A model generated the notes under the pieces. That model ran no database searches. It was given only the letters and a program-made list of their open reading frames with translations, and was not told the origin of the DNA. From Promethearchaeota archaeon (lineage in GTDB: Archaea > Asgardarchaeota > Hermodarchaeia > Hermodarchaeales > Hermodarchaeaceae), in NCBI GenBank assembly GCA_048939625.1, contig JBHLPH010000008.1:1-64000 (forward strand): DNA of 64,000 nt, written 5' to 3'. Below, piece after piece: positions 1 to 64,000 of the stretch. The position numbers and the translations under genes were made by a program. How positions within the stretch are numbered: position 1 is the stretch's first letter; each line of letters begins with the position of its first letter.

Positions 1-54
1 CTCAGATTACATTGAATCTGAAGCTTAAATCGGATTGCATGAGGTTGGATAGTT

Positions 55-129
55 AATCAGGTCATAAAAAATCATAAGACTCTCTTATGTCCAAGCTCCA
101 ATTGACAAAATTGGCTATCCTCATATCTT
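55..129. repeat. Imperfect direct repeat, copy 1 (~75 bp; 45-bp core 85-129)
   Basis: Core TTATGTCCAAGCTCCAATTGACAAAATTGGCTATCCTCATATCTT matches 1019-1063 at 39/45 positions; AATCAGGT is also shared at the same 934-bp offset. Confidence 0.85.
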
Positions 130-133
130 GTGT

Positions 134-856
134 TTACGCTTCAACAGTTTCTCTTGTTGCCAGTCGACTTTTAACGGGAATAATCAGTTCAGGCTGTTGA
201 GCTACTGGTGTAGTGACAATTTGCAATACTTTCCAAAAAACCCATCCGACAAGACAAAACAGTCCTAAGTAAACAACTTCTAACGTGACACCAATAGCGA
301 TGGAAACTGGTCCGAGCATTATCAGTCTTATATTAATCGGAATTAAGAATGGAAAAACCAGTAAGAGGAGAGTTATGAGAAATATGGTAAATCGTTTAGC
401 CCGGCGTCGTGCGCAGTCCTGACAGGCGACTCCGTCAAATCCGAACATACCCGGGGAAATACCCCAAACTTTGTGTTGTATACGAACGAGCTCTTGTGGA
501 CAGGCAACCGCTCCACAGATGGCGCACCAATCATAAGCAAGTTGATCTGGATGACGTTCACATGAGCTAGCTTCTGGAAAAGGGTCATTATGAATGGATT
601 GGGATTCGTAGATAAGAAACACTGCACTAATGATGATAAATACTCCACACCCGGTCGTATAAAGAAGGTACATTAAATCTAAAAGTGGAAATATTGGGAC
701 ATAATGAAAAGTGAAAAAAGATTGGATTCCAAGAAATATGATTACGCACCCCATTAAAATCCAGAATATTGCCAAGATTTGATATGGTTTGTTTGTGCTT
801 AAGACCCATAATGTTGGAGTACCTTCACTCTGGATTTCCCTCATCGTTGTATCCAC
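134..856 (-). CDS. Membrane protein with central B-box-like Zn finger
   Basis: Two N-terminal and two C-terminal hydrophobic helices flank CERHPDQLAYDWCAICGAVACPQE...CQDC. Confidence 0.65.
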   Translation of the reverse strand: MDTTMREIQSEGTPTLWVLSTNKPYQILAIFWILMGCVIIFLGIQSFFTFHYVPIFPLLDLMYLLYTTGCGVFIIISAVFLIYESQSIHNDPFPEASSCERHPDQLAYDWCAICGAVACPQELVRIQHKVWGISPGMFGFDGVACQDCARRRAKRFTIFLITLLLLVFPFLIPINIRLIMLGPVSIAIGVTLEVVYLGLFCLVGWVFWKVLQIVTTPVAQQPELIIPVKSRLATRETVEA

Positions 857-988
857 CGTGGTTATTATAAGAGTTCCAAAATAAAAACCTAGGCAATCAC
901 TACTCGTGTAAAAAATACTAGTTATAATTTGAGATGCTCAATTAAGCTTCACCTAGATGACAGAAAATTCGAGTGAAATGAGGAGAGA

Positions 989-1063
989 AATCAGGTTAAG
1001 AAGAATCCTAGCAATATTTTATGTCCAAACTAATATTGACAAATCTGGCTATCCTCATATCTT
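989..1063. repeat. Imperfect direct repeat, copy 2
   Basis: TTATGTCCAAACTAATATTGACAAATCTGGCTATCCTCATATCTT at 1019-1063; see copy 1. Confidence 0.85.
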
Positions 1064-1087
1064 TTTAAAGATTTAACAGCACTATTT

Positions 1088-1933
1088 TTGGTGATTTTTT
1101 TGAGTAAGAAAGTAAAATTCGGCATATATATTGCTAACCATGGAATTACAAGTAATCCTCAAGATTATATCAGATTAGCAAAGAGTGGGGAAGAATATGG
1201 ATGGGATGGATTCTTCTTATGGGATCATGTTTTCCTACCGTGGGCACCAGACCAAGATGTATTGGATCCATGGATTATATTGTCTGCGATAGCTACTCAC
1301 ACGAATAATATCTCTATTGGTATAACAGTGACACCTTTAGCAAGAAGAAGGCCAATGATAGTGGCACGAGAAGCAACCACAATCGATAGACTTTCTAGTG
1401 GAAGATTTATTCTTGGTGTGGGATTAGGAGGGACAGCAGAACTAAAAGCTCTAGGTGAAGAGGAGGACCCTAAGATTAGAGGAGATATGCTTGATGAATC
1501 TTTAATAATTCTAAAAGGTTTGTGGTCTGGAAAGCCCTTTGCTTTTGATGGAAAACACTTCACAATAAAAGAACCAGTTAAATTTCAACCAGAAGGTAAA
1601 ATAAAGATCTGGGTCGGAGGTGAATGGCCAAACAAAAAACCATTTCGACGGGCTGCTAAATATGATGGCATTTTTCCATTGAAAGCTGGATCTGATCCCT
1701 CGTTATATCCTCAAGATTATCAAGAAATTTTGCGTTATATTAGTACGTATAGGACATCTCTGGACTCATTTGATGTTGTAAAAAGTATAATAACCGTTGG
1801 AGACAAAGAGGAAGACGCTTATATCCATGACTTCATGGACATTGGTGTTAATTGGTTATTAGAGGCTTTCTGGTCAGAACGGTGTTCTTTGAAAGAAATT
1901 CAAAAAATTATTGAACGAGGTCCTCCAGAATAA
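1088..1933 (+). CDS. LLM-class (luciferase-like) flavin/F420-dependent oxidoreductase
   Basis: GWDGFFLWDH, DPWIILSAIA, TPLARRRP, GRFILGVGLG, IWVGG motifs. Confidence 0.9.
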   Translation: MVIFLSKKVKFGIYIANHGITSNPQDYIRLAKSGEEYGWDGFFLWDHVFLPWAPDQDVLDPWIILSAIATHTNNISIGITVTPLARRRPMIVAREATTIDRLSSGRFILGVGLGGTAELKALGEEEDPKIRGDMLDESLIILKGLWSGKPFAFDGKHFTIKEPVKFQPEGKIKIWVGGEWPNKKPFRRAAKYDGIFPLKAGSDPSLYPQDYQEILRYISTYRTSLDSFDVVKSIITVGDKEEDAYIHDFMDIGVNWLLEAFWSERCSLKEIQKIIERGPPE

Positions 1934-2287
1934 TTTTGGAAAGACAAATTAAAATACATTGATGGCTTCAAACTAATATTTTACGACAAATATCAATAAG
2001 AATTTCTGGATAAACCTATTATGACATTTTTTGACTGATAATTGAAACTAGTATTATACTCTGATATCATAAGGCTCGAAAGATCAATTTGATTAGGCTT
2101 AATCTTTCAAAAGGAGAGAGACCACCCTGTACTACAAGAATCAGTCTTTCTACATTTTTATCTAGCTGTGACAATAGACTCTTTTTTATTTTTGAAACAT
2201 GTGTCGATTTGGTTGTTTGGTTATAGCATCCAGAAAACAGCCACAAACATATTTGCAATGCATCTCTTACAATCCGAAATTATATAG

Positions 2288-3139
2288 TTAATCCCAGAAC
2301 CACAGTTCAAAAAAAATACGGTCTATGACATAGAGCATTAACACAAAAGTCATTGAAGAGACTATGATTATGAAGAATAGTGAGACCAGTCTCTCAGAGG
2401 GCACGAATGTACTAATCAAAAAAATAAAACCATAGAAGAGCATGAGCTCCTTTGCAAAGGCTATTTGGATACCGGAGAAGAGGGATGTTGATATGAATAT
2501 GAAAAAGGCAAAGAGGCATGCAGTTCTTTTTCCAAAAACAACAGCAAATGTCCTTTCACCTACCTCCTTATCGAAACTGTAGTCCATAACTGTACTGAAT
2601 GCATGTAGACCTATTATACAGGCAATCACGAAATAACCCTTCAATGGGTATTCAAGCAGTGTCCCACCAAAACTAAATCCAAGCAAGGTAACACCATACA
2701 CGATGATACCATTCGAAATGGAGTCAAAAGGGGGCTTTTCCTTAAATCTAATTGGTGGTGCGGAGTAAAAATAGGAGAAAAAGAGCAGTATGAGCATAGC
2801 AAGGATATTTGTGAGATTCAGTGTTATGAGTGACGACAACACCAACATCACTACAACTGCGAATGAAATTCTCTTAACAAGGGCATGATCCTTTGGCTCT
2901 AGCCTTGTACTGAGAAGCGATTCTTTTCTGGGATTTATCTTGTCAGACTCATAGTCATAGATGTCATTGATCCCGTACAAGAAGATACAGTATGGGAATG
3001 ATAATAACGCCATTTGTAAAAGAAGCAAAGGAACCAACCCTGCCCCAGACAGGAAAGAAAATGCCAAAAAGCCCAATTGTGCAGGAATCCAACCAAGGGG
3101 CCTACTTGTCTTTATCAACAGTAAGAATTTGCCCTTCAC
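2288..3139 (-). CDS. UbiA-family prenyltransferase (LyeJ/lycopene elongase-like)
   Basis: SRP at N-terminus, Asp-rich YGINDIYDYESDKINPRK, YSAPPIRFKE, DYSFDKEVGERT; multi-TM. Confidence 0.85.
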   Translation of the reverse strand: MKGKFLLLIKTSRPLGWIPAQLGFLAFSFLSGAGLVPLLLLQMALLSFPYCIFLYGINDIYDYESDKINPRKESLLSTRLEPKDHALVKRISFAVVVMLVLSSLITLNLTNILAMLILLFFSYFYSAPPIRFKEKPPFDSISNGIIVYGVTLLGFSFGGTLLEYPLKGYFVIACIIGLHAFSTVMDYSFDKEVGERTFAVVFGKRTACLFAFFIFISTSLFSGIQIAFAKELMLFYGFIFLISTFVPSERLVSLFFIIIVSSMTFVLMLYVIDRIFFELWFWD

Positions 3140-3434
3140 AAGATAGTATTAAGGTTTTCACTTAATAAATTCTTAATATCTATTGTTGTTATCATCAAGG
3201 AGTGGTATCTGACGCGGTAACTAATCGTTATCCTTCAAGGGAATCAGTTGCTTCGTAACCACTTTGACCACATTGTCATCAGGAACTGAGGAATGCAAGA
3301 TAGATCACATTCAGCTCTTTTCAGAGGACCTTGACTAAACCTCATAAAACCTACTTAAATTACAAATTTACTCGAAAACATTTAGTTTCCTGTCGAACTT
3401 GTAATGCGTATTCTCCGGGTTGTTTGAGATTTAG

Positions 3435-3767
3435 TTACTTTGCGATAATTGAATTTTTAGGATTGAAAATAAGTACTAATCCAGATGTCTCAATACCATC
3501 TACACGAACAGGAACATTAGTTAATTGGAGGATATCTTCGGTTTTTAGAACTTCAAATGGTTCTACGCCCTCCCGAAGGGTATATGCATCTTTTACCACT
3601 GCCAAAGCTTTCTTTTTTCCCACACCCAGGATACTCGCTAGCGTTGCAACTTGTGCGTTTAGAATGATTTTAATTGCAGCCTGTTCTGATCCAAAGATAT
3701 CAACGAGGTTCTTCGCAAGCGTGGCTCCAATTCCAGGAATCTGATTGAGTTGGTCAATCTCAGGCAA
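3435..3767 (-). pseudogene. Tandem HhH protein, probably the truncated N-terminus of an archaeal MutS-like (MutS5-type) gene
   Basis: IPGIGATLAKNLVDIFGSEQAA and ILGVGKKKA HhH motifs followed by EGV...LKTED, as recalled for MutS5 N-termini; ORF ends after 110 aa with an unrelated-looking tail running into AT-rich DNA. Confidence 0.55.
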
Positions 3768-3911
3768 TCACGGTCTTCCATCGATTTACATGCAATTTCA
3801 GATACTATATTTAGCCTTCACTCAGCCTTTTACCATCATTAGGCATGGCTTTTTAAGGACTTAATGATTTGTGAGGTTTTACATCCAAACGGGTGAGGTG
3901 ATCAATCAACT

Positions 3912-5324
3912 TTGATTATTCAGCTTCTCTTCTTGGGAATTATTGGGCTACTGGCAACGTTTTCTATTACCTTTCTAGTGATGCCCCGAATCATTGCTTT
4001 CATGCGAAGGCGCGGTATTGTTGGTGTCGATGTTCATAAGCTACACAAACCAGAAGTACCTGAGATGGGGGGAGTAGGGCTAATAATCGGCGTTACAGGT
4101 GGATGTATACTTCTATTTTTGGGTTCTGGATTCCTAGGTTTTGGTTTACCCGATTATCGCATTCTAATTTTTCTTTCAGTGATTTTACTAGCAGGGCTTG
4201 TGGGAGCCGTTGACGATTTAAGACCTCTGGGTGCAAAGACTAAAACGCTTTTAACAGCTGCCACTTCCCTTCCCATACTCCTTTCAAGCTGGATTATTGT
4301 GGGGCTAGGCATGTCTCCCCCATTGGAAACTGCCTATAATCCTCAACCTCGTTTCCCCTTTCTTGGTCAAACCCGGTTTACCATTATTTATCCGCTTATG
4401 ATTCCTCTTGTTGTGGCTGTGCCGGCGAACGCTGTGAATATGATCGATGTCTTCAATGGTGTAATGCCAATTGCAACAATTCTCATTTTTATTGGAATGC
4501 TCATTGCTTCTCTGTTAACCGTATCTGTGGGTGTTCCGGGATCAGAATTGGGAATTCTTCTCTCCTGTGTCATGATTGGAGGACTTTTTGCCTACTTCCT
4601 CTTTAACCGAAATCCCGCTCAGGTCTTTGGTGGGGACTCAGGTTCCCTATTTATTGGCACTGCAATCGGTGCACTAGCGATTATGGGGCGAATAGAACTT
4701 GTCACGATGATTGCGCTATTTCCTGCAATCATGAACGCATTTTCGAGTCTAATGAGTATTGGCGGTCTCCTCGAACGACGAAAAATAAAAGGGAGACCAA
4801 CAATTTTTCAAGCTGATGGCACTCTAGCAGCATCTCTTGATCCTCACGCTCCACTTACCTTAACAAGACTTGTTCTTGCCCGAGGTCCCTTAACTGAGAA
4901 GCAGATAGCCCTTTCTCTCGCTGTATTGTCCCTGGCAGGTAGTTCCCTTGCGGTTATGACATTTTTTCTAATACCCTTTGAAGAAATAGGATTTCTGATT
5001 CCCTGGCCATTTACCCTGCTGTTAACGGTGATACCTGTGTTGTTAATTTTAGGAGTGTATTTGACACTACGCACTAATGATCAATTAGGTATCCGCTTGG
5101 TGGGAATCATAGGATTAATGGTGGAAGTTTGGGTCGTCTTGATGGCCGGCTTCGCTGCGCTTGATTTTCTAATTCAGATTCCTATTCCATTCGGGAATAT
5201 CATTAGCCCTATTTTTGGAGCTGTATATGTTCTCGCTTGGCTTGCTCTTTGGTACCTTACCACGCGACTAGTCTTCAATTATGAAGTTCGAATCGGAATA
5301 TCTTCTACTGTGAAGCCTTCCTAG
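3912..5324 (+). CDS. UDP-GlcNAc:dolichyl-phosphate GlcNAc-1-P transferase (GPT/DPAGT1/AglH, MraY family) with extra C-terminal TM helices
   Basis: GVDVHK...VPEMGG, GAVDD, NAVNMIDVFNG, FNRNPAQVFGGDSG motifs; SD GAGGTGA upstream. Confidence 0.88.
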   Translation: MIIQLLFLGIIGLLATFSITFLVMPRIIAFMRRRGIVGVDVHKLHKPEVPEMGGVGLIIGVTGGCILLFLGSGFLGFGLPDYRILIFLSVILLAGLVGAVDDLRPLGAKTKTLLTAATSLPILLSSWIIVGLGMSPPLETAYNPQPRFPFLGQTRFTIIYPLMIPLVVAVPANAVNMIDVFNGVMPIATILIFIGMLIASLLTVSVGVPGSELGILLSCVMIGGLFAYFLFNRNPAQVFGGDSGSLFIGTAIGALAIMGRIELVTMIALFPAIMNAFSSLMSIGGLLERRKIKGRPTIFQADGTLAASLDPHAPLTLTRLVLARGPLTEKQIALSLAVLSLAGSSLAVMTFFLIPFEEIGFLIPWPFTLLLTVIPVLLILGVYLTLRTNDQLGIRLVGIIGLMVEVWVVLMAGFAALDFLIQIPIPFGNIISPIFGAVYVLAWLALWYLTTRLVFNYEVRIGISSTVKPS

Positions 5325-5579
5325 CTTTGCCTTGGCCTCAGCGTTATTCAAAACTCTGTTAAAAAATGGCTGCAATACCTTCAATAGCTGAATAACTCGG
5401 TCGATAGACATACCCTGGTTCTTTTCTAGTTCTTTCAAGTGTGGTCCAGATCAAAAAAACCACTTGTGACCCATCGGCAATTGTACCTCGAACGGGAAAT
5501 CACAAATCTGGAAGAACAATTGAAGTTCAGAGAATATTAGGGCGAGCCCGAAGGGAAGTATAGTAAGTCACTTGGACAA

Positions 5580-6722
5580 CTAATCAATCCTAATGTCTTC
5601 TTCTTTGAGAAGATATTCCTCTAATTTGTCTCGGGCTTTTTCACGCCGTTTCTGGTGTTCGGTGAGATATTTCGTGGCTATATCAATGCAGATGTTTTTA
5701 CATTCGCCGCAGAGCATATCGCCACTCCGGCAGCGCTGTTCAAGGTCCTTCAATTTGTCTTGTTGGGGAATGAAGACTAACTGATAATTAGCGAAGATTG
5801 AGCAGATTTCGGGTTGTCCGCCCAGTTTCCGTTGTTCAGCGGCATTTCCTCGACCTCCAGTGAAGGCATTTTGCAGTTTCTTCTTGATTACCTTTGGAGG
5901 ATCCACAGTAAAGAGAGCGGAATCTGGATCAGAGGCTGACATTTTTCCACCCTGTTGTAATCCGCGGAGAAACATGGAATGCAAGATGCCGGGTTTCAAG
6001 TATCCGAGTTTGGGTAGCACATCCCGGGCAGCTCTGAAATGAGCATCTTGGTCAATTGCAAGAGGAATCACGCAGGGGACATTGTGTCCAACCCTGACAG
6101 AATGTAAGAAGGCAGGGACGGCTTGGAAGCTGGTGAAGAAGATCGAACCGATGTTGTTGGAATTCGTGAACCCAAAGATGGCTTTCGTAGTAGAGAAAGT
6201 GATGCGCTTTGCCACTTGAATGGCAAGAGGATAAATTGTTCGTGAATGGAGGGAATCGATGATGATGTGGGTGTTTTTGGGATCGAAGCCTGTCGCTATG
6301 AGATCAAGGGCATTCTCCTTGGCGTAGTAGCGAGCTTTTTCGAGGTCAAGCTCGGGTTTGAAGAGGAATTTCTCGTCGTCAGTGAGTTGGAAGTAGTAGG
6401 GACACTTGAACTTGTCTTGCATCCATTTAGTGAAGATGAACTGCGTGAGATGTCCAATGTGGGTGTGACCACTGGGTCCCCGTCCATTGTAGAGGTAGAA
6501 GGGATTGCCTTTCTCGTATTCATCGAAGATGAAGTTCATGTCCCTGTGACTGAAGTAAATCCCACGGGTAAGGAGATAGTGAAGCTCTCCTGTATATTTC
6601 TTGAATCGGGCTAGGAGTTTATCGTCGATGAGTTCGGTGCCAAATTGCTTGACGAGCTTAGCGTAATCCACATCGCCTTTAACTTCCCATGGGGTTACAA
6701 CGAATTCTTCATTTCGGGGCAT
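5580..6722 (-). CDS. trpS: Tryptophan--tRNA ligase (archaeal/eukaryotic type)
   Basis: VTPWEV, GRGPSGHTHIGH (HIGH), QLTDDEKFL, AIDQD, KMSAS, C-terminal CGECK. Confidence 0.97.
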   Translation of the reverse strand: MPRNEEFVVTPWEVKGDVDYAKLVKQFGTELIDDKLLARFKKYTGELHYLLTRGIYFSHRDMNFIFDEYEKGNPFYLYNGRGPSGHTHIGHLTQFIFTKWMQDKFKCPYYFQLTDDEKFLFKPELDLEKARYYAKENALDLIATGFDPKNTHIIIDSLHSRTIYPLAIQVAKRITFSTTKAIFGFTNSNNIGSIFFTSFQAVPAFLHSVRVGHNVPCVIPLAIDQDAHFRAARDVLPKLGYLKPGILHSMFLRGLQQGGKMSASDPDSALFTVDPPKVIKKKLQNAFTGGRGNAAEQRKLGGQPEICSIFANYQLVFIPQQDKLKDLEQRCRSGDMLCGECKNICIDIATKYLTEHQKRREKARDKLEEYLLKEEDIRID

Positions 6723-7026
6723 GAGTCTCAGCTCCAGTTTTTAGTTGTTCAACGGCACCCTGGCTCTTCTTGCTTTGACATGTTAATTCTGTTAGGTCCG
6801 TACCAGTTAAGTCCTTAAAAGTTGAAGCGGTCGTCGAACTAAGAGGGGACATAGAAGAGAACAGGTTATGGATTTGGCCAAAAACAATCGCCTTTCATCC
6901 TTAACGACCAGCGTCCACTTTTCTCCTGTGCTATTTAAATCATCTGATAACCAGACTACCACTTCAGACCTACGTATACTGGCAAAAGAAAGCAAGGCTT
7001 TTTTAGACAGATTCTAACTAACAGGT

Positions 7027-8094
7027 GTGAGGGCTTGCCCCTCGGAGGGAATACAAATTACAACTCCTGAAAAAACAGAATATGTTCCTTTAGAATTTGG
7101 TAGCGTGCTTGGCACTTCACTCCGCTATTGGTGGAAAAATCTCAAATCCTATTGGTCCTTATACTTTAGCCTTCAACTTGTAATAATCACTATCGCCTAC
7201 GGGGCATTCTTCCTTTCCGGTGGTGATTTTACAGTTGCACAAATGGCCGGAAACCTCGGTGCATTAATTCCCTTTTGGCTGATCACCTCTTTCTTTCTTA
7301 CTCCCCTATCGCTTGGCCTCACGATTGTATTGGTTGTGATTATAATCTTTCAACTGATTCTTCAAGTCATTCTTGGAGGAATGGTAATCCACTCCACAGC
7401 ATTGCATCATGCAAAACTAGCTCCAACCTTGGGTGGAAGTTATGAACACGCCCGAAGCCATTTCTGGTCACTTCTCGGCGCTCAAATCCTGCTCGTCATC
7501 ATCATCGTCGGAATAGGTCTCGGTTCTGGGCTCCTTATCGTCCTCCTTAGCGCCGGATTTCTTTTAGTCATGGGCTTCTTTGGGATGTTCATTGGCTTGA
7601 TTCTTGCATTAGTAGTTATGATTATCCTCATTGTCTATGTGACCGTTCGTCTAACCGTGGCAATACCCTCTGTGATTCTCGGTGGAGAAGGGGCGGTTGG
7701 AAGCATCAGCCGGAGTTGGCAATTAACTGGTGGTAACTTCTGGCGAATCATTGCAATTATTATAGTTATTGTCATAATTTCCTTTGCTATCGGAATTCCT
7801 ACCTCGATTGCGTCTTCGGTAATCTATTTCGGACTTTTCAATCCAACTCTAACCATTGTTGGAATTATCACCCATACAATTGTCAGTGCCGTAATCGTAG
7901 GATTCACTACTCCACTCGGAAATACAACCTCAACCATGATTTACCATGATTTGATGGGGCGCCAATATGGAGGATATCAACCAGGTGTACCAAAACGTAT
8001 TCACACCTACACAGAATGTCCAGTATGCAAACGACCAGTAAGCCCTGATGAGCGATTCTGTGGGCAATGCGGTCGCGAACTCGACATCGACTAG
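7027..8094 (+). CDS. Polytopic membrane protein (GDPD-membrane-domain-like) with C-terminal zinc ribbon
   Basis: Multiple TMs, SISRSWQLTGGNFWRI motif, CPVC...FCGQCG at C-terminus. Confidence 0.7.
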   Translation: MRACPSEGIQITTPEKTEYVPLEFGSVLGTSLRYWWKNLKSYWSLYFSLQLVIITIAYGAFFLSGGDFTVAQMAGNLGALIPFWLITSFFLTPLSLGLTIVLVVIIIFQLILQVILGGMVIHSTALHHAKLAPTLGGSYEHARSHFWSLLGAQILLVIIIVGIGLGSGLLIVLLSAGFLLVMGFFGMFIGLILALVVMIILIVYVTVRLTVAIPSVILGGEGAVGSISRSWQLTGGNFWRIIAIIIVIVIISFAIGIPTSIASSVIYFGLFNPTLTIVGIITHTIVSAVIVGFTTPLGNTTSTMIYHDLMGRQYGGYQPGVPKRIHTYTECPVCKRPVSPDERFCGQCGRELDID

Positions 8095-8170
8095 CTATAG
8101 TGTCACTATCGCATAAGAAACCGTTCAATGGCTCCATGTATCACACAGTTGGAAGCTACACTGAATTGGA

Positions 8171-8186
8171 AAAAAGGTTTAAATTC
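8171..8186 (+). promoter_or_regulatory. BRE/TATA-like promoter of tRNA-Trp
   Basis: AAAAAGGTTTAAAT about 35-45 nt upstream of the mature tRNA 5' end. Confidence 0.5.
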
Positions 8187-8217
8187 CCCACTACTAACCA
8201 TAGGCGGGTCTGTCTCA

Positions 8218-8362
8218 GGGGTCATGGCCTAACCAGGTATGGCAACGGGCTCCAGAAGAAGCCACCAGACAGACGAACTGACCGGAAATCCGGGATGACG
8301 ATGTTCTGGAGCGACCTGGCGAAACCCGTAGGTTCTGGGTTCAAATCCCAGTGACCCCACCA
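8218..8362 (+). tRNA. trnW: tRNA-Trp(CCA) with a ~68-nt intron at 37/38 (8256-8323); 3' CCA encoded
   Basis: Acceptor GGGGTCA/TGACCCC, anticodon stem ACGGG/CCCGT with loop CT-CCA-G, T-arm CTGGG-TTCAAAT-CCCAG, ends ACCA followed by a T-run. Confidence 0.93.
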
Positions 8363-8478
8363 TTTTATTTTGGATAGTAAAACCATTAGCTACTTAATCG
8401 CGAATTTACTTTTTTGCTTCTCCCTCTGGAGCCCTATGCCCTACTATCTTTTTTAGGTTATAAAGGCTAAAGGATGAT

Positions 8479-9411
8479 TTGACAACGGAGGCTATATTGA
8501 TGGTATTTTTTGATCCAGCCATTATCATCTTTCTGCAGTCGATTCTGCCTTACGTCTGTTGGGAAGTATTGAATCTTTTGGGGGATCCGGTAATCTACGT
8601 TGTTCTTCTGGGGATTGCCTTCTGGTGTGTGAATAAGCGAGAAGGGAAGATTGCGATAATGCTTGTAATGTTTTCTAATTTCATCAACATTGTCCTAAAG
8701 TATGCATTCGGGATGCCGCGTCCATCATCCTCGCTACGACAAGGGGAAAATGCAACTGATCAATCCTATGGATTCCCGAGTGGCGCTACGCAGACTGCAA
8801 CGACCTTCTGGGGTTGGGCATCACTGCGGTTACGCCGGTGGTGGGTTGCCATTGTGGGCACTATTTTTGTTATCATCACAGCTCTAGCCCGGATGGGCCT
8901 AGGCATGCACTTTCTGGGAGATGTCATCGGAGGAATAATTGTAGCTGCAATTCTTCTCATCTGGGCATACTTCCTAGTCCCCTATTTTGAACCGCGGTGG
9001 AAACGGATGCCAAATTTCCTTCAAGACTGGTTATTACCCCTGATTGGGTTAGTTTTTTTCTTCGTCTTTTTCATCGCTTACGCCTTCGGAGTACCCTTTT
9101 TTCCCACAGAGAATATCGCGATTTCTATGGGTATTGTCGTTGGCTTTAGCATAGGTTTGGTTTTGGAAAAACACTATGTGAATTTTGAAATCAATGTCAA
9201 ACAAAGCATCAAAATAATCAGAGCAATTTTAGGCGTCATAATCGCTTTTCTCATTTATTTCATATTATCGATTGCTTTCTCATTCCTTCCTACGCTTCCT
9301 CTCCTTGAATATTCAGCTCGCTTCATCCGGTATCTGCTCGTTGGGTTGTTTGGGGCATTTCTTGTACCACTTCTATTCACAAGAATTGAAAAATGGAGAG
9401 GTCTCTCCTAG
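8479..9411 (+). CDS. PAP2-family membrane phosphatase
   Basis: KYAFGMPRP, YGFPSG, ARMGLGMHFLGDV motifs (the PSGH His is replaced by Ala). Confidence 0.85.
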   Translation: MTTEAILMVFFDPAIIIFLQSILPYVCWEVLNLLGDPVIYVVLLGIAFWCVNKREGKIAIMLVMFSNFINIVLKYAFGMPRPSSSLRQGENATDQSYGFPSGATQTATTFWGWASLRLRRWWVAIVGTIFVIITALARMGLGMHFLGDVIGGIIVAAILLIWAYFLVPYFEPRWKRMPNFLQDWLLPLIGLVFFFVFFIAYAFGVPFFPTENIAISMGIVVGFSIGLVLEKHYVNFEINVKQSIKIIRAILGVIIAFLIYFILSIAFSFLPTLPLLEYSARFIRYLLVGLFGAFLVPLLFTRIEKWRGLS

Positions 9412-9462
9412 CGAATATTGTACCTTCAGTATCAAGAAGACAAATACTCAGTTTCAATGTGC

Positions 9463-9996
9463 CTATCGCACTTGTATACTCGTACCTAGATCAATTTCGC
9501 CAAACATTTCTTGTTTTGCTTGGCAAATAGGGCATTTATGAGGGGCTTCTTCTCGAAAAGTAACATACCCACAGACTTTGCAATAGAAGAGTTTTCGGTT
9601 CGTGCCTGAAGATTTCATCGTTTCTGTTTGAGGAAGAGGTTGTTTAGACTCTATTCCTAAGGCTCGATCAATTTTTGCCTGGGAGCGTCTTTCAGGAATG
9701 GGTTCCATAGGTTTTATTCCATCATAGACCTCTTTGCTAACATAGAGAGCACAGAAGCATTGTCCATATTCTTCCACATCCGGGTCGCGATAGTCACAAG
9801 GACAAATAATGTCCCTATCCCATTCAAAATTCCCTGAAGCTAATCGACAGGGACACGATCCATAGCCGTACCTTTCTTCGTTTTCTTTCAATCCTTCGAG
9901 AAGGTTTTGGAGGAAATCAGGGTCAGGACATAGATACATGCCATTAGTTTTTGCATTGTTTTCTGCACGGCGTTTAATGTTCTCAATGGTGATCAT
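9463..9996 (-). CDS. Ferredoxin:thioredoxin reductase catalytic-subunit family (FDR) with C-terminal rubredoxin-like domain
   Basis: CPCR, CPCDY, CFC cluster/disulfide motifs; C-terminal CKVCGY...CPIC. Confidence 0.92.
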   Translation of the reverse strand: MITIENIKRRAENNAKTNGMYLCPDPDFLQNLLEGLKENEERYGYGSCPCRLASGNFEWDRDIICPCDYRDPDVEEYGQCFCALYVSKEVYDGIKPMEPIPERRSQAKIDRALGIESKQPLPQTETMKSSGTNRKLFYCKVCGYVTFREEAPHKCPICQAKQEMFGEIDLGTSIQVR

Positions 9997-10328
9997 AATC
10001 CCAACGCCTCAGTTATTTTATCCTTCTTGAAGCCGGTGATTATGGTTTTATCATCGATAATGATGGTGGGAAACGCGATGCGCCCTCCTCGTTTCTTTAT
10101 ATCTTGGTTGACAACTTCTTTATCAGCATGCTCTAGCTTGTCGACATCGACGTATTCGTATTCTACGCTTTTATCCACAAGGAAGGCTTTGGTCATTTTA
10201 CACCAGCCACAGGTGCTGAGCGCATAGAGGAGCACTTGATGGTCTTTACGATCGCCTTGAACTTTTTTACGTTCCATGAGAGTAACCCTCGGCACCCTCA
10301 TGCTTCGTGACTTTAAAAGAGTTATCAA
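9993..10328 (-). CDS. Glutaredoxin/NrdH-like redoxin (methanoredoxin-like); true start probably the ATG at 10277
   Basis: YALSTCGWCKMTK, FPTIII, GFKKD; 4-nt overlap with the FDR gene. Confidence 0.88.
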   Translation of the reverse strand: MITLLKSRSMRVPRVTLMERKKVQGDRKDHQVLLYALSTCGWCKMTKAFLVDKSVEYEYVDVDKLEHADKEVVNQDIKKRGGRIAFPTIIIDDKTIITGFKKDKITEALGL

Positions 10329-10435
10329 CTTGCGTGATATCTGAATAACCTATATTCTCAAGTTGAGTAGCTAACTCGATATATTCAAAACAGAGAAACC
10401 ATACTATGAAGAGTTCATGATGGTCTAACCGGAGT

Positions 10436-11827
10436 GTGTTCAAGGTGAAATTCGAAGTTATCAATTCCCCTGGGATTTCTCATAATAGCTATTTTTTTGC
10501 TGATCAAGGTGAAGCCTTTGTGGTGGATCCACGCCGTGATGCGAGTATCTATCTGAAAATGGCCCAAGAAGTCTGTGCGAAGATTCGTTATATCTTCGAA
10601 ACCCATCGCAACGAAGACTATGTTATCGGGTCTTTGGAGTTACAAAATCTCACTGAGGCTGAAATCGTTCACTGTGCGGAGACACCTTTCAAATACGGGG
10701 AACATCGAGTGAAAGATGGAGACACTTTTAACGTCAGCCGGTTTCGCATTGAAGTCCTGCATACTCCTGGACATACTGATGATAGCATCTGCTATCCAGT
10801 AGTAGATACAGCACAAAGTAATCGACCCTTCATGGTCTTTTCAGGAGACACGTTATTTGTTGGAGATGTTGGGCGAACGGATCTTCCAGGCCTTGATATA
10901 TGGGAAAAAATGACCGAGAAGCAATTTTACAGCCTCCATGAAAAACTACTTCCTCTCGGTGATGATGTCTTATTGTATCCCGCTCATGGTGCAGGTTCGA
11001 TTTGTGGTCATAAACTAAGTGATCGGGATTTCAGTACTATCGGTTATGAACGGCAGTACAATGAGATTCTTCAGCTCGATAAAATCGCGTTCATCAAATA
11101 TATGTTAAGCATTCAATTACGCCGTCCCCCGTATTTTCGAAAAATGGAAGACTACAACCTTAATGGCCCACCACTTCTTCAAAACGTACCAGTTCCTCAA
11201 GCTCTCACGGTTTCTGAGTTTGATAAAGCTATGAAACAATCAGACGCTATCGTCGTGGACACTCGAAATCCTGATGCATTCGCTTCCTCCCACATTCCAG
11301 GCTCCTTGAGCATCTGGCTCCAGGGGTTGTCCTTTTACCCCGGATGGACTCTAAATTATAGTCAGAAAATACTGCTGGTGTTAGAACGTGCCCAGGATCT
11401 GGCACTCGCTAAGCCGTTCCTCTGGCGGCTCGGCTACGATAACATCCACGGCTATCTCTGCCCGGGAATTGGTGCTTGGCGAAGTCAGGGGAAACCCACC
11501 TCACAAATTGGTGCCATCACTGCGAAACAGCTCAAAGAAAAACTTGACAAGAATGAGCTGACTCTTGTTGATGTTCGCTCAACACCTGAATGTGAAAGCG
11601 GGTTCGTTGAGAATTCCACATATATCTATGTAGGAGAACTAACTGATCACTTGGATAAAATTCCAAAAAATATGGCGTTAGCCACAACCTGCGCTACTGG
11701 ATTCCGAGGTAGCCTCGCCGCGAGTATCCTTCGAAGAAATGGATTTCCGGATGTTAGTAATGTGTTAGGCGGACTGAAAGCTTGGCAAACTCTTGGGTAT
11801 CCTTTATCACCAGAATGTCCAGTTTGA
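10436..11827 (+). CDS. MBL-fold hydrolase (persulfide dioxygenase-like) fused to two rhodanese domains
   Basis: ETHRNEDY, HTPGHT, SGDTLFVGDVGRTDL, PAHGAGSICG; rhodanese DVRS...CATGFRG. Confidence 0.9.
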   Translation: MFKVKFEVINSPGISHNSYFFADQGEAFVVDPRRDASIYLKMAQEVCAKIRYIFETHRNEDYVIGSLELQNLTEAEIVHCAETPFKYGEHRVKDGDTFNVSRFRIEVLHTPGHTDDSICYPVVDTAQSNRPFMVFSGDTLFVGDVGRTDLPGLDIWEKMTEKQFYSLHEKLLPLGDDVLLYPAHGAGSICGHKLSDRDFSTIGYERQYNEILQLDKIAFIKYMLSIQLRRPPYFRKMEDYNLNGPPLLQNVPVPQALTVSEFDKAMKQSDAIVVDTRNPDAFASSHIPGSLSIWLQGLSFYPGWTLNYSQKILLVLERAQDLALAKPFLWRLGYDNIHGYLCPGIGAWRSQGKPTSQIGAITAKQLKEKLDKNELTLVDVRSTPECESGFVENSTYIYVGELTDHLDKIPKNMALATTCATGFRGSLAASILRRNGFPDVSNVLGGLKAWQTLGYPLSPECPV

Positions 11828-11867
11828 GCCTTCGGCATTGGTTTACTTAGATATATCCTCTAACAGC

Positions 11868-13559
11868 CTAAGGGATGAAATAACCCAAGAAGAAGGCAAG
11901 GATTGCCACGACAATGGTTACAAGCAAGATGATTGGAAGCGCCCTGCGCATAACCGGGCCTTCCATACCCTTTGCATCAATGACCGCGGCAGCGTTTTGC
12001 AACTTCGCGGGCGAGAGCACACTTGCTAATCCACCACCAATTCCTGAACTAGCCCCAACGATTAGTGGTTGAGCACCAATCGCTGAAGCAGTCAATTGGT
12101 GGTATGGCTGAAACATGACTATTGTTGAAGTTTCGCTTCCACTGACAAATCCCCCAAGAAGACCAAGAAACGCTGCAGTTATGGGATATAACGGACCAAA
12201 GGAAACAGCGGTCGCAAAGGAGAGGACATAAATCATGTTCCATTCAGGGATGAATTCTGAGGCACGGAGCCAAGAGCCATCAGTAGCAATTACACTCCCG
12301 GAATAAATGAGAATGTACGCTAGGGCAAAGAAAATGGCGGCGGAGAGGAAAGGGCGCCAGACACGGTGAATCCAAGTGCTTAAGGTTTCTCGGACTTCAA
12401 CCTTAAATGTCGAGACCCGATTTTGAGATCGTGCGATGAAGGCGTCGATGAGAATTGCTAGGAGTGTGGCGATGAGGACCCAAAAATAAGCATTCCATAA
12501 AAATCGTGTATTGATAGTGATAATGCCAATGGTGATGGGAAAGGTAAGGGTGTTGAAGAAAAGGTCATAAATGGGGGGTATAAGATTGACAAGGAAGCAG
12601 AAGAATATGAGAATGAGCCAGGGTGCCATGGCTTGAAGGAGGCTCATGGATTCGATGACCGGTTGGTCTTCCTCCGTAAGGATACTCTTATCAACAAGAC
12701 GAAGACCGCGGAGCTTTGAGTATACTAGCATTGCCCCGATCACTGCGAGTCCTGCAAAAATATTGGTTAATGGTGTAAGACGAACCCAGATGAGATTACA
12801 TAAATAGCAGACCATTCCAGCGATGATTCCGGTCGTTAAAGCGAGTCCCAGGGCTTCGCGATTGAATAGAAGATTCCGTCCGCCTGCCAACCATAGCATG
12901 GCAAGGGCGATACCCGTAGCAACAACAGGCATGTACAGTGAGAAAATGTGTCCTGACATAAACAGAGGTTCCACTCCCGGATATCGGGTAGCCCAATAGT
13001 CTCCAGGAACCACATCCGAAAAAACTAAAACAGGAATTCCCAGAAGAGCATACGTGGTGAGGGGATCGTAACCGATGGACGGGAGCATGACAGATACGAG
13101 TGGAGAAAACCCCATCGCGAGCATGACCGGAGGGAGCATGCTTACTGGTGTAGCCCCTAATCCAACAAGGAAAAGTCCTAAGCCCACATTAATGAGCATG
13201 ATTTGTATGGCCTTGTTCCCTGACCCTAAGGTTTTGAAGAAGACAGTAATTCGGGATAACGCTCCAGTTCGCACCATGTAAGTGATCATGAGAATTGAAG
13301 TAATGACCATGAGTGAAATAGGAAACGATGCTATGATGCCAGCAACGCTTGCTAGCACGGCAAGGATGGGATTCGTACCAAAACAGAGAATCGCGATTAA
13401 AAATCCAAGAAGAAATGCTGCAACTCCTACTTTATCAGCTGACCAACGACGAAAGACAAGCAGATACAAAGCGAGTATAATTGGTAGTAGAATCAGTGCT
13501 GTTCCAAGCAGGGGATTTGTAGCAACAAAAAGAGTAAGTGGTAACACCATGTCCATCAA
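11868..13559 (-). CDS. L-lactate permease family transporter
   Basis: Many TMs; GLLGGFVSGSETS and SPAKLQNAAA motifs typical of LctP. Confidence 0.8.
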   Translation of the reverse strand: MMDMVLPLTLFVATNPLLGTALILLPIILALYLLVFRRWSADKVGVAAFLLGFLIAILCFGTNPILAVLASVAGIIASFPISLMVITSILMITYMVRTGALSRITVFFKTLGSGNKAIQIMLINVGLGLFLVGLGATPVSMLPPVMLAMGFSPLVSVMLPSIGYDPLTTYALLGIPVLVFSDVVPGDYWATRYPGVEPLFMSGHIFSLYMPVVATGIALAMLWLAGGRNLLFNREALGLALTTGIIAGMVCYLCNLIWVRLTPLTNIFAGLAVIGAMLVYSKLRGLRLVDKSILTEEDQPVIESMSLLQAMAPWLILIFFCFLVNLIPPIYDLFFNTLTFPITIGIITINTRFLWNAYFWVLIATLLAILIDAFIARSQNRVSTFKVEVRETLSTWIHRVWRPFLSAAIFFALAYILIYSGSVIATDGSWLRASEFIPEWNMIYVLSFATAVSFGPLYPITAAFLGLLGGFVSGSETSTIVMFQPYHQLTASAIGAQPLIVGASSGIGGGLASVLSPAKLQNAAAVIDAKGMEGPVMRRALPIILLVTIVVAILAFFLGYFIP

Positions 13560-13703
13560 CTCATGAGGTTCTCGAGCTCTTGTGCTTTTCGCGTGCTTTT
13601 TTCCTATATAACTACCATACGTTTCCCGCTTAATTGTAATAACCTGTAAAACCCTATGTATTTTTAAGATAGTTCAAGGCGAACTCACGACCACGTGATA
13701 ACC

Positions 13704-14255
13704 ATGTCCGAAATGGAAGTCCCTATGTGGATAAGAGCCCTCGATATAATCATCGGAATCATCATGGTGGTCCTAGGTCTATGGGTGATCTGGGGCATCT
13801 TTGTTCCCTCAGTTCTCGTCGGCTTAGTAGTCATGCAAATCCTCGGAATCATCCTACTTATCTGGGGTATTTGGCAAATTATCAAAATCTTCATGTACAA
13901 AGAAGCATCAGGTGTAGTGAAAATACTATTTCTCCTTGGTGGTCTTCTCCTCATTATCTTCGGTGCAATTGCCATCGCGGATCCTCTGCTTACTGCAGGT
14001 CTTGCTGGTCTCCTCTTTGCTATCGGATTGCTCATTTATGGCTTTCTGATTCTTATCGCTGGTTTCATGGCTAGCGATGCTGGCTGGCAACGTTGGCTAG
14101 CTGTCGTTCTGGGAATTTTCCTAGTCATTCTTGCAGCGTTCTTCTTGTTTAACTGGCTTCTTGCCTATGGTACATTGCTCATCTTCTTTGCCATTGGGTT
14201 ACTCATCGGCGGATTCGTTCGCATGGTCTACGGCTTCAATGGCTCCTATTACTAG
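13704..14255 (+). CDS. HdeD/DUF308-like membrane protein, paralog 1
   Basis: Repeated Gly-rich TM hairpins; ATG start after GTGA SD. Confidence 0.7.
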   Translation: MSEMEVPMWIRALDIIIGIIMVVLGLWVIWGIFVPSVLVGLVVMQILGIILLIWGIWQIIKIFMYKEASGVVKILFLLGGLLLIIFGAIAIADPLLTAGLAGLLFAIGLLIYGFLILIAGFMASDAGWQRWLAVVLGIFLVILAAFFLFNWLLAYGTLLIFFAIGLLIGGFVRMVYGFNGSYY

Positions 14256-14282
14256 ACTAGACCTCACTGCAATGGAATCGGT

Positions 14283-14320
14283 GATTCTCATCACGAGAAT
14301 CCCCTTCTCCTCTTTTTTTT
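14283..14320 (+). terminator. Hairpin plus T-tract
   Basis: GATTCTC-ATCAC-GAGAATC followed by a pyrimidine tract and T8. Confidence 0.6.
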
Positions 14321-14385
14321 AACTTAATGCAAAATCCGAATCTATTTAAGGAGTAAACGCGCGATGCCCCTGTCACGTGATAACC

Positions 14386-14928
14386 ATGCCTGAACAAGCA
14401 CAATGGTTACGCATACTGGATATAATACTTGGATTGATTGCTATACTCTTCGGAGCCCTGCTCTTCATCATCCCAGGATTTATCATTGTCTACGGAATTG
14501 GTATGATTCTCGGGATAGGACTAATAATCCTCGGTATCTGGCAGATTGCCAAGATATTCTTGGCAAAGGAAATTGATATGCAAGCTCGAATCATTAGCAT
14601 GATTATCGGTCTTCTAATGGTGATTTTCGGTGCACTGTTCATTGCCGCGCCTTCCTTTTTCCCAACGCTTCTAGTGTATATCCTCTCAGGGGCAATTCTC
14701 ATTATTGGACTCTTTCTCCTGGTCCAAGGAGCAATGGGCAAGGAAATGAAGCAGTGGATACGCATTCTCTATATCATCTTTGGAATCATTGCCATCGGTA
14801 TTGCCGTCCCCGCCTTTATCTTACCTGCGACTTGGGGAATTGATTTGGTGTCAATTGCAGTTTCAATTGCACTGATTTTCTTTGGAGCCCTGCGACTCTT
14901 AGTAGGACTCACTGGCGACTACACTTAG
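14386..14928 (+). CDS. HdeD/DUF308-like membrane protein, paralog 2
   Basis: Similar to paralog 1 (WxRxLDIIxG, GIWQIxKIF); identical 15-bp start context CACGTGATAACCATG. Confidence 0.7.
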   Translation: MPEQAQWLRILDIILGLIAILFGALLFIIPGFIIVYGIGMILGIGLIILGIWQIAKIFLAKEIDMQARIISMIIGLLMVIFGALFIAAPSFFPTLLVYILSGAILIIGLFLLVQGAMGKEMKQWIRILYIIFGIIAIGIAVPAFILPATWGIDLVSIAVSIALIFFGALRLLVGLTGDYT

Positions 14929-14962
14929 TAAGACCAATTAATAGTCCATTACAACGCAAAGA

Positions 14963-15003
14963 GGCTGAACTCAAATGAGTTTGGCCTTCTCTTTTTTTAT
15001 TTA
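14963..15003 (+). terminator. Hairpin plus T-tract
   Basis: GGCTGAACTCA-AA-TGAGTTTGGCC followed by TTCTCTTTTTTT. Confidence 0.6.
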
Positions 15004-15104
15004 TGCTTGTGTTCTCTGAATAAGAACTCTTAGCTTCCATAAAGAACAAAAGGAGAAGACCCCCATTCACCTTTATCTTTGATTTCATTGGAGGCATTTT
15101 CTGG

Positions 15105-16415
15105 TTGACAGAAAAATTTGACATTATCGTTGTAGGTGCAGGAATCCTCGGGGTCGCTACAGCTTACTATCTTCAAAAGAATAGTCCAGATAAAACCATA
15201 CTCCTCGTCGATAAGCTCCCAGACGCAGGACAGGCAAATACAGCTATGAGTGCTGCTGCGATTCGGAACATGTTCTCTTCCTCAACGAATCAGTTACTCA
15301 CTGACACGAGCATCGATTTCTTCCGGCACATTCAAGAAGAGCTGAAATTCGACTTAACGCTTCATTTCTGCGGATACTTATGGCTGCTGAGCAATTCGCA
15401 ATTTAATGAACCTAGTGTTCAAAATTGGATGCAACGCATGGAAGCAAACAATATTGCCTATCGTGCCATTGAAAAAACTGAACTTAAGAAAGTCCTCCCA
15501 AGCCTCGTCACCGATTTCTCTAACGATGATGAGGCTGAAATCATGAAGCTGAACCCTGTTGACTATGCGCTCTTTGGTGCTGAATGCGGGGTTTTAGATC
15601 CAAGTCTCTTAGTCCAATTCTATAAGGACGAATTTCTGAAACTCACCAAGGTAAAACCAAGATTCAATTTAACTGTGAATAAGTTGCTCTTGGAAGCAGA
15701 GCCGCCCCTTGGGGTTCCTGGTGAGCCCTTTGTTTGGCAAAATAAACAAATTACAGGCATTCAGTCTTCCCAAGGCACAATACAAGCTGACAAAGTGGTG
15801 CTTGCCGTGGGTCCCTGGACCAACTCTCTTCTGGACCCCGTTGGTATACCTAGCTATGTGAAAGCAAAGAAACGCCAGCTATTCATCATTGCAGGTAGTG
15901 ATCACCCTCCTCTCGAAGAATTACTTTTCACTAAAGAATTCAGTGACGCAGGGTTCATGCCATTCACAATTCTTCCATCAGGAGGAGTTTACATGCGAGG
16001 AGTTCCTGAAGAAAAATCCTTCTGGATTGGCTGCGCTGATAAGGTGGGACGTGCCTACAAGTACAACATGGAAGATGACGATTACAACGCTGAACGCGCT
16101 TATTATGAACAGAGCATTTATCCCGTACTCAGCAAATACTTCCCATCTTTTGCCAATCTTCGCCCCACTAATATGTGGGCAGGTGCCTACTCCTATTCTG
16201 TTGATGCGATTCCATTGGTTTATGAACATTCGGGTGTCATAGTGGTAACAGGTGCCAGCGGATCCGGGATTATGAAAGCCGATGCCATTGCCCGAATGGC
16301 AGACGCCCTATATCGTAATGAAACTAATGCAGAATTATTCGGTGGACGCACAATAGCTGCAACCTCACTCGGTCTCACCCATCGAAGGGTTGAACGGGAA
16401 AACGTCTTAATCTAG
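15105..16415 (+). CDS. FAD-dependent oxidoreductase (DAO/sarcosine oxidase beta/proline dehydrogenase family)
   Basis: DIIVVGAGILG Rossmann motif, VVLAVGPW, WAGAY, GASGSGIMKA. Confidence 0.88.
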   Translation: MTEKFDIIVVGAGILGVATAYYLQKNSPDKTILLVDKLPDAGQANTAMSAAAIRNMFSSSTNQLLTDTSIDFFRHIQEELKFDLTLHFCGYLWLLSNSQFNEPSVQNWMQRMEANNIAYRAIEKTELKKVLPSLVTDFSNDDEAEIMKLNPVDYALFGAECGVLDPSLLVQFYKDEFLKLTKVKPRFNLTVNKLLLEAEPPLGVPGEPFVWQNKQITGIQSSQGTIQADKVVLAVGPWTNSLLDPVGIPSYVKAKKRQLFIIAGSDHPPLEELLFTKEFSDAGFMPFTILPSGGVYMRGVPEEKSFWIGCADKVGRAYKYNMEDDDYNAERAYYEQSIYPVLSKYFPSFANLRPTNMWAGAYSYSVDAIPLVYEHSGVIVVTGASGSGIMKADAIARMADALYRNETNAELFGGRTIAATSLGLTHRRVERENVLI

Positions 16416-16442
16416 CTTGTTAGAAATTCTATTGGTGAATCA

Positions 16443-17066
16443 ATGCAAGAACTTATTCTTGTACGTCATGGACAATCAGTTCATCATGTTCAAGGTCTTA
16501 CTGGAGGATGGACGAACACACCTCTCACCGAATTAGGACGGCAACAAGCTCAACTTACCGGACAAGAACTAAAGAAGCTACTTCCAAATTCGTCCGTTGC
16601 TTTTTATTCCAGTGATTTAGAGCGTGCATTGCAGACTGCACAGATTATTGGTTCAATTATAGGAATTTCTCCAATTGCTGTAGAGGCGTTACGTGAATTG
16701 CATTGGGGAATCGCTGTGGATATGACACTTGATGAGGCTCGAAAATTGGAGCAGAAAAGAACGGAGCCATTACTTGATTGGGTTCCTTTTCCTGAGGCTG
16801 AGAGCTGGCGCATGCTTCATGAGAGAATAACACCTTTCCTCGAAAAACTCGATAGGATGGAACTTGGTACTGTTCTGATTGTTAGTCATGGAAACGCGAT
16901 TGAAGAATGTATCTTCTGGTGGCTGGAGTTTCCCCTTGAACTGAGGCGCAAGCTTTCCTTTATGGTGGACCCCTGCAGCATCACACATCTATGCACGAAT
17001 GATTGGCAACAGAAAGTCTTAGCGTTCACAAATCGTGTCAACCATCTTCAATCTCTCTCCTCTTAA
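16443..17066 (+). CDS. Histidine phosphatase (phosphoglycerate mutase family)
   Basis: LVRHGQS, SSDLERA, LRE, IVSHG. Confidence 0.92.
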   Translation: MQELILVRHGQSVHHVQGLTGGWTNTPLTELGRQQAQLTGQELKKLLPNSSVAFYSSDLERALQTAQIIGSIIGISPIAVEALRELHWGIAVDMTLDEARKLEQKRTEPLLDWVPFPEAESWRMLHERITPFLEKLDRMELGTVLIVSHGNAIEECIFWWLEFPLELRRKLSFMVDPCSITHLCTNDWQQKVLAFTNRVNHLQSLSS

Positions 17067-17168
17067 TTTCCGATTATATCTGGAATTCTTTCTAGGGTGT
17101 GCCTTACCGCAATCTTTTTAGGAATCACATCGGCTTTGACCTTCTATCCTCATTGAGGGTGACAGATC

Positions 17169-19091
17169 GTGCGTCGCCAAATCCTAGGACTATCGTTACT
17201 CGTTATCATTCTCACGTTAACACTATCGCCTACTCTGTTCGGGTATACACCCACAGGACCGGCCGTAGTTACCGCAGGTCCACCACTCCCAGGACCTACA
17301 GACTTGAATGCCACAACTCCACTTGTTTCCAACGAGCCTTACACACCTGCAAATCCAAATGGAAACTCATCTCTCCTAAACGTCCTTGTACTATTAGTGA
17401 ATGCTTCGGATATTGGCGAATGTAGAGATGGCGATCTCACTGTTCACAAGTTCCGAGTCCATAATAACACCAATGACGCGCTGATGTTTGAAGACGACCT
17501 CGGTTATATCTCAGGCAAAGGATGGACCGTGGAGAACTATTCATTATTAACTGCTGGACTACCGATTGGATACTTTTACTATGTGCGCTGTTACTTTGAA
17601 AGGTATAATGGAATTGAGACATGGACAAATACAACAAAAGCTTCGATTCCATTCATATATCAGTATAGTATCACTGCTGCCATCCCAGATTACACCTACA
17701 TTGGTGATACTTCTGATACAATTGATGTCAGTATTGAGCATATCTCCAGTTCGGTTTGGGGGGCACTCAATGAAGCGAATACTACTCTGATATTTCAGAA
17801 CGTTGATAACGCGACAGATATCACACAGTTTCAAAATATCCTTATCTATAATGTTTCCAGTACAAATTGGGAAGTCGACGAGTTAAACATCTCTGTGCTC
17901 ATCCCAGGTCAATCCTATAAGATTCGTGTTGGAGCAAATTACTCCTTACGATATCCGTTTCATGAGGGGCTTGGGGGAGTTTCGGATGCCTTCACTTTCA
18001 GAGGACCTTACCTTCGAGTAGCTCAACCCCAAATCATCTATGTTGGACGTGGTATTCAGGCGCTCAACATTACCATCGATTGGGTCTGGCATTCAATCTT
18101 TGGATATCTTAGTGACATAGATGTTGATATATCGAATTTCAGCATCAGTCTTTCAACCGGAACAGCTGGGATAGTGCTTAACGGAACCTTGAACTGGAAC
18201 GCCGCTGAATCGAATTGGTATTTTGCTCCTTTCAATGTGAGTTTCTATGTCGAGCAAGGCGATATGCTGATTGGGGAATCGTACAATGTCAGTGCTTACT
18301 TCAACTCGCCTGCCCGAAGTGGACGACCTGCTGTGAACAATACGAGTCCCTTTTCTGATCCCTTCCTCATTGACTTTGATCCTCCAACAATCGAAGATGT
18401 CTACCTGAATCCGACTGCACCCACGGATGACCATTGGGTAGTGGTGACTGGAGACATCTCCGATGATGCGTTAATTGATACAGTAATTCTAAGTTACTAT
18501 AACGGTTCTCAGTGGATTAACGTAACCATGTCTGGCAGACCTAGCAAACAGGCTAACTTCACAGCTGCGATACCACCTTTCCCAGAACGGGCGGTTATTG
18601 ATTACAAGCTTTATGTGAATGACACACAAAACGCTTGGGACAATATCACATTGCAATATACTGTTGCAGATTCCCCTCCTGTGATTTCCTTCATTAACTA
18701 TCTCCCACGAAATCCCACGACAAATAATCCAGTTACCATCAATGCAACGGTTATAGACGGAACAGGGGTCAGTAGTGTACAACTTCAGTATTCGTATGAT
18801 GGAATTATTTGGCTTCCACCTCAGGATATGACTAGCGTGGGTAATGACGTCTACCAGGTTGTGCTTCCGCCTTACCCTCAACTCCTACAAAGCCATGAAT
18901 TCCGCGCTGTACTATTCCGAATTAGTGCGACAGATGTGTATGATAATATTAGGGAATCAGCAAACCTTGCATACCAAGTTCAGGGCACATTACCCACTTT
19001 AAATCCTGCAAATACTTTACTCATCATCGCCTTCGTTGGTATTGCCGGTGTCGCCATAATTCTTCTGTACAAAGTCTATGAACAATACTAA
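17169..19091 (+). CDS. Secreted/cell-surface glycoprotein with Ig-like C-terminal repeats and TM anchor
   Basis: Signal peptide, many N-x-S/T sequons, repeated DxxPP-I...V.L.Y beta modules, C-terminal TM. Confidence 0.75.
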   Translation: MRRQILGLSLLVIILTLTLSPTLFGYTPTGPAVVTAGPPLPGPTDLNATTPLVSNEPYTPANPNGNSSLLNVLVLLVNASDIGECRDGDLTVHKFRVHNNTNDALMFEDDLGYISGKGWTVENYSLLTAGLPIGYFYYVRCYFERYNGIETWTNTTKASIPFIYQYSITAAIPDYTYIGDTSDTIDVSIEHISSSVWGALNEANTTLIFQNVDNATDITQFQNILIYNVSSTNWEVDELNISVLIPGQSYKIRVGANYSLRYPFHEGLGGVSDAFTFRGPYLRVAQPQIIYVGRGIQALNITIDWVWHSIFGYLSDIDVDISNFSISLSTGTAGIVLNGTLNWNAAESNWYFAPFNVSFYVEQGDMLIGESYNVSAYFNSPARSGRPAVNNTSPFSDPFLIDFDPPTIEDVYLNPTAPTDDHWVVVTGDISDDALIDTVILSYYNGSQWINVTMSGRPSKQANFTAAIPPFPERAVIDYKLYVNDTQNAWDNITLQYTVADSPPVISFINYLPRNPTTNNPVTINATVIDGTGVSSVQLQYSYDGIIWLPPQDMTSVGNDVYQVVLPPYPQLLQSHEFRAVLFRISATDVYDNIRESANLAYQVQGTLPTLNPANTLLIIAFVGIAGVAIILLYKVYEQY

Positions 19092-19301
19092 CCGTGACAG
19101 CCTCTCTTTGAACTGCTGTCTCGGTCCCTCCTTCTTTATTTTAGGTTCTCACAGTCCGTTGCCAATTACGCAATTTCAACTGTGAGCCGAATCAAAGGCA
19201 CAAAACCTTTTTAATAATCGAAACCGATTTTTGTTTAAGGCAGAGACGGTGTGAAAGCAGGGGAAAGACTACTCTGTATAACGCTTCTCTGCGTAAGGTG
19301 A

Positions 19302-19631
19302 ATGCCTGTGATTGTACTCGAATACCAAGATGGAACATTTGTCGAATCAAAACAAGGTTCAAGCGGTATCCGTTGTGAAGTCGACAAAACCACGAAGAAA
19401 ATCCGAATGATTATGCCTCAGGGTTCTGGCCTCGTTGAAAGACGAACAGCATTACGACTGGCAGACACTGTTGCGCGGAGTGGATATCTACTTTCAACCG
19501 GTGAACGAATCGGCCAGGGGTTCGAACTCGTCATCGATGAAAAAGGCACTGCAATTCCTGATCGACTCAAACAAAGTCCACGAATCAGCTACAGCTCAGT
19601 TACTGTCGGCAGTGTTGTGGATAAGAAGTAA
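19302..19631 (+). CDS. Small protein, putative divergent single gelsolin-like domain
   Basis: Pattern EVDKTTKKIRMIMPQGSGLVERRTALRLADTV...FELVIDEKG parallels the gelsolin-repeat pattern (iLD...iyvW.G..s...E+..A...A...i..v.eG); AAGGTGA SD. Confidence 0.45.
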   Translation: MPVIVLEYQDGTFVESKQGSSGIRCEVDKTTKKIRMIMPQGSGLVERRTALRLADTVARSGYLLSTGERIGQGFELVIDEKGTAIPDRLKQSPRISYSSVTVGSVVDKK

Positions 19632-19715
19632 GCAGTACTCCGTACAATAGCACTCTGTCAATTTGACACAAAAGAACGAGCTCGGAAAACATCCCATGAT
19701 ATCGAGGTGAATGAT

Positions 19716-19892
19716 GTGAGCGAAGGAGAAAGTAAAGGAGGATCTCTGACAGAAGAACTTAAGCGCGAAATCAAGCAAGGCGCAAAACTCGAACATGTCA
19801 AAGAGGTAAAATACCAAACCGTTGATTTGTCTGCAGAGAAAGCACTCCTCGAAAAGTTAAGAGCTGAAGGGAAACTCGACGAAGAAGATTAG
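19716..19892 (+). CDS. WH2/actobindin-like microprotein (~58 aa)
   Basis: GAGGTGA SD at 19704-19710 then GTG at 19716; LTEELKREIKQGAKLEHV fits the WH2 helix-G-x-x-L-K-[KH]-V pattern; T-rich terminator follows. Confidence 0.65.
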   Translation: MSEGESKGGSLTEELKREIKQGAKLEHVKEVKYQTVDLSAEKALLEKLRAEGKLDEED

Positions 19893-19954
19893 TAACATCT
19901 TCTTTTGTGTTGTTGCTCCTTTCGTTTTTTTCTATGACCATTTGGTCCTATATA

Positions 19955-20833
19955 CTATTTTGATTTTAATTCGATAGGCTGTTTTCGATATTTCTGAATG
20001 CGCTTTTGTATCTCGGCTTTATTTTGCTGAAAAACTGGTCCTGTTCGTAAGATCCATTCCTGGAAATGTTCAGCCATAGCCTCAGGGCTCCATCGGTGTT
20101 TTCCTTTTTCTTTCCCCCATGAGATTTTGAGAGAAGGTCCCCGAATTAGGAGTTCACCTTTGGCTTGACAAAGTTGGCATTCAACTTGATTCTGGCCACG
20201 CAAAATGAAGTATGGCGTTCCACATTGGATACACGCATTTTCTGGTGTAGACAATGTGATTTGGTGATTCGGATCCCGGATTTGTTGAACTACTGCAGAT
20301 CCTATTTTCTGAGCTCGGGCCATTGTATTTTCATCGAGAAGAACTTCACCAGGTCCGGGGCGGTAAGCAACAAATCGGTCTACTAATTTTAGTTGCAAAA
20401 TGCCAGCGAGCATTGAAAGCATGGGCAGTGTAAAGGGATCCCAATCGCGAAGGCCTGCTGTAGCAATAATTGCTCCAGGACGTGGAATGCTTTTCCCCAG
20501 CTGAATGCTGAACTCAAAGAGCCGATCGATTAGCAGCTTAATGCTGCCTCCGGGTCCGAGGAAATAAGTTGGGGCCGAGAGGATGATGGCATCTGCCCAC
20601 TGAAAATAATTCCAGAGTTCATGCATATCATCATCTAGGCGGCAAGGTTCTCCCTTGAGGACACAGGCTAAACAACCCTTACACGGGAGAAGATGAAAAT
20701 CGGTTAATCGAATTGCCTTGGTTTCCGCCCCGTCTTGTTGAGCTTCGATGAGGGCTTCCTTGACCAACACTTCACAGTTTCCTAATTTTCGGGCAGAACC
20801 GATAACGCCTAACACGTTCAAGACTTGCACCAT
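19955..20833 (-). CDS. Iron-sulfur flavoprotein/NADPH-dependent FMN reductase family with C-terminal Zn ribbon
   Basis: GSARKLGN, CKGCLAC...C, DAIILSAPTYF; CIQC...CQLC. Confidence 0.85.
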   Translation of the reverse strand: MVQVLNVLGVIGSARKLGNCEVLVKEALIEAQQDGAETKAIRLTDFHLLPCKGCLACVLKGEPCRLDDDMHELWNYFQWADAIILSAPTYFLGPGGSIKLLIDRLFEFSIQLGKSIPRPGAIIATAGLRDWDPFTLPMLSMLAGILQLKLVDRFVAYRPGPGEVLLDENTMARAQKIGSAVVQQIRDPNHQITLSTPENACIQCGTPYFILRGQNQVECQLCQAKGELLIRGPSLKISWGKEKGKHRWSPEAMAEHFQEWILRTGPVFQQNKAEIQKRIQKYRKQPIELKSK

Positions 20834-20901
20834 GGGCTAATCATCTAAGCTTCCTTAAGAGTTTCTAGTCCCAGACCTCTGTTGGAAAATGTGCTTAGAA
20901 A

Positions 20902-21255
20902 TTAATAGGTGATTTTAAAATCATGCAGGTTGGGATCAAATTCCACATTAGTAATCGACACGTTGTCAACTCTCGCAGATGGTGAACCGTGATGGAGGAA
21001 TTGAATAAATTTCTCGATCGCTGCGTCTGGACCTTGAACCTGGCATTCTACGGTTCCATTTCGGTTATTGCGAACCCATCCAACTAGATTCAATTTATGA
21101 GCCTTATCACGGGTGTACACCCGAAAGAAGACACCTTGAACCCGACCATGAATAAATGCCCGAATCGCTCGCACAACTTTTACCTCATCTCTATATGCGA
21201 AAGTCTTCCCTAAGAAAATTGTCCACACGATTAATGGCATCAAGCAAATTACCAT
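20902..21255 (-). CDS. acyP: Acylphosphatase (true start likely ~25 codons downstream)
   Basis: GRVQGVFFR, GWVRN, GSPSARV. Confidence 0.93.
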   Translation of the reverse strand: MVICLMPLIVWTIFLGKTFAYRDEVKVVRAIRAFIHGRVQGVFFRVYTRDKAHKLNLVGWVRNNRNGTVECQVQGPDAAIEKFIQFLHHGSPSARVDNVSITNVEFDPNLHDFKITY

Positions 21256-21325
21256 GTTGTTAGCGGTGGTCGGTTTCGGAATCCTTAAATCAGTTCAACC
21301 TCCCAGCCTCATCGAGGATCTGATA

Positions 21326-21619
21326 ATGAGTCCTACGAAACCTTCAATGAATGTTGAAAAAGAAATCACTAATTTTCCGGGTAAAATTGGACGGAGTGAT
21401 TCTAGACAATGGGTGAAGGTGTGTCCTGGTTGCTTTAGTATCAATATTCAACCACTTACCAACATTTCTGGTACGATAGTCCATGAACAATGGTATTGTC
21501 CCAAGTGTGATTATGCTGGAGTAGCTATCGAGGTGAAAACGGAAGACTTGCTTCACTTCCATCTCCAGCAACTTGCGATTCGCTATAATAAAAACCAGAA
21601 ACCTTCGAGCTCCATGTGA
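21326..21619 (+). CDS. Small Zn-ribbon protein
   Basis: CPGC...CPKC; ATG at 21326 after GAGGA SD. Confidence 0.6.
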   Translation: MSPTKPSMNVEKEITNFPGKIGRSDSRQWVKVCPGCFSINIQPLTNISGTIVHEQWYCPKCDYAGVAIEVKTEDLLHFHLQQLAIRYNKNQKPSSSM

Positions 21620-21634
21620 TTTTGAGTGTTCATT

Positions 21635-22504
21635 CTAAGCGGGTGGGAATGCCACTTCAGCCGCTGCACCCATCAACGTCTTAAATAGCAGTTCTTTATT
21701 ACGGGGATCAATAGCAACCAATCCAATGGTCCGTAATCCCAACAAGCGTGAAACTGTATCAGGTAATAAGGCATCTTTGAGGTCCTGCTTATTAGCAATT
21801 GCCCAGATTAAGGCTCCATCAGTCCATTTCTGAATGATGGGGATGAGTTTGCGTGTGGACATGACGTTCTTCAAGGTTGAGTCAGTCACCATCAGAACAA
21901 CGTCTGTTCCGCGTAGATAGTCTTTCCATTTGGGGACTAGCAGTTCTTGCCCAGGAAAATCCCAGACTGCTAATTCATAAGGACCAAGTTTTGCAGTTCG
22001 CATTTCTTCGACGTAAACAGCCATTGTTGCAATGTGATTCAGGTCGGCTCGTCGAGTCATTAGCATTTTGAGGATAGTTGTTTTGCCAACTCCACCTTCA
22101 CCAAGTAAAACGATTTTTAGCGTTGAAACGATTGCTTCGTCAAGAATTGGGCCTAGACCTTGAAAGACCTCAGAATTTCGATTGCTTTTGAAATCCCAGA
22201 TCTGTTTGGCAAATTTCTTTTTCATCGTCCGGACTGCGGTATCAATTTTTTCTTGCAGGATTTCATCTCTATCCTGTCGGTCAGCTACAACAACGAGGAT
22301 CAGGTCGCTGTCAACATATTTGTGAATGAATTTCATACCATCCAGAAAAATCGGAACGGGAAGGTCTTCACCCGTATCTCTTTCGAGTTGGCGAAGAGAT
22401 TGGATATACTCAGAGACGACTGGTTGGTCAATTTCAATCGCCCAATATGAGCGATGAAAGAGTTTGATTCCGTTTCTTGTGAGTAAGAGAACGTTATGGA
22501 TCAA
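21635..22504 (-). CDS. Longin domain fused to an Arf/Rab-like small GTPase
   Basis: N-terminal MIHNVLLLTRNGIKLFHRSY longin strand pattern; G1 GEGGVGKTT, G3 WDFPGQ, G4 NKQD. Confidence 0.85.
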   Translation of the reverse strand: MIHNVLLLTRNGIKLFHRSYWAIEIDQPVVSEYIQSLRQLERDTGEDLPVPIFLDGMKFIHKYVDSDLILVVVADRQDRDEILQEKIDTAVRTMKKKFAKQIWDFKSNRNSEVFQGLGPILDEAIVSTLKIVLLGEGGVGKTTILKMLMTRRADLNHIATMAVYVEEMRTAKLGPYELAVWDFPGQELLVPKWKDYLRGTDVVLMVTDSTLKNVMSTRKLIPIIQKWTDGALIWAIANKQDLKDALLPDTVSRLLGLRTIGLVAIDPRNKELLFKTLMGAAAEVAFPPA

Positions 22505-22642
22505 CCCGAATCGCCTCCCAGCTGGCTTACCCCACGTTTCTGGGTGTTGGATATTCGTTTCAAGGCTTTAAAATAGTTCCACACAACCGACCCAAACTAT
22601 TTCCACATTAAACATTCCTAATTGCAAAGAAAATACGCAAAA

Positions 22643-24124
22643 CTATGTGGGACCATGGGGCAGGGCAGTAATTTTGTGGCGGTTCATGAAGCCTTTTACT
22701 ATCTTATCCAACTCGTGGGATTGGGTTTTGGATAAAGGTTGAATCTTATGTGAATCAAGAATTTCTTGTACACGATTTCTTGCCCGATCTTGACTATTTA
22801 ATGAACCCTGCTCTTGCCAACTTTCAAAGGGTTGGCGATCAACGAGAATGCCAGGGAGGAAATGCTCCTGTCGAAACCAGGTAAGCGTGTGACGAAGACG
22901 AAGGAAATCTCCGCCTCCTGTGCCAACTTCTCGCAGTTCATTGAGGGCTAGCGTATCTTCATTAATTTCAACACCCTGTATGAAGCGCTTTGCCATACCT
23001 GCAAGGATATCATCTATTACGAGTTTCTCGTAACTTTGGGTGCTCTCAAAAATGAGCATGCCTGCACCTGCAATGTTATTGATACCCGCCATGGCGGCTA
23101 GAAGAACTCCTGTCGCCGCTTCATATCCTGTTTGAGAATCTGCTCCTATCTTCGCATCTGATAGACCTAGGTAACCATGAGTGGGAAGGCCGTAGTGTTT
23201 TGCCATTTGAGAATAAGCACAGGTTAGCATGATGCTCTCAATGGCTCCTAACCGGGCAGTACCGTACTGCATATCGACTGCTGTGGGGGATCCACCGTAA
23301 ATTACCGGAGATCCCTTCGCAGCAAGTTGGGTAAGGACAACCCCGCTTAGAGACTCGGCATTATGCAACACTAAAGAACCAGCAATCGTGATGGGTCCCG
23401 TTGCTCCAAGTTGAGGCATTGAGATAAGTTCAATGGGAATACCTGCTTTCGCCCCTTGTAAAAGGTCGTGAACAGTCAATTCACTCCATTGAAGTGGAGC
23501 TGAGGGGCAAGTATCAAAGATGGCTAGCGGTTTTTTTCGGAGTTTCTCAGGTCCACCAACTACTGCTTCAAGCATTTGCCTCATATCGTCAAAGGCATCT
23601 AAAGTGAAGGTACCTGTGACGATAGGCTTTGTCGAATTCAGTAAAACATGATAAAGACGGTAGCGGTCAGCGAGTTCAGGTGGAACATCTGTGGGGATAA
23701 GGGCGGTACTTTGGACATCAATATGAGATAGAGCGTCAGTAACTCGCGCAAACTCAATTACATCCTTGGTATTGGGATGATGGCGTTCTCCGGTTTTTCG
23801 ATCAAGTAAATGGGTTGCAGCAGAACCAGGGTTAAAGTGAATGTTGTCGCCTTCAAGTGTCATAGCATGGTTGCCATCGCGACTAAACATGTGAATAGCA
23901 CTTGGTGCGTGTTTTAATTGTTCTTCAACTAGAGAAGAAGGAAACTTGGCATGTTCCTTTTCATAATCGACCTGTGCACCAGCTTTCTCTAGTAGCTCTA
24001 AAGCCTCTTGACTTTGGATTTTCATCCCCACTTTTTCTAGAAGACTGAGACTTTCCCCATGAATTCGAAGAACATCTTCATCGGAGAGTAATTGGAATTT
24101 GGGTCGTTGATTCATCTTTCTCAC
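22643..24124 (-). CDS. Trimethylamine methyltransferase (MttB) superfamily, non-pyrrolysine member
   Basis: GATGPITIAGSLV..NAE.LSG, PVIYG, GLSDAK...Q.GYE; Leu at the Pyl-equivalent position and no in-frame TAG. Confidence 0.9.
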   Translation of the reverse strand: MRKMNQRPKFQLLSDEDVLRIHGESLSLLEKVGMKIQSQEALELLEKAGAQVDYEKEHAKFPSSLVEEQLKHAPSAIHMFSRDGNHAMTLEGDNIHFNPGSAATHLLDRKTGERHHPNTKDVIEFARVTDALSHIDVQSTALIPTDVPPELADRYRLYHVLLNSTKPIVTGTFTLDAFDDMRQMLEAVVGGPEKLRKKPLAIFDTCPSAPLQWSELTVHDLLQGAKAGIPIELISMPQLGATGPITIAGSLVLHNAESLSGVVLTQLAAKGSPVIYGGSPTAVDMQYGTARLGAIESIMLTCAYSQMAKHYGLPTHGYLGLSDAKIGADSQTGYEAATGVLLAAMAGINNIAGAGMLIFESTQSYEKLVIDDILAGMAKRFIQGVEINEDTLALNELREVGTGGGDFLRLRHTLTWFRQEHFLPGILVDRQPFESWQEQGSLNSQDRARNRVQEILDSHKIQPLSKTQSHELDKIVKGFMNRHKITALPHGPT

Positions 24125-24151
24125 ATCTCACTTTTCTGAGGGTTTTTTCGA

Positions 24152-24796
24152 TTAATGCCCGGTTAATCGTTTAGCGATTTTCACAGCTTGATTGAAGTCT
24201 ACACCATATGCGTCGGCACCAATTTTATCCGCAAATTGCTGGCTAACTGGAGCACCCCCGACCATTACCTTGACCTTTTTGTCAAGCTTCTCAGCCTTGA
24301 GTAAATCGATGGTTTCTTGCATTCGGTCCATTGTAGTTGTGAGTAGTGCAGACATGGCGATGATGTCTGCTTTCACATTCTTGGTCTTGTCAATGAACTG
24401 CGCTGGCGTTACCTCTACCCCTAAATCATAGACGGTAAATCCAGCAACTGTTAGCATTGTTGCGACAATTGATTTACCAATGTCGTGGATATCTCCTTGA
24501 ACGGTACCTATCACAATTTTTCCTAGAGCTTCTTCATCCACGGTTTTGGCTAAATATGGTTCAAGGAACTTGAGGGCTTGTTTCATTGTTTCAGCAGCAA
24601 CAGCCAGTTCGGGTAGGAATGCTTCGCCTTTTTCGAAGCGATCTCCCAAGACTCGAATTCCTGCTGTTAGTCCTTGATTCACTATCTGCGAGGCATCAAT
24701 TCCCTCCTCAATGGCTTTCGGAACAAGTTCAAGAACTTGATCGGTTTGGCAATTGATCATTTCATTGCGTATTTGGTCTACAATTTTTTGTCCCAT
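24152..24796 (-). CDS. Methyltransferase cognate corrinoid protein (MttC/MtbC-like)
   Basis: GTVQGDIHDIGKSIV (DxHxxG), SALLTTT, MVGGAP. Confidence 0.95.
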   Translation of the reverse strand: MGQKIVDQIRNEMINCQTDQVLELVPKAIEEGIDASQIVNQGLTAGIRVLGDRFEKGEAFLPELAVAAETMKQALKFLEPYLAKTVDEEALGKIVIGTVQGDIHDIGKSIVATMLTVAGFTVYDLGVEVTPAQFIDKTKNVKADIIAMSALLTTTMDRMQETIDLLKAEKLDKKVKVMVGGAPVSQQFADKIGADAYGVDFNQAVKIAKRLTGH

Positions 24797-24830
24797 TGGT
24801 TAAGTCCCTCGTCAGTCCTTGCGACTTCAT

Positions 24831-25886
24831 TCATTCGATGATTTCCCAAGAGTGCTGATACTTATCGAGTTCTGATATGGTTCGGGAATCCATAGGGTGA
24901 TCTCGATCTGGAACATCCAAGTGTTTTGGTTCACCACAAAGGGGTGTACTGAAATAACGCTGTCCGCTGTCATTAATCATAGTCACGATGTTTTTGAGTT
25001 CTGGATGTTTCTTTACTAATTTCAGAGCAGCTGCCACATTACAGCCTGAAGAGATACCACAAAACAGTCCCTCTTCGCAGCTGAGCCATTGGGCCATTTC
25101 AAGAGCTTCATCAGATGTGGTTGTGATTATGCCATCCAGAATGCTTAGGTCTAGATTTTCAGGGACGAAACCGTCCCCAATGCCTTCGATACGGTGGGAC
25201 CCCCATCTCCTGTGGGCTAGGAGTGGAGCTTCAGTGGGTTCAATGGCGTAAAGTTTTACTTTGGGATTCTGTTCGCGTAAATATCGACCAACACCTGTGA
25301 TTGTTCCGCCTGTTCCTTGGCTGGCTATGAATGCATCAACGTTCTTTCCAGACTGCTCCCAGATTTCAGGTCCTGTTGTTTCATAGTGGGCAAGCGTGTT
25401 GTCAGGATTGCTAAATTGAGCCGGTTCCCAATACTTGCCAGGGTTGGATTCCTTGAGCTCTTTGACCTTCTCAAGACACAAATCGACATCCGATTCACCA
25501 CCCGGCGTCAGAATGATTTTCGCCCCATACGCTGACATTAATTTTCGTCGCTCTTGACTCATTCCTTTGGGCATAACTATGGTCACTGGATAATTTAGCA
25601 TTCGACCTACAAAGGCACACGCTATTCCTGCATTGCCCGTAGATGACTCAATGATTTCCATACCAGGCTTAAGGTCTCCTCGGTTAATGGCTTCTTGAAT
25701 CATTTTGAAGTAGATTCGGTCCTTAAGACTCCCTGTGGGGGAATACCATTCGATTTTTCCTAAGATATTCGCTCCTGCTCTTTCACTGACTTTTGGCATT
25801 CGGAAAAGAGGAGTAAGACCGATGAGGTCAAAGATATTATTCTGAATCTGTTTGTACTTATCCCATTTCAAAGGCAACGTCCGCAA
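24831..25886 (-). CDS. PLP-dependent cysteine synthase/cystathionine beta-synthase family protein
   Basis: PTGSLKDR (PLP Lys), ESSTGNAG, QFSNPDN, GTGGT, HRIEGIG. Confidence 0.9.
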   Translation of the reverse strand: MRTLPLKWDKYKQIQNNIFDLIGLTPLFRMPKVSERAGANILGKIEWYSPTGSLKDRIYFKMIQEAINRGDLKPGMEIIESSTGNAGIACAFVGRMLNYPVTIVMPKGMSQERRKLMSAYGAKIILTPGGESDVDLCLEKVKELKESNPGKYWEPAQFSNPDNTLAHYETTGPEIWEQSGKNVDAFIASQGTGGTITGVGRYLREQNPKVKLYAIEPTEAPLLAHRRWGSHRIEGIGDGFVPENLDLSILDGIITTTSDEALEMAQWLSCEEGLFCGISSGCNVAAALKLVKKHPELKNIVTMINDSGQRYFSTPLCGEPKHLDVPDRDHPMDSRTISELDKYQHSWEIIE

Positions 25887-26012
25887 CTCCTATGGAATTA
25901 ATCGCAGCTTAGACTAGCCCGTATATAAGGATACAGCTTCTCGTGATGCACGAAGCAAAAAATCATAAGAGGCTAAGGTGGCTTTCTGAAGAGATCAATA
26001 GGAGTCAATTCA

Positions 26013-26720
26013 GTGAAACTTCAAGGACCTTTCCTCTATGGGCAATTCCTCGAACGCCCAAATCGATTCCTGACAGTCTGCCGGTTGAACGGACGTAAAG
26101 TTTTGGCGTATATACCGAATCCTGGTCCTATGCCTGATTTGCTTTTTTCTGGCGTTGAAGTTCTTCTCCGACATAACCCAGGAGTTCATCGAAAAACCGA
26201 TTATGATCTAGTCTGTTCACGTAGTAATGGCGTGCTGCTATCTTTAGATTCACGCGTTCCCAATTGGCTGCTTGCAGAAGCTCTACCTCGTCGCCAACTA
26301 ACTCCCTTTGCTCAATACCATGAGATTGTTCCTGAACCCGTCTACAAGGATAGTCGACTCGATTTTCTTCTCCGGAATAAAAACCTCCCGCCGTGTTATA
26401 TCGAGGCTAAATCCTCTACTGATACTCGTGAGGGTGTTGGCATGTTTCCCCGGGTTCCTACCGAACGGGGACAACGGCATGTTCAAGAGCTAATGCATGC
26501 CATCGATGAAGGACACCGTGCAGCAATTGTTTTTATCGTTCAACGAATCGACGCTGATAGGATGCAGCCAAACGATCCAATTGATCCAGAGTTTGGAGCT
26601 GTCTTACGCAAAGCAGTCGATTATGGCGTTGAAGCTTACGCCTGGAGAACCCGCTTCATCGAATCCACTTGTGAAATCACAATCGACCGACAAATCCCCG
26701 TTGATCTGAGTCCCCCTTGA
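26013..26720 (+). CDS. sfsA: Sugar fermentation stimulation protein/DNA-RNA nuclease SfsA
   Basis: RPNRF, SRLDFLL, YIEAKS, PTERGQRH, DPEF. Confidence 0.92.
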   Translation: MKLQGPFLYGQFLERPNRFLTVCRLNGRKVLAYIPNPGPMPDLLFSGVEVLLRHNPGVHRKTDYDLVCSRSNGVLLSLDSRVPNWLLAEALPRRQLTPFAQYHEIVPEPVYKDSRLDFLLRNKNLPPCYIEAKSSTDTREGVGMFPRVPTERGQRHVQELMHAIDEGHRAAIVFIVQRIDADRMQPNDPIDPEFGAVLRKAVDYGVEAYAWRTRFIESTCEITIDRQIPVDLSPP

Positions 26721-26732
26721 AATACGGATTAC

Positions 26733-27779
26733 CTAAGTTAGCTGTCCAAATTTCTCCGCCGCCCTGACCATTGCTCGAATATTCTCTAAAGGTGCTAACG
26801 GAGGAATTTCGCAACCACTACTAAGGATATATCGTCCATCACGACCCACTGCCGCAATACAATGCTTCGCCGCCATTTCGACTTGCTCAGGTGTTCCCGA
26901 TAATAGTAGTTCTGTTGGATTGAGGTTTCCCATTATAATGGCCTGCTTGCCAACTTGGTTCTTTGCATATTGCAAATCGACCAAGTGATCTAACTCTATC
27001 ACTTTAGGTCCCGTTTCAACCATCTGCTTGAGAATTGGAGTAGTTTTCCCACAAATGTGTAAGGAAGGAATAGCCGCTGCCTGTTTTATGGCATCTAGTA
27101 CTGATTTGAGGTGTGGTGCAGCAAAAGCTTCGAAGGTTTGTGCACTAATCAGGCTACCACTGGCAGTTGGGTCGGCAGCAACGATGACATCGATTCCTGC
27201 TTCAATGTTGGCTTGTGCATAGCGTATTGAAGCCTGCTTCGCTAGCTCCACAATCTTGTTCACATAAGTGGGATTTTGGATAGTGGCCATCATTAAGGAG
27301 TTTACTCCACTTAGCTGTCCCGCTAAGGTAAAAGGTCCTGGAGTATATGCAAAAAGCGGAATTTCATTATGGACTTCGGCTTTGATTCGGGAAACTAACT
27401 CCATATGTAAGGGTAACCTACCAGAACTTCGGGGATCTGGAATTTCTAAGGTGTCCAGGTCATCCGGAGACTGTAATACATGTTCGGCTACTTGGGGTAC
27501 GGAATTCTCAGGAAACCGCATGATGCAACCCATTGCTTCAGCTAAAAGATTGAATGAACTTTCCCAACCCACATAAATCGCATCATAACCAAGCTCCCGT
27601 TGTCCGGCTAACAAGGCTTCTGCAGTCTTTTCAGGACTATGTAATGCTTCCACTAAGCCAACTCCGGTAAGTTGAGCCGTGGTATATGTGATTTGGGGGA
27701 TAACTGGGATTCTATCTGGCATCTTACCCTGAAGAAGAGTCATCACCCGATCATACGGTGTAAGAGAAGCCATCGTCAT
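26733..27779 (-). CDS. MtaA/CmuA-family methylcobamide:thiol (CoM) methyltransferase (UroD fold)
   Basis: AEAMGC, GPFTLA, DPTAS, Zn-binding LHICG and SSGCEIP. Confidence 0.88.
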   Translation of the reverse strand: MTMASLTPYDRVMTLLQGKMPDRIPVIPQITYTTAQLTGVGLVEALHSPEKTAEALLAGQRELGYDAIYVGWESSFNLLAEAMGCIMRFPENSVPQVAEHVLQSPDDLDTLEIPDPRSSGRLPLHMELVSRIKAEVHNEIPLFAYTPGPFTLAGQLSGVNSLMMATIQNPTYVNKIVELAKQASIRYAQANIEAGIDVIVAADPTASGSLISAQTFEAFAAPHLKSVLDAIKQAAAIPSLHICGKTTPILKQMVETGPKVIELDHLVDLQYAKNQVGKQAIIMGNLNPTELLLSGTPEQVEMAAKHCIAAVGRDGRYILSSGCEIPPLAPLENIRAMVRAAEKFGQLT

Positions 27780-27971
27780 GAAACCTCGTTCTTCTGTAGG
27801 TCCCGGTCAGTGATAGCTATACTTAATTACCTAATAAAATGCGTTTGCTATAGACTGAATAAATTTTCCATGCCTTGGGCAGCATCTTTAAATTGTTAAG
27901 AAGCGAAGTTCTGACGGGGAATGTGTCTTCCCCGAGATGTACCGGATAGGTAGGGTTCGGATCCGATAGGT

Positions 27972-28928
27972 ATGTCTGAAAATAATCGACGAAAGGCGCA
28001 ATCCGATTCAGACCAGGCAAACGGAGAACCAAATGTTTGCCCTAATTGTGGAAGCAATAATCTTATTATGACATCTTCTCGCGAACTCGTATGCTCTAAT
28101 TGCGGACTTGTCCTTAGCGATGATGTGATTGATTTTGGCGCCGAATGGCGTGAATTTTCCCCAGAAGAACGGGATAAACGTGCACGCGCAGGTCCTCCAT
28201 CCACCCTTACCATGCATGACCGTGGACTTTCCACAACCATTGATTGGCGGGATGTCGATGCCCGTGGGCATAAACTCGATGCATCTCGTCGGGCTGAAAT
28301 GCAACGGATTCGAAAGTGGCATAACAGAAGTCGAGTCTATCAAGCCAGCGAACGGAATCTCGCCAGTGCCATGAGTGAGCTAGATCGATTGTCTGGTCAA
28401 TTGGATCTTCCCCAACGTGTCCGCCAATCTGCCGCCCTTCTGTACCGAAGAGCGCTGGATAAAAACCTCATTCGTGGTCGAAGCATTGAAGCAATAGTGG
28501 CTGCGTGTGTGTACGCAGCTTGTCGGTTCACAAGTTTTCCCCGAACCCTTGCTGACGTGGGTCGATATACACGGGTAGGACGCAAGGAACTCGGACGTTC
28601 CTATCGACTGATTGTTAGACGTCTTGGTCTTCAAATGCCGATCACTCAACCAGAAGATTTCGTTTCTCGGTATACCACTGCCCTCTCGCTCTCCCAACGC
28701 ACACATGCCCGTGCCCTTGATATTCTCATGAAAGCTCGCACTAAAGGCATCACATCAGGAAAAGATCCTACCTGTATTGCTGCTGCTGCAATCTACATTG
28801 CTTCAATTTTGGAAGGGGAACGCCGAACTCAACGCGAAATTGGTGAAGTAGCTGGTGTTACTGAAGTTACGGTTCGAAACCGCTACAAAGAATTAGTTCG
28901 GGCACTGGACCTTGGCGTCGAGGTTTAG
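27972..28928 (+). CDS. tfb: Transcription initiation factor IIB
   Basis: Zn ribbon CPNC...CSNCG, EWREF, cyclin repeats GRSIE and GKDP, VTEVTVRNRYKEL. Confidence 0.97.
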   Translation: MSENNRRKAQSDSDQANGEPNVCPNCGSNNLIMTSSRELVCSNCGLVLSDDVIDFGAEWREFSPEERDKRARAGPPSTLTMHDRGLSTTIDWRDVDARGHKLDASRRAEMQRIRKWHNRSRVYQASERNLASAMSELDRLSGQLDLPQRVRQSAALLYRRALDKNLIRGRSIEAIVAACVYAACRFTSFPRTLADVGRYTRVGRKELGRSYRLIVRRLGLQMPITQPEDFVSRYTTALSLSQRTHARALDILMKARTKGITSGKDPTCIAAAAIYIASILEGERRTQREIGEVAGVTEVTVRNRYKELVRALDLGVEV

Positions 28929-29042
28929 CCTCACGCAATACGCATTTCCCTAATTCTCTATCTAGACAAAATTACTTAAAGGCACATTCCTGAGTGTATG
29001 CCAGGTTTCCAGCTGAGGCGTCTTAATGCTTTAAGCTAGACT

Positions 29043-31019
29043 TTGCATTTGGAAGCGGTAAACGTGAAAAAAACTACTCTACTCCTCGGGCTTTTCTGCA
29101 CGGTGTTTTTATTGGCTCTTCTGATTACCCCGGCTGCAGTCCATGAGGTTACAACACCTTTTCTTAAAGGTGATTTAGCTTCGACACCACTGATTGTAAC
29201 AGCTCCCATCCAGCAACCTACTCCTCTTCTTATCCCACCAAGTCCATCAGGGGCATACGTAGCAATTGTTGTGGAAAATGGGCTTTGGGGCACCCCAGCA
29301 GTCCAGATTGCAGTGACCCAATACCGAACTGACCTAAATAATACAGGTTATAACACCATCTTGTATACAAGCACAATTCCAAATGCACCTACTCTACGTG
29401 GATTGCTCCAAACTTGGTATACTTCGAATAATATCATTGGTGCTGTTCTGATTGGAAACTTACCTTACATACGCTTTGAACATGGACTTAACACCTCTGG
29501 AGTTAGCGGAGGTTATGATAGTTTTCCAGCCAGCACTCCTTTCATCTGTGACTTATATTACATGGACTTAGATGGTAGCTGGTATGATACTGACACAAAC
29601 AGTGTATATGATAGACATAATGCTAGTGCAGGCTATGATATCTTTCCAGAAATCTATGTGGGGCGATTAGATGCAAGCACAAGAACATATGGTGGACAAA
29701 CCAATGCAAATGATATCATAATGCTTCTCAACAGAATTCATTCATATCGAACGGGTTCTGTTGCACGGACTCACCGCGCTTTAACCTATATAGATGATGA
29801 TTGGCAAGCATGGGCTAATGGAACATATGATGTTTGGCCTGCATGGTTTAACAATGCTTATTCTAATCACACAGACATTCATACTCCGGGAACTTGGACA
29901 AATGCTACTGATTGGCTATCGTATAGGTTAAACCAGGATTATGAATGGGTACATCTTTGTGCACACAGTACACCAACTTATCATGCTTTTGGCAAAACAG
30001 GTGGTCCAAGTGAAGGCACTGTTACTGCTGCACAGATACACAGTCAGGTTCCCACATTTAATTTCTACAACCTCTTTTCATGCTCGGGATCAAATTGGTT
30101 AAGTACTGATTGCCTAGCAACCACATATCTGTTCTCTGGTAGTCACTCTCTTGCAGTCATTGGATCTACAAAGACTGGAGGAATGCTTGGAGGCAATCAC
30201 TTCTATGACCCTATTGGGCAAAATGAAACGATTGGTCAAGCTCTCAAAAATTGGTTCACGGGGATTAAAAGCTATACCTATTATTACCTTGAATGGTTTT
30301 ACGGAATGTGTATTCTGGGTGATCCTTTTCTTACTACACATTACGATATCACGGCTTTGGCACCAACAATAACCTCGTCTACCCATCCTGATCCAACAGC
30401 CTGGTCTACCAATATCCTACCTCAATTCAACTGGACAATCCCAGCTGATGTAAATGGGATCGCTGGATACTACTATATTCTCGATCAAAATCCAACCACA
30501 ATACCTACTGCGAGCACTGGAACTTATACAACAGTTAACGGCACGGCTATTTCTACACCATTATCTGATTCCACTTGGTTTTTCCATGTGGTCACAAAAG
30601 ATACAGTTGGGAATATCGGTTCTGAAGCAGCACATTACCAAATTAATATTGATTCAACTAATCCGATTGTAATAATAAATTCGCCTATTGATGGTGCAAC
30701 TGTTTTATCGGAATTTATAATTTCTTGGTCTGTAACTGAAAACGGTTCAGGTTATAGTTCGGCAAATATCTATGTAAATGGATCAATCAGAACAACAGTC
30801 AATGCACCCCAAATGAACACAACCATCACTAATTTAGCTCTAGGTACTTATTCCATTAATGTCACAGTCTTTGATTTATCGGGATTCCAAGGCTCTCAGC
30901 AAATCACAGTTACTGTAATAACCCCACCAGTAATCCCCGGATTTCCCGTTGGAGCAATTATACTCGGAGTTACTTTCGCAATTAGTTTCGGGATAATTAA
31001 AAGAGGACGAAAACGTTAG
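29043..31019 (+). CDS. Secreted peptidase C25 (gingipain-like) protein with Ig-like domains and IPGFP-TM-basic sorting tail
   Basis: GAVLIG, DLYYMDLDG, PEIYVGR, His (HLCAHS)/Cys (LFSCS) dyad, ILGDP; C-terminal IPGFP+TM+KRGRKR. Confidence 0.75.
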   Translation: MHLEAVNVKKTTLLLGLFCTVFLLALLITPAAVHEVTTPFLKGDLASTPLIVTAPIQQPTPLLIPPSPSGAYVAIVVENGLWGTPAVQIAVTQYRTDLNNTGYNTILYTSTIPNAPTLRGLLQTWYTSNNIIGAVLIGNLPYIRFEHGLNTSGVSGGYDSFPASTPFICDLYYMDLDGSWYDTDTNSVYDRHNASAGYDIFPEIYVGRLDASTRTYGGQTNANDIIMLLNRIHSYRTGSVARTHRALTYIDDDWQAWANGTYDVWPAWFNNAYSNHTDIHTPGTWTNATDWLSYRLNQDYEWVHLCAHSTPTYHAFGKTGGPSEGTVTAAQIHSQVPTFNFYNLFSCSGSNWLSTDCLATTYLFSGSHSLAVIGSTKTGGMLGGNHFYDPIGQNETIGQALKNWFTGIKSYTYYYLEWFYGMCILGDPFLTTHYDITALAPTITSSTHPDPTAWSTNILPQFNWTIPADVNGIAGYYYILDQNPTTIPTASTGTYTTVNGTAISTPLSDSTWFFHVVTKDTVGNIGSEAAHYQINIDSTNPIVIINSPIDGATVLSEFIISWSVTENGSGYSSANIYVNGSIRTTVNAPQMNTTITNLALGTYSINVTVFDLSGFQGSQQITVTVITPPVIPGFPVGAIILGVTFAISFGIIKRGRKR

Positions 31020-31067
31020 CTAAAACAATCTGCACGCTTCTAGCAGCGTCTATTTCTCTTACTGGGC

Positions 31068-31847
31068 CTATTGACTATTGAGGATGTTTTCACATTTCTT
31101 GAAGAGCTGATCAATGCTCTGAGAAAATAGGTGGCTTGGACTTACTTGAACCAAGATTTGTCGGCTTCCGAGCTCTATAAGTCGTGTAAAGAGTGGGACA
31201 ACCGCTGCCACTTCAAATCCGTATTCTTGCTCGATATCTTTTTTGACCTCAGCATGGTCGTAGATGCCAGGAGCCTTGTTACAGACGATATAGGTAGAGG
31301 GTACACCTAGTTTCTTAGCGAGGGCTAATGTGATAGCAGTTCCCAGGAAGTCTTGTTGGTCTAATCGCATGATAACAAACAGCAAGTCGGTTGTCGCCAT
31401 CGAAAGTAGGGTTTCTTGGTCCAGCCCAGGGTGTGTATCAATGAAGAGATAGTCTAGGCTTTTGGCTTTGATAATTTGTTTGAATCCTTGGCGAAGAGCA
31501 GAAACCTCATATCCTTCCCGAATGATGGTTGAAATATCGTCAGCGTTTAAGCTTGCTGGAATAACATGTAAACTACCAGAGCGTAATTTCATGGCTTTAG
31601 TGTGGTCGATGGTAGCTTTTTCGATGTTACATTTCTTACGCAAATAATCGTTCAGGGTATATTTGAATCGTTTTCCGCCGAGGCCAAATAAGACGTGTAA
31701 CCCAGGACTTTGAATATCTGTATCAATGACACCGACATTCCGGTCTTTCATCGCTGCATACATGGCAAGATTTGCAGTCAAGTTACTCTTTCCCGTACCT
31801 CCACGGAAACTATGAACTGTTACGATTTTTCCCATTAGATTATCCAC
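31068..31847 (-). CDS. MinD/ParA-family ATPase
   Basis: HSFRGGTGKS deviant Walker A, DTDIQSPG, IDTHPG, NK. Confidence 0.9.
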   Translation of the reverse strand: MDNLMGKIVTVHSFRGGTGKSNLTANLAMYAAMKDRNVGVIDTDIQSPGLHVLFGLGGKRFKYTLNDYLRKKCNIEKATIDHTKAMKLRSGSLHVIPASLNADDISTIIREGYEVSALRQGFKQIIKAKSLDYLFIDTHPGLDQETLLSMATTDLLFVIMRLDQQDFLGTAITLALAKKLGVPSTYIVCNKAPGIYDHAEVKKDIEQEYGFEVAAVVPLFTRLIELGSRQILVQVSPSHLFSQSIDQLFKKCENILNSQ

Positions 31848-31930
31848 CTAGATATGAACACATGGTTTTTTGATATCCAGAGTAAGCCTGGCATTTCGAG
31901 GTACAAGTTCAGTATTATTAAACCATTGGT

Positions 31931-33211
31931 TTAAGTCAACCACTCTACGTTATCGCCTAGTTTTCGCAATACTATGATGAGCTTCTCTTCATCGACTCCA
32001 ACTCGCTGGGCAATATCCCCTGTGGTATTATTTCCATCACAGTATGATTTAGCATCTTCAAGGATTTTATACTCATCACTTGTTAACCCTACGGTTTCAA
32101 GATAGGCTAGGAATCGTCGGTCACTGGAAACTAATTTTGGATAAAATTGGACACGGCGAATATACCCGCGCGAGGATAAGTAACTAAGAATTTCTGAAAG
32201 TTGACGCCCATGAACGCCCGTTCGGGTTCGAATGTCCTCAACAGTAGAAATGCCATCAATTGCTTGGAGAACATCACGTCCAGGATTTCCAAAAAGGTTA
32301 TCAAACTCCCGCGCTTGCCCGGTACTCTCTGCAAACAGAGTGCTTTCCATCATGGGATTGGAGGTAAATACATCAAACTCGGAGAACGTCTCCGTTCCCC
32401 TTGTTTTAGGTTGCACTTTAACCATGCTAGAAGAGTCGATGTTAGCTAGACCATATACAAGAGGTGCAATAATCTCTGCACAGCGACCCACCTTCATATC
32501 TTCTCGGATAATGGCAAGGAAAACGAAATCTGGCTTTACTTGATGTAAAAAGAGTTTGGTATCTTCTTCCAGGGTTGTCTGGGTTACAGCAAAATAACTT
32601 GGGAGCTCCATACTCCGAGATTGCTGAATTTGACGCATCCCAACCTCGAGTTCATGTTGTTGTAATTTTGAGGAGATTACAAATCCATCATTTGAGAGAA
32701 ATGCAGTACGTAATATTCCAGGTTTTCCCTCGATGATATTGAGAAGTTCTTCTACTTTTTGCAATCCTTCAGGAGGAAGAATTGCGGTGGGATAACGCTG
32801 TTGAATTACAGGCAATTTATCATATTTACCAAGAATTTCGATCACATAATCACGAAAACCTACAAACAAATGAGACGAGATAACCGCTTTCTTCAAAACT
32901 TCATTGAACTGCTTTTGAAAGGCTTGAGCAATTTCTTTGATGATTACTCGGTAGATGTTTTCGTCATCATCCTGCCCTATGACAATAATGAAAAGTAGGT
33001 CCGCCTGGCTTTCGTAGACGAATTTATTCTCAGCGAAGGTGACCACCTGAATCTTCCCTTCCCCAATCTCTTCTGCAAAGCCTGCTTGAGCAGAAAGAAA
33101 TCCTGCCACAAGGGCATCTAATTTAGGAGCCCCATCTGGGGCGAAATTGAATAAAGGCATACCACCCTTTCGGAGCACAATAATTTCCTTCACTGGCAAT
33201 TGGGTCACCAA
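31931..33211 (-). CDS. Longin + roadblock + two winged-helix domain protein
   Basis: Longin EIIVLRKGGMPLF...LVAGFLSA; roadblock PGILRTAFLSNDGFVISS; wHTH IDGISTVEDI...L..RGYI and CDGNNTTGDIA. Confidence 0.65.
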   Translation of the reverse strand: MVTQLPVKEIIVLRKGGMPLFNFAPDGAPKLDALVAGFLSAQAGFAEEIGEGKIQVVTFAENKFVYESQADLLFIIVIGQDDDENIYRVIIKEIAQAFQKQFNEVLKKAVISSHLFVGFRDYVIEILGKYDKLPVIQQRYPTAILPPEGLQKVEELLNIIEGKPGILRTAFLSNDGFVISSKLQQHELEVGMRQIQQSRSMELPSYFAVTQTTLEEDTKLFLHQVKPDFVFLAIIREDMKVGRCAEIIAPLVYGLANIDSSSMVKVQPKTRGTETFSEFDVFTSNPMMESTLFAESTGQAREFDNLFGNPGRDVLQAIDGISTVEDIRTRTGVHGRQLSEILSYLSSRGYIRRVQFYPKLVSSDRRFLAYLETVGLTSDEYKILEDAKSYCDGNNTTGDIAQRVGVDEEKLIIVLRKLGDNVEWLT

Positions 33212-33309
33212 GACTTGACCAGTACTAAAACCTCGTATAGATTAACCTTTGTGTTATGAAAAACTTCAATCGCGACAAATATTGAAACGCTTATAATCCC
33301 AACATTCTA

Positions 33310-34821
33310 TTGTTCAGACCAGATATTTTGGTACCAGCGGAGACAAATTCCATGAAAATCGACCGAAATTGGGTTACCGCAACAATCCTTGCCATCCCAC
33401 TAGCTTGGGTAATTGCTTTTCTCCTATTTCTACGTCCAATCATTCCACTGGACTTTACAAATATTCTAGTGTTATCACTCAGCTTAATATTCGGGTTAAT
33501 TCTCGGGGGAATTCTTGCTGATAAACTTCGCAAACATTCGCTGATTCTTGTTTTAAATGAAATGTTGATACTTGCAATTGGTATCGTGCAATGGATTTTT
33601 CCATTAAGTTTTTGGCAAACATTCACAGGTCTTTTGTTTCTCGCTGTGCTCATCTTCTTACTTGGTTACGTATTAGTTTTGTTAACGATTTTTCTAAACC
33701 AACTGGTTTCCAGTGTACATCGTGGTCATATCGTTGGGATAGTTACTGTCATCACAGTTCTTCTAGCAGCATTTTTTTCTATCTTTTGGCAATTCCCTGT
33801 GTCTACATCATTTGTTCCAGCAATGACGGCAGGACTGATTCTCCTCATTCTCATTATAACCTTTCTCGTTCGACCTTGGAAAGAAGAATTGCAAATCTAT
33901 ATGGTTCCAGGCTTCATTCGACATTACGCAATTTGGTGGGGCATCTATCTAGCAGCCTATGGTCTCTATGTATGGGCCACACCAGTTGATCTTCGCTTCA
34001 TTTACGTAAGTCTGTTTAGCAATTTAATGCCTTTTCCAACCGAACTGATTTTAGTTGGACTCAGTGGCGCCATTTTTGTCTTCGCATTTCTTCCTGATAA
34101 ATTGGGTCGAAAACTGGTCTTTAACATTGCAACCCTCCTTCTTGGTCTATTGTGTATTTTTGGAGGAGCCCAATTAGACGAAACTATAGGCGTAATTGTT
34201 TCTCTAGTACTAACAATTTTAGAAGCATTTGTAATCGCCTTCATTATTGGTGTTGGGGCATGGCTAGTATGGGCTGAAATTGGCGCTGTTCGCAAGAAGG
34301 GCAGGCGAGCTGCGTTTGGATGGATGTTGGTGGGAATCCTCGGAACAATCCTCTGGGTCATCACGATACTCCCCTCGCAAGCGGAACTTTCTCTCCTTGT
34401 TTATCCTATCGCCGCTTCACTTGTGTTGATTAGTATCTTTCCACTCACAAATGCCCGGGAAGTTGTTTGGAATGAAAGAGTCATTGAAGATATTGATATC
34501 AGTGTTGACAGTCGACAGGTGAGTCGGGCAATTCGAGACTTGGAAGTAGACACTTCACTGAAAAGCATCAAAGAACAGAAAGAGGCCGAGGTTACTGAAC
34601 TAATGAAAATCCAGGGTCTCTCGAAGAAACAAGCTAAGGACCTACGGGATTTTGGGTATGAAACGCCCGAACTGATTACCCGAGCCGATGCTGAAACCCT
34701 TGCTCAGGCATTATCAATCTCTACAAAGAAGGCACAACAGATTATTGATAATGCTAGGGCAATGAAGAAACAGACCAGAAAGCTAGGTACAAAACCGTCG
34801 AAAACGCGAACAACTAAGTAA
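33310..34821 (+). CDS. MFS-like ~12-TM membrane protein with C-terminal HhH domain
   Basis: LADKLRK and PDKLGRK MFS loop motifs; C-terminal LMKIQGLSKKQAKDLRDFGYET...ISTKKAQQIIDNA. Confidence 0.65.
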   Translation: MFRPDILVPAETNSMKIDRNWVTATILAIPLAWVIAFLLFLRPIIPLDFTNILVLSLSLIFGLILGGILADKLRKHSLILVLNEMLILAIGIVQWIFPLSFWQTFTGLLFLAVLIFLLGYVLVLLTIFLNQLVSSVHRGHIVGIVTVITVLLAAFFSIFWQFPVSTSFVPAMTAGLILLILIITFLVRPWKEELQIYMVPGFIRHYAIWWGIYLAAYGLYVWATPVDLRFIYVSLFSNLMPFPTELILVGLSGAIFVFAFLPDKLGRKLVFNIATLLLGLLCIFGGAQLDETIGVIVSLVLTILEAFVIAFIIGVGAWLVWAEIGAVRKKGRRAAFGWMLVGILGTILWVITILPSQAELSLLVYPIAASLVLISIFPLTNAREVVWNERVIEDIDISVDSRQVSRAIRDLEVDTSLKSIKEQKEAEVTELMKIQGLSKKQAKDLRDFGYETPELITRADAETLAQALSISTKKAQQIIDNARAMKKQTRKLGTKPSKTRTTK

Positions 34822-34871
34822 TGGAAGTCCAGAGGGTGTAACGAGGGGCAAAAAAAGTAAAATTAGGGGCC

Positions 34872-36545
34872 TTGGAGACGGTAATGCCCATGATGGTGAA
34901 AAGACGGAAAAAAACTAAAGGGAAACGCAAACGCTTAGGGCAATTTTATACACCTAACTGGGTCGTCGACTATATTATCCGTCATACGCTGGGCCCTGCC
35001 TTCACCCAGGATCCAACCCGCCTTTTAGGAGAATTCACTGTTCTTGATCCAGCTTGTGGGGATGGAGCCTTTCTACTCGGGGCGCTTCGTTTCTTATCTG
35101 AAAAAGTGGATTCCTACCCTGCTGCAAATCAGCGATTACTTCGCCGTAGTATAGTTGACAGTATCCACGGTATCGATATTGATGCAAAAGCGATTAAAGC
35201 CTGTCAAGAACAATTAGAAAAAGCCAGCAAGACACTCTTAGGTTCACCAGCTGATTTCTCGCAGCGTGTACTCATTGGTAATAGCCTTATTCAAACTGAC
35301 ATGAATGCGAAAGAAATCTTTGGATCCACTCTGCAAAAACAGTATCCCGTCGATTGGCAGCGTGTCTACCCTTGGGTGATGCGTGATGCAGGGTTTGATG
35401 TAATCGTCGGAAACCCTCCCTTCCTTGGAATCAAAGCTATGGATCCTCAGATTAAGGAGTACATCCGCAGTCGCTATCGAACCGTCCACCAGCAATTTGA
35501 TATTCTCATCCCTTTCATCGAACTAGGTTTAACATTACTTCGACCAGGGGGTCGCCTCGGTTTCATCGTCAGCAATAAAGTACTCGCAGCAGATTACGGA
35601 AGCCTTCTCCGAAAGTCCCTTGTCAATAGCTATGTCATTGAACGGATGGTTGACATCTCCCATCTAAATATCTTCGAAGATGCTGCAACCTACCCCCATA
35701 TTATCATCATCCGAAAACCAAAATCTCCAGAAGACGTCAAGCACAATAAGATCCATATCCCCACACCACCAACTGACCCAAACGATATGGCATCAGAACC
35801 TGTTAAAGTCAATCAAGTCCCTCAACACTACTACACTACACTTCCTAATACCATCCTAGCTCCAGCACTAACCGAAAAGAAATTCTCTATACTTCGGAAA
35901 CTCATCCACAACACTATTCCCTTGGGTCAGGCGTGCACAATTCGCTGTGGAATCGCTAAAACTGGTTTTACTAAACAACTCCTTTCAGTCTCTGCCTATA
36001 AAGAACTCAGTCAAACCAGACAACAAAAAACTCTACCTTTTCTAAATGCGGGAGATGTTCGTCGGTATTACTTACGCCGCAAGAAATTTCTCTCTTACAC
36101 GCCCAAATTATCCACCCTTGATCAATGGCGAGATTTCGAAGAACCTAAACTTGTGATTGCAGGAATGGCAAAATGCCTACGAGTCGCGTTAGATCAAACC
36201 GGACATGCCCTGGGTCGCGTCTATTACATCACCCAAACACGTGCACCCTACAATCCCTATTTCATGCTAGGATTACTCAATTCGCGACTCATCAATGCCT
36301 ACTTCTCCTTGCTCTTTGTTGCGACGCATCTTCGTAGCGGATACATTCGCTATAACGCCACCTATCTGGAGCAAATTCCCCTCGTAACGCCAACCCAACA
36401 CCAGGAAGAACAATTAGCTGACCTCACCAAGCTAGTTGTTCAAAACCCCAAATACCTCACAAAGGGGCTAGACCACGAAATCGATGATGTGGTCAATAAC
36501 TTGTATGGCTTAAACGCTGACGAGGTTTCTTTGTTAGAAGAATAG
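34872..36545 (+). CDS. N6-adenine DNA methyltransferase (TaqI/Eco57I-like, gamma class) with C-terminal target-recognition domain
   Basis: GQFYTP, VLDPACGDGAFL, DVIVGNPPF, LLNS...LPL-type TRD; no adjacent endonuclease. Confidence 0.9.
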   Translation: METVMPMMVKRRKKTKGKRKRLGQFYTPNWVVDYIIRHTLGPAFTQDPTRLLGEFTVLDPACGDGAFLLGALRFLSEKVDSYPAANQRLLRRSIVDSIHGIDIDAKAIKACQEQLEKASKTLLGSPADFSQRVLIGNSLIQTDMNAKEIFGSTLQKQYPVDWQRVYPWVMRDAGFDVIVGNPPFLGIKAMDPQIKEYIRSRYRTVHQQFDILIPFIELGLTLLRPGGRLGFIVSNKVLAADYGSLLRKSLVNSYVIERMVDISHLNIFEDAATYPHIIIIRKPKSPEDVKHNKIHIPTPPTDPNDMASEPVKVNQVPQHYYTTLPNTILAPALTEKKFSILRKLIHNTIPLGQACTIRCGIAKTGFTKQLLSVSAYKELSQTRQQKTLPFLNAGDVRRYYLRRKKFLSYTPKLSTLDQWRDFEEPKLVIAGMAKCLRVALDQTGHALGRVYYITQTRAPYNPYFMLGLLNSRLINAYFSLLFVATHLRSGYIRYNATYLEQIPLVTPTQHQEEQLADLTKLVVQNPKYLTKGLDHEIDDVVNNLYGLNADEVSLLEE

Positions 36546-36662
36546 ATTTAAAAGGAATTAGTGTTCAAAATTCATCAAAATATAATATTCTCAAGCCATG
36601 AGAAAAGAAGCTTAGAATCAAAAACAATCCTATCTCTATATGAGAACAATCTGGTGAAATAA

Positions 36663-37307
36663 ATGGCTCATCAAGACGTTATCACATTCAAGCCCGAACG
36701 CATCAAAATTGTATATGACAAAAAAATCAATGAAATCTTGCTGGACCCAAATCATGCTCCAATCATCAAGGCACTGCGCAAGGGTCCCATGACCGTTCGA
36801 GAACTCGAAGAAGCTTATGCTACTGAGGCAAATAAGGATTCAGAACTCGAGGCGAAATCAGATAAAACCATTTATCGCTATCTGAAGGTCTTAGAGCAAT
36901 CAGATCTTGTTGTTCCTGCAGGTCAACGGGTAGTTATAGGAAAAACTGCTACAGAGACACTTTTTTCGCGAACTGCTGATGTATTCATTACTGGTCAAAG
37001 CGAAGAGGAATACTGGAGCTGTGAAACTGGAAAAGATCTCTGCGATAAAATGGCCATCATCCTTAGTAAAATTCTTGGAGACAAGAAAGCCGATAAAAAT
37101 TGCCTCGTCAAATTCATGAATGAATTCGACACCCTTGGAAACAAATACCTCGTCAATCTTGTTGAACAAGCTGATGACGAAATGCTGGATTTAATTACGG
37201 GAATTGATTGGGCTTACAAGGATAAGATTCTACGCTACGTCAGCATATTTACCATTGCGTTGAAGAACCCCAAACTCTTCGAAGAGCTCCGTGCCTGTTT
37301 TAAATAA
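36663..37307 (+). CDS. Winged-helix (ArsR-like) DNA-binding protein
   Basis: IIKALRKGPMTVREL...KSDKTIYRYLKVLEQSDLV; GGTGA SD. Confidence 0.75.
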   Translation: MAHQDVITFKPERIKIVYDKKINEILLDPNHAPIIKALRKGPMTVRELEEAYATEANKDSELEAKSDKTIYRYLKVLEQSDLVVPAGQRVVIGKTATETLFSRTADVFITGQSEEEYWSCETGKDLCDKMAIILSKILGDKKADKNCLVKFMNEFDTLGNKYLVNLVEQADDEMLDLITGIDWAYKDKILRYVSIFTIALKNPKLFEELRACFK

Positions 37308-37331
37308 TCTAAATCCACATTTGGCACTGTA

Positions 37332-38639
37332 TCATCCACTTTCTTCTGATTCAGCGTCAATTGATGCTAGTTTCCGCCGGTCACGAATCAAGAAGAAAGC
37401 TTCAACACAAATGGGAATGGCAATCATAATTGCCATGAGGGCAATTCCAATGGTGATGATTTGGTCAAAGGTAAATGGAAATGGGGGTCGGAGTGGTGGT
37501 TGATACCCAATTGCCGGGATAATATAATCTTCCATGATGGCAGCAAACGTTGCGTCCTCATACGCGGCTGTGAATACAACAATCAGGTTATGCTCTGGCA
37601 CCACGTTGATTTGTTGTCCATTATATCCAATTGCCACGTATGCATCAATGGGGAGGTTCAACCACCATTGATAGCCATAACCAATCGTGTCGGTGTCATT
37701 GTAAGGGGTCTCATGGTGTGTGGTGGAGAGATTAACCCAAGAGCTTGGAATAAGCTGTTCTCCATCCCAAGTGCCATTATTGAGGTATAAGAAACCAAAC
37801 TTCGCCATGTCCCGGGGCGTAAGGTGAAGATCTGATCCCCCAAACACGACTCCCTGCGGATCCGTTTCCCAGTTGTACTCGGTTATACCTAATGGAGAAA
37901 ACAAGTGGCTGTCTGCATAGGCGAGCGTGGTGTCACCCACCGTTTGATTAACGATCATGGAGAGGAGATGGGAGCCGCCACTATTGTAATCCCAGACAGC
38001 TCCCGGTTCATATCGCATTGGTTGATCTAACGTATACTGCACCCAATCGGGACTATTGATCATATAAGTAAAACTGCTTGTTGAACCATATGGCCATTCA
38101 TACCATGCTAGACCTGATTCCATGGTTAATAGGTGTTCGATAGTAATGGCTTCTTTTTCGCTAGTGCGGTTAGCAATAGTCCTTTCTGGGAAGAAGCTGA
38201 CCATGCTCTCATTCACGCCTACAATATGTCCTTCATCGATTGCCATTCCAATTAAAGCGGATGTCACGCTCTTTGTACACGAGTAAATGTTACCTCGGTG
38301 ATTCTGCCCATATGCTGAGTCGAAGTATGTTTCCCATACGATGTAACCATTTCGGATAATTAAAACTGATCGAACTAAGTGACCCCAATACAATTGCCGA
38401 ATATAGGCCTCCATGACTTGCAGTTGCGCTGAACTCATTCCTTGGGCTTCCGGACTTGTTGATCGCCAGCCATCGGTAGGCCAATAATCCGGGACTGCAG
38501 CTACGTAGAATGGATTCAGAGGTTCATAGTAAGCTGAGTTCGCTCCATGAAACACGATTGATATAATGAATAGAGTGATCCAGAATGCTCTACCAGAAGC
38601 CATGCTACTCACCCTAGTATACAGTGGCTGCTGTCTCAT
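37332..38639 (-). CDS. Membrane-anchored serine hydrolase (beta-lactamase class C family)
   Basis: SCTK (SxxK), HLLTMESGL, YNS, LTPRDMAKFG, GYNGQ; signal peptide and C-terminal TM. Confidence 0.9.
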   Translation of the reverse strand: MRQQPLYTRVSSMASGRAFWITLFIISIVFHGANSAYYEPLNPFYVAAVPDYWPTDGWRSTSPEAQGMSSAQLQVMEAYIRQLYWGHLVRSVLIIRNGYIVWETYFDSAYGQNHRGNIYSCTKSVTSALIGMAIDEGHIVGVNESMVSFFPERTIANRTSEKEAITIEHLLTMESGLAWYEWPYGSTSSFTYMINSPDWVQYTLDQPMRYEPGAVWDYNSGGSHLLSMIVNQTVGDTTLAYADSHLFSPLGITEYNWETDPQGVVFGGSDLHLTPRDMAKFGFLYLNNGTWDGEQLIPSSWVNLSTTHHETPYNDTDTIGYGYQWWLNLPIDAYVAIGYNGQQINVVPEHNLIVVFTAAYEDATFAAIMEDYIIPAIGYQPPLRPPFPFTFDQIITIGIALMAIMIAIPICVEAFFLIRDRRKLASIDAESEESG

Positions 38640-38845
38640 TTAGGTCTAATCTTATATGCTCATGGTATGTGGCAAGAATTTGTCTCAGAAGTATTCTGCT
38701 AATTATTGGGAGATATTAATGTGCTCTGGAATTGTTCTCTCACGTTATAGTATTTATTTTCTCCAAAACCGATATATTTATATTATAGTAGTAGATAGTA
38801 TTCTCATCCCGTAAGAATATCGGGACATATGGTGGTAAAAGAATA

Positions 38846-38983
38846 ATGTCAAAGAGAAAAATCAACTTCGCTCGCATCGGAGTCGGTGAGCGAGCAGCTC
38901 TTGGGTGCAGCAACCCTCACCCTACGCCGAACTTCAGTCGAGCCTACAAAGTCATGACCTCACGTCGTGGCTCAAAATGGTAA
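38846..38983 (+). CDS. Micro-ORF A, 45 aa (MSKRKINFARIGVGERAALGCSNPHPTPNFSRAYKVMTSRRGSKW)
   Basis: Translated by hand; GGTGGT SD upstream; TATA-like TTTATA about 65 nt upstream. Confidence 0.5.
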   Translation: MSKRKINFARIGVGERAALGCSNPHPTPNFSRAYKVMTSRRGSKW

Positions 38984-39019
38984 AGTCGAATACAGAACAT
39001 CAAAAGTTGGTGATAAAAA

Positions 39020-39103
39020 ATGGCAAATAAAAAACAAATTCAACATCGAAACGGCTCCAATAAAGATTACTTCGTTTATTCGTTAATCCTTGCCCGAAGG
39101 TAA
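39020..39103 (+). CDS. Micro-ORF B, 27 aa (MANKKQIQHRNGSNKDYFVYSLILARR)
   Basis: Translated by hand; GGTGA SD 6 nt before the ATG. Confidence 0.42.
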   Translation: MANKKQIQHRNGSNKDYFVYSLILARR

Positions 39104-39154
39104 ACGAATTCACACAACAAGAAGACAACCTTGACGAGGGGCTTGGGCTTTACG

Positions 39155-39334
39155 ATGATGTCACGAACTTGGGTCTTCCGGAACTTACGCATCATATACA
39201 TCCGTTGTCTACCCTGTAGGTCCACAAGCCTCAACGGTGCTGGTGGCCAGATCCAACCCCTCCAGCCTCTTGGTCAACATTCGCCGGAAGACCCACTACT
39301 TCTCTTTTCTCACCTTAATTCCGTGAAAATTTGA
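39155..39334 (+). CDS. Micro-ORF C, ~59 aa (MMSRTWVFRNLRIIYIRCLPCRS...)
   Basis: Same frame as track ORF 39131-39334; GAGGGG upstream but at long spacing; CxxC. Confidence 0.3.
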   Translation: MMSRTWVFRNLRIIYIRCLPCRSTSLNGAGGQIQPLQPLGQHSPEDPLLLFSHLNSVKI

Positions 39335-39347
39335 TGAGGAACATCCA

Positions 39348-39485
39348 ATGAAATACCTTGATAAAACAATGCTGCTTGGATCTCCCACGGAATTATGGCT
39401 TTACTTCCATTTTCGGATGCTAAGACCTAGGCAGTGGTGCCGCTATATCGTGCACTCTGAAACGACTTTACCACCACAAATCTAA
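39348..39485 (+). CDS. Micro-ORF D, 45 aa (MKYLDKTMLLGSPTELWLYFHFRMLRPRQWCRYIVHSETTLPPQI)
   Basis: Translated by hand; GAGGA SD 7 nt before the ATG. Confidence 0.45.
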   Translation: MKYLDKTMLLGSPTELWLYFHFRMLRPRQWCRYIVHSETTLPPQI

Positions 39486-39695
39486 CCTCTCCCTTCGTCC
39501 CGTATGGCCCTTGCTGGGTTTAGCATCCGTTTTTCACTTTCTGCTGTGGATGTACAGCTGGACAATGGGGAAGGCATATAAGCCTCGAGAGGCTTAACGC
39601 TGTTAACTCCTTAATCATTCAACTAATTACTATAGCAGTATAGCAACTGCCACTATTCACAACACCGATTAGCCAAAACATAAGGGGTGGTAGTT

Positions 39696-39842
39696 ATGGT
39701 CCGATACGTACTCAATAGATGCAAAGTCCCCGTCTCTGAAGATGAACGAAGAAAAGGGCCTGAGGGACTCGCAGAATGTCGCAATCCCAAGGCACTCTAC
39801 AAAGGCCCATTAGAAGAATCGCTCCTCTTTCAGCGACGGTAA
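39696..39842 (+). CDS. Micro-ORF E, 48 aa (MVRYVLNRCKVPVSEDERRKGPEGLAECRNPKALYKGPLEESLLFQRR)
   Basis: Translated by hand; GGGGTGG SD 5 nt before the ATG. Confidence 0.5.
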   Translation: MVRYVLNRCKVPVSEDERRKGPEGLAECRNPKALYKGPLEESLLFQRR

Positions 39843-40022
39843 AAAAAACTGGAATCAAATTTCCATATGGGGATCGACCACTGCCAGTGGTCAACCCCCC
39901 ACTTTCTTTTCTCCCGTACAATTTCTGGTAATTAAAGGGAAAGCTTTTTACACAACATGAGATAGTATTCTCACTGCATTAGAAAACTTATCGTCCCGAC
40001 TCACCCCCGGGCACACTAACAG

Positions 40023-41231
40023 GTGTCAATATTGCCTTCAAAAGTCTATTTTGGATCCATCCAACACGGCCGAGACGCCCGATTCGCCTCCCTCGGAGCA
40101 AAACTCGAAAAACTCCTTGAACACCTCGACTTTTCTACCATCGAGAAAAACGATAAAGTTGCCATCAAGATGCACTTGGGCTTTGCTGATGGCTATCAAA
40201 CCGTCCCAGTCTTTTTCGTTCGCCGCGTCGTTAAAGCCGTCAAAGAAGCCGGCGGCTGGCCTTTCATCACAGACAATCCCACCGCAGTTTACAATGCTGC
40301 TGAAAGAGGATACACCCAAGAAACCTGTGGCTGTCCCCTCATCCCCGTCGCTGGCGTCAAAGACGGTTACACCAAAACAGTCAAAATTAATTTCAAAAAA
40401 GTCAAAGAACTAGAAATGGGTGGTGTCATCCATGATGCCGAAGTCCTCATAGACCTCACCCACGCTAAAGGTCATGCTAACTGCGGATATGGTGGTGCCA
40501 TCAAAAACATCGCTCTTGGTGCTTATTCTGGTCCTAGTCGCTGGAACCGAATCCATGGGGTTGAAAACGTCGATCGCTGGTGGGACCCTGAGAAATCCTC
40601 ACCCGAACATGCCCAACGACTTGTCGAAGCCTGCCCCTACAATGCCCTAAGCTACGACAAGGAAAAACACCAACTCAACATCGCGCGCTTCCAATGCCAC
40701 TATGGCAACTGCACTGAATGCATCAAAGCCGACAAAGATGTTGGCAGTCTCAATCTCAAACCCGAACAATTCGAAGCCTTCCAAAAAATGATGGCTATTG
40801 CAGCTAAACACGTCACCGATACCTTCGATGAAAACAAGCGTTTCTACATCAACGTCGCCATCGACATCACTCCGCATTGTGATTGCATGGGAATCATCCA
40901 ACCAGCTGTAGTTCCACACATTGGTATACTAGCGAGTCGAGATATCGTGGCCATAGATCAAGCCACCCTTGATATGATAGCAGAAAAGGGATTGATCGAA
41001 AGCGAGATTCCCCTTTATTTCAAACATGTTAATCTTGATCCTGATGTTGATTTGCATCCATTTCAGCGGTTGTGGGGTCCATACAAGAATCCCTATAATG
41101 TCACCAAGCATGGTGAATTGTTAGGAATGGGTCAACGTCAGTATAAGATTACTGAGGTGCTACCGGCAAAGAAGACTCTGACAATGAAACCACCGAAGCA
41201 TGAATTCGAACGAGCCCCTTCATTCTTCTAA
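40023..41231 (+). CDS. DUF362-family Fe-S protein
   Basis: VAIKMHLG, THAKGH...GGAIKNIALG, ferredoxin-like Cys insert, DITPHCDC, DIVAIDQA. Confidence 0.88.
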   Translation: MSILPSKVYFGSIQHGRDARFASLGAKLEKLLEHLDFSTIEKNDKVAIKMHLGFADGYQTVPVFFVRRVVKAVKEAGGWPFITDNPTAVYNAAERGYTQETCGCPLIPVAGVKDGYTKTVKINFKKVKELEMGGVIHDAEVLIDLTHAKGHANCGYGGAIKNIALGAYSGPSRWNRIHGVENVDRWWDPEKSSPEHAQRLVEACPYNALSYDKEKHQLNIARFQCHYGNCTECIKADKDVGSLNLKPEQFEAFQKMMAIAAKHVTDTFDENKRFYINVAIDITPHCDCMGIIQPAVVPHIGILASRDIVAIDQATLDMIAEKGLIESEIPLYFKHVNLDPDVDLHPFQRLWGPYKNPYNVTKHGELLGMGQRQYKITEVLPAKKTLTMKPPKHEFERAPSFF

Positions 41232-41243
41232 AAATTCAGACAT

Positions 41244-41283
41244 AAGGGATCTGATATCAGGTCCCTTTTGGTTTCTTTTTTTT
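41244..41283 (+). terminator. Hairpin plus T-tract
   Basis: AAGGGATCTGA-TA-TCAGGTCCCTT followed by TTGGTTTCTTTTTTT. Confidence 0.65.
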
Positions 41284-41494
41284 GACCTTTGTTATTTCTA
41301 TGAAGAGAGAAAGAAAGGGTTTTTATATACTGGATTTGGTCATCTGGGTGAGGCATTAGCAGATGATAGGTGTTTATTTTCCTAATTGCCTACGAATCAA
41401 TTAAGATCACCCACTCCATTTTTACTGCTCAATGTCGTTTATGTGTAGAAGCAAGTACCTTAGTAAGTGGCGACTATAAACGGCAGGTGAAAAT

Positions 41495-43000
41495 ATGACT
41501 AAGACGCCAAAGAAACAGAATAGGCAAGAAACAACAGACCAAGACGAAATCGTAACTTTTCATTATGACAAAGTCGATGATTTCTCAAATTGGTTTACAG
41601 AAATCAACAAACGAGCGGAACTCTCAGACCAACGCTATGGTGTGAAAGGACTGGTGGTGTTCCGTGCGTGGACAACCGTGACACTGAAAATCATGTACCG
41701 GTTGCTCGAAGAAGCTCTCGAAGCTCATGGGCATTTACCCGTCATTTTCCCTGCCTTGGTTCCAGAGTCGAACCTTATCCGAGAAGCCGAACATGTTGAA
41801 GGGTTTGCTCCGGAGGTCTTCTGGTGCACACGTTCAGGGGCGGATAACGTCTTTGAGGAACCGTTGGCGTTACGTCCGACCAGTGAGTCCGCTATGTATC
41901 CGATGTATGCGTTATGGATTCGTAGTTGGCGGGACTTACCTTTCAAACGGTATCAGAGCGTTGCCATTTGGCGATATGACACCAAGATGACTCGGCCTTT
42001 CCTACGAGGTCGCGAATTCTATTGGATTGAAGCCCATGATGTATTTGCCACTGCCAAAGAGGCGGAAGACCAGGTCCTTGAGGATTTGTCGATTACGACG
42101 GAATTTGTGGAAGGGCATCTAGCAATGCCAATCATTGTGCTCATTCGACCGCAATGGGATAAATTCCCAGGAGCTGATTACACTGTTGCAGGTGAGTCCA
42201 TTCTTCCGGATGGGCGATTCATCCAGAATTCAACAAGCCATATGCTTGGAGACAACTTTGCCAAAGCCTATGGCGTTAAATATGTCGATGAAAACGAAGA
42301 GGAGCAATTTGCCCAGCAGACTTGCTTTGGTCCAGGATTAAGCCGCATGTATGGTGCCCTCATTATCATGCATGGTGACGATGATGGTCTCATCTTCCCA
42401 TTTGAAATGGCTCCACTTCAGGTTGTGATTGTCCCAATTCCGAAGAAGGGTGCAAAACAAGCAGTTGAAGTTCGCTGTTGTGAAATAGAGAACCGCCTTC
42501 GCAAATCGGGTATCCGGGTTCATTTTGACAACACCGATAAACGTCCAGGCGATAAATACTACCACTGGGAAATGCGAGGGGTGCCTTTACGTCTTGAAAT
42601 TGGGAACCGTGAAGTACAAGATCAAACCGTTACAATCTTTCGCCGTGATCTACGTACTCGAGAAACGATTCCATCGAAGACCCTTGTTAAATCAGTAGAA
42701 AAAACTGGAAACGCTGTTACAAAGGAACTCTGGCAGCGAGCGAAAGCGCATTTTGACAACTCCTTTCAAGATGCGGATACCTTCGAAGAAATCTGTGATA
42801 TCATCGAACAAAATAAAGCCGCTCGCATAAACTTCTGCACTTTGGAAATGAAAGGACGTAGTTGTGCTGAAAAAATCAAAGAAGCTACGGGTGCCGATAT
42901 CCGGGGAGTGAAATTAGGAGAGAAAGAGAAACCCTGGGGGCCCTGTCCGATTTGTGGGGAATCAGCTACGGTAGTTGCTTATGTAGGAAAACAATACTAA
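41495..43000 (+). CDS. proS: Proline--tRNA ligase (archaeal/eukaryotic type)
   Basis: HVEGFAPEV, LRPTSE, TRPFLRGREFYWIEAH, HGDDDGL, GVPLRLEIG, C-terminal Zn domain ending in Y. Confidence 0.97.
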   Translation: MTKTPKKQNRQETTDQDEIVTFHYDKVDDFSNWFTEINKRAELSDQRYGVKGLVVFRAWTTVTLKIMYRLLEEALEAHGHLPVIFPALVPESNLIREAEHVEGFAPEVFWCTRSGADNVFEEPLALRPTSESAMYPMYALWIRSWRDLPFKRYQSVAIWRYDTKMTRPFLRGREFYWIEAHDVFATAKEAEDQVLEDLSITTEFVEGHLAMPIIVLIRPQWDKFPGADYTVAGESILPDGRFIQNSTSHMLGDNFAKAYGVKYVDENEEEQFAQQTCFGPGLSRMYGALIIMHGDDDGLIFPFEMAPLQVVIVPIPKKGAKQAVEVRCCEIENRLRKSGIRVHFDNTDKRPGDKYYHWEMRGVPLRLEIGNREVQDQTVTIFRRDLRTRETIPSKTLVKSVEKTGNAVTKELWQRAKAHFDNSFQDADTFEEICDIIEQNKAARINFCTLEMKGRSCAEKIKEATGADIRGVKLGEKEKPWGPCPICGESATVVAYVGKQY

Positions 43001-43033
43001 CGAACAGAACTTAGTCTGACTCAACGAATATTT

Positions 43034-43441
43034 TCAATTTCGAGGATTCAGTTCCATCCATCGACGAATGGCAGGATATTTTCCTGGGAAATTCCGGTCG
43101 ATGTACAAGAAGACAGTAAAGAGGAGATCACGATCGAATTCTGGGCCAAAGGCGATGTCTTGGATACCATCATCGCCATAAAAGTAGATGTTCTCACTAG
43201 GCTTGACGGTGATACTGGCTTCGCTACCATCCACGTAGTAGTCCCAGCGAATGAATAATTTCGAGAAAAACTCGATATCCAATGGGCGTTCAAGCGTGAT
43301 ATTCGCGTATCCTGATGCAGTGACTTCGATTTCCAAGTTCTCCAGAAAAATAGTGTCCCCTTGAATGAGAGGTTCCACTCCAGCCAGAAGTGAAATTAAT
43401 GCCTCTTTGCACGACTGCTTGGCTGCTTCATTAGTCGACAA
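43034..43441 (-). CDS. Hypothetical protein
   Basis: 135-aa ORF filling the gap between genes; no motif recognised. Confidence 0.55.
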   Translation of the reverse strand: MSTNEAAKQSCKEALISLLAGVEPLIQGDTIFLENLEIEVTASGYANITLERPLDIEFFSKLFIRWDYYVDGSEASITVKPSENIYFYGDDGIQDIAFGPEFDRDLLFTVFLYIDRNFPGKYPAIRRWMELNPRN

Positions 43442-43539
43442 GCCCGATATCCCACATGACCATTACAACAATCGTTTTTTACTATTGCGTTTTACATCAG
43501 ACAAAGGTAACTGAAATCTAAGAAACCAATGGAGAGGAT

Positions 43540-44022
43540 TTAGCGATTTAAGTCGGTAGCCTTCACTTCAAGGACATCGTAAGCGAGTCCGGTGGCAATC
43601 TGGATGATATCTCGACATTTCGACTCCCATAGCTTATCTTCTCGATATTTCTGTAATCCCTCCTCACTGGAAATGTCCAATTTCAACAAGTCTTTACATC
43701 CGATATGTCCAAAGCGTGTTATGAATAAATTCAACATAGTGTGACTGTACTCATACGGAGATTCGCCTTCAGGAGTTTCTGATGGATGGTTTCGTCCAAA
43801 CTGCAAACCTAATCCTAATATCGCCCCTGACAACGCTCCGCAGATTTCACCATGTCGACCAATCCCTGCCCCGAAACCAGTCGCAATCCGTGGAATCAGA
43901 TTGCTTTTCACTCCCAGTGTCTTACTCAAAGCTAAACAGACTGATTCCGAACAAAGAAATCCCTCTTCAGCAAATACCTTCGCCTGATTCATAGTCTCCT
44001 TTTTCGATAACATCAGAAGCAC
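43540..44022 (-). CDS. C_GCAxxG_C_C family redox protein
   Basis: CSES, GFGAGIG...CGALSG, C..L, C. Confidence 0.9.
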   Translation of the reverse strand: MLLMLSKKETMNQAKVFAEEGFLCSESVCLALSKTLGVKSNLIPRIATGFGAGIGRHGEICGALSGAILGLGLQFGRNHPSETPEGESPYEYSHTMLNLFITRFGHIGCKDLLKLDISSEEGLQKYREDKLWESKCRDIIQIATGLAYDVLEVKATDLNR

Positions 44023-44049
44023 CTTAGGCTTCTACCGCTGGGTAACTCC

Positions 44050-46074
44050 TCAATTAGTTTCCGGTTGGACCTCAGGAGTTGCGCATTCCTGATCACTAGT
44101 TGTTGGGCTTGAATCATGACGATATCGCCAGAGAATAAATCCAAGAATGATTAAAGTTATGGGTAGTATGACTAGTTGAAGAAAGGCGCTTAGGAAGGAG
44201 ACGATTACCAACGTAACAGCAGATCCAGCGATAAATCCGACAGCAATAACTTGACCTTTTTTCGCAAACCATTCCTTACCATATTTCCGGTCTGTATAGA
44301 GTCGAAGGAATCCGCCAATAGAGAAAGGAATAAAGTACGAAGGCGGCAGGAAGATTGCCAATGCAACACCGAGGGTGGAGATGGGAAAGGCAATCGCTAG
44401 TAAACCCACTACAAGCCCCGCAAGTAAGAAAGCGACAATATTGAAACCAGCAGCCAGGGCGTTGAGGGCGAAGATTGAAACGATGGCAAATCCTTGAAGA
44501 ACACCAACCGCCGGAAACACTTCTGTCGGAAATCCAATAAGATACCATGCTGCAAGCACAAATACAACGCTTGTGATCGTACCAGGAAATACTTTGATGA
44601 GCTGGGCAGCAAGAATCGAGCGTCGTGGTGTCTCAGTCATGGCACCAATTCTAATGTTTCCAAGCGTGTCAGTGGTCGTGAAAGGATTAATTGCTGGATA
44701 AGCAAGAAATGTTGTATACCCTTGAAGTCCGATTACAGCCAAAGGAATTTCATAGAACGCTAGTCGTTGGACGCCCATTCCAATCCCTGCTTCGCCAACG
44801 AATTTCACGAGAACAAAAGTGTCAATGAGAGCAATAGGCAGCAAAAGGAGCACTGCGATAACAACACTCATCCATATGGGCAGAGGTGAGAAGACGTTTA
44901 AACCAATAATGATGAATACGAAAATAACGATGATAGAAAGATAAGCTACGCCTAATCGCCGGTTTCGCGCTAATCCGAGGAAATAAGTCTTCGCATAGGT
45001 TCCAAACCCAACATTACTTTCTTCTTCTGATTCTTTTTGTTCCGGGTTATTTTCTGCCGAGTTTGGCTTCTTTCGTAACTTCGCGTAAACGAACACTACA
45101 ACCCCACTAAGGAGCATAATTCCAAGAGCTGGTGCTAGCATATATTCAAAAAGGAGGTTGAAATAGAGGTCCATTCCTGTAATAGCCGGAGTTACGATTC
45201 CTAAGGAGACAAGAATCGGTGAAATAACCAGGTAAGTGATTATCCCGGCAAACAACATCGTAATAGAAACCTTTGGATCAATAATGTACGAAATGGCCAT
45301 CAAGCTGATATTAAGCATGAAGCCTAATGCAAAGCCAGGAATTAGAAGGGGCGTAAAGTCCCACCCAAGCGTTGTTAGTCCAAAGGGTAGGACCAGGACG
45401 TTGACAAAATACTGAATCACAGTTACCATAATGCCGATTCCTAGCCAGCGAAACATGAATCGACTTTTTTGTCCGGTCTCCATACAAGTGTTGATTGTCA
45501 CACCACTCGCGGTGTAAAACGGAAACCTAGTTTGTTTACGAGACTGTACATAATCAGCCACTGCTAGTGCCGCAATGAATCCAAGGAGCGTGCTAATCCA
45601 GACAAAGCCAATGTGAAATATGACTGGGGGAATCCAGTTGGGATCAAAGGGGCTCCCATATAGCAGCACATCTTTTGGTGGAACCAACCACCATGGAAGC
45701 GTATATGCAGTGTACGCTTGCACATACATTGAGATGGTAAGAGTGTAATAGACTACAAATCCAGTTGAAGCGATCATCGTTGTAGTTATTTCTTGACGAT
45801 TCGATCCTCCGCGAGCAATATGAAAGAGCGTGTACGCTGTGAGTACTGTAACGATGCCAAACCCAAGACCGAAGCCAAAGTTCATACCCAAATAGGCATT
45901 GATAATCGTGTAAACCACATTAAGAACAAGGGCTAAGGTCATGCCACGTAACGTTAGAGCACGGACAGATGGTTTCTGTGACTCTTCTGGGAGGGTGCAT
46001 TCCTCGTCTGTTATTGGTTGAGGTGTGTAGCCGTCTTCTCCAGTTTCGTCACCCAGATGTTCAGAATTAGTCAT
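44050..46074 (-). CDS. OPT/YSL-family oligopeptide transporter
   Basis: ALTLRG...NAYLG start, multi-TM, late GFIAGS motif. Confidence 0.75.
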   Translation of the reverse strand: MTNSEHLGDETGEDGYTPQPITDEECTLPEESQKPSVRALTLRGMTLALVLNVVYTIINAYLGMNFGFGLGFGIVTVLTAYTLFHIARGGSNRQEITTTMIASTGFVVYYTLTISMYVQAYTAYTLPWWLVPPKDVLLYGSPFDPNWIPPVIFHIGFVWISTLLGFIAALAVADYVQSRKQTRFPFYTASGVTINTCMETGQKSRFMFRWLGIGIMVTVIQYFVNVLVLPFGLTTLGWDFTPLLIPGFALGFMLNISLMAISYIIDPKVSITMLFAGIITYLVISPILVSLGIVTPAITGMDLYFNLLFEYMLAPALGIMLLSGVVVFVYAKLRKKPNSAENNPEQKESEEESNVGFGTYAKTYFLGLARNRRLGVAYLSIIVIFVFIIIGLNVFSPLPIWMSVVIAVLLLLPIALIDTFVLVKFVGEAGIGMGVQRLAFYEIPLAVIGLQGYTTFLAYPAINPFTTTDTLGNIRIGAMTETPRRSILAAQLIKVFPGTITSVVFVLAAWYLIGFPTEVFPAVGVLQGFAIVSIFALNALAAGFNIVAFLLAGLVVGLLAIAFPISTLGVALAIFLPPSYFIPFSIGGFLRLYTDRKYGKEWFAKKGQVIAVGFIAGSAVTLVIVSFLSAFLQLVILPITLIILGFILWRYRHDSSPTTSDQECATPEVQPETN

Positions 46075-46337
46075 CGATGGCTCCTCGAACCTTCACTTAG
46101 TCTTTAGGATGTTTGTGAGTTTGTTCATTGCGCTGTTTGTAGTACATATTGTTTGTGAAGATTGCATAAAATCGCATTATTCATCACCAAGATAGTCTAG
46201 ATGTGGTCAGTACCCTAATGCTATCTGTGAAAAACTGACCAAAAGAATGGGCACACACTGAACAGATACGCGTAACTGGCAAGACAGTGCGACTCAAATA
46301 CTACAAACTCTCTCTGAGAAGTGAGGTACGGGTTACA

Positions 46338-47513
46338 ATGATTGACTTCCAATTAACGAATGAACAACTATCTCTTCAAGCCAAAGCACGAGAATTTGCC
46401 CTCAATGAAGTACTCCCGGTCGCTCAGCACTATGATCAAACTGGCGAATTTCCCCGTGATGTTATCGCTAAAGCTCATAAAGCAGGGCTCATGAACCTTG
46501 GGATACCTAAGGAGTTTGGCGGACCAGGATATGGGTCCTTTGAGTCAGTTCTTGTTGTCGAAGAATTTTCCGCCGCTTGTGCAGGGATGACAACTTCGAT
46601 TTATGTTAACGATTTGGGTACGACCCCAATCATTCTTGGTGGGAGTGAAATTCAGAAGAAGACGTGGCTTACGCCTTTCTCTAATGAGCTACGGTTTGCT
46701 TCCTTTGCAACCAGTGAACCTGGTATGGGTTCAGACGTGGCAGGAATACAAACTAGCTACGAACGCAAAGGTGACACCTTTATCCTTAACGGAAACAAAT
46801 TTTGGATAACGAATGGAAATCACGCTGACCTGTTCGTTATCTTCGCCCGACAAAAGGGAACCAAACGTCATAACGGGCTCTCTGCGTTTATTGTTCCTAA
46901 GGAAACGAAGGGCCTCTCAACAGGTAAACCCCTCAAAAAACTCGGACATCGCGCCTCCGATACAGCTGCGGTGATCCTCAGGAATGCTGAGATACCTGCT
47001 GAGAATCTCCTTGCTGGGGAAGGCATGGGCTTTCTCCTTGCTATGATGACCTTTGTTAAAACCCGGCCAGCCATTGGTGCTATGGCTACCGGTCTAGCTC
47101 GATCAGCTATGGAGTATGCCATCAACTACGCGAAACAGCGCGAAGCCTTCGAGAAAAAAATCAGCAGCTTTCAAGCCATTCAGGACATGGTCGCAGACAT
47201 GTATGCGCGTATCGAAGCCATTCGCCTTCTCACCTGGAAAGCGGCTTGGATGGTGGACCAAAAAACCGATGGCAACATCGCCAACGTTGCTTCAAGCTGC
47301 GCTAAACTCGTTGGAGCAGAAGATGCTATGAAAATCGTCACGGATGCGCTCCAAATCTATGGTGGTAAAGGATACCTGGAACAGTATCCAATCCAGAAGC
47401 TCTTCCGTGATGCGAAACTCTACCAGATTTATGAGGGAACTAGTCAAATCCAACGTTATGTCATATCGCGGTATCTCTTCAAGGAATACGAACCCATTTT
47501 ACAGAACTTCTAA
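46338..47513 (+). CDS. Acyl-CoA dehydrogenase
   Basis: SEPGMGSD, LNGNKFWITNG, KKLGHRASDT, QIYGGKGY, IYEGTSQIQR; ATG at 46338 after GAGGT SD. Confidence 0.95.
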   Translation: MIDFQLTNEQLSLQAKAREFALNEVLPVAQHYDQTGEFPRDVIAKAHKAGLMNLGIPKEFGGPGYGSFESVLVVEEFSAACAGMTTSIYVNDLGTTPIILGGSEIQKKTWLTPFSNELRFASFATSEPGMGSDVAGIQTSYERKGDTFILNGNKFWITNGNHADLFVIFARQKGTKRHNGLSAFIVPKETKGLSTGKPLKKLGHRASDTAAVILRNAEIPAENLLAGEGMGFLLAMMTFVKTRPAIGAMATGLARSAMEYAINYAKQREAFEKKISSFQAIQDMVADMYARIEAIRLLTWKAAWMVDQKTDGNIANVASSCAKLVGAEDAMKIVTDALQIYGGKGYLEQYPIQKLFRDAKLYQIYEGTSQIQRYVISRYLFKEYEPILQNF

Positions 47514-47525
47514 AGAATTCTGGTT

Positions 47526-48188
47526 CTACGTGCGATATTTGATAATCAACGAAATGATTGCGTGGGCAATTTCGTTCGTTAAATCGCCTAGTCTCCCAAG
47601 AAGCTTCACCACATCATGTAAAATAACAAAGGTGGATGTCCGCATTTTAAATTCCATTAACAGCTTCAAGGTTTCAAATTCGACATTTCGATTCTTATTC
47701 CGGATTGGTCTTATTTTTTGCGCTTCCTCAAGCGCGGAATCAAAACTCGAACCTAACAGTTCAATACTTCCTACCACTGCAGTCGTAGCTTCAAGGCAAT
47801 AAGCACCCATTTGGCAAAGCTTCTTTTTAATTTCCAGTTCTATTGGTTCATCAACAAGGCGGAGTTTACGAACAATAATTTCACTCCGATCCGCAATACT
47901 ATCCATCTTTTCAACTAGAGAATAACGTTCACTACTTGTGACGGGAAGTGCGGTGACTCGAAGTTTCTCATCAATATGCTCTTCAGCACGGTCTGCTTTT
48001 GATTCAAGTTCGAGTACACGTTCTGCCAATTTCTCTTCTTGGTTTTTCAGGCGTTTCTTAGGCTTCTTTTTCAAAATGACATCAAGGTATTCACTAAGTG
48101 CAGTGACTGCTTCCAAAACGATATTGGCATGCTCATGAATGAGTTCACTTATCGCCTGTTCCTCTTTTTTCCGCCACAAACCTAACAC
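47526..48188 (-). CDS. DUF47/PhoU-like phosphate transport regulator
   Basis: LESKAD, MDSIAD helical repeats; directly downstream of pit. Confidence 0.85.
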   Translation of the reverse strand: MLGLWRKKEEQAISELIHEHANIVLEAVTALSEYLDVILKKKPKKRLKNQEEKLAERVLELESKADRAEEHIDEKLRVTALPVTSSERYSLVEKMDSIADRSEIIVRKLRLVDEPIELEIKKKLCQMGAYCLEATTAVVGSIELLGSSFDSALEEAQKIRPIRNKNRNVEFETLKLLMEFKMRTSTFVILHDVVKLLGRLGDLTNEIAHAIISLIIKYRT

Positions 48189-48260
48189 CTGATGGACGTT
48201 TTAGGACTATCTAGTCTAAAACGCTTTGCATAATTTAAACGAAATTACAACATGACTCAT

Positions 48261-49277
48261 TTAAAATCCCCCCAATACGAGAAAGAAGGGTCTAATCATC
48301 ATGTAAAGCCAGAATAATCCCACAGCCAAAAGAGCAGACAGGGGGACCGTTAGAAACGATGCAATAATAATCTTGTTTAGTCCAGGTCCTCTCACTGGAT
48401 TGCGATTAGCTATTCCAACACCCACCACCGCTGCCACCAAGACATGTGTTCCAGATAAGGGGATTCCCCATAGTGTACCAACAAAAAGCACCGTGGCCAC
48501 TGCAAGTTCCGCAGAAAAACTTGTACTAGGTCGTAGTTCGGTTACTTCCATCCCAACAGTCGCAACCACTCGTCGACCTATTAAGAATAAGCCAACCGCC
48601 ATACCAATGCCTCCCAGAAGTAAAAACCATGACCAGAACGTAGGATCTGGAAAAATCATAGTTAAAATCCCAACCGCTTTCGAAACATCATTACCTCCCC
48701 GACTTAATGCAGTAATTACAACGACCACTAGTAACAACCATCCAAAGATCCGCTCGAATCTTTCGATTTTATCTAAACTTGTTGCTCGCGGTAAGATGGT
48801 TTTTCTTACCACAAATTGTACCAAAAGGGCAATCGCTAACCCGAAAATCGGGCTTAGAATCCAGCCAATTACGATTTCAGTAATTGTTACCCAGTTGATT
48901 AATGGTCCCATAGTAGCTAGCTCAATCACGAGTCCGACTCCCAAGACGCAGCCCACAATCGAATGGGTTGTTGAGATCGGATAACCACGAATTGATGCGA
49001 TTAAGAGCCAAATTGCCATCGCTATAACGAGTACCAAAACGATATCGAAAGGAAGGGGAGTAAGCACCATGTCTTGCCCAATTGTCTCTGATACTCCCGC
49101 ACCCAATAATTGGGCCCCAATAATTTGAAGACACATCCCAAGTAGAATCGCAGCATTGAGTTTGAGAACCTTTCCACCCACCACGCTAGCCATCGTCTCA
49201 TCGTTTGCCCCAATTGCCACCGCCACAATGAATACAAGTACAAAGAGGATGATGATCCAGACGAGTGGCGAAATCAT
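48261..49277 (-). CDS. pit: Inorganic phosphate transporter (PiT family)
   Basis: GANDE, PISTTHSIVG, GGNDVSKAVG, GIPLSGTH. Confidence 0.93.
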   Translation of the reverse strand: MISPLVWIIILFVLVFIVAVAIGANDETMASVVGGKVLKLNAAILLGMCLQIIGAQLLGAGVSETIGQDMVLTPLPFDIVLVLVIAMAIWLLIASIRGYPISTTHSIVGCVLGVGLVIELATMGPLINWVTITEIVIGWILSPIFGLAIALLVQFVVRKTILPRATSLDKIERFERIFGWLLLVVVVITALSRGGNDVSKAVGILTMIFPDPTFWSWFLLLGGIGMAVGLFLIGRRVVATVGMEVTELRPSTSFSAELAVATVLFVGTLWGIPLSGTHVLVAAVVGVGIANRNPVRGPGLNKIIIASFLTVPLSALLAVGLFWLYMMIRPFFLVLGGF

Positions 49278-49487
49278 GAGTTAATGCTCCCTGTGTGATT
49301 ATCCCGATGGTAATCACCATAATCTCTATATTTTCTATAGTTATGGGCTTTTCGAGGGCTAGTAAAAGAATTTTTCGACGTTGTATTAGAAATAATTCAA
49401 CATACTGCTCCACATAGAAATAGGAGCACTCCACAGAAAAGTCGGAGAGGGGGACGTTTTATCCCCATTAGATGAATATTCTGGAAG

Positions 49488-51161
49488 CTATTCTTCGTCT
49501 TCAAAGAGCTCTTTACTTGACTTGCGTGCTCGTTGCATACTCATGGCAGCATCTTCATCTGCAATGGGTGCCGCTTGGGCGACACCAACGACAGAGCGTT
49601 TACTCATCTCTTCTTTTTGCCGTTCAGCGACTTTTTCAGCTTCCTTGATTTCATCATCGAGGACCTTATCAGCCCTCTTGATGGCTTTCGCAAGTCCTGA
49701 AGGAGCTTGATTCTGAACCGCTCGATAGGCGTTTTGTGTCTCTTCAAGGATTTTCTTACTCTTCGCAACTTCGCCGCGATACTGTTCTTCACCTGCTCGT
49801 TGCACAGCGAAAGTCGCAGGAAGTTCCGCGTCAAGTGTATCAATGATGGACTTTTCATCATCGGTGACCGTAACGCGTTTAGTTATCACGCGCATGCGTT
49901 GGTTGCCTTCCTCATCCATGTAAGAGACTTGAACTTGAATAGGCACCTCTTTTTCTTTCATCTTGGCTGACGGGCTGAGTCGTACATAGACTTCGCGGTC
50001 TTCGGTTACAGAACCGATACGAATCCCTGTACGGAGCGCATCTGCTTTGGCTCCACCTAACCCGCTGACTTCAGTGAGTTCCACATCTCCAGGAGCGATG
50101 ACGCGCATTTTAACGCCCCGTGCAACGATTTTTCCACTGGATGAAGAGCTCATGGCGTCAGCGAGTTCATCAGCTTGGGCATAATACATAGTACCGCCGG
50201 TTTGCATAGGCATTACAGCTAAGGCTTCCAAGGCCATGAAGGCAGAAGGATCTTTGATACCAACCACATCTATAATGATGCTAGCGTTAGTGGCTTTGAT
50301 GGCTAAATCTTCGTAGAGCTGAGCCCCTGTTGTCGACGAGCCTTCAAGAGCCCCCACTCCTTCGTTAGCGAGACCATCTGTAAGGAGAATGATACGTCCA
50401 CCTCGATCTTTCATGATAACGTAGCCTGCGACCATCGCAGGACCCAAGGCGGTCATATCAATATCCCGAAGTTTCTGGATGTTGGAAACCCACTTTTTCT
50501 TAGTCTTCTTCAAGGGTTTCATTTCAACATTCTTCAGCTTTTTTTCCACAGCTTTGGTGATTTCTTTAACGCTATAGCGCATGTCCCCTTCGAGTGTGAA
50601 AATTTTCTTCATATTTTCGTCATAACAGTAAACATCGCTATGGAAGGCGAGGAGCCCAAATGCTGTTTCGGGAGCATTAACGCTTAGGTCTGTTACCGTG
50701 CGAATCAATGACTCTTTCACTGCAGCAAGTTTTCCTCCACTCATGGAACCTGAAATATCAATCACCGCGAGCAAAGTGTCTTCAGTTATGGGTTTCGCAT
50801 GAGCAAGCTGCCCGAGTACAAATTCCGAGAGATCAGTACCAGGCATTAATTCTTCTGGGATGACATTCACAGTACCACAAAACTCGCACTGGAATGTCTT
50901 ACCTTTTGTCGGAGACACTTTGATGATATCAGGATTTGTTAAAGCTCCACCACAGTTGCTACACATAATGGGGCGTGTGCCAATTTCTTTGATCTTCTCT
51001 TTCATATCAGCAAAAGAGACTCGTCCAACCCAGGGCATATCCTTGAGGACCTTTCGGTCTTTAGGAAAATATTCTGAACTAGTTTTGAACATAATGCTCG
51101 AATCCCCGTAAGATTTCTGGTCTACGCTGATAGAAAAGCAAGTACAAAAGTTTGTTGCCAT
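49488..51161 (-). CDS. Sec23/Sec24-like protein (Zn finger + vWA trunk + beta-sandwich + helical tail)
   Basis: CSNCGGAL...FQCEFCGTVN Zn finger; VIDISGSM, TALGPA, GGRIILLTDGLANEGVGAL, TGG; IQVQVSY...RMRVIT. Confidence 0.8.
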   Translation of the reverse strand: MATNFCTCFSISVDQKSYGDSSIMFKTSSEYFPKDRKVLKDMPWVGRVSFADMKEKIKEIGTRPIMCSNCGGALTNPDIIKVSPTKGKTFQCEFCGTVNVIPEELMPGTDLSEFVLGQLAHAKPITEDTLLAVIDISGSMSGGKLAAVKESLIRTVTDLSVNAPETAFGLLAFHSDVYCYDENMKKIFTLEGDMRYSVKEITKAVEKKLKNVEMKPLKKTKKKWVSNIQKLRDIDMTALGPAMVAGYVIMKDRGGRIILLTDGLANEGVGALEGSSTTGAQLYEDLAIKATNASIIIDVVGIKDPSAFMALEALAVMPMQTGGTMYYAQADELADAMSSSSSGKIVARGVKMRVIAPGDVELTEVSGLGGAKADALRTGIRIGSVTEDREVYVRLSPSAKMKEKEVPIQVQVSYMDEEGNQRMRVITKRVTVTDDEKSIIDTLDAELPATFAVQRAGEEQYRGEVAKSKKILEETQNAYRAVQNQAPSGLAKAIKRADKVLDDEIKEAEKVAERQKEEMSKRSVVGVAQAAPIADEDAAMSMQRARKSSKELFEDEE

Positions 51162-51173
51162 GACACAATCAGA

Positions 51174-52256
51174 TTAGCTGATAACGCCTGTGATTCGAGC
51201 AAGGCGTTCTGCTGCCTTTTCTGTGAGTCCACGTTCGCCTAAAATGGTATAGCGTTTGGGATTAATGGTATGGGCTATCTTGAGGGCTTCGATGATTTGT
51301 TTGGGGGCAATCTTGAGCTCTTTGGCTGTTGTGGGTGCCCCGATGGTGGCTAATGCATCTCGGATTTCTTCCCAATCGATGGCATGAAGATATCCCATCA
51401 TAATTGTACCTACACCACATTGTTCACCGTGAAGTGCTGGTGTAGGAGCGACTCGGTCAAGGGCATGACTGAACTTGTGTTCTGCACCACTTGCAGGTCG
51501 GCTTGATCCCGCGATTCCCATGGCAATGCCACTGGCTATCAAGGCTTCAATTACGAGACGAATACTGTGTTCGTCATTAGGTTGGATGCTGGCCGCATTT
51601 TCCATGATGATAGTGGCACCCATCAAAGAAAGTGATGCAGAATATTCTCCGTAGTACTCGTATCCTAGGGTATGGGCAAGTTTCCAGTCCCGCACAGCGG
51701 TGATTTTGGAGATTAGATCTCCGCATCCAGCAGCTGTGAATCGATAGGGTGCTTTTGAGATGATGTGTGTGTCAGCTACAATTGCTATTGGGGATTGTCC
51801 TTCAACAGATATGGAGGTCCCATCTTTTTTGATTGAGGCTCGTGGGCTTGAAATACCATCATGGGCGGCTGAGGTTGGTACGCTAATGAAAGGCTGGTTT
51901 TCATAAGTCGAACACAATTTGGCTGTATCTATGACGGATCCTCCACCAACAGCGACGACCACGCCTGCACTATGTTTGCGTATTCCTTCACAGGATTTCT
52001 CGACTTCTGGTTCTGTAGCTTTTTTGATAATTATGGTCTCTACTGAAAATTGTGCCTTTTCGAGTGAAGCGATGGCATCCTCACCTGCGATTTTCATGAC
52101 GCCTTTATCAGAGATAAGAATTGCACGCCGAGTTGATACTACTCGTTTTGCTACATCGCCCAGCTGATGAATTACTCCTGACCCAATCAACACTTCTCCG
52201 GGTAGCTGCATTCGATGGGCACTTTCTTTTTCAGACATTGTGGGTCCTCCTTTCAC
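51174..52256 (-). CDS. egsA: sn-glycerol-1-phosphate dehydrogenase
   Basis: GGGSVID, PTSAAHDGISS, SSRPASGAEH..SHALD, LHGEQCG, RYTIL. Confidence 0.95.
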   Translation of the reverse strand: MKGGPTMSEKESAHRMQLPGEVLIGSGVIHQLGDVAKRVVSTRRAILISDKGVMKIAGEDAIASLEKAQFSVETIIIKKATEPEVEKSCEGIRKHSAGVVVAVGGGSVIDTAKLCSTYENQPFISVPTSAAHDGISSPRASIKKDGTSISVEGQSPIAIVADTHIISKAPYRFTAAGCGDLISKITAVRDWKLAHTLGYEYYGEYSASLSLMGATIIMENAASIQPNDEHSIRLVIEALIASGIAMGIAGSSRPASGAEHKFSHALDRVAPTPALHGEQCGVGTIMMGYLHAIDWEEIRDALATIGAPTTAKELKIAPKQIIEALKIAHTINPKRYTILGERGLTEKAAERLARITGVIS

Positions 52257-52352
52257 TCTGCGAACAGAATAGCTATCCGATTAATCCTATTAAACAGTTC
52301 TACTACCTTGAATTACATCATCGATAACCAAGTAACTGCTCGGAAATTCGGA

Positions 52353-52721
52353 TTATGCTTGTGTAGCAAAATTGAGTTTAAGATCCGCTAAACGATCTGA
52401 GAGCGCCTTTTTTGTATCCAGGTCTATCTTGTCACCAAGCTGCGACAAAAGTGCTTCATAGGAATCGATAGCCACTCGTGCTTGAACCAGATCCTTTTCG
52501 ATTTCCTGCGTCATCGGGTTAACAATTAATCCCATTTTCTGCCAGGCTACAGAATCAAGGATACGAATAAAGAATGGTAGAATATTCCAAATTGGCAGAG
52601 CACTAATATCTACTACCTGGGGACCTGCCTCTTCTGTAGCCGCTTCAGAATTAACAGGCTCCGCTGCGGCTTTTTTCTTTTTAGTTGCAGGCTTCTTCTT
52701 TCCTTTTGCCATTGATTTCAC
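52353..52721 (-). CDS. DUF1844-like small protein
   Basis: AWQKMGLIVNP...KDLVQARVAID...L.DLKLNF. Confidence 0.75.
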   Translation of the reverse strand: MKSMAKGKKKPATKKKKAAAEPVNSEAATEEAGPQVVDISALPIWNILPFFIRILDSVAWQKMGLIVNPMTQEIEKDLVQARVAIDSYEALLSQLGDKIDLDTKKALSDRLADLKLNFATQA

Positions 52722-52777
52722 CTTAATAACTGATAATTGGGGTCAGGGAATTTGAATAAGAAAAATGTTGTGAGGGT

Positions 52778-53947
52778 TCATTCGTTCCTACTGACATTGA
52801 CCATACGCCACGTTCGGTAATCGACTAAAACACGGATGTACCCACTTAGCATTTTATCAACCTCTGGATCACCAGTGTCAACATGTAATCCCCCTTCGGC
52901 TAGACTGTTAATTTTGCTATGCGTAGCGATTACCAAGATTTGTTCAGGAGGAATGCGTCGAATAATATTTGGACTAATCTGCTGGTTGCCACGACCAAAT
53001 AGCATGCCTTGGTTACCAATCGGTGATACAACGATCCAGGCATGTAGAAAATCTGGAACGAGTTCAATGAGTTGCTGTTCATTAACATCTAAGTGTATCT
53101 TACCATCGATGTAAACATCAACGCCCAATAAGGTCTTTTTTACACCTAAGACTGTAGCAAATGTTTGAACTGTGGAACCTGGTCCCAGAATATATGTGTC
53201 GACTTCAATCATGTCTTCAATCAAAGTCTTTGCTACTGCTTCCTGATTGTCCTTCTCATCAACAGTGGTCGGGGACGTCATCTTCGAACCTTGCATTCGT
53301 GCCGGAACTAATGGACCTTGAAGAAACCCATATAGTTTCACTGCAAACTCGTCACCTCGAATAGCTTCTTCATCTGCATCCATAATTTCGAACGCTTCTT
53401 CTTGTGTGTCACCCTGCAACCAATCTATGACAACGCGGGCTGCCGCTTCAGGGGAGTAGGCAAATATTCCACTATACATTTTCACTCCCGCTGGAACACC
53501 TAAAACCAACATTTCGTGCTCTTCGTCGAACGCATCAAGAATATCCCTAGCTGTTCCATCTCCTCCCACAAAGACAAGAAGTTCAACCTCCCTTTCACGA
53601 AACAACTGTACTGCTTTCTTCGTGTCTGCTTTGCTGGTTTCTTCCTCTAAGTCCATCGGCAGAACTTCAGGCGTGATCCCTGATTCAATGAGTATCCGGG
53701 CTCCCATCGGTTCAGGGCACGTAACCCACTCCACTGCATCCTGTTTAGTATAGAATCGTAAAAAGGCAATCAAGAACTGGCGTGCCCGATCAGGAGAAAC
53801 CGGTTGAGCACCAAGCTGCTGTGCTTTAGTTACGATACCATCGGTTCCTTTTAACCCCACTCGACCACCCATACCTGCAATTGGATTGATTATAAAGCCA
53901 ATGCGTCGCGTGTTTTCAGACGGTGGTTCCACTGATATTCCTTCCAC
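52778..53947 (-). CDS. ATP-NAD kinase family protein
   Basis: NPIAGMGGRVGLKGTDG, GGDGTARD, GVKMYSG, GRGNQQIS. Confidence 0.9.
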   Translation of the reverse strand: MEGISVEPPSENTRRIGFIINPIAGMGGRVGLKGTDGIVTKAQQLGAQPVSPDRARQFLIAFLRFYTKQDAVEWVTCPEPMGARILIESGITPEVLPMDLEEETSKADTKKAVQLFREREVELLVFVGGDGTARDILDAFDEEHEMLVLGVPAGVKMYSGIFAYSPEAAARVVIDWLQGDTQEEAFEIMDADEEAIRGDEFAVKLYGFLQGPLVPARMQGSKMTSPTTVDEKDNQEAVAKTLIEDMIEVDTYILGPGSTVQTFATVLGVKKTLLGVDVYIDGKIHLDVNEQQLIELVPDFLHAWIVVSPIGNQGMLFGRGNQQISPNIIRRIPPEQILVIATHSKINSLAEGGLHVDTGDPEVDKMLSGYIRVLVDYRTWRMVNVSRNE

Positions 53948-54033
53948 TCTCCAGCTCTCATAAGGGAAAATAACCTTTACCCTTCATTGGGTTGATTGGT
54001 ACCTCGATTTCTAGCTTCAGACATCATTGAGTT

Positions 54034-54942
54034 TCAGTACGGTTTGAGACTAGCTGCAAGTCGCCAGAAAAAGATGGCATTCAAAATAACACCTATTTCT
54101 ATGATTATTGAAGGAAGAATGGAATACCCTCCATACATCAAAAACATCACTGAATATGGATAAAATACCAATTGTTGCAAGAAAATGGGGATTATCAATA
54201 GCGTCATGTGGGCGAGGATAATATAAACGATTGCTGTTCCGAGTGTGAGTTTCGGAGACCGACTATGTTTTCGGACGTATAGGAGGGCGAATGCCCATAC
54301 AATCATCAGTATTCCAAAAAATACAGAGCTAACAATCACTAAGTAATTGAAAATTAGGGAAAGTGGTCCAAGTCCCAAATACCCATATGGAGGCGTCTCG
54401 ACGATTACTTGTCCAGAATAAATGAGGGATTCAGCAATAATTCCCCACCAGGGGGTAAGAATGGTGAAGAGCGAGATGTAAAGGGCCCATCGGAAGTTAA
54501 AATACGGTCTCATTTCGTTCCAAGCAAACGCACTCAAAGCGATTCCTACAGCAACCAATACTGCTCCAACACTTCTTGGAATAAACATAGCTAGATTAAG
54601 TGGACTATATAGGTTGAAGTTAAGCGAACACACCCATTGTGCATGAATAAAAACAGCAACAAGAACCATCCCAAGTAAGCCAATTAGAAAATTGCGACGA
54701 CTCGATGTTGTGACTGGACCCAGCGGTGTGGGGAGCCGATCTTCTAGGGTGGCTTCAATTTGCGTAGGTGGTCGATATCGCCCGGCATCCAGGCAAGGCT
54801 GACAGTACGCAATTCCAGTTATTGTAATTCGACAGTTTGCACATAATGCATTGCCACAAGAGCGACACACCGCAATCGCTTCTTGGTCTTGATGAACCGC
54901 ACACTTCACCCTAACTCCACTCCAGCCAAAGAATTGTAACAA
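54034..54942 (-). CDS. Membrane protein with N-terminal B-box-like Zn finger
   Basis: CAVHQDQEAIAVCRSCGNALCANC...YCQPC followed by ~6 TMs. Confidence 0.7.
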   Translation of the reverse strand: MLQFFGWSGVRVKCAVHQDQEAIAVCRSCGNALCANCRITITGIAYCQPCLDAGRYRPPTQIEATLEDRLPTPLGPVTTSSRRNFLIGLLGMVLVAVFIHAQWVCSLNFNLYSPLNLAMFIPRSVGAVLVAVGIALSAFAWNEMRPYFNFRWALYISLFTILTPWWGIIAESLIYSGQVIVETPPYGYLGLGPLSLIFNYLVIVSSVFFGILMIVWAFALLYVRKHSRSPKLTLGTAIVYIILAHMTLLIIPIFLQQLVFYPYSVMFLMYGGYSILPSIIIEIGVILNAIFFWRLAASLKPY

Positions 54943-55079
54943 ACGAGATAAAACTATTTGGTTTGCGGAAACCCAAAAGATGTATTACGTTTCTGTGAGA
55001 ACAAATCCTTAACCCCGTTAAGAAAAGCGTAGCATTTTTGAACCCCACACCCGCACTCGCCCAACAGAGGTTATCATCT

Positions 55080-55733
55080 ATGGAATCTACTGGTATACCC
55101 CTAATTGGAGATAAAGCTCCAAGCTTTGAAGTACAAACCACCCTCGGTAAAATTAAATTCCCCGACGACTACAAAGGTAAATGGATCGTCCTCTTCAGCC
55201 ACCCTGCCGATTTCACACCGGTCTGCACAACTGAGTTTTATGCATTTACAAAACGATTCAAGGAATTTGAACAACTAAACACACAACTCGTTGGACTCAG
55301 CGTCGACAGCGTCTACTCCCACATCAAATGGGTTGAATGGATTAAAGAAAATCTCGGCAACGAAGTTCAATTCCCTGTCATCGCAGATGATACCGGAAAA
55401 ATCGCACGACTCATGGGCATGATCCACCCCAAGAAAAGCCAAGCAACCGTCCGCGCAGTGTTCTTCATCGATCCACGAGGTTTTATTCGCGCCATCATCT
55501 ACTATCCTCCTGAATTAGGTCGAAACTTTGATGAAATCGTTCGAGTAATCAAAGCCTTCCAAGTCGCTGACGAAAAGAAAGTCGCCATGCCAGCCAACTG
55601 GCCCGAAAACGAACTCATCAAAGACCGCGTCATCGTACCTCCCGCCTCAGATGTCAAAGCCGCAGAACAACGCCTAGCCGATAAAGAACTACAATGCTAC
55701 GACTGGTGGTTCTGCCATAAAGATAAAAACTAA
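55080..55733 (+). CDS. Peroxiredoxin (archaeal Prx6-type)
   Basis: [29 protein letters not shown]; ATG at 55080 after GAGG SD. Confidence 0.95.
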
Positions 55734-55785
55734 GCAAAGCGTACTACACATAATTCCCCAAAAGTGGATGTCCCTTCAAATAAAA

Positions 55786-55830
55786 AGAGCTCCTAAACCT
55801 CTTAGGGGCTCTAAATTCTATTTTTTATTA
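55786..55830 (+). terminator. Hairpin plus T-tract
   Basis: AGAGCTCCTAA-ACCTC-TTAGGGGCTCT followed by TTCTATTTTTT. Confidence 0.6.
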
Positions 55831-55855
55831 GACCCGTTTCTTGCAATCGGTTTGG

Positions 55856-56377
55856 TCATTCATTTTCCTTTTTATCTTCCTCATGTATGGCAACAATAGC
55901 AGAATAGGATCGGATGCCTCCAATTTTTTTTGCCTCCCCTTTTAGAGTTATTCGTTGCCATTGACGATACACATCCGGAAGTAGTAGTAAAATCGCCATG
56001 GTACACAGTCCAATGAGCAATAGCCCGTTGTATAAGAGCGTAAGACTAGGTCCGAAGAATATGGAATGTCCTGTGAAGATAGGCCAACCAAAAACGAATG
56101 GAATAAAGTAAAGACCAAATCCGACCATAAGAAATACGCCTGCAGCAAGAGCTAGTTTGGCAGCAGCAAAATCGGTGCCAGTCATGACTCCAGGAAAAAT
56201 TACCAGATAGGCTCCATATAATGATAAACCTAATCCCACGAGTGCAGCAATATAATAAATGGCTGGTAAAATAAGCACCACTGTGCTCCCAACAAGACCG
56301 AGACCGACCCCTCCGAGGAATATGAATTGCCCTTTGTAGAAGCTCCGAACATTTTGGGCTATAATAACCGTCTCCAA
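55856..56377 (-). CDS. Hypothetical membrane protein (4 TM)
   Basis: Hydrophobic segments; co-oriented with the cupin gene. Confidence 0.55.
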   Translation of the reverse strand: METVIIAQNVRSFYKGQFIFLGGVGLGLVGSTVVLILPAIYYIAALVGLGLSLYGAYLVIFPGVMTGTDFAAAKLALAAGVFLMVGFGLYFIPFVFGWPIFTGHSIFFGPSLTLLYNGLLLIGLCTMAILLLLPDVYRQWQRITLKGEAKKIGGIRSYSAIVAIHEEDKKENE

Positions 56378-56426
56378 TCATATTGCTCAATACTAAAGTA
56401 AAAAGACTTGGATTTCGAAGCAATGC

Positions 56427-56846
56427 TCATTCTACAAGTTCTTCGTCTTCGGGGCGCCAATATGGATCAACGATGCAAAGGAAGACGATATCCTTCTGAC
56501 CAGTATTTGTGAGATATTGCGTGGTATTCGGGGGAATATACACGAGAGACCCAGGCCCAACCTCGTGCTCATCTTCTTCAATGACCATTACCCCCTTACC
56601 ATCAATAAAATAATAGACTTCGGAACCCTTCGTAAGTCTATGTGGGAAGGACGATTTACCTGGATGTAGTTTCGCATGAGCGATGCTATACCCAAGCTTA
56701 ATTTCAGGGCCATCCCGCAACGGATTGATTAATTCCCGGAGAATAGTACCATCAAGCGCTGTTATGACCTTGCAATCGTTTAGATTCCGAATCCACATAC
56801 AAAATCCACCAACTATTATTAGCGTTGGGTTTCTTTCCTCTTTCAA
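56427..56846 (-). CDS. Cupin domain protein (start likely ATG at 56798)
   Basis: SIAHA...PHRL...EVYYFIDGKG...VYIPP. Confidence 0.85.
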   Translation of the reverse strand: MKEERNPTLIIVGGFCMWIRNLNDCKVITALDGTILRELINPLRDGPEIKLGYSIAHAKLHPGKSSFPHRLTKGSEVYYFIDGKGVMVIEEDEHEVGPGSLVYIPPNTTQYLTNTGQKDIVFLCIVDPYWRPEDEELVE

Positions 56847-56910
56847 ATACTGTGCCGGAACTGAATTAATAAGCCAGTAGGTAGTTCAGATTCGCGAGTG
56901 ATATCATTCT

Positions 56911-57573
56911 ATGCGTCGAAAAGAAGACTGGACCCGAGAAGAACTACAACGAGATTATATCGAAACCATGACGGCAGTAACCCTCCCTGTCCAAGTCGAA
57001 ATCGATGGAACGACACGGATTTTTAATTTCACTCAGGCTGAAGCGATTCTGAAAAAAGCTCAGCTGATTTCGTTAGCCAATTGTGATTGTCGAGAAAAGG
57101 TCCAAGCCTGTGATAATCCCCTCGACGTGTGTATTAGCCTTGATAAAGAAGCTGAAATAATGATTTCTAAAGGCCGTGGACGCCTGGTGTCCCTCAAAGA
57201 AGCGATGGAAGCCCTCCGATTATCACATGCTGCAGGATTGGTCCATATCTCTTACACAGACAAAGGAGAAAGGGAACCAAACATTATTTGCAGCTGTTGT
57301 ACCTGCTGTTGCCATTCGCTCGCTGGTCTTATGCGCTTTAACCTTCCTGAAGCAGTCGTACAATCAGACTATATTACACAGCAGGATGAGGAAGTTTGCA
57401 TCCATTGTGGAGTGTGTGTAAATCGGTGTCATTTCCTAGCACGCAACATGAAAAATGGGAATCTCAATTATGATCCAGCGAAATGTTTTGGTTGTGGGGT
57501 CTGTATCAGCACATGTCCCGTTGAAGCAATCTCAATGGTCACACGGTCTGAGTTGAAATCACAGAAAGATTAA
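56911..57573 (+). CDS. 4Fe-4S dicluster domain protein
   Basis: CDCR, ICSCCTCCC, CIHCGVCVNRC, CFGCGVCISTCP. Confidence 0.88.
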   Translation: MRRKEDWTREELQRDYIETMTAVTLPVQVEIDGTTRIFNFTQAEAILKKAQLISLANCDCREKVQACDNPLDVCISLDKEAEIMISKGRGRLVSLKEAMEALRLSHAAGLVHISYTDKGEREPNIICSCCTCCCHSLAGLMRFNLPEAVVQSDYITQQDEEVCIHCGVCVNRCHFLARNMKNGNLNYDPAKCFGCGVCISTCPVEAISMVTRSELKSQKD

Positions 57574-57618
57574 AGCCCATTTATGCGAGGCGGGGTTTAG
57601 AATATTGGGGTAAGAAAC

Positions 57619-58167
57619 GTGGGACATGCTGAAGCTGAAACGGTTCTTCGGGAAATCGAAGCCTCGAATAACCATTACATCATTGGCCCCAGACGAGGAC
57701 ATATTCTCGTTCGAATAGCTAGTGAGTTTCATCCTCAGCGAATTCTCGAAATTGGGACAAACGTTGGCTATTCCACAATTCTCATGGGAAAGGAACTTCC
57801 CAAACGGGCAAAAATCACCACGATTGAAATTAATCCTGATTTTGCTGAACAAGCCAAAAAGAACATTGATCGAGCCAACCTTGAACCAACAATCGAAGTC
57901 TTGGTCGGTGATGCCCTCGAGATAATTCCCACATTAAATCAAGAATTCGACTTTGTTTTCATTGATGCTCTTAAGACTCAATACTATGATTACTTAATGG
58001 CACTCGAACCTCTTCTTTTCCGAGGCAGCATGATCATTGCTGACAATGTGGCAAAAAGTAGTACTAGAATGGAAAAGTACCTTGCACATGTTCGTGAGTC
58101 AGGGCATTACACAAGTCGATTAATCCTAGTAGAAGATGATGGTGTAGAACTAAGCATTCGTCGATGA
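57619..58167 (+). CDS. O-methyltransferase (COMT/YrrM-like)
   Basis: ILEIGTNVGYST, FDFVFIDA.K, ADN. Confidence 0.9.
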   Translation: MGHAEAETVLREIEASNNHYIIGPRRGHILVRIASEFHPQRILEIGTNVGYSTILMGKELPKRAKITTIEINPDFAEQAKKNIDRANLEPTIEVLVGDALEIIPTLNQEFDFVFIDALKTQYYDYLMALEPLLFRGSMIIADNVAKSSTRMEKYLAHVRESGHYTSRLILVEDDGVELSIRR

Positions 58168-58260
58168 GCCATCTTCTGCCAATAGATTCTCATTTTTATG
58201 TAACACAAAAAGACAAATAGTACTCTTCATCAAAACATCATCTGACTACATTCAGAGCTG

Positions 58261-59334
58261 TTGACCATGGAAGCGTTTCTTAAGAAAAAAGCTGGACCCG
58301 GCGTCGAAAGAGGAACTGTTGATCAACCTAGTATTGGTGAGACTGATGTTTTAGTCGAGGTAAAAGGAGCTGCTATTTGCGGTACTGATGTCCATATCTA
58401 TGAATGGGACGAATGGGCGGCTAATCGCATCAAACCCCCTTTAATTGTTGGTCACGAAATGTCTGGTAAAGTAATCAAAATCGGCAAAAAGGTAGACCAT
58501 ATTGCCGTCGGAGATATAGTGTCAGCTGAAACTCATATCGTGGACCAAACCTGTCTCCAGTGCCTTACGGGTCGTGAGCACGTCTGTCAAAACATGACGA
58601 TTCTTGGCGTTGACCGAGATGGTGTCTTTGCAGAATATGTATCGATTCCTGCTCATAATGCCTGGAAAAATGACTCCGATTTAGACCCCGTGGTTGGGGC
58701 TATTCAAGAACCCCTTGGAAACGCTGTACATACTCTACTCCCCATACACAATATGGAAGACATCGCTGGACGTAATGTTGCCGTGATTGGGATGGGTCCA
58801 ATAGGTCTCATGGCTGTTGCTGTCGCAAAAGAGCTTGGTGCTGACAAAGTCTTCGCCACAGCTGGAGGTCGTAATAAAACACGTATGGAACTGGCCAAAG
58901 CCATGGGTGCTGATGAAGTCTTCAGTGCTCGAGAAGATGGACGTGAAGCAATTGTCAAAGCAATACATGATGCCACGGATGGAAACGGAGTCGATGTTGC
59001 TGTTGAAATGAGCGGACACCCTGATGGTTTAGTCACAGCCTTTGAAACCCTCACCGCAGGCGGTCGAGTTAGCCTTCTCGGAGTTTTTCCCAAACCCTTT
59101 GAAATTGATCTCAATCGCCTAATGATATTCAAAGCAGCTACAATCTTTGGTATAAGCGGACGACTCATGTATCGCACATGGTTCCAGGTTCGAGGATTAC
59201 TACGACGTCCCCAACTACGTCAAAAAGTCAGCAAAGTCGTAACCCACCGTGTTGCGATGAAAGACCTTGAACAAGGGTACGAACTCATTCTAAGCAAGCA
59301 GGCAGCCAAAGTAGGCTTAACACCAAAATGGTAA
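58261..59334 (+). CDS. tdh: L-threonine 3-dehydrogenase
   Basis: ICGTDVHIYEWDEWA, GHE, SAETH, QEPLGNAVH, GISGR; kbl nearby. Confidence 0.9.
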   Translation: MTMEAFLKKKAGPGVERGTVDQPSIGETDVLVEVKGAAICGTDVHIYEWDEWAANRIKPPLIVGHEMSGKVIKIGKKVDHIAVGDIVSAETHIVDQTCLQCLTGREHVCQNMTILGVDRDGVFAEYVSIPAHNAWKNDSDLDPVVGAIQEPLGNAVHTLLPIHNMEDIAGRNVAVIGMGPIGLMAVAVAKELGADKVFATAGGRNKTRMELAKAMGADEVFSAREDGREAIVKAIHDATDGNGVDVAVEMSGHPDGLVTAFETLTAGGRVSLLGVFPKPFEIDLNRLMIFKAATIFGISGRLMYRTWFQVRGLLRRPQLRQKVSKVVTHRVAMKDLEQGYELILSKQAAKVGLTPKW

Positions 59335-59597
59335 CCACGGTTACTCGTTCTCCTCTTTGATTTGTCCGTCACACCACCGTCAGCAATTCTCATCAACCCC
59401 CTTTCTTATACTCTTCCGCCATTCTGAACAAACGAGTATTGTCTCTATTTGCCAAAAAATAACCCATAATAAGATTTGGACAAGGCTACCTACGATAAAA
59501 CACATTACCGCAAATATTGGGAGAATGAAAGAAAAACCTATCAGCAAGAATTTACATGAAAACCAAATTAGAAAACCGATTGAGGACCCTACCTACG

Positions 59598-60416
59598 CTA
59601 GTCAAATGTTAGAAACTGCAATTCAGCATCAATCTGAATGTGTTCAATGTCATTTAAGTCTTTGAATTGAGTTGTAGCAGCTGCTCGAACATCTTGCATA
59701 ATCTGTCGATGCACGACATCGGGCAGGTTTCGCCACATCGATGAAAAGACACGGTGCTCAAGAAAGGAAAGAGTAACATGCACGGGAACTTGGACAGATG
59801 TTACAAACTGCTGTCTCTCTAAATTTGCACCTTGGGACATGAGTTCGGTTACAATATCAGTCTCTCCTGCTCCAAGGGGAGATACTGGATAACCTAACTC
59901 TTCACGACGCTCTCGATATAGCTGATTTAGACGAGATCGATGAGTGAGCGCTCCGACATAACCGGTAATAATTGTGCCTCCTGCACCTAGAACCTGTCGC
60001 GTTTCTATTAGTGCATCTCGCCAATCAGCCATCAAATGAAAAATATGAATCGCTAAAATGGCCTTGAAGAGACCACGAATTAACGGCAATGTCACTGCAT
60101 CACCAAAGGTAAGATTTGATCGAAGATACTTCGAAGATCGTTGGGTAACACAGGCCATTTCAAGCATTCCTTGGGACACGTCGACACCTACCACAGGAAT
60201 CTTCCGACTAGCTAAAGCTCTGAGAAATCGACCTGCTCCACATCCTAATTCTAAAATTAAATCCGTGGACGTGAGATCACAGGTTTGAACAATAGCTGTA
60301 ATCAGTTCCTTCATGAAGTAATCAGGGATACCCCGTGTTGCTTCATATTCTCCTGCTACACGGCTGAAATCTACTCGTGAGGAGGGTGTTCCAGCTGGTT
60401 CGTGCATACTCGTCAA
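59598..60416 (-). CDS. Class I SAM-dependent methyltransferase
   Basis: ILELGCGAGR, GVDVSQGML, GDA..LP, IFHL. Confidence 0.88.
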   Translation of the reverse strand: MTSMHEPAGTPSSRVDFSRVAGEYEATRGIPDYFMKELITAIVQTCDLTSTDLILELGCGAGRFLRALASRKIPVVGVDVSQGMLEMACVTQRSSKYLRSNLTFGDAVTLPLIRGLFKAILAIHIFHLMADWRDALIETRQVLGAGGTIITGYVGALTHRSRLNQLYRERREELGYPVSPLGAGETDIVTELMSQGANLERQQFVTSVQVPVHVTLSFLEHRVFSSMWRNLPDVVHRQIMQDVRAAATTQFKDLNDIEHIQIDAELQFLTFD

Positions 60417-60580
60417 AGATAGAAAGAATTTTCCAGTCTAAAGCCTTGTGCTCCGAATCAGTAGATACCGTGGAATTTCGAATTTCTCGGTGGCAAAGTT
60501 ACAAGAGTAAATCGTATCTATTAGCAGGTTCGTGGAACTCTGAAACATTTTAAAAGCAATAACGTAGAGTTGCACGCAAG

Positions 60581-61789
60581 GTGAGTTCCAAAATGACTCG
60601 CGATCCAACAGCTTTTCTTAAAGATGAATATGAAGAACTAGTAAAACAAGCCTTAGACTGGAGGCTCCGTGAACTCCAAGGCCCTAGCTCCCCTCGAACC
60701 ATGGTCGATGGGAAAGAAGTGATTATGCTCTGTAGCAACAACTATCTTGGGCTAAGTAACCATCCGAAACTCAAGCAAGCAGCTATTGATGCAATCAAAA
60801 CACATGGAGTTGGAAGTGGAAGTGTACGACCAATCGCGGGCAACATGGATCTACACGAGGAACTTGAACGCCGCCTCGCCAAATTCAAAGGTGCCGAAGC
60901 TAGCCTCGTTTATCAGACTGGCTTTGCTGCTAATGCGGGCCTCATCCCACAACTCGCTGGTAAAGGCGACCTCATAATTAGTGACGAGTTGAACCATGGA
61001 TCCATCATTGATGGTGTACGACTTACTCGGGCTGAACGGGCGATTTTCAAGCATGTTAATGTACCTGATCTTGGGCGAGTTCTTGAAGAAACAAAGAAGC
61101 ACAAGCCCGCTTATCGGCGAATTCTAGTCATCACCGATGGTGTGTTCAGCATGGACGGGGACATCGCCCCCCTAGACCAAATCGTCAAAACTTGTAAACC
61201 TCACGGCGCTATGGTTTATGTCGACGATGCTCACGGTGAAGCGGTACTTGGTGAAGGCGGCCGGGGAATCGTATCTCACTTCAATTTATCGCATAAAGAT
61301 GTACATGTCGAAATGGGCACATTCAGCAAAGCCTTTGGGGTCGTTGGAGGCCATATCTCTGGAAGCGAGTACCTCCGCAAGTTCGCTTATAATAAATCTC
61401 GCACTTGGCTCCTCAGTGGGTCCCATCCTCCACCCGTTGCTGCTGCCTGTATCGCCGCAATTGATATTCTTGAAACAGAACCTAAACATGTCCAAAATCT
61501 ATGGAAGAACCGTGAATATTTCATTAGATCAATGAATGACTTTGGCTTCAACACTGGTATGAGTGAAACCCCCATCATCCCCGTTATGATCGGAGAAAGT
61601 GATGCAGCTCAGAAATTCAGCGTTCGCCTTTTTGAAGAAGGTGTATTTGCCCTTCCCATTGTGTTTCCCATGGTTGCTCGTGGTAAAGCCAGAATCCGTG
61701 TCATCATGAATTCAGCACTTTCAAAGGATGACTTGAATGGTGCAATCACAGCTTTCGAAAAAGTCGGTAAAGAACTCAACATCATCTAG
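60581..61789 (+). CDS. kbl: Glycine C-acetyltransferase (2-amino-3-ketobutyrate CoA ligase)
   Basis: SNNYLGL, DELNHGSIIDG, TDGVFSMDGD, DDAHG, TFSKA, ARIR. Confidence 0.88.
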   Translation: MSSKMTRDPTAFLKDEYEELVKQALDWRLRELQGPSSPRTMVDGKEVIMLCSNNYLGLSNHPKLKQAAIDAIKTHGVGSGSVRPIAGNMDLHEELERRLAKFKGAEASLVYQTGFAANAGLIPQLAGKGDLIISDELNHGSIIDGVRLTRAERAIFKHVNVPDLGRVLEETKKHKPAYRRILVITDGVFSMDGDIAPLDQIVKTCKPHGAMVYVDDAHGEAVLGEGGRGIVSHFNLSHKDVHVEMGTFSKAFGVVGGHISGSEYLRKFAYNKSRTWLLSGSHPPPVAAACIAAIDILETEPKHVQNLWKNREYFIRSMNDFGFNTGMSETPIIPVMIGESDAAQKFSVRLFEEGVFALPIVFPMVARGKARIRVIMNSALSKDDLNGAITAFEKVGKELNII

Positions 61790-61940
61790 GTCAGTGCATC
61801 TGAAACCAAGAATTCCTATTTTCGCCAGAGCGTCTGGATGAAATGAGGGAACATTAAAAACGCATATTCGATTCAGTCTAGATAATCCGTTGTGGACAGC
61901 TTGTGTCCATGGTGGGACTCCTTTCAAGGTGGAATGAAAA

Positions 61941-62546
61941 GTGGCTGATTATCAAAAATACCATATTCAACGGGGTCATGTCATGCGTGTCCCTGATGAT
62001 ATGGCTAACGATTTTGGTGATGGTGACTGTTATCTTATTGACACTGGTCCCGTCATTTACCTCTGGTGTGGCAGTAAAGCCACCGTGGACGAACGCTTCA
62101 TTGGTGCCGTCACTTCTGTATGGCGTGATCAAGAACGCAAAGGTGCAGCACGACTGGTAACTGTTGAAGCCCGAAGCGAACCTCCAGACTTTCTCGACCT
62201 CTTCGATGGTAAACTCAATATCACTGACCAAGACACCGAGGGCATCCTAAAAAAAGTCATTCTGGAAAAACATGAGTTCAAACTCTTCCGACTCAACATT
62301 GTCGGAGGCGTTCACCTATTCATTGAGGTTCCCCGCTCTAAAGAGAGTTTGAAATCCGATGATGTATACATACTCGACACCTTTGATCAAATCTACATTT
62401 GGCGAGGAAATTCCTCAACCGGTCGTGAAAAGTTCCACGCCATGTTAATTGCACGACGATACGACTATGAAAGAGCAGGTGCACAAGATATTGTGCTTGT
62501 GGAAGAGGGTGAAGAAACCAAAGAATTTCTACAGGCACTAGAATGA
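61941..62546 (+). CDS. Two-domain gelsolin (Asgard 2DGel type)
   Basis: Two repeats, GDCYLIDTG..IYLWCG and DDVYILDTFDQIYIWRG...VEEGEET; WH2-like linker GILKKV. Confidence 0.92.
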   Translation: MADYQKYHIQRGHVMRVPDDMANDFGDGDCYLIDTGPVIYLWCGSKATVDERFIGAVTSVWRDQERKGAARLVTVEARSEPPDFLDLFDGKLNITDQDTEGILKKVILEKHEFKLFRLNIVGGVHLFIEVPRSKESLKSDDVYILDTFDQIYIWRGNSSTGREKFHAMLIARRYDYERAGAQDIVLVEEGEETKEFLQALE

Positions 62547-62644
62547 GAATTCATTACGTAACCCCCTAATATCCGCATAATTTTAGCGACTAGCGCTGAA
62601 ACGAATCGATTGCAATTTTAGCTTATGCACTTAGATAAGGCCAG

Positions 62645-62870
62645 CCTAAAATTATATTAAATTTAAATTAGATTATTTAGCATAATAAAAAAACATAATA
62701 TGCGTATATATGTTATAATAGTAAACTAATAGAAGCGTTTAGAATTTATTACAAATATTTGATTTTCTTGACTTTATAATGATAAGTACTACTATTAAAT
62801 TAATATTATGTTAAGTACAATATAAATATATTATAAAACAACTAAAAATAATAGTAAAAAATTAATTCTT
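62645..62870. other. Extremely AT-rich intergenic tract
   Basis: About 225 bp almost devoid of G/C, unlike the rest of the window. Confidence 0.7.
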
Positions 62871-62978
62871 ATCTGGGTTTGAACAATTGTTCTTCTAATA
62901 GTTGCAGGTATTGCATATGGATTTTTATGGTGCCAATTTCTATTTTTCTTACCGGTGGATTACCGCTGGAGGGTTTAG

Positions 62979-63389
62979 ATGACCACACCGACAGATCAGC
63001 TTGAAGGATTTGTTGCTGACGTTCTGATTCCTCGGATTGACGAGGTAGTGAACGCTGTATCGAATGGTGTGGATAATGACCAACTTCGCGAACTGTTTTG
63101 TGAAAACATATACGACGGACTGAAGTTTTTCTATGAAAGGTGGACTCCTGTCTATCTTGCGATTCATGGCCAAAAGAAGACAAACCATACAAGTCGGACA
63201 TTGGACAAATTATTCCAAGATGTCACAAAGGCTCCAGGAAAAAAACTTCCAGAAACCTTAGTGAAAGCCTTGTGGTATCTGCTCTCCATTAGTCTTGAAG
63301 ATATGGATACTGTTCCAGTCTTTCCAGATGAACTTACTTTTACTGAGTTACAGTCTGCAATTAAGAATGCTACACGTCGAATTTCCTAA
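62979..63389 (+). CDS. Hypothetical protein
   Basis: 136-aa ORF with GGAGG SD; no motif recognised. Confidence 0.65.
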   Translation: MTTPTDQLEGFVADVLIPRIDEVVNAVSNGVDNDQLRELFCENIYDGLKFFYERWTPVYLAIHGQKKTNHTSRTLDKLFQDVTKAPGKKLPETLVKALWYLLSISLEDMDTVPVFPDELTFTELQSAIKNATRRIS

Positions 63390-63483
63390 AAGTATCATAA
63401 TTTTGCTCGTTTTTACATTTAAAACACCAATACACTTTTTATACTAACCCAACCTCATCAACGGATAATTGGAGTAGATAACT

Positions 63484-64000
63484 GTGAGTTTCCTATCAAC
63501 CAAAGAATGGACCGAACCCCAGATGACTCGCATCCTCGTGCCAGTTCAAGGCTTCCCTGGCGAAGTGAACGGAATCCAATTTGCCCTTAGTCTCGCGGAG
63601 AATTCAAAAGCCAACATCTCCCTCTTACACTGTCGCGAAAGAATCCGCCGATCAAAACTTGCTGAGGTCAACCCTTTAATCAAGTATGCCAAAAGTCTGG
63701 CAAAGAAACTCAACATTTCCATTGATGAAGAAAAAGTCACACGTGTGCGTGCCTCCGATGCGATTCTAAAATCGAGTAAAGAAAAGGAATGTGATTTAAT
63801 TGTTATGTCAGCTGCGCACACTCCTGTTCATAAGCACCTGTTAGGATCTACAGCTCGACGGGTTGCTAGGAAAAGCAACAAACCAATTATCATCGTTGCG
63901 TCGTGGCTTGAGGAAGTTACCAAGAATAAAAAGAGCAATTATGCGAAGATTTTGTTACCGATTCGCAGTACAAGCAAAGATCAGTCTGCCTTACGATTGG
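63484..64000 (+). CDS. Universal stress protein (tandem USP domains), runs off the window end
   Basis: Translated by hand from GTG 63484: RILVPV...DLIVMSA...LLGSTARRVARKSNKPIIIV, then a second KILLP. Confidence 0.88.
   Translation, partial: MSFLSTKEWTEPQMTRILVPVQGFPGEVNGIQFALSLAENSKANISLLHCRERIRRSKLAEVNPLIKYAKSLAKKLNISIDEEKVTRVRASDAILKSSKEKECDLIVMSAAHTPVHKHLLGSTARRVARKSNKPIIIVASWLEEVTKNKKSNYAKILLPIRSTSKDQSALRL

Follow-up and report, generated by a model that had tools for sequence, protein, structure and literature searches.

A free-standing WH2/thymosin-like microprotein, conserved beside a ProGel-like gene in Asgard archaea, is a probable binder of monomeric actin

Upon analyzing a 64,000-nucleotide stretch of Asgard archaeal DNA (the window), we determined that it encodes, at positions 19716–19892 (+), a 58-aa microprotein that probably works like a beta-thymosin/WH2 peptide, binding monomeric Asgard actin. 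A preliminary description, made from the DNA alone, had proposed a free thymosin/actobindin-like peptide; that it is free-standing and WH2/thymosin-like is upheld by (i) a profile search of the PDB, (ii) relatives containing LKK[AV], (iii) orthologs having thymosin-type spacing, (iv) a ProGel-like neighbour, and (v) the actin co-immunoprecipitation (co-IP) of an array form, while the actobindin part of the proposal had to be given up. The papers found describe profilins and gelsolins as the actin regulators of Asgard archaea and a WH2-like motif only as four residues in the two-domain gelsolin (2DGel), and the papers searched contain no description of a free Asgard thymosin/WH2 peptide or of its accessions. 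If binding holds, the microprotein would add a third eukaryote-type class to the actin regulators of Asgard archaea, bearing both on the question of a common ancestor for WH2 and beta-thymosin and on monomer-pool control in the cultured, crawling Lokiarchaea. New in the present analysis are the identification of the stand-alone ortholog with its non-significant co-IP result, the finding of thymosin spacing in cultured Lokis and of a Thor protein that embeds the unit, and the dismissal of co-evolution with the host actin.

The microprotein gene is a real, strongly conserved coding gene under purifying selection. As first described, an open reading frame of about 58 codons starts with GTG behind a strong Shine–Dalgarno sequence (SD), and we confirmed both: the SD GAGGTGA (19704–19710 (+)), with a GGTGA core conserved at every orthologous locus shown, lies 5 nt before the GTG at 19716, and the frame closes with TAG (19890–19892). 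The peptide segments quoted at that time are present in frame, except that a Glu between LSA and KALL had been omitted. Gene callers often choose the GTG inside the SD (19707), giving 61 aa; unlike this start, the one at 19716 has an SD spacing that is kept among orthologs. The 18 further host-family genomes yielded one match each (E 1e-25 to 5e-7, 50–89% identity), and throughout the family the stand-alone form has 58 aa, its own SD and its own stop. One of the 18 has an additional, frameshifted copy; this second ProGel-peptide locus (L020/L021, contig C408 of genome G013), whose peptide frame is shifted by 2 nt, is probably a strain variant or an assembly error. Substitutions among the orthologs are concentrated at third codon positions (93/84/275 at positions 1/2/3), and dN/dS is 0.118 overall. 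The motif L-x3-I-x2-G-x2-L-x-H-[VA] occurs a single time in the six-frame translation of the genome (2.6 million residues), and a search of 1.84 billion representatives returned four close relatives of the microprotein and no more. Since public sets already list it as a hypothetical protein, the expectation that annotation would easily miss it was not borne out. Among longer proteins, one isolated 109-aa fusion was found, which is weak evidence: in this one record (P0106), on an 857-bp contig, the peptide reads on into a DUF2179 domain, probably as a chimera or a rare fusion.

The WH2-like unit (residues 11–28; 19746–19799 (+)) comprises a helix with L11, L15 and I19, then Gly22, and the tetrapeptide LEHV (25–28), the equivalent of LKKT/V. 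It is followed by an extended linker of variable sequence but constant length (residues 29–36; 19800–19823 (+)), the least conserved inner segment; by a near-invariant C-terminal amphipathic helix (residues 37–54; 19824–19877 (+)), a candidate pointed-end cap; and by a short acidic tail devoid of Trp (19878–19889 (+)). E14, L15 and L25 are invariant in orthologs, I19 and G22 nearly so, and the stretch 37–54 forms the second conserved block. The WH2-like helix has a hydrophobic moment of 0.69 and carries the three hydrophobic residues that are part of the WH2 definition (PMC3298513), but the Leu-Leu pair of WH2 itself is missing. The most constrained part is the C-helix, with a dN/dS of 0.033 as compared with 0.107 in the WH2-like part, a threefold difference. 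An AF2 model of the peptide contains helices at 13–20 and 39–50 and, between them, an extended chain with no helix in the linker; it has a pTM of 0.30 and no compact fold, in line with a disordered peptide that would bind through two helices. Two other identities were considered: a SHOCT-like reading of helix 2 found no match in a Pfam search, and Pup/UBact, which are marked by a C-terminal GG[EQ], were ruled out by the lack of this ending.

Helix 2 carries the Leu-Leu-x-x-Leu-Arg pattern of WH2 helices, and it might be read as a second, degenerate WH2 helix that engages a further actin subunit (actobindin- or Spire-like), or as a tether between actin and ProGel or another protein, in an actin-binding peptide that would work at filaments or as a bridge and would deliver, cap or nucleate instead of buffering. 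Besides the pattern, the natural stringing of the unit in ten-unit arrays and an abundance of about one-tenth that of actin in L. ossiferum (both described below) would agree with such a role. We nonetheless regard it as improbable: the residues after helix 2 are acidic and include no LKKT-like motif, and in the model helix 39–50 begins 14 residues past Leu25, a distance that suits a single monomer as in thymosin beta-4, where the Leu and the C-helix are 13 residues apart.

The genomic context points towards actin. Directly upstream of the peptide, wherever the contig reaches and in both genera, lies a gene of about 107 aa; here it occupies 19308–19631 (+), is co-directional, ends 84 nt before the peptide, and has a conserved GTG start and an SD at 19297–19301. 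Sequence-level searches with this gene gave no match. Its AF2 model (mean pLDDT 72.9), however, ranked 7C2F, a Thorarchaeota ProGel bound to actin, first in two fold searches (Foldseek, E 4.2e-4; VIA, Z 10.2 and rmsd 2.9 over 74 residues), with gelsolins and cofilins ranking next. On the strength of this model, the gene is assigned a ProGel fold, i.e., a single gelsolin/cofilin domain. In actin, ProGel binds the cleft that is also proposed here for the microprotein, and it bundles filaments (PMC7444086).

A BRE/TATA-like element (19200–19217 (+)) that is conserved across orthologs lies upstream of the ProGel-peptide pair and, judging by the archaeal consensus, would act as its promoter. A pyrimidine/T-rich tract (19899–19931 (+)), T-rich in the orthologs as well, comes after the peptide stop, faces the convergent flavodoxin gene, and is likely a terminator. 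Because the pair is framed by these two elements, the two genes are likely co-transcribed. The 5' leader contains a hairpin of about 55 nt (19240–19292 (+)) that ends just before the ProGel SD and is conserved in both genera (folding z -4.18; 93% of cells paired, with mostly G-U variation). Its covariation did not exceed that of shuffles, Rfam gave no match, and the genome shows no enrichment of its loop pattern; the hairpin is a possible cis-regulator of the pair. Genus-wide, the gene order is a 640-aa membrane protein, the ~107-aa gene, the peptide, and then convergent flavodoxin and acylphosphatase genes, while in the second genus flavodoxin is not always next to the peptide. Further along the window (21635–22504 (-)), a Longin-like N-terminal domain is fused to an Arf/Roc-like small GTPase.

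As the proposed relationship concerns WH2 and thymosin, the HMMs suggested in the preliminary description were applied, and neither PF02205 (WH2) nor PF01290 (thymosin) matched the microprotein; nor did PF02205 match anything in the host genome (Pfam cut-off 23.1 bits). In the family as a whole, 5 of 23 units gave Pfam WH2 matches, the best with E 0.012. We also searched 177,635 PDB sequences with a profile built from Asgard sequences only (A4). Four of its top five matches were WH2-actin chains (3M3N, N-WASP, E 2.6e-6; 2VCP, N-WASP, 0.02; 2D1K, MIM, 0.09; 3M1F, VopL, 0.63), although, apart from a three-repeat construct, the individual WH2 matches are non-significant. Omitting the Thor rows from A4 left the same four chains among 13 matches (E 0.18–0.79). 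The alignment to N-WASP and MIM is gap-free, and all matches span only a core of 10–13 residues, from the Ile at the helix end to the Leu motif, so that the likeness may be convergent. The single microprotein and the Hermod-only full-length profile retrieved nothing relevant from Pfam or the PDB, matches to ATP synthase alpha and TIM barrels were rejected as chance, and with two of the profiles designed TIM-barrel repeats scored above WH2.

Thymosin beta-4 ranked first for the long-spacer Loki orthologs, but non-significantly, with an E of 0.96 for the profile and 0.38 for one sequence, itself selected on resemblance. Thymosin was also the best named family by ESM features (0.88 for the microprotein and 0.87 for the L. 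ossiferum ortholog, with 184 shared features), scores that lie under the 0.9 line and serve as leads only.

A short, Gly-containing linker separates the helix from the Leu, and within the Hermod group 29 of 31 units have the Ile-x5-Leu spacing. The Leu at the LKKT position is invariant, while the tetrapeptide that it begins varies (LEHV, LEHA, LQSA, LKKA and others); a dibasic motif is found in 4 of the 31 units, as compared with 10 of 11 Thor units, and LKKA occurs in some close relatives of the microprotein. Conservation and synteny had been named as a check on the original proposal: orthologs are present in 18 of 18 family genomes and the ProGel-like neighbour is kept, but the L.HV motif, replaced by LEHA, LQSA or LKKA, is not. 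The proposed actobindin relationship is not supported, there being a single LEHV here versus two LKHAET hexapeptides in actobindin (PMC2132640), and orthologs retain the TVD.SA match only in part, with DLSAE alone being fixed. Because the score falls short, the dibasic motif is not kept and tandem hexapeptides are lacking, we do not place the microprotein in PF02205, PF01290 or actobindin.

Beyond the host group, a Hermod-only profile gave weak matches in short Loki ORFs and in one Thor protein, and the corresponding HMM scored these Loki and Thor relatives above composition-matched shuffles (0–11 of 2000); the Hermod-Loki profile link itself is weak (hhalign prob 30, E 5.5e-4), and the genes flanking the peptide differ between the two classes. 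In two Loki families, a profile of the N-terminal unit matched 116 of 135 genomes and 4 of 4, respectively, nearly always in ORFs of 50–60 aa; it also matched about 27 Thor genomes, in which the unit is embedded in a helical protein of about 310 aa and reads LKKA or LKKV. This near-canonical WH2 unit makes the Thor protein a candidate actin-binding scaffold. The Thor helical-repeat protein (L064:1135–2034 (-), L123–L139) is hypothetical in databases and has a weak Vps35 match (E 0.005).

The full-length profile detected the peptide in all 14 genomes of the family that includes the cultured Lokis. Loki forms with a short and with a long spacer share the same context, between acetyltransferase and pelota, and are therefore taken to be one gene. 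In L. ossiferum and MK-D1, the orthologs, of 55 residues, have thymosin-type Ile-x7-Leu spacing and a DKSK-like linker, share the tail of helix 2 with the Hermod peptide, and end in Trp-Glu-Glu (L160, L155, L159); the cultured Lokis additionally encode an array of about ten units (~488 aa). The named family genes are DSAG12_00453 in MK-D1 and GNAMCCOK_02436 and GNAMCCOK_04085 in L. ossiferum. Eighty genomes of other Asgard families yielded no convincing copy with the query used (profile A6): three weak matches, in proteins of more than 1,100 aa, are confined to the charged helix, and one further weak match (E 0.014) lies in a 338-aa ORF. Weak A3/A4 matches in G114, G161 (contig C24) and G162 (at 3.31 Mb) were discarded as partial matches in unrelated enzymes.

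The Glu in LEHV had been suggested either to weaken binding or to reflect co-evolution with the host actin. The actin of this lineage keeps its cleft segments, the acidic pair 24/25 and Glu334 (the LKKT site), and the 2DGel of the same genome keeps LKKV; the K-to-E change is therefore not compensated by actin, and co-evolution is rejected. It is more likely that the change weakens the predicted actin site. The 2DGel with its canonical LKKV linker is itself encoded in the window (61938–62543 (+)), and a second one lies on contig C15.

Published actin co-IP data for L. ossiferum (10.1101/2025.11.30.690169) bear on the family. Its monoisotopic mass (56.41) and its place eight genes beyond gene 04077 (12.98 kDa) identify the 488-aa array as GNAMCCOK_04085 (56.41 kDa), which was enriched as strongly as actin itself (log2 4.53, adjusted p 0.002, 44 peptides; actin, log2 4.44) (10.1101/2025.11.30.690169). 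The IP was broad and used formaldehyde crosslinking, about 58 proteins reaching a log2 of at least 1.7 (10.1101/2025.11.30.690169), and the array may therefore be an indirect partner of actin. By the same register, the stand-alone ortholog is GNAMCCOK_02436 (8.24 kDa as annotated, with an upstream ATG as its start); GNAMCCOK_03900 (6.54 kDa) was ruled out by mass and gene order, and GNAMCCOK_02450 as a 13.39-kDa glycine-cleavage H-like protein. GNAMCCOK_02436 was detected in three of three actin IPs and one of three controls, and its enrichment is non-significant (log2 0.57, p 0.042, adjusted p 0.105) (10.1101/2025.11.30.690169). The two profilins reached log2 values of 1.07 and 0.31 in the same IP (10.1101/2025.11.30.690169), from which it follows that known monomer binders are weak in it.

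The proteome of L. ossiferum places the stand-alone ortholog (log2 18.4) between the profilins (19.5 and 17.4) and below actin (21.7) (10.1101/2025.11.30.690169), i.e., at profilin-like abundance and about one-tenth of actin, with the proviso that small proteins are poorly quantified and that another column reads 22.0 for the ortholog and 23.0 for actin. Such an abundance is easier to reconcile with fine control than with a bulk actin store. Neither the array nor the stand-alone ortholog is discussed in the searched passages of the main text, in both versions of the paper. Other strongly enriched proteins outside its identifier table are GNAMCCOK_04250 (20.6 kDa, log2 5.1, 92% coverage), 02875 (9.5 kDa, very abundant, 4.0), 03085 (4.4 kDa, 2.7) and 03900 (6.5 kDa, 2.5).

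The non-significant result for the stand-alone ortholog could also mean that the peptide does not bind actin at all, being instead a small charged adaptor or inhibitor whose partner sits at the invariant C-helix, with a WH2 likeness that reflects only a common helix-Gly-cap pattern. The threefold stronger constraint on the C-helix, the loss of the LKKT lysines, the chance PDB matches of the full-length Hermod profile, and the TIM-barrel repeats that outscore WH2 are all in keeping with this explanation. It would, however, leave unaccounted for the ProGel neighbour in both genera, the emergence of canonical LKK[AV] and of thymosin-type spacing within the same family, and the co-purification of the array with actin, and we consider it unlikely.

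We thus favor a disordered two-helix peptide that would bind monomeric Asgard actin in the beta-thymosin/WH2 mode. By analogy with eukaryotic WH2-actin structures (PMC3298513, PMC3464195), helix 11–21 would dock in the subdomain 1/3 cleft, Leu25 would anchor in the cleft pocket, and the linker chain would run up along the monomer; helix 39–50 may then reach the subdomain 2/4 (pointed-end) face, as the C-helix does in thymosin beta-4. Asgard actins have a Lys and an Arg near residues 350 and 354 that the invariant Glu14 might contact. A 1:1 complex of this kind would leave less free monomer and reduce spontaneous nucleation. Without the two lysines the N-terminal site should be weaker, which would be in keeping with the C-helix being the more constrained part, and the peptide may act together with the neighbouring, probably co-transcribed ProGel, a user of the same cleft. 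Given actin binding, we lean slightly towards sequestration through both ends of the monomer, and consider a profilin-like shuttle with a loosely held C-helix almost as likely.

Comparison with known systems underlines both likeness and difference. The microprotein resembles WH2 (PF02205; 2VCP/3M3N, 2D1K, 3M1F) in its amphipathic helix, its Gly linker with Ile-x5-Leu and its Leu-x-x-[VAT], but falls below the Pfam cut-off, and has Glu-Leu-Lys in place of the WH2 Leu-Leu, with the lysines mostly lost; moreover, WH2 is a module of large proteins, whereas here it is a free microprotein. Like thymosin beta-4 (PF01290; 4PL8), it is a stand-alone, acidic, presumably disordered protein in the 5–7 kDa range with the order helix, Leu motif, linker and C-helix, but it has the shorter x5 spacing of WH2, no LKKTET and no Pfam match, and in L. 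ossiferum the ortholog does not outnumber actin. With Acanthamoeba actobindin it would share the nature of a small free actin binder, as well as the His in the Leu motif, which is single and degenerate here and present in actobindin as two hexapeptides.

Asgard 2DGels have the same origin and the same predicted actin site, and their WH2-like tetrapeptides read LRRV, LKHV and LVDV (PMC9433394), but these consist of four residues that link two gelsolin domains and lack a WH2 helix of their own, whereas in the microprotein helix and motif form a separate gene. An acidic variant of the motif in Loki 2DGel still binds actin, through Ca2+ (PMC9433394), although its acidic residue is at another motif position than in the microprotein. 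An archaeal precedent for sequestration, which the microprotein would share by analogy, is Arcadin-2 of Pyrobaculum, a helix of which blocks the hydrophobic groove of the actin homologue (PMC5173319); it differs in its ~200 aa, in having no detectable similarity to actin sequesterers, and in a peptide direction opposite to that of thymosin (PMC5173319).

A single archaeal family thus includes units with WH2 spacing (Hermod and most Loki) or thymosin spacing (cultured Lokis), a tandem arrangement and, in Thor, a canonical copy inside a larger protein; these are the main architectures used by eukaryotes. We tentatively suggest that the beta-thymosin/WH2 fold may be homologous in Asgard archaea and eukaryotes, and that a free regulator of actin monomers might have existed before eukaryogenesis. 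As most other Asgard families sampled yielded no copy, direct ancestry of the eukaryotic motif does not follow.

The divergent actin paralogues suggest one further role, that of a minimal W-C-A peptide handing actin to them as WASP-family tails do with Arp2/3. The order WH2, helix and acidic tail is indeed the WCA order (PMC3464195), the orthologs of L. ossiferum and MK-D1 have Trp-Glu-Glu as their last residues, WASP-family tails usually have a near-terminal Trp (PMC3298513), and the host genome and its kin have tandem divergent actin genes. The absence of Trp from every Hermod copy, the acidic tail of only 4–5 residues, and the lack of both Trp and acidic tail in most Loki copies make this role very improbable in our judgement. 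A search for ARPC4 in five genomes gave no match, but the control likewise matched nowhere.

The host assembly contains only the two divergent actins as complete genes, the true actin gene, which is complete in kin genomes, being cut at the end of contig C19. Similar breaks of the true actin at contig ends recur in many family assemblies (C19 end in G000; L026, L028–L032), and the gene may be multi-copy or hard to assemble. The tandem divergent actin genes, of about 340 aa each (L022/L023; contig C45 of G000, 24297–26424), are followed by small coiled-coil-like ORFs family-wide, and in three genomes the pair is apparently fused in a single frame of 717–743 aa. Next to actin, on its downstream side, L024 and L025 contain an opposite-strand ORF of about 380 aa with a Zn-ribbon-like start, a segment of which resembles, by eye, a LAGLIDADG endonuclease.
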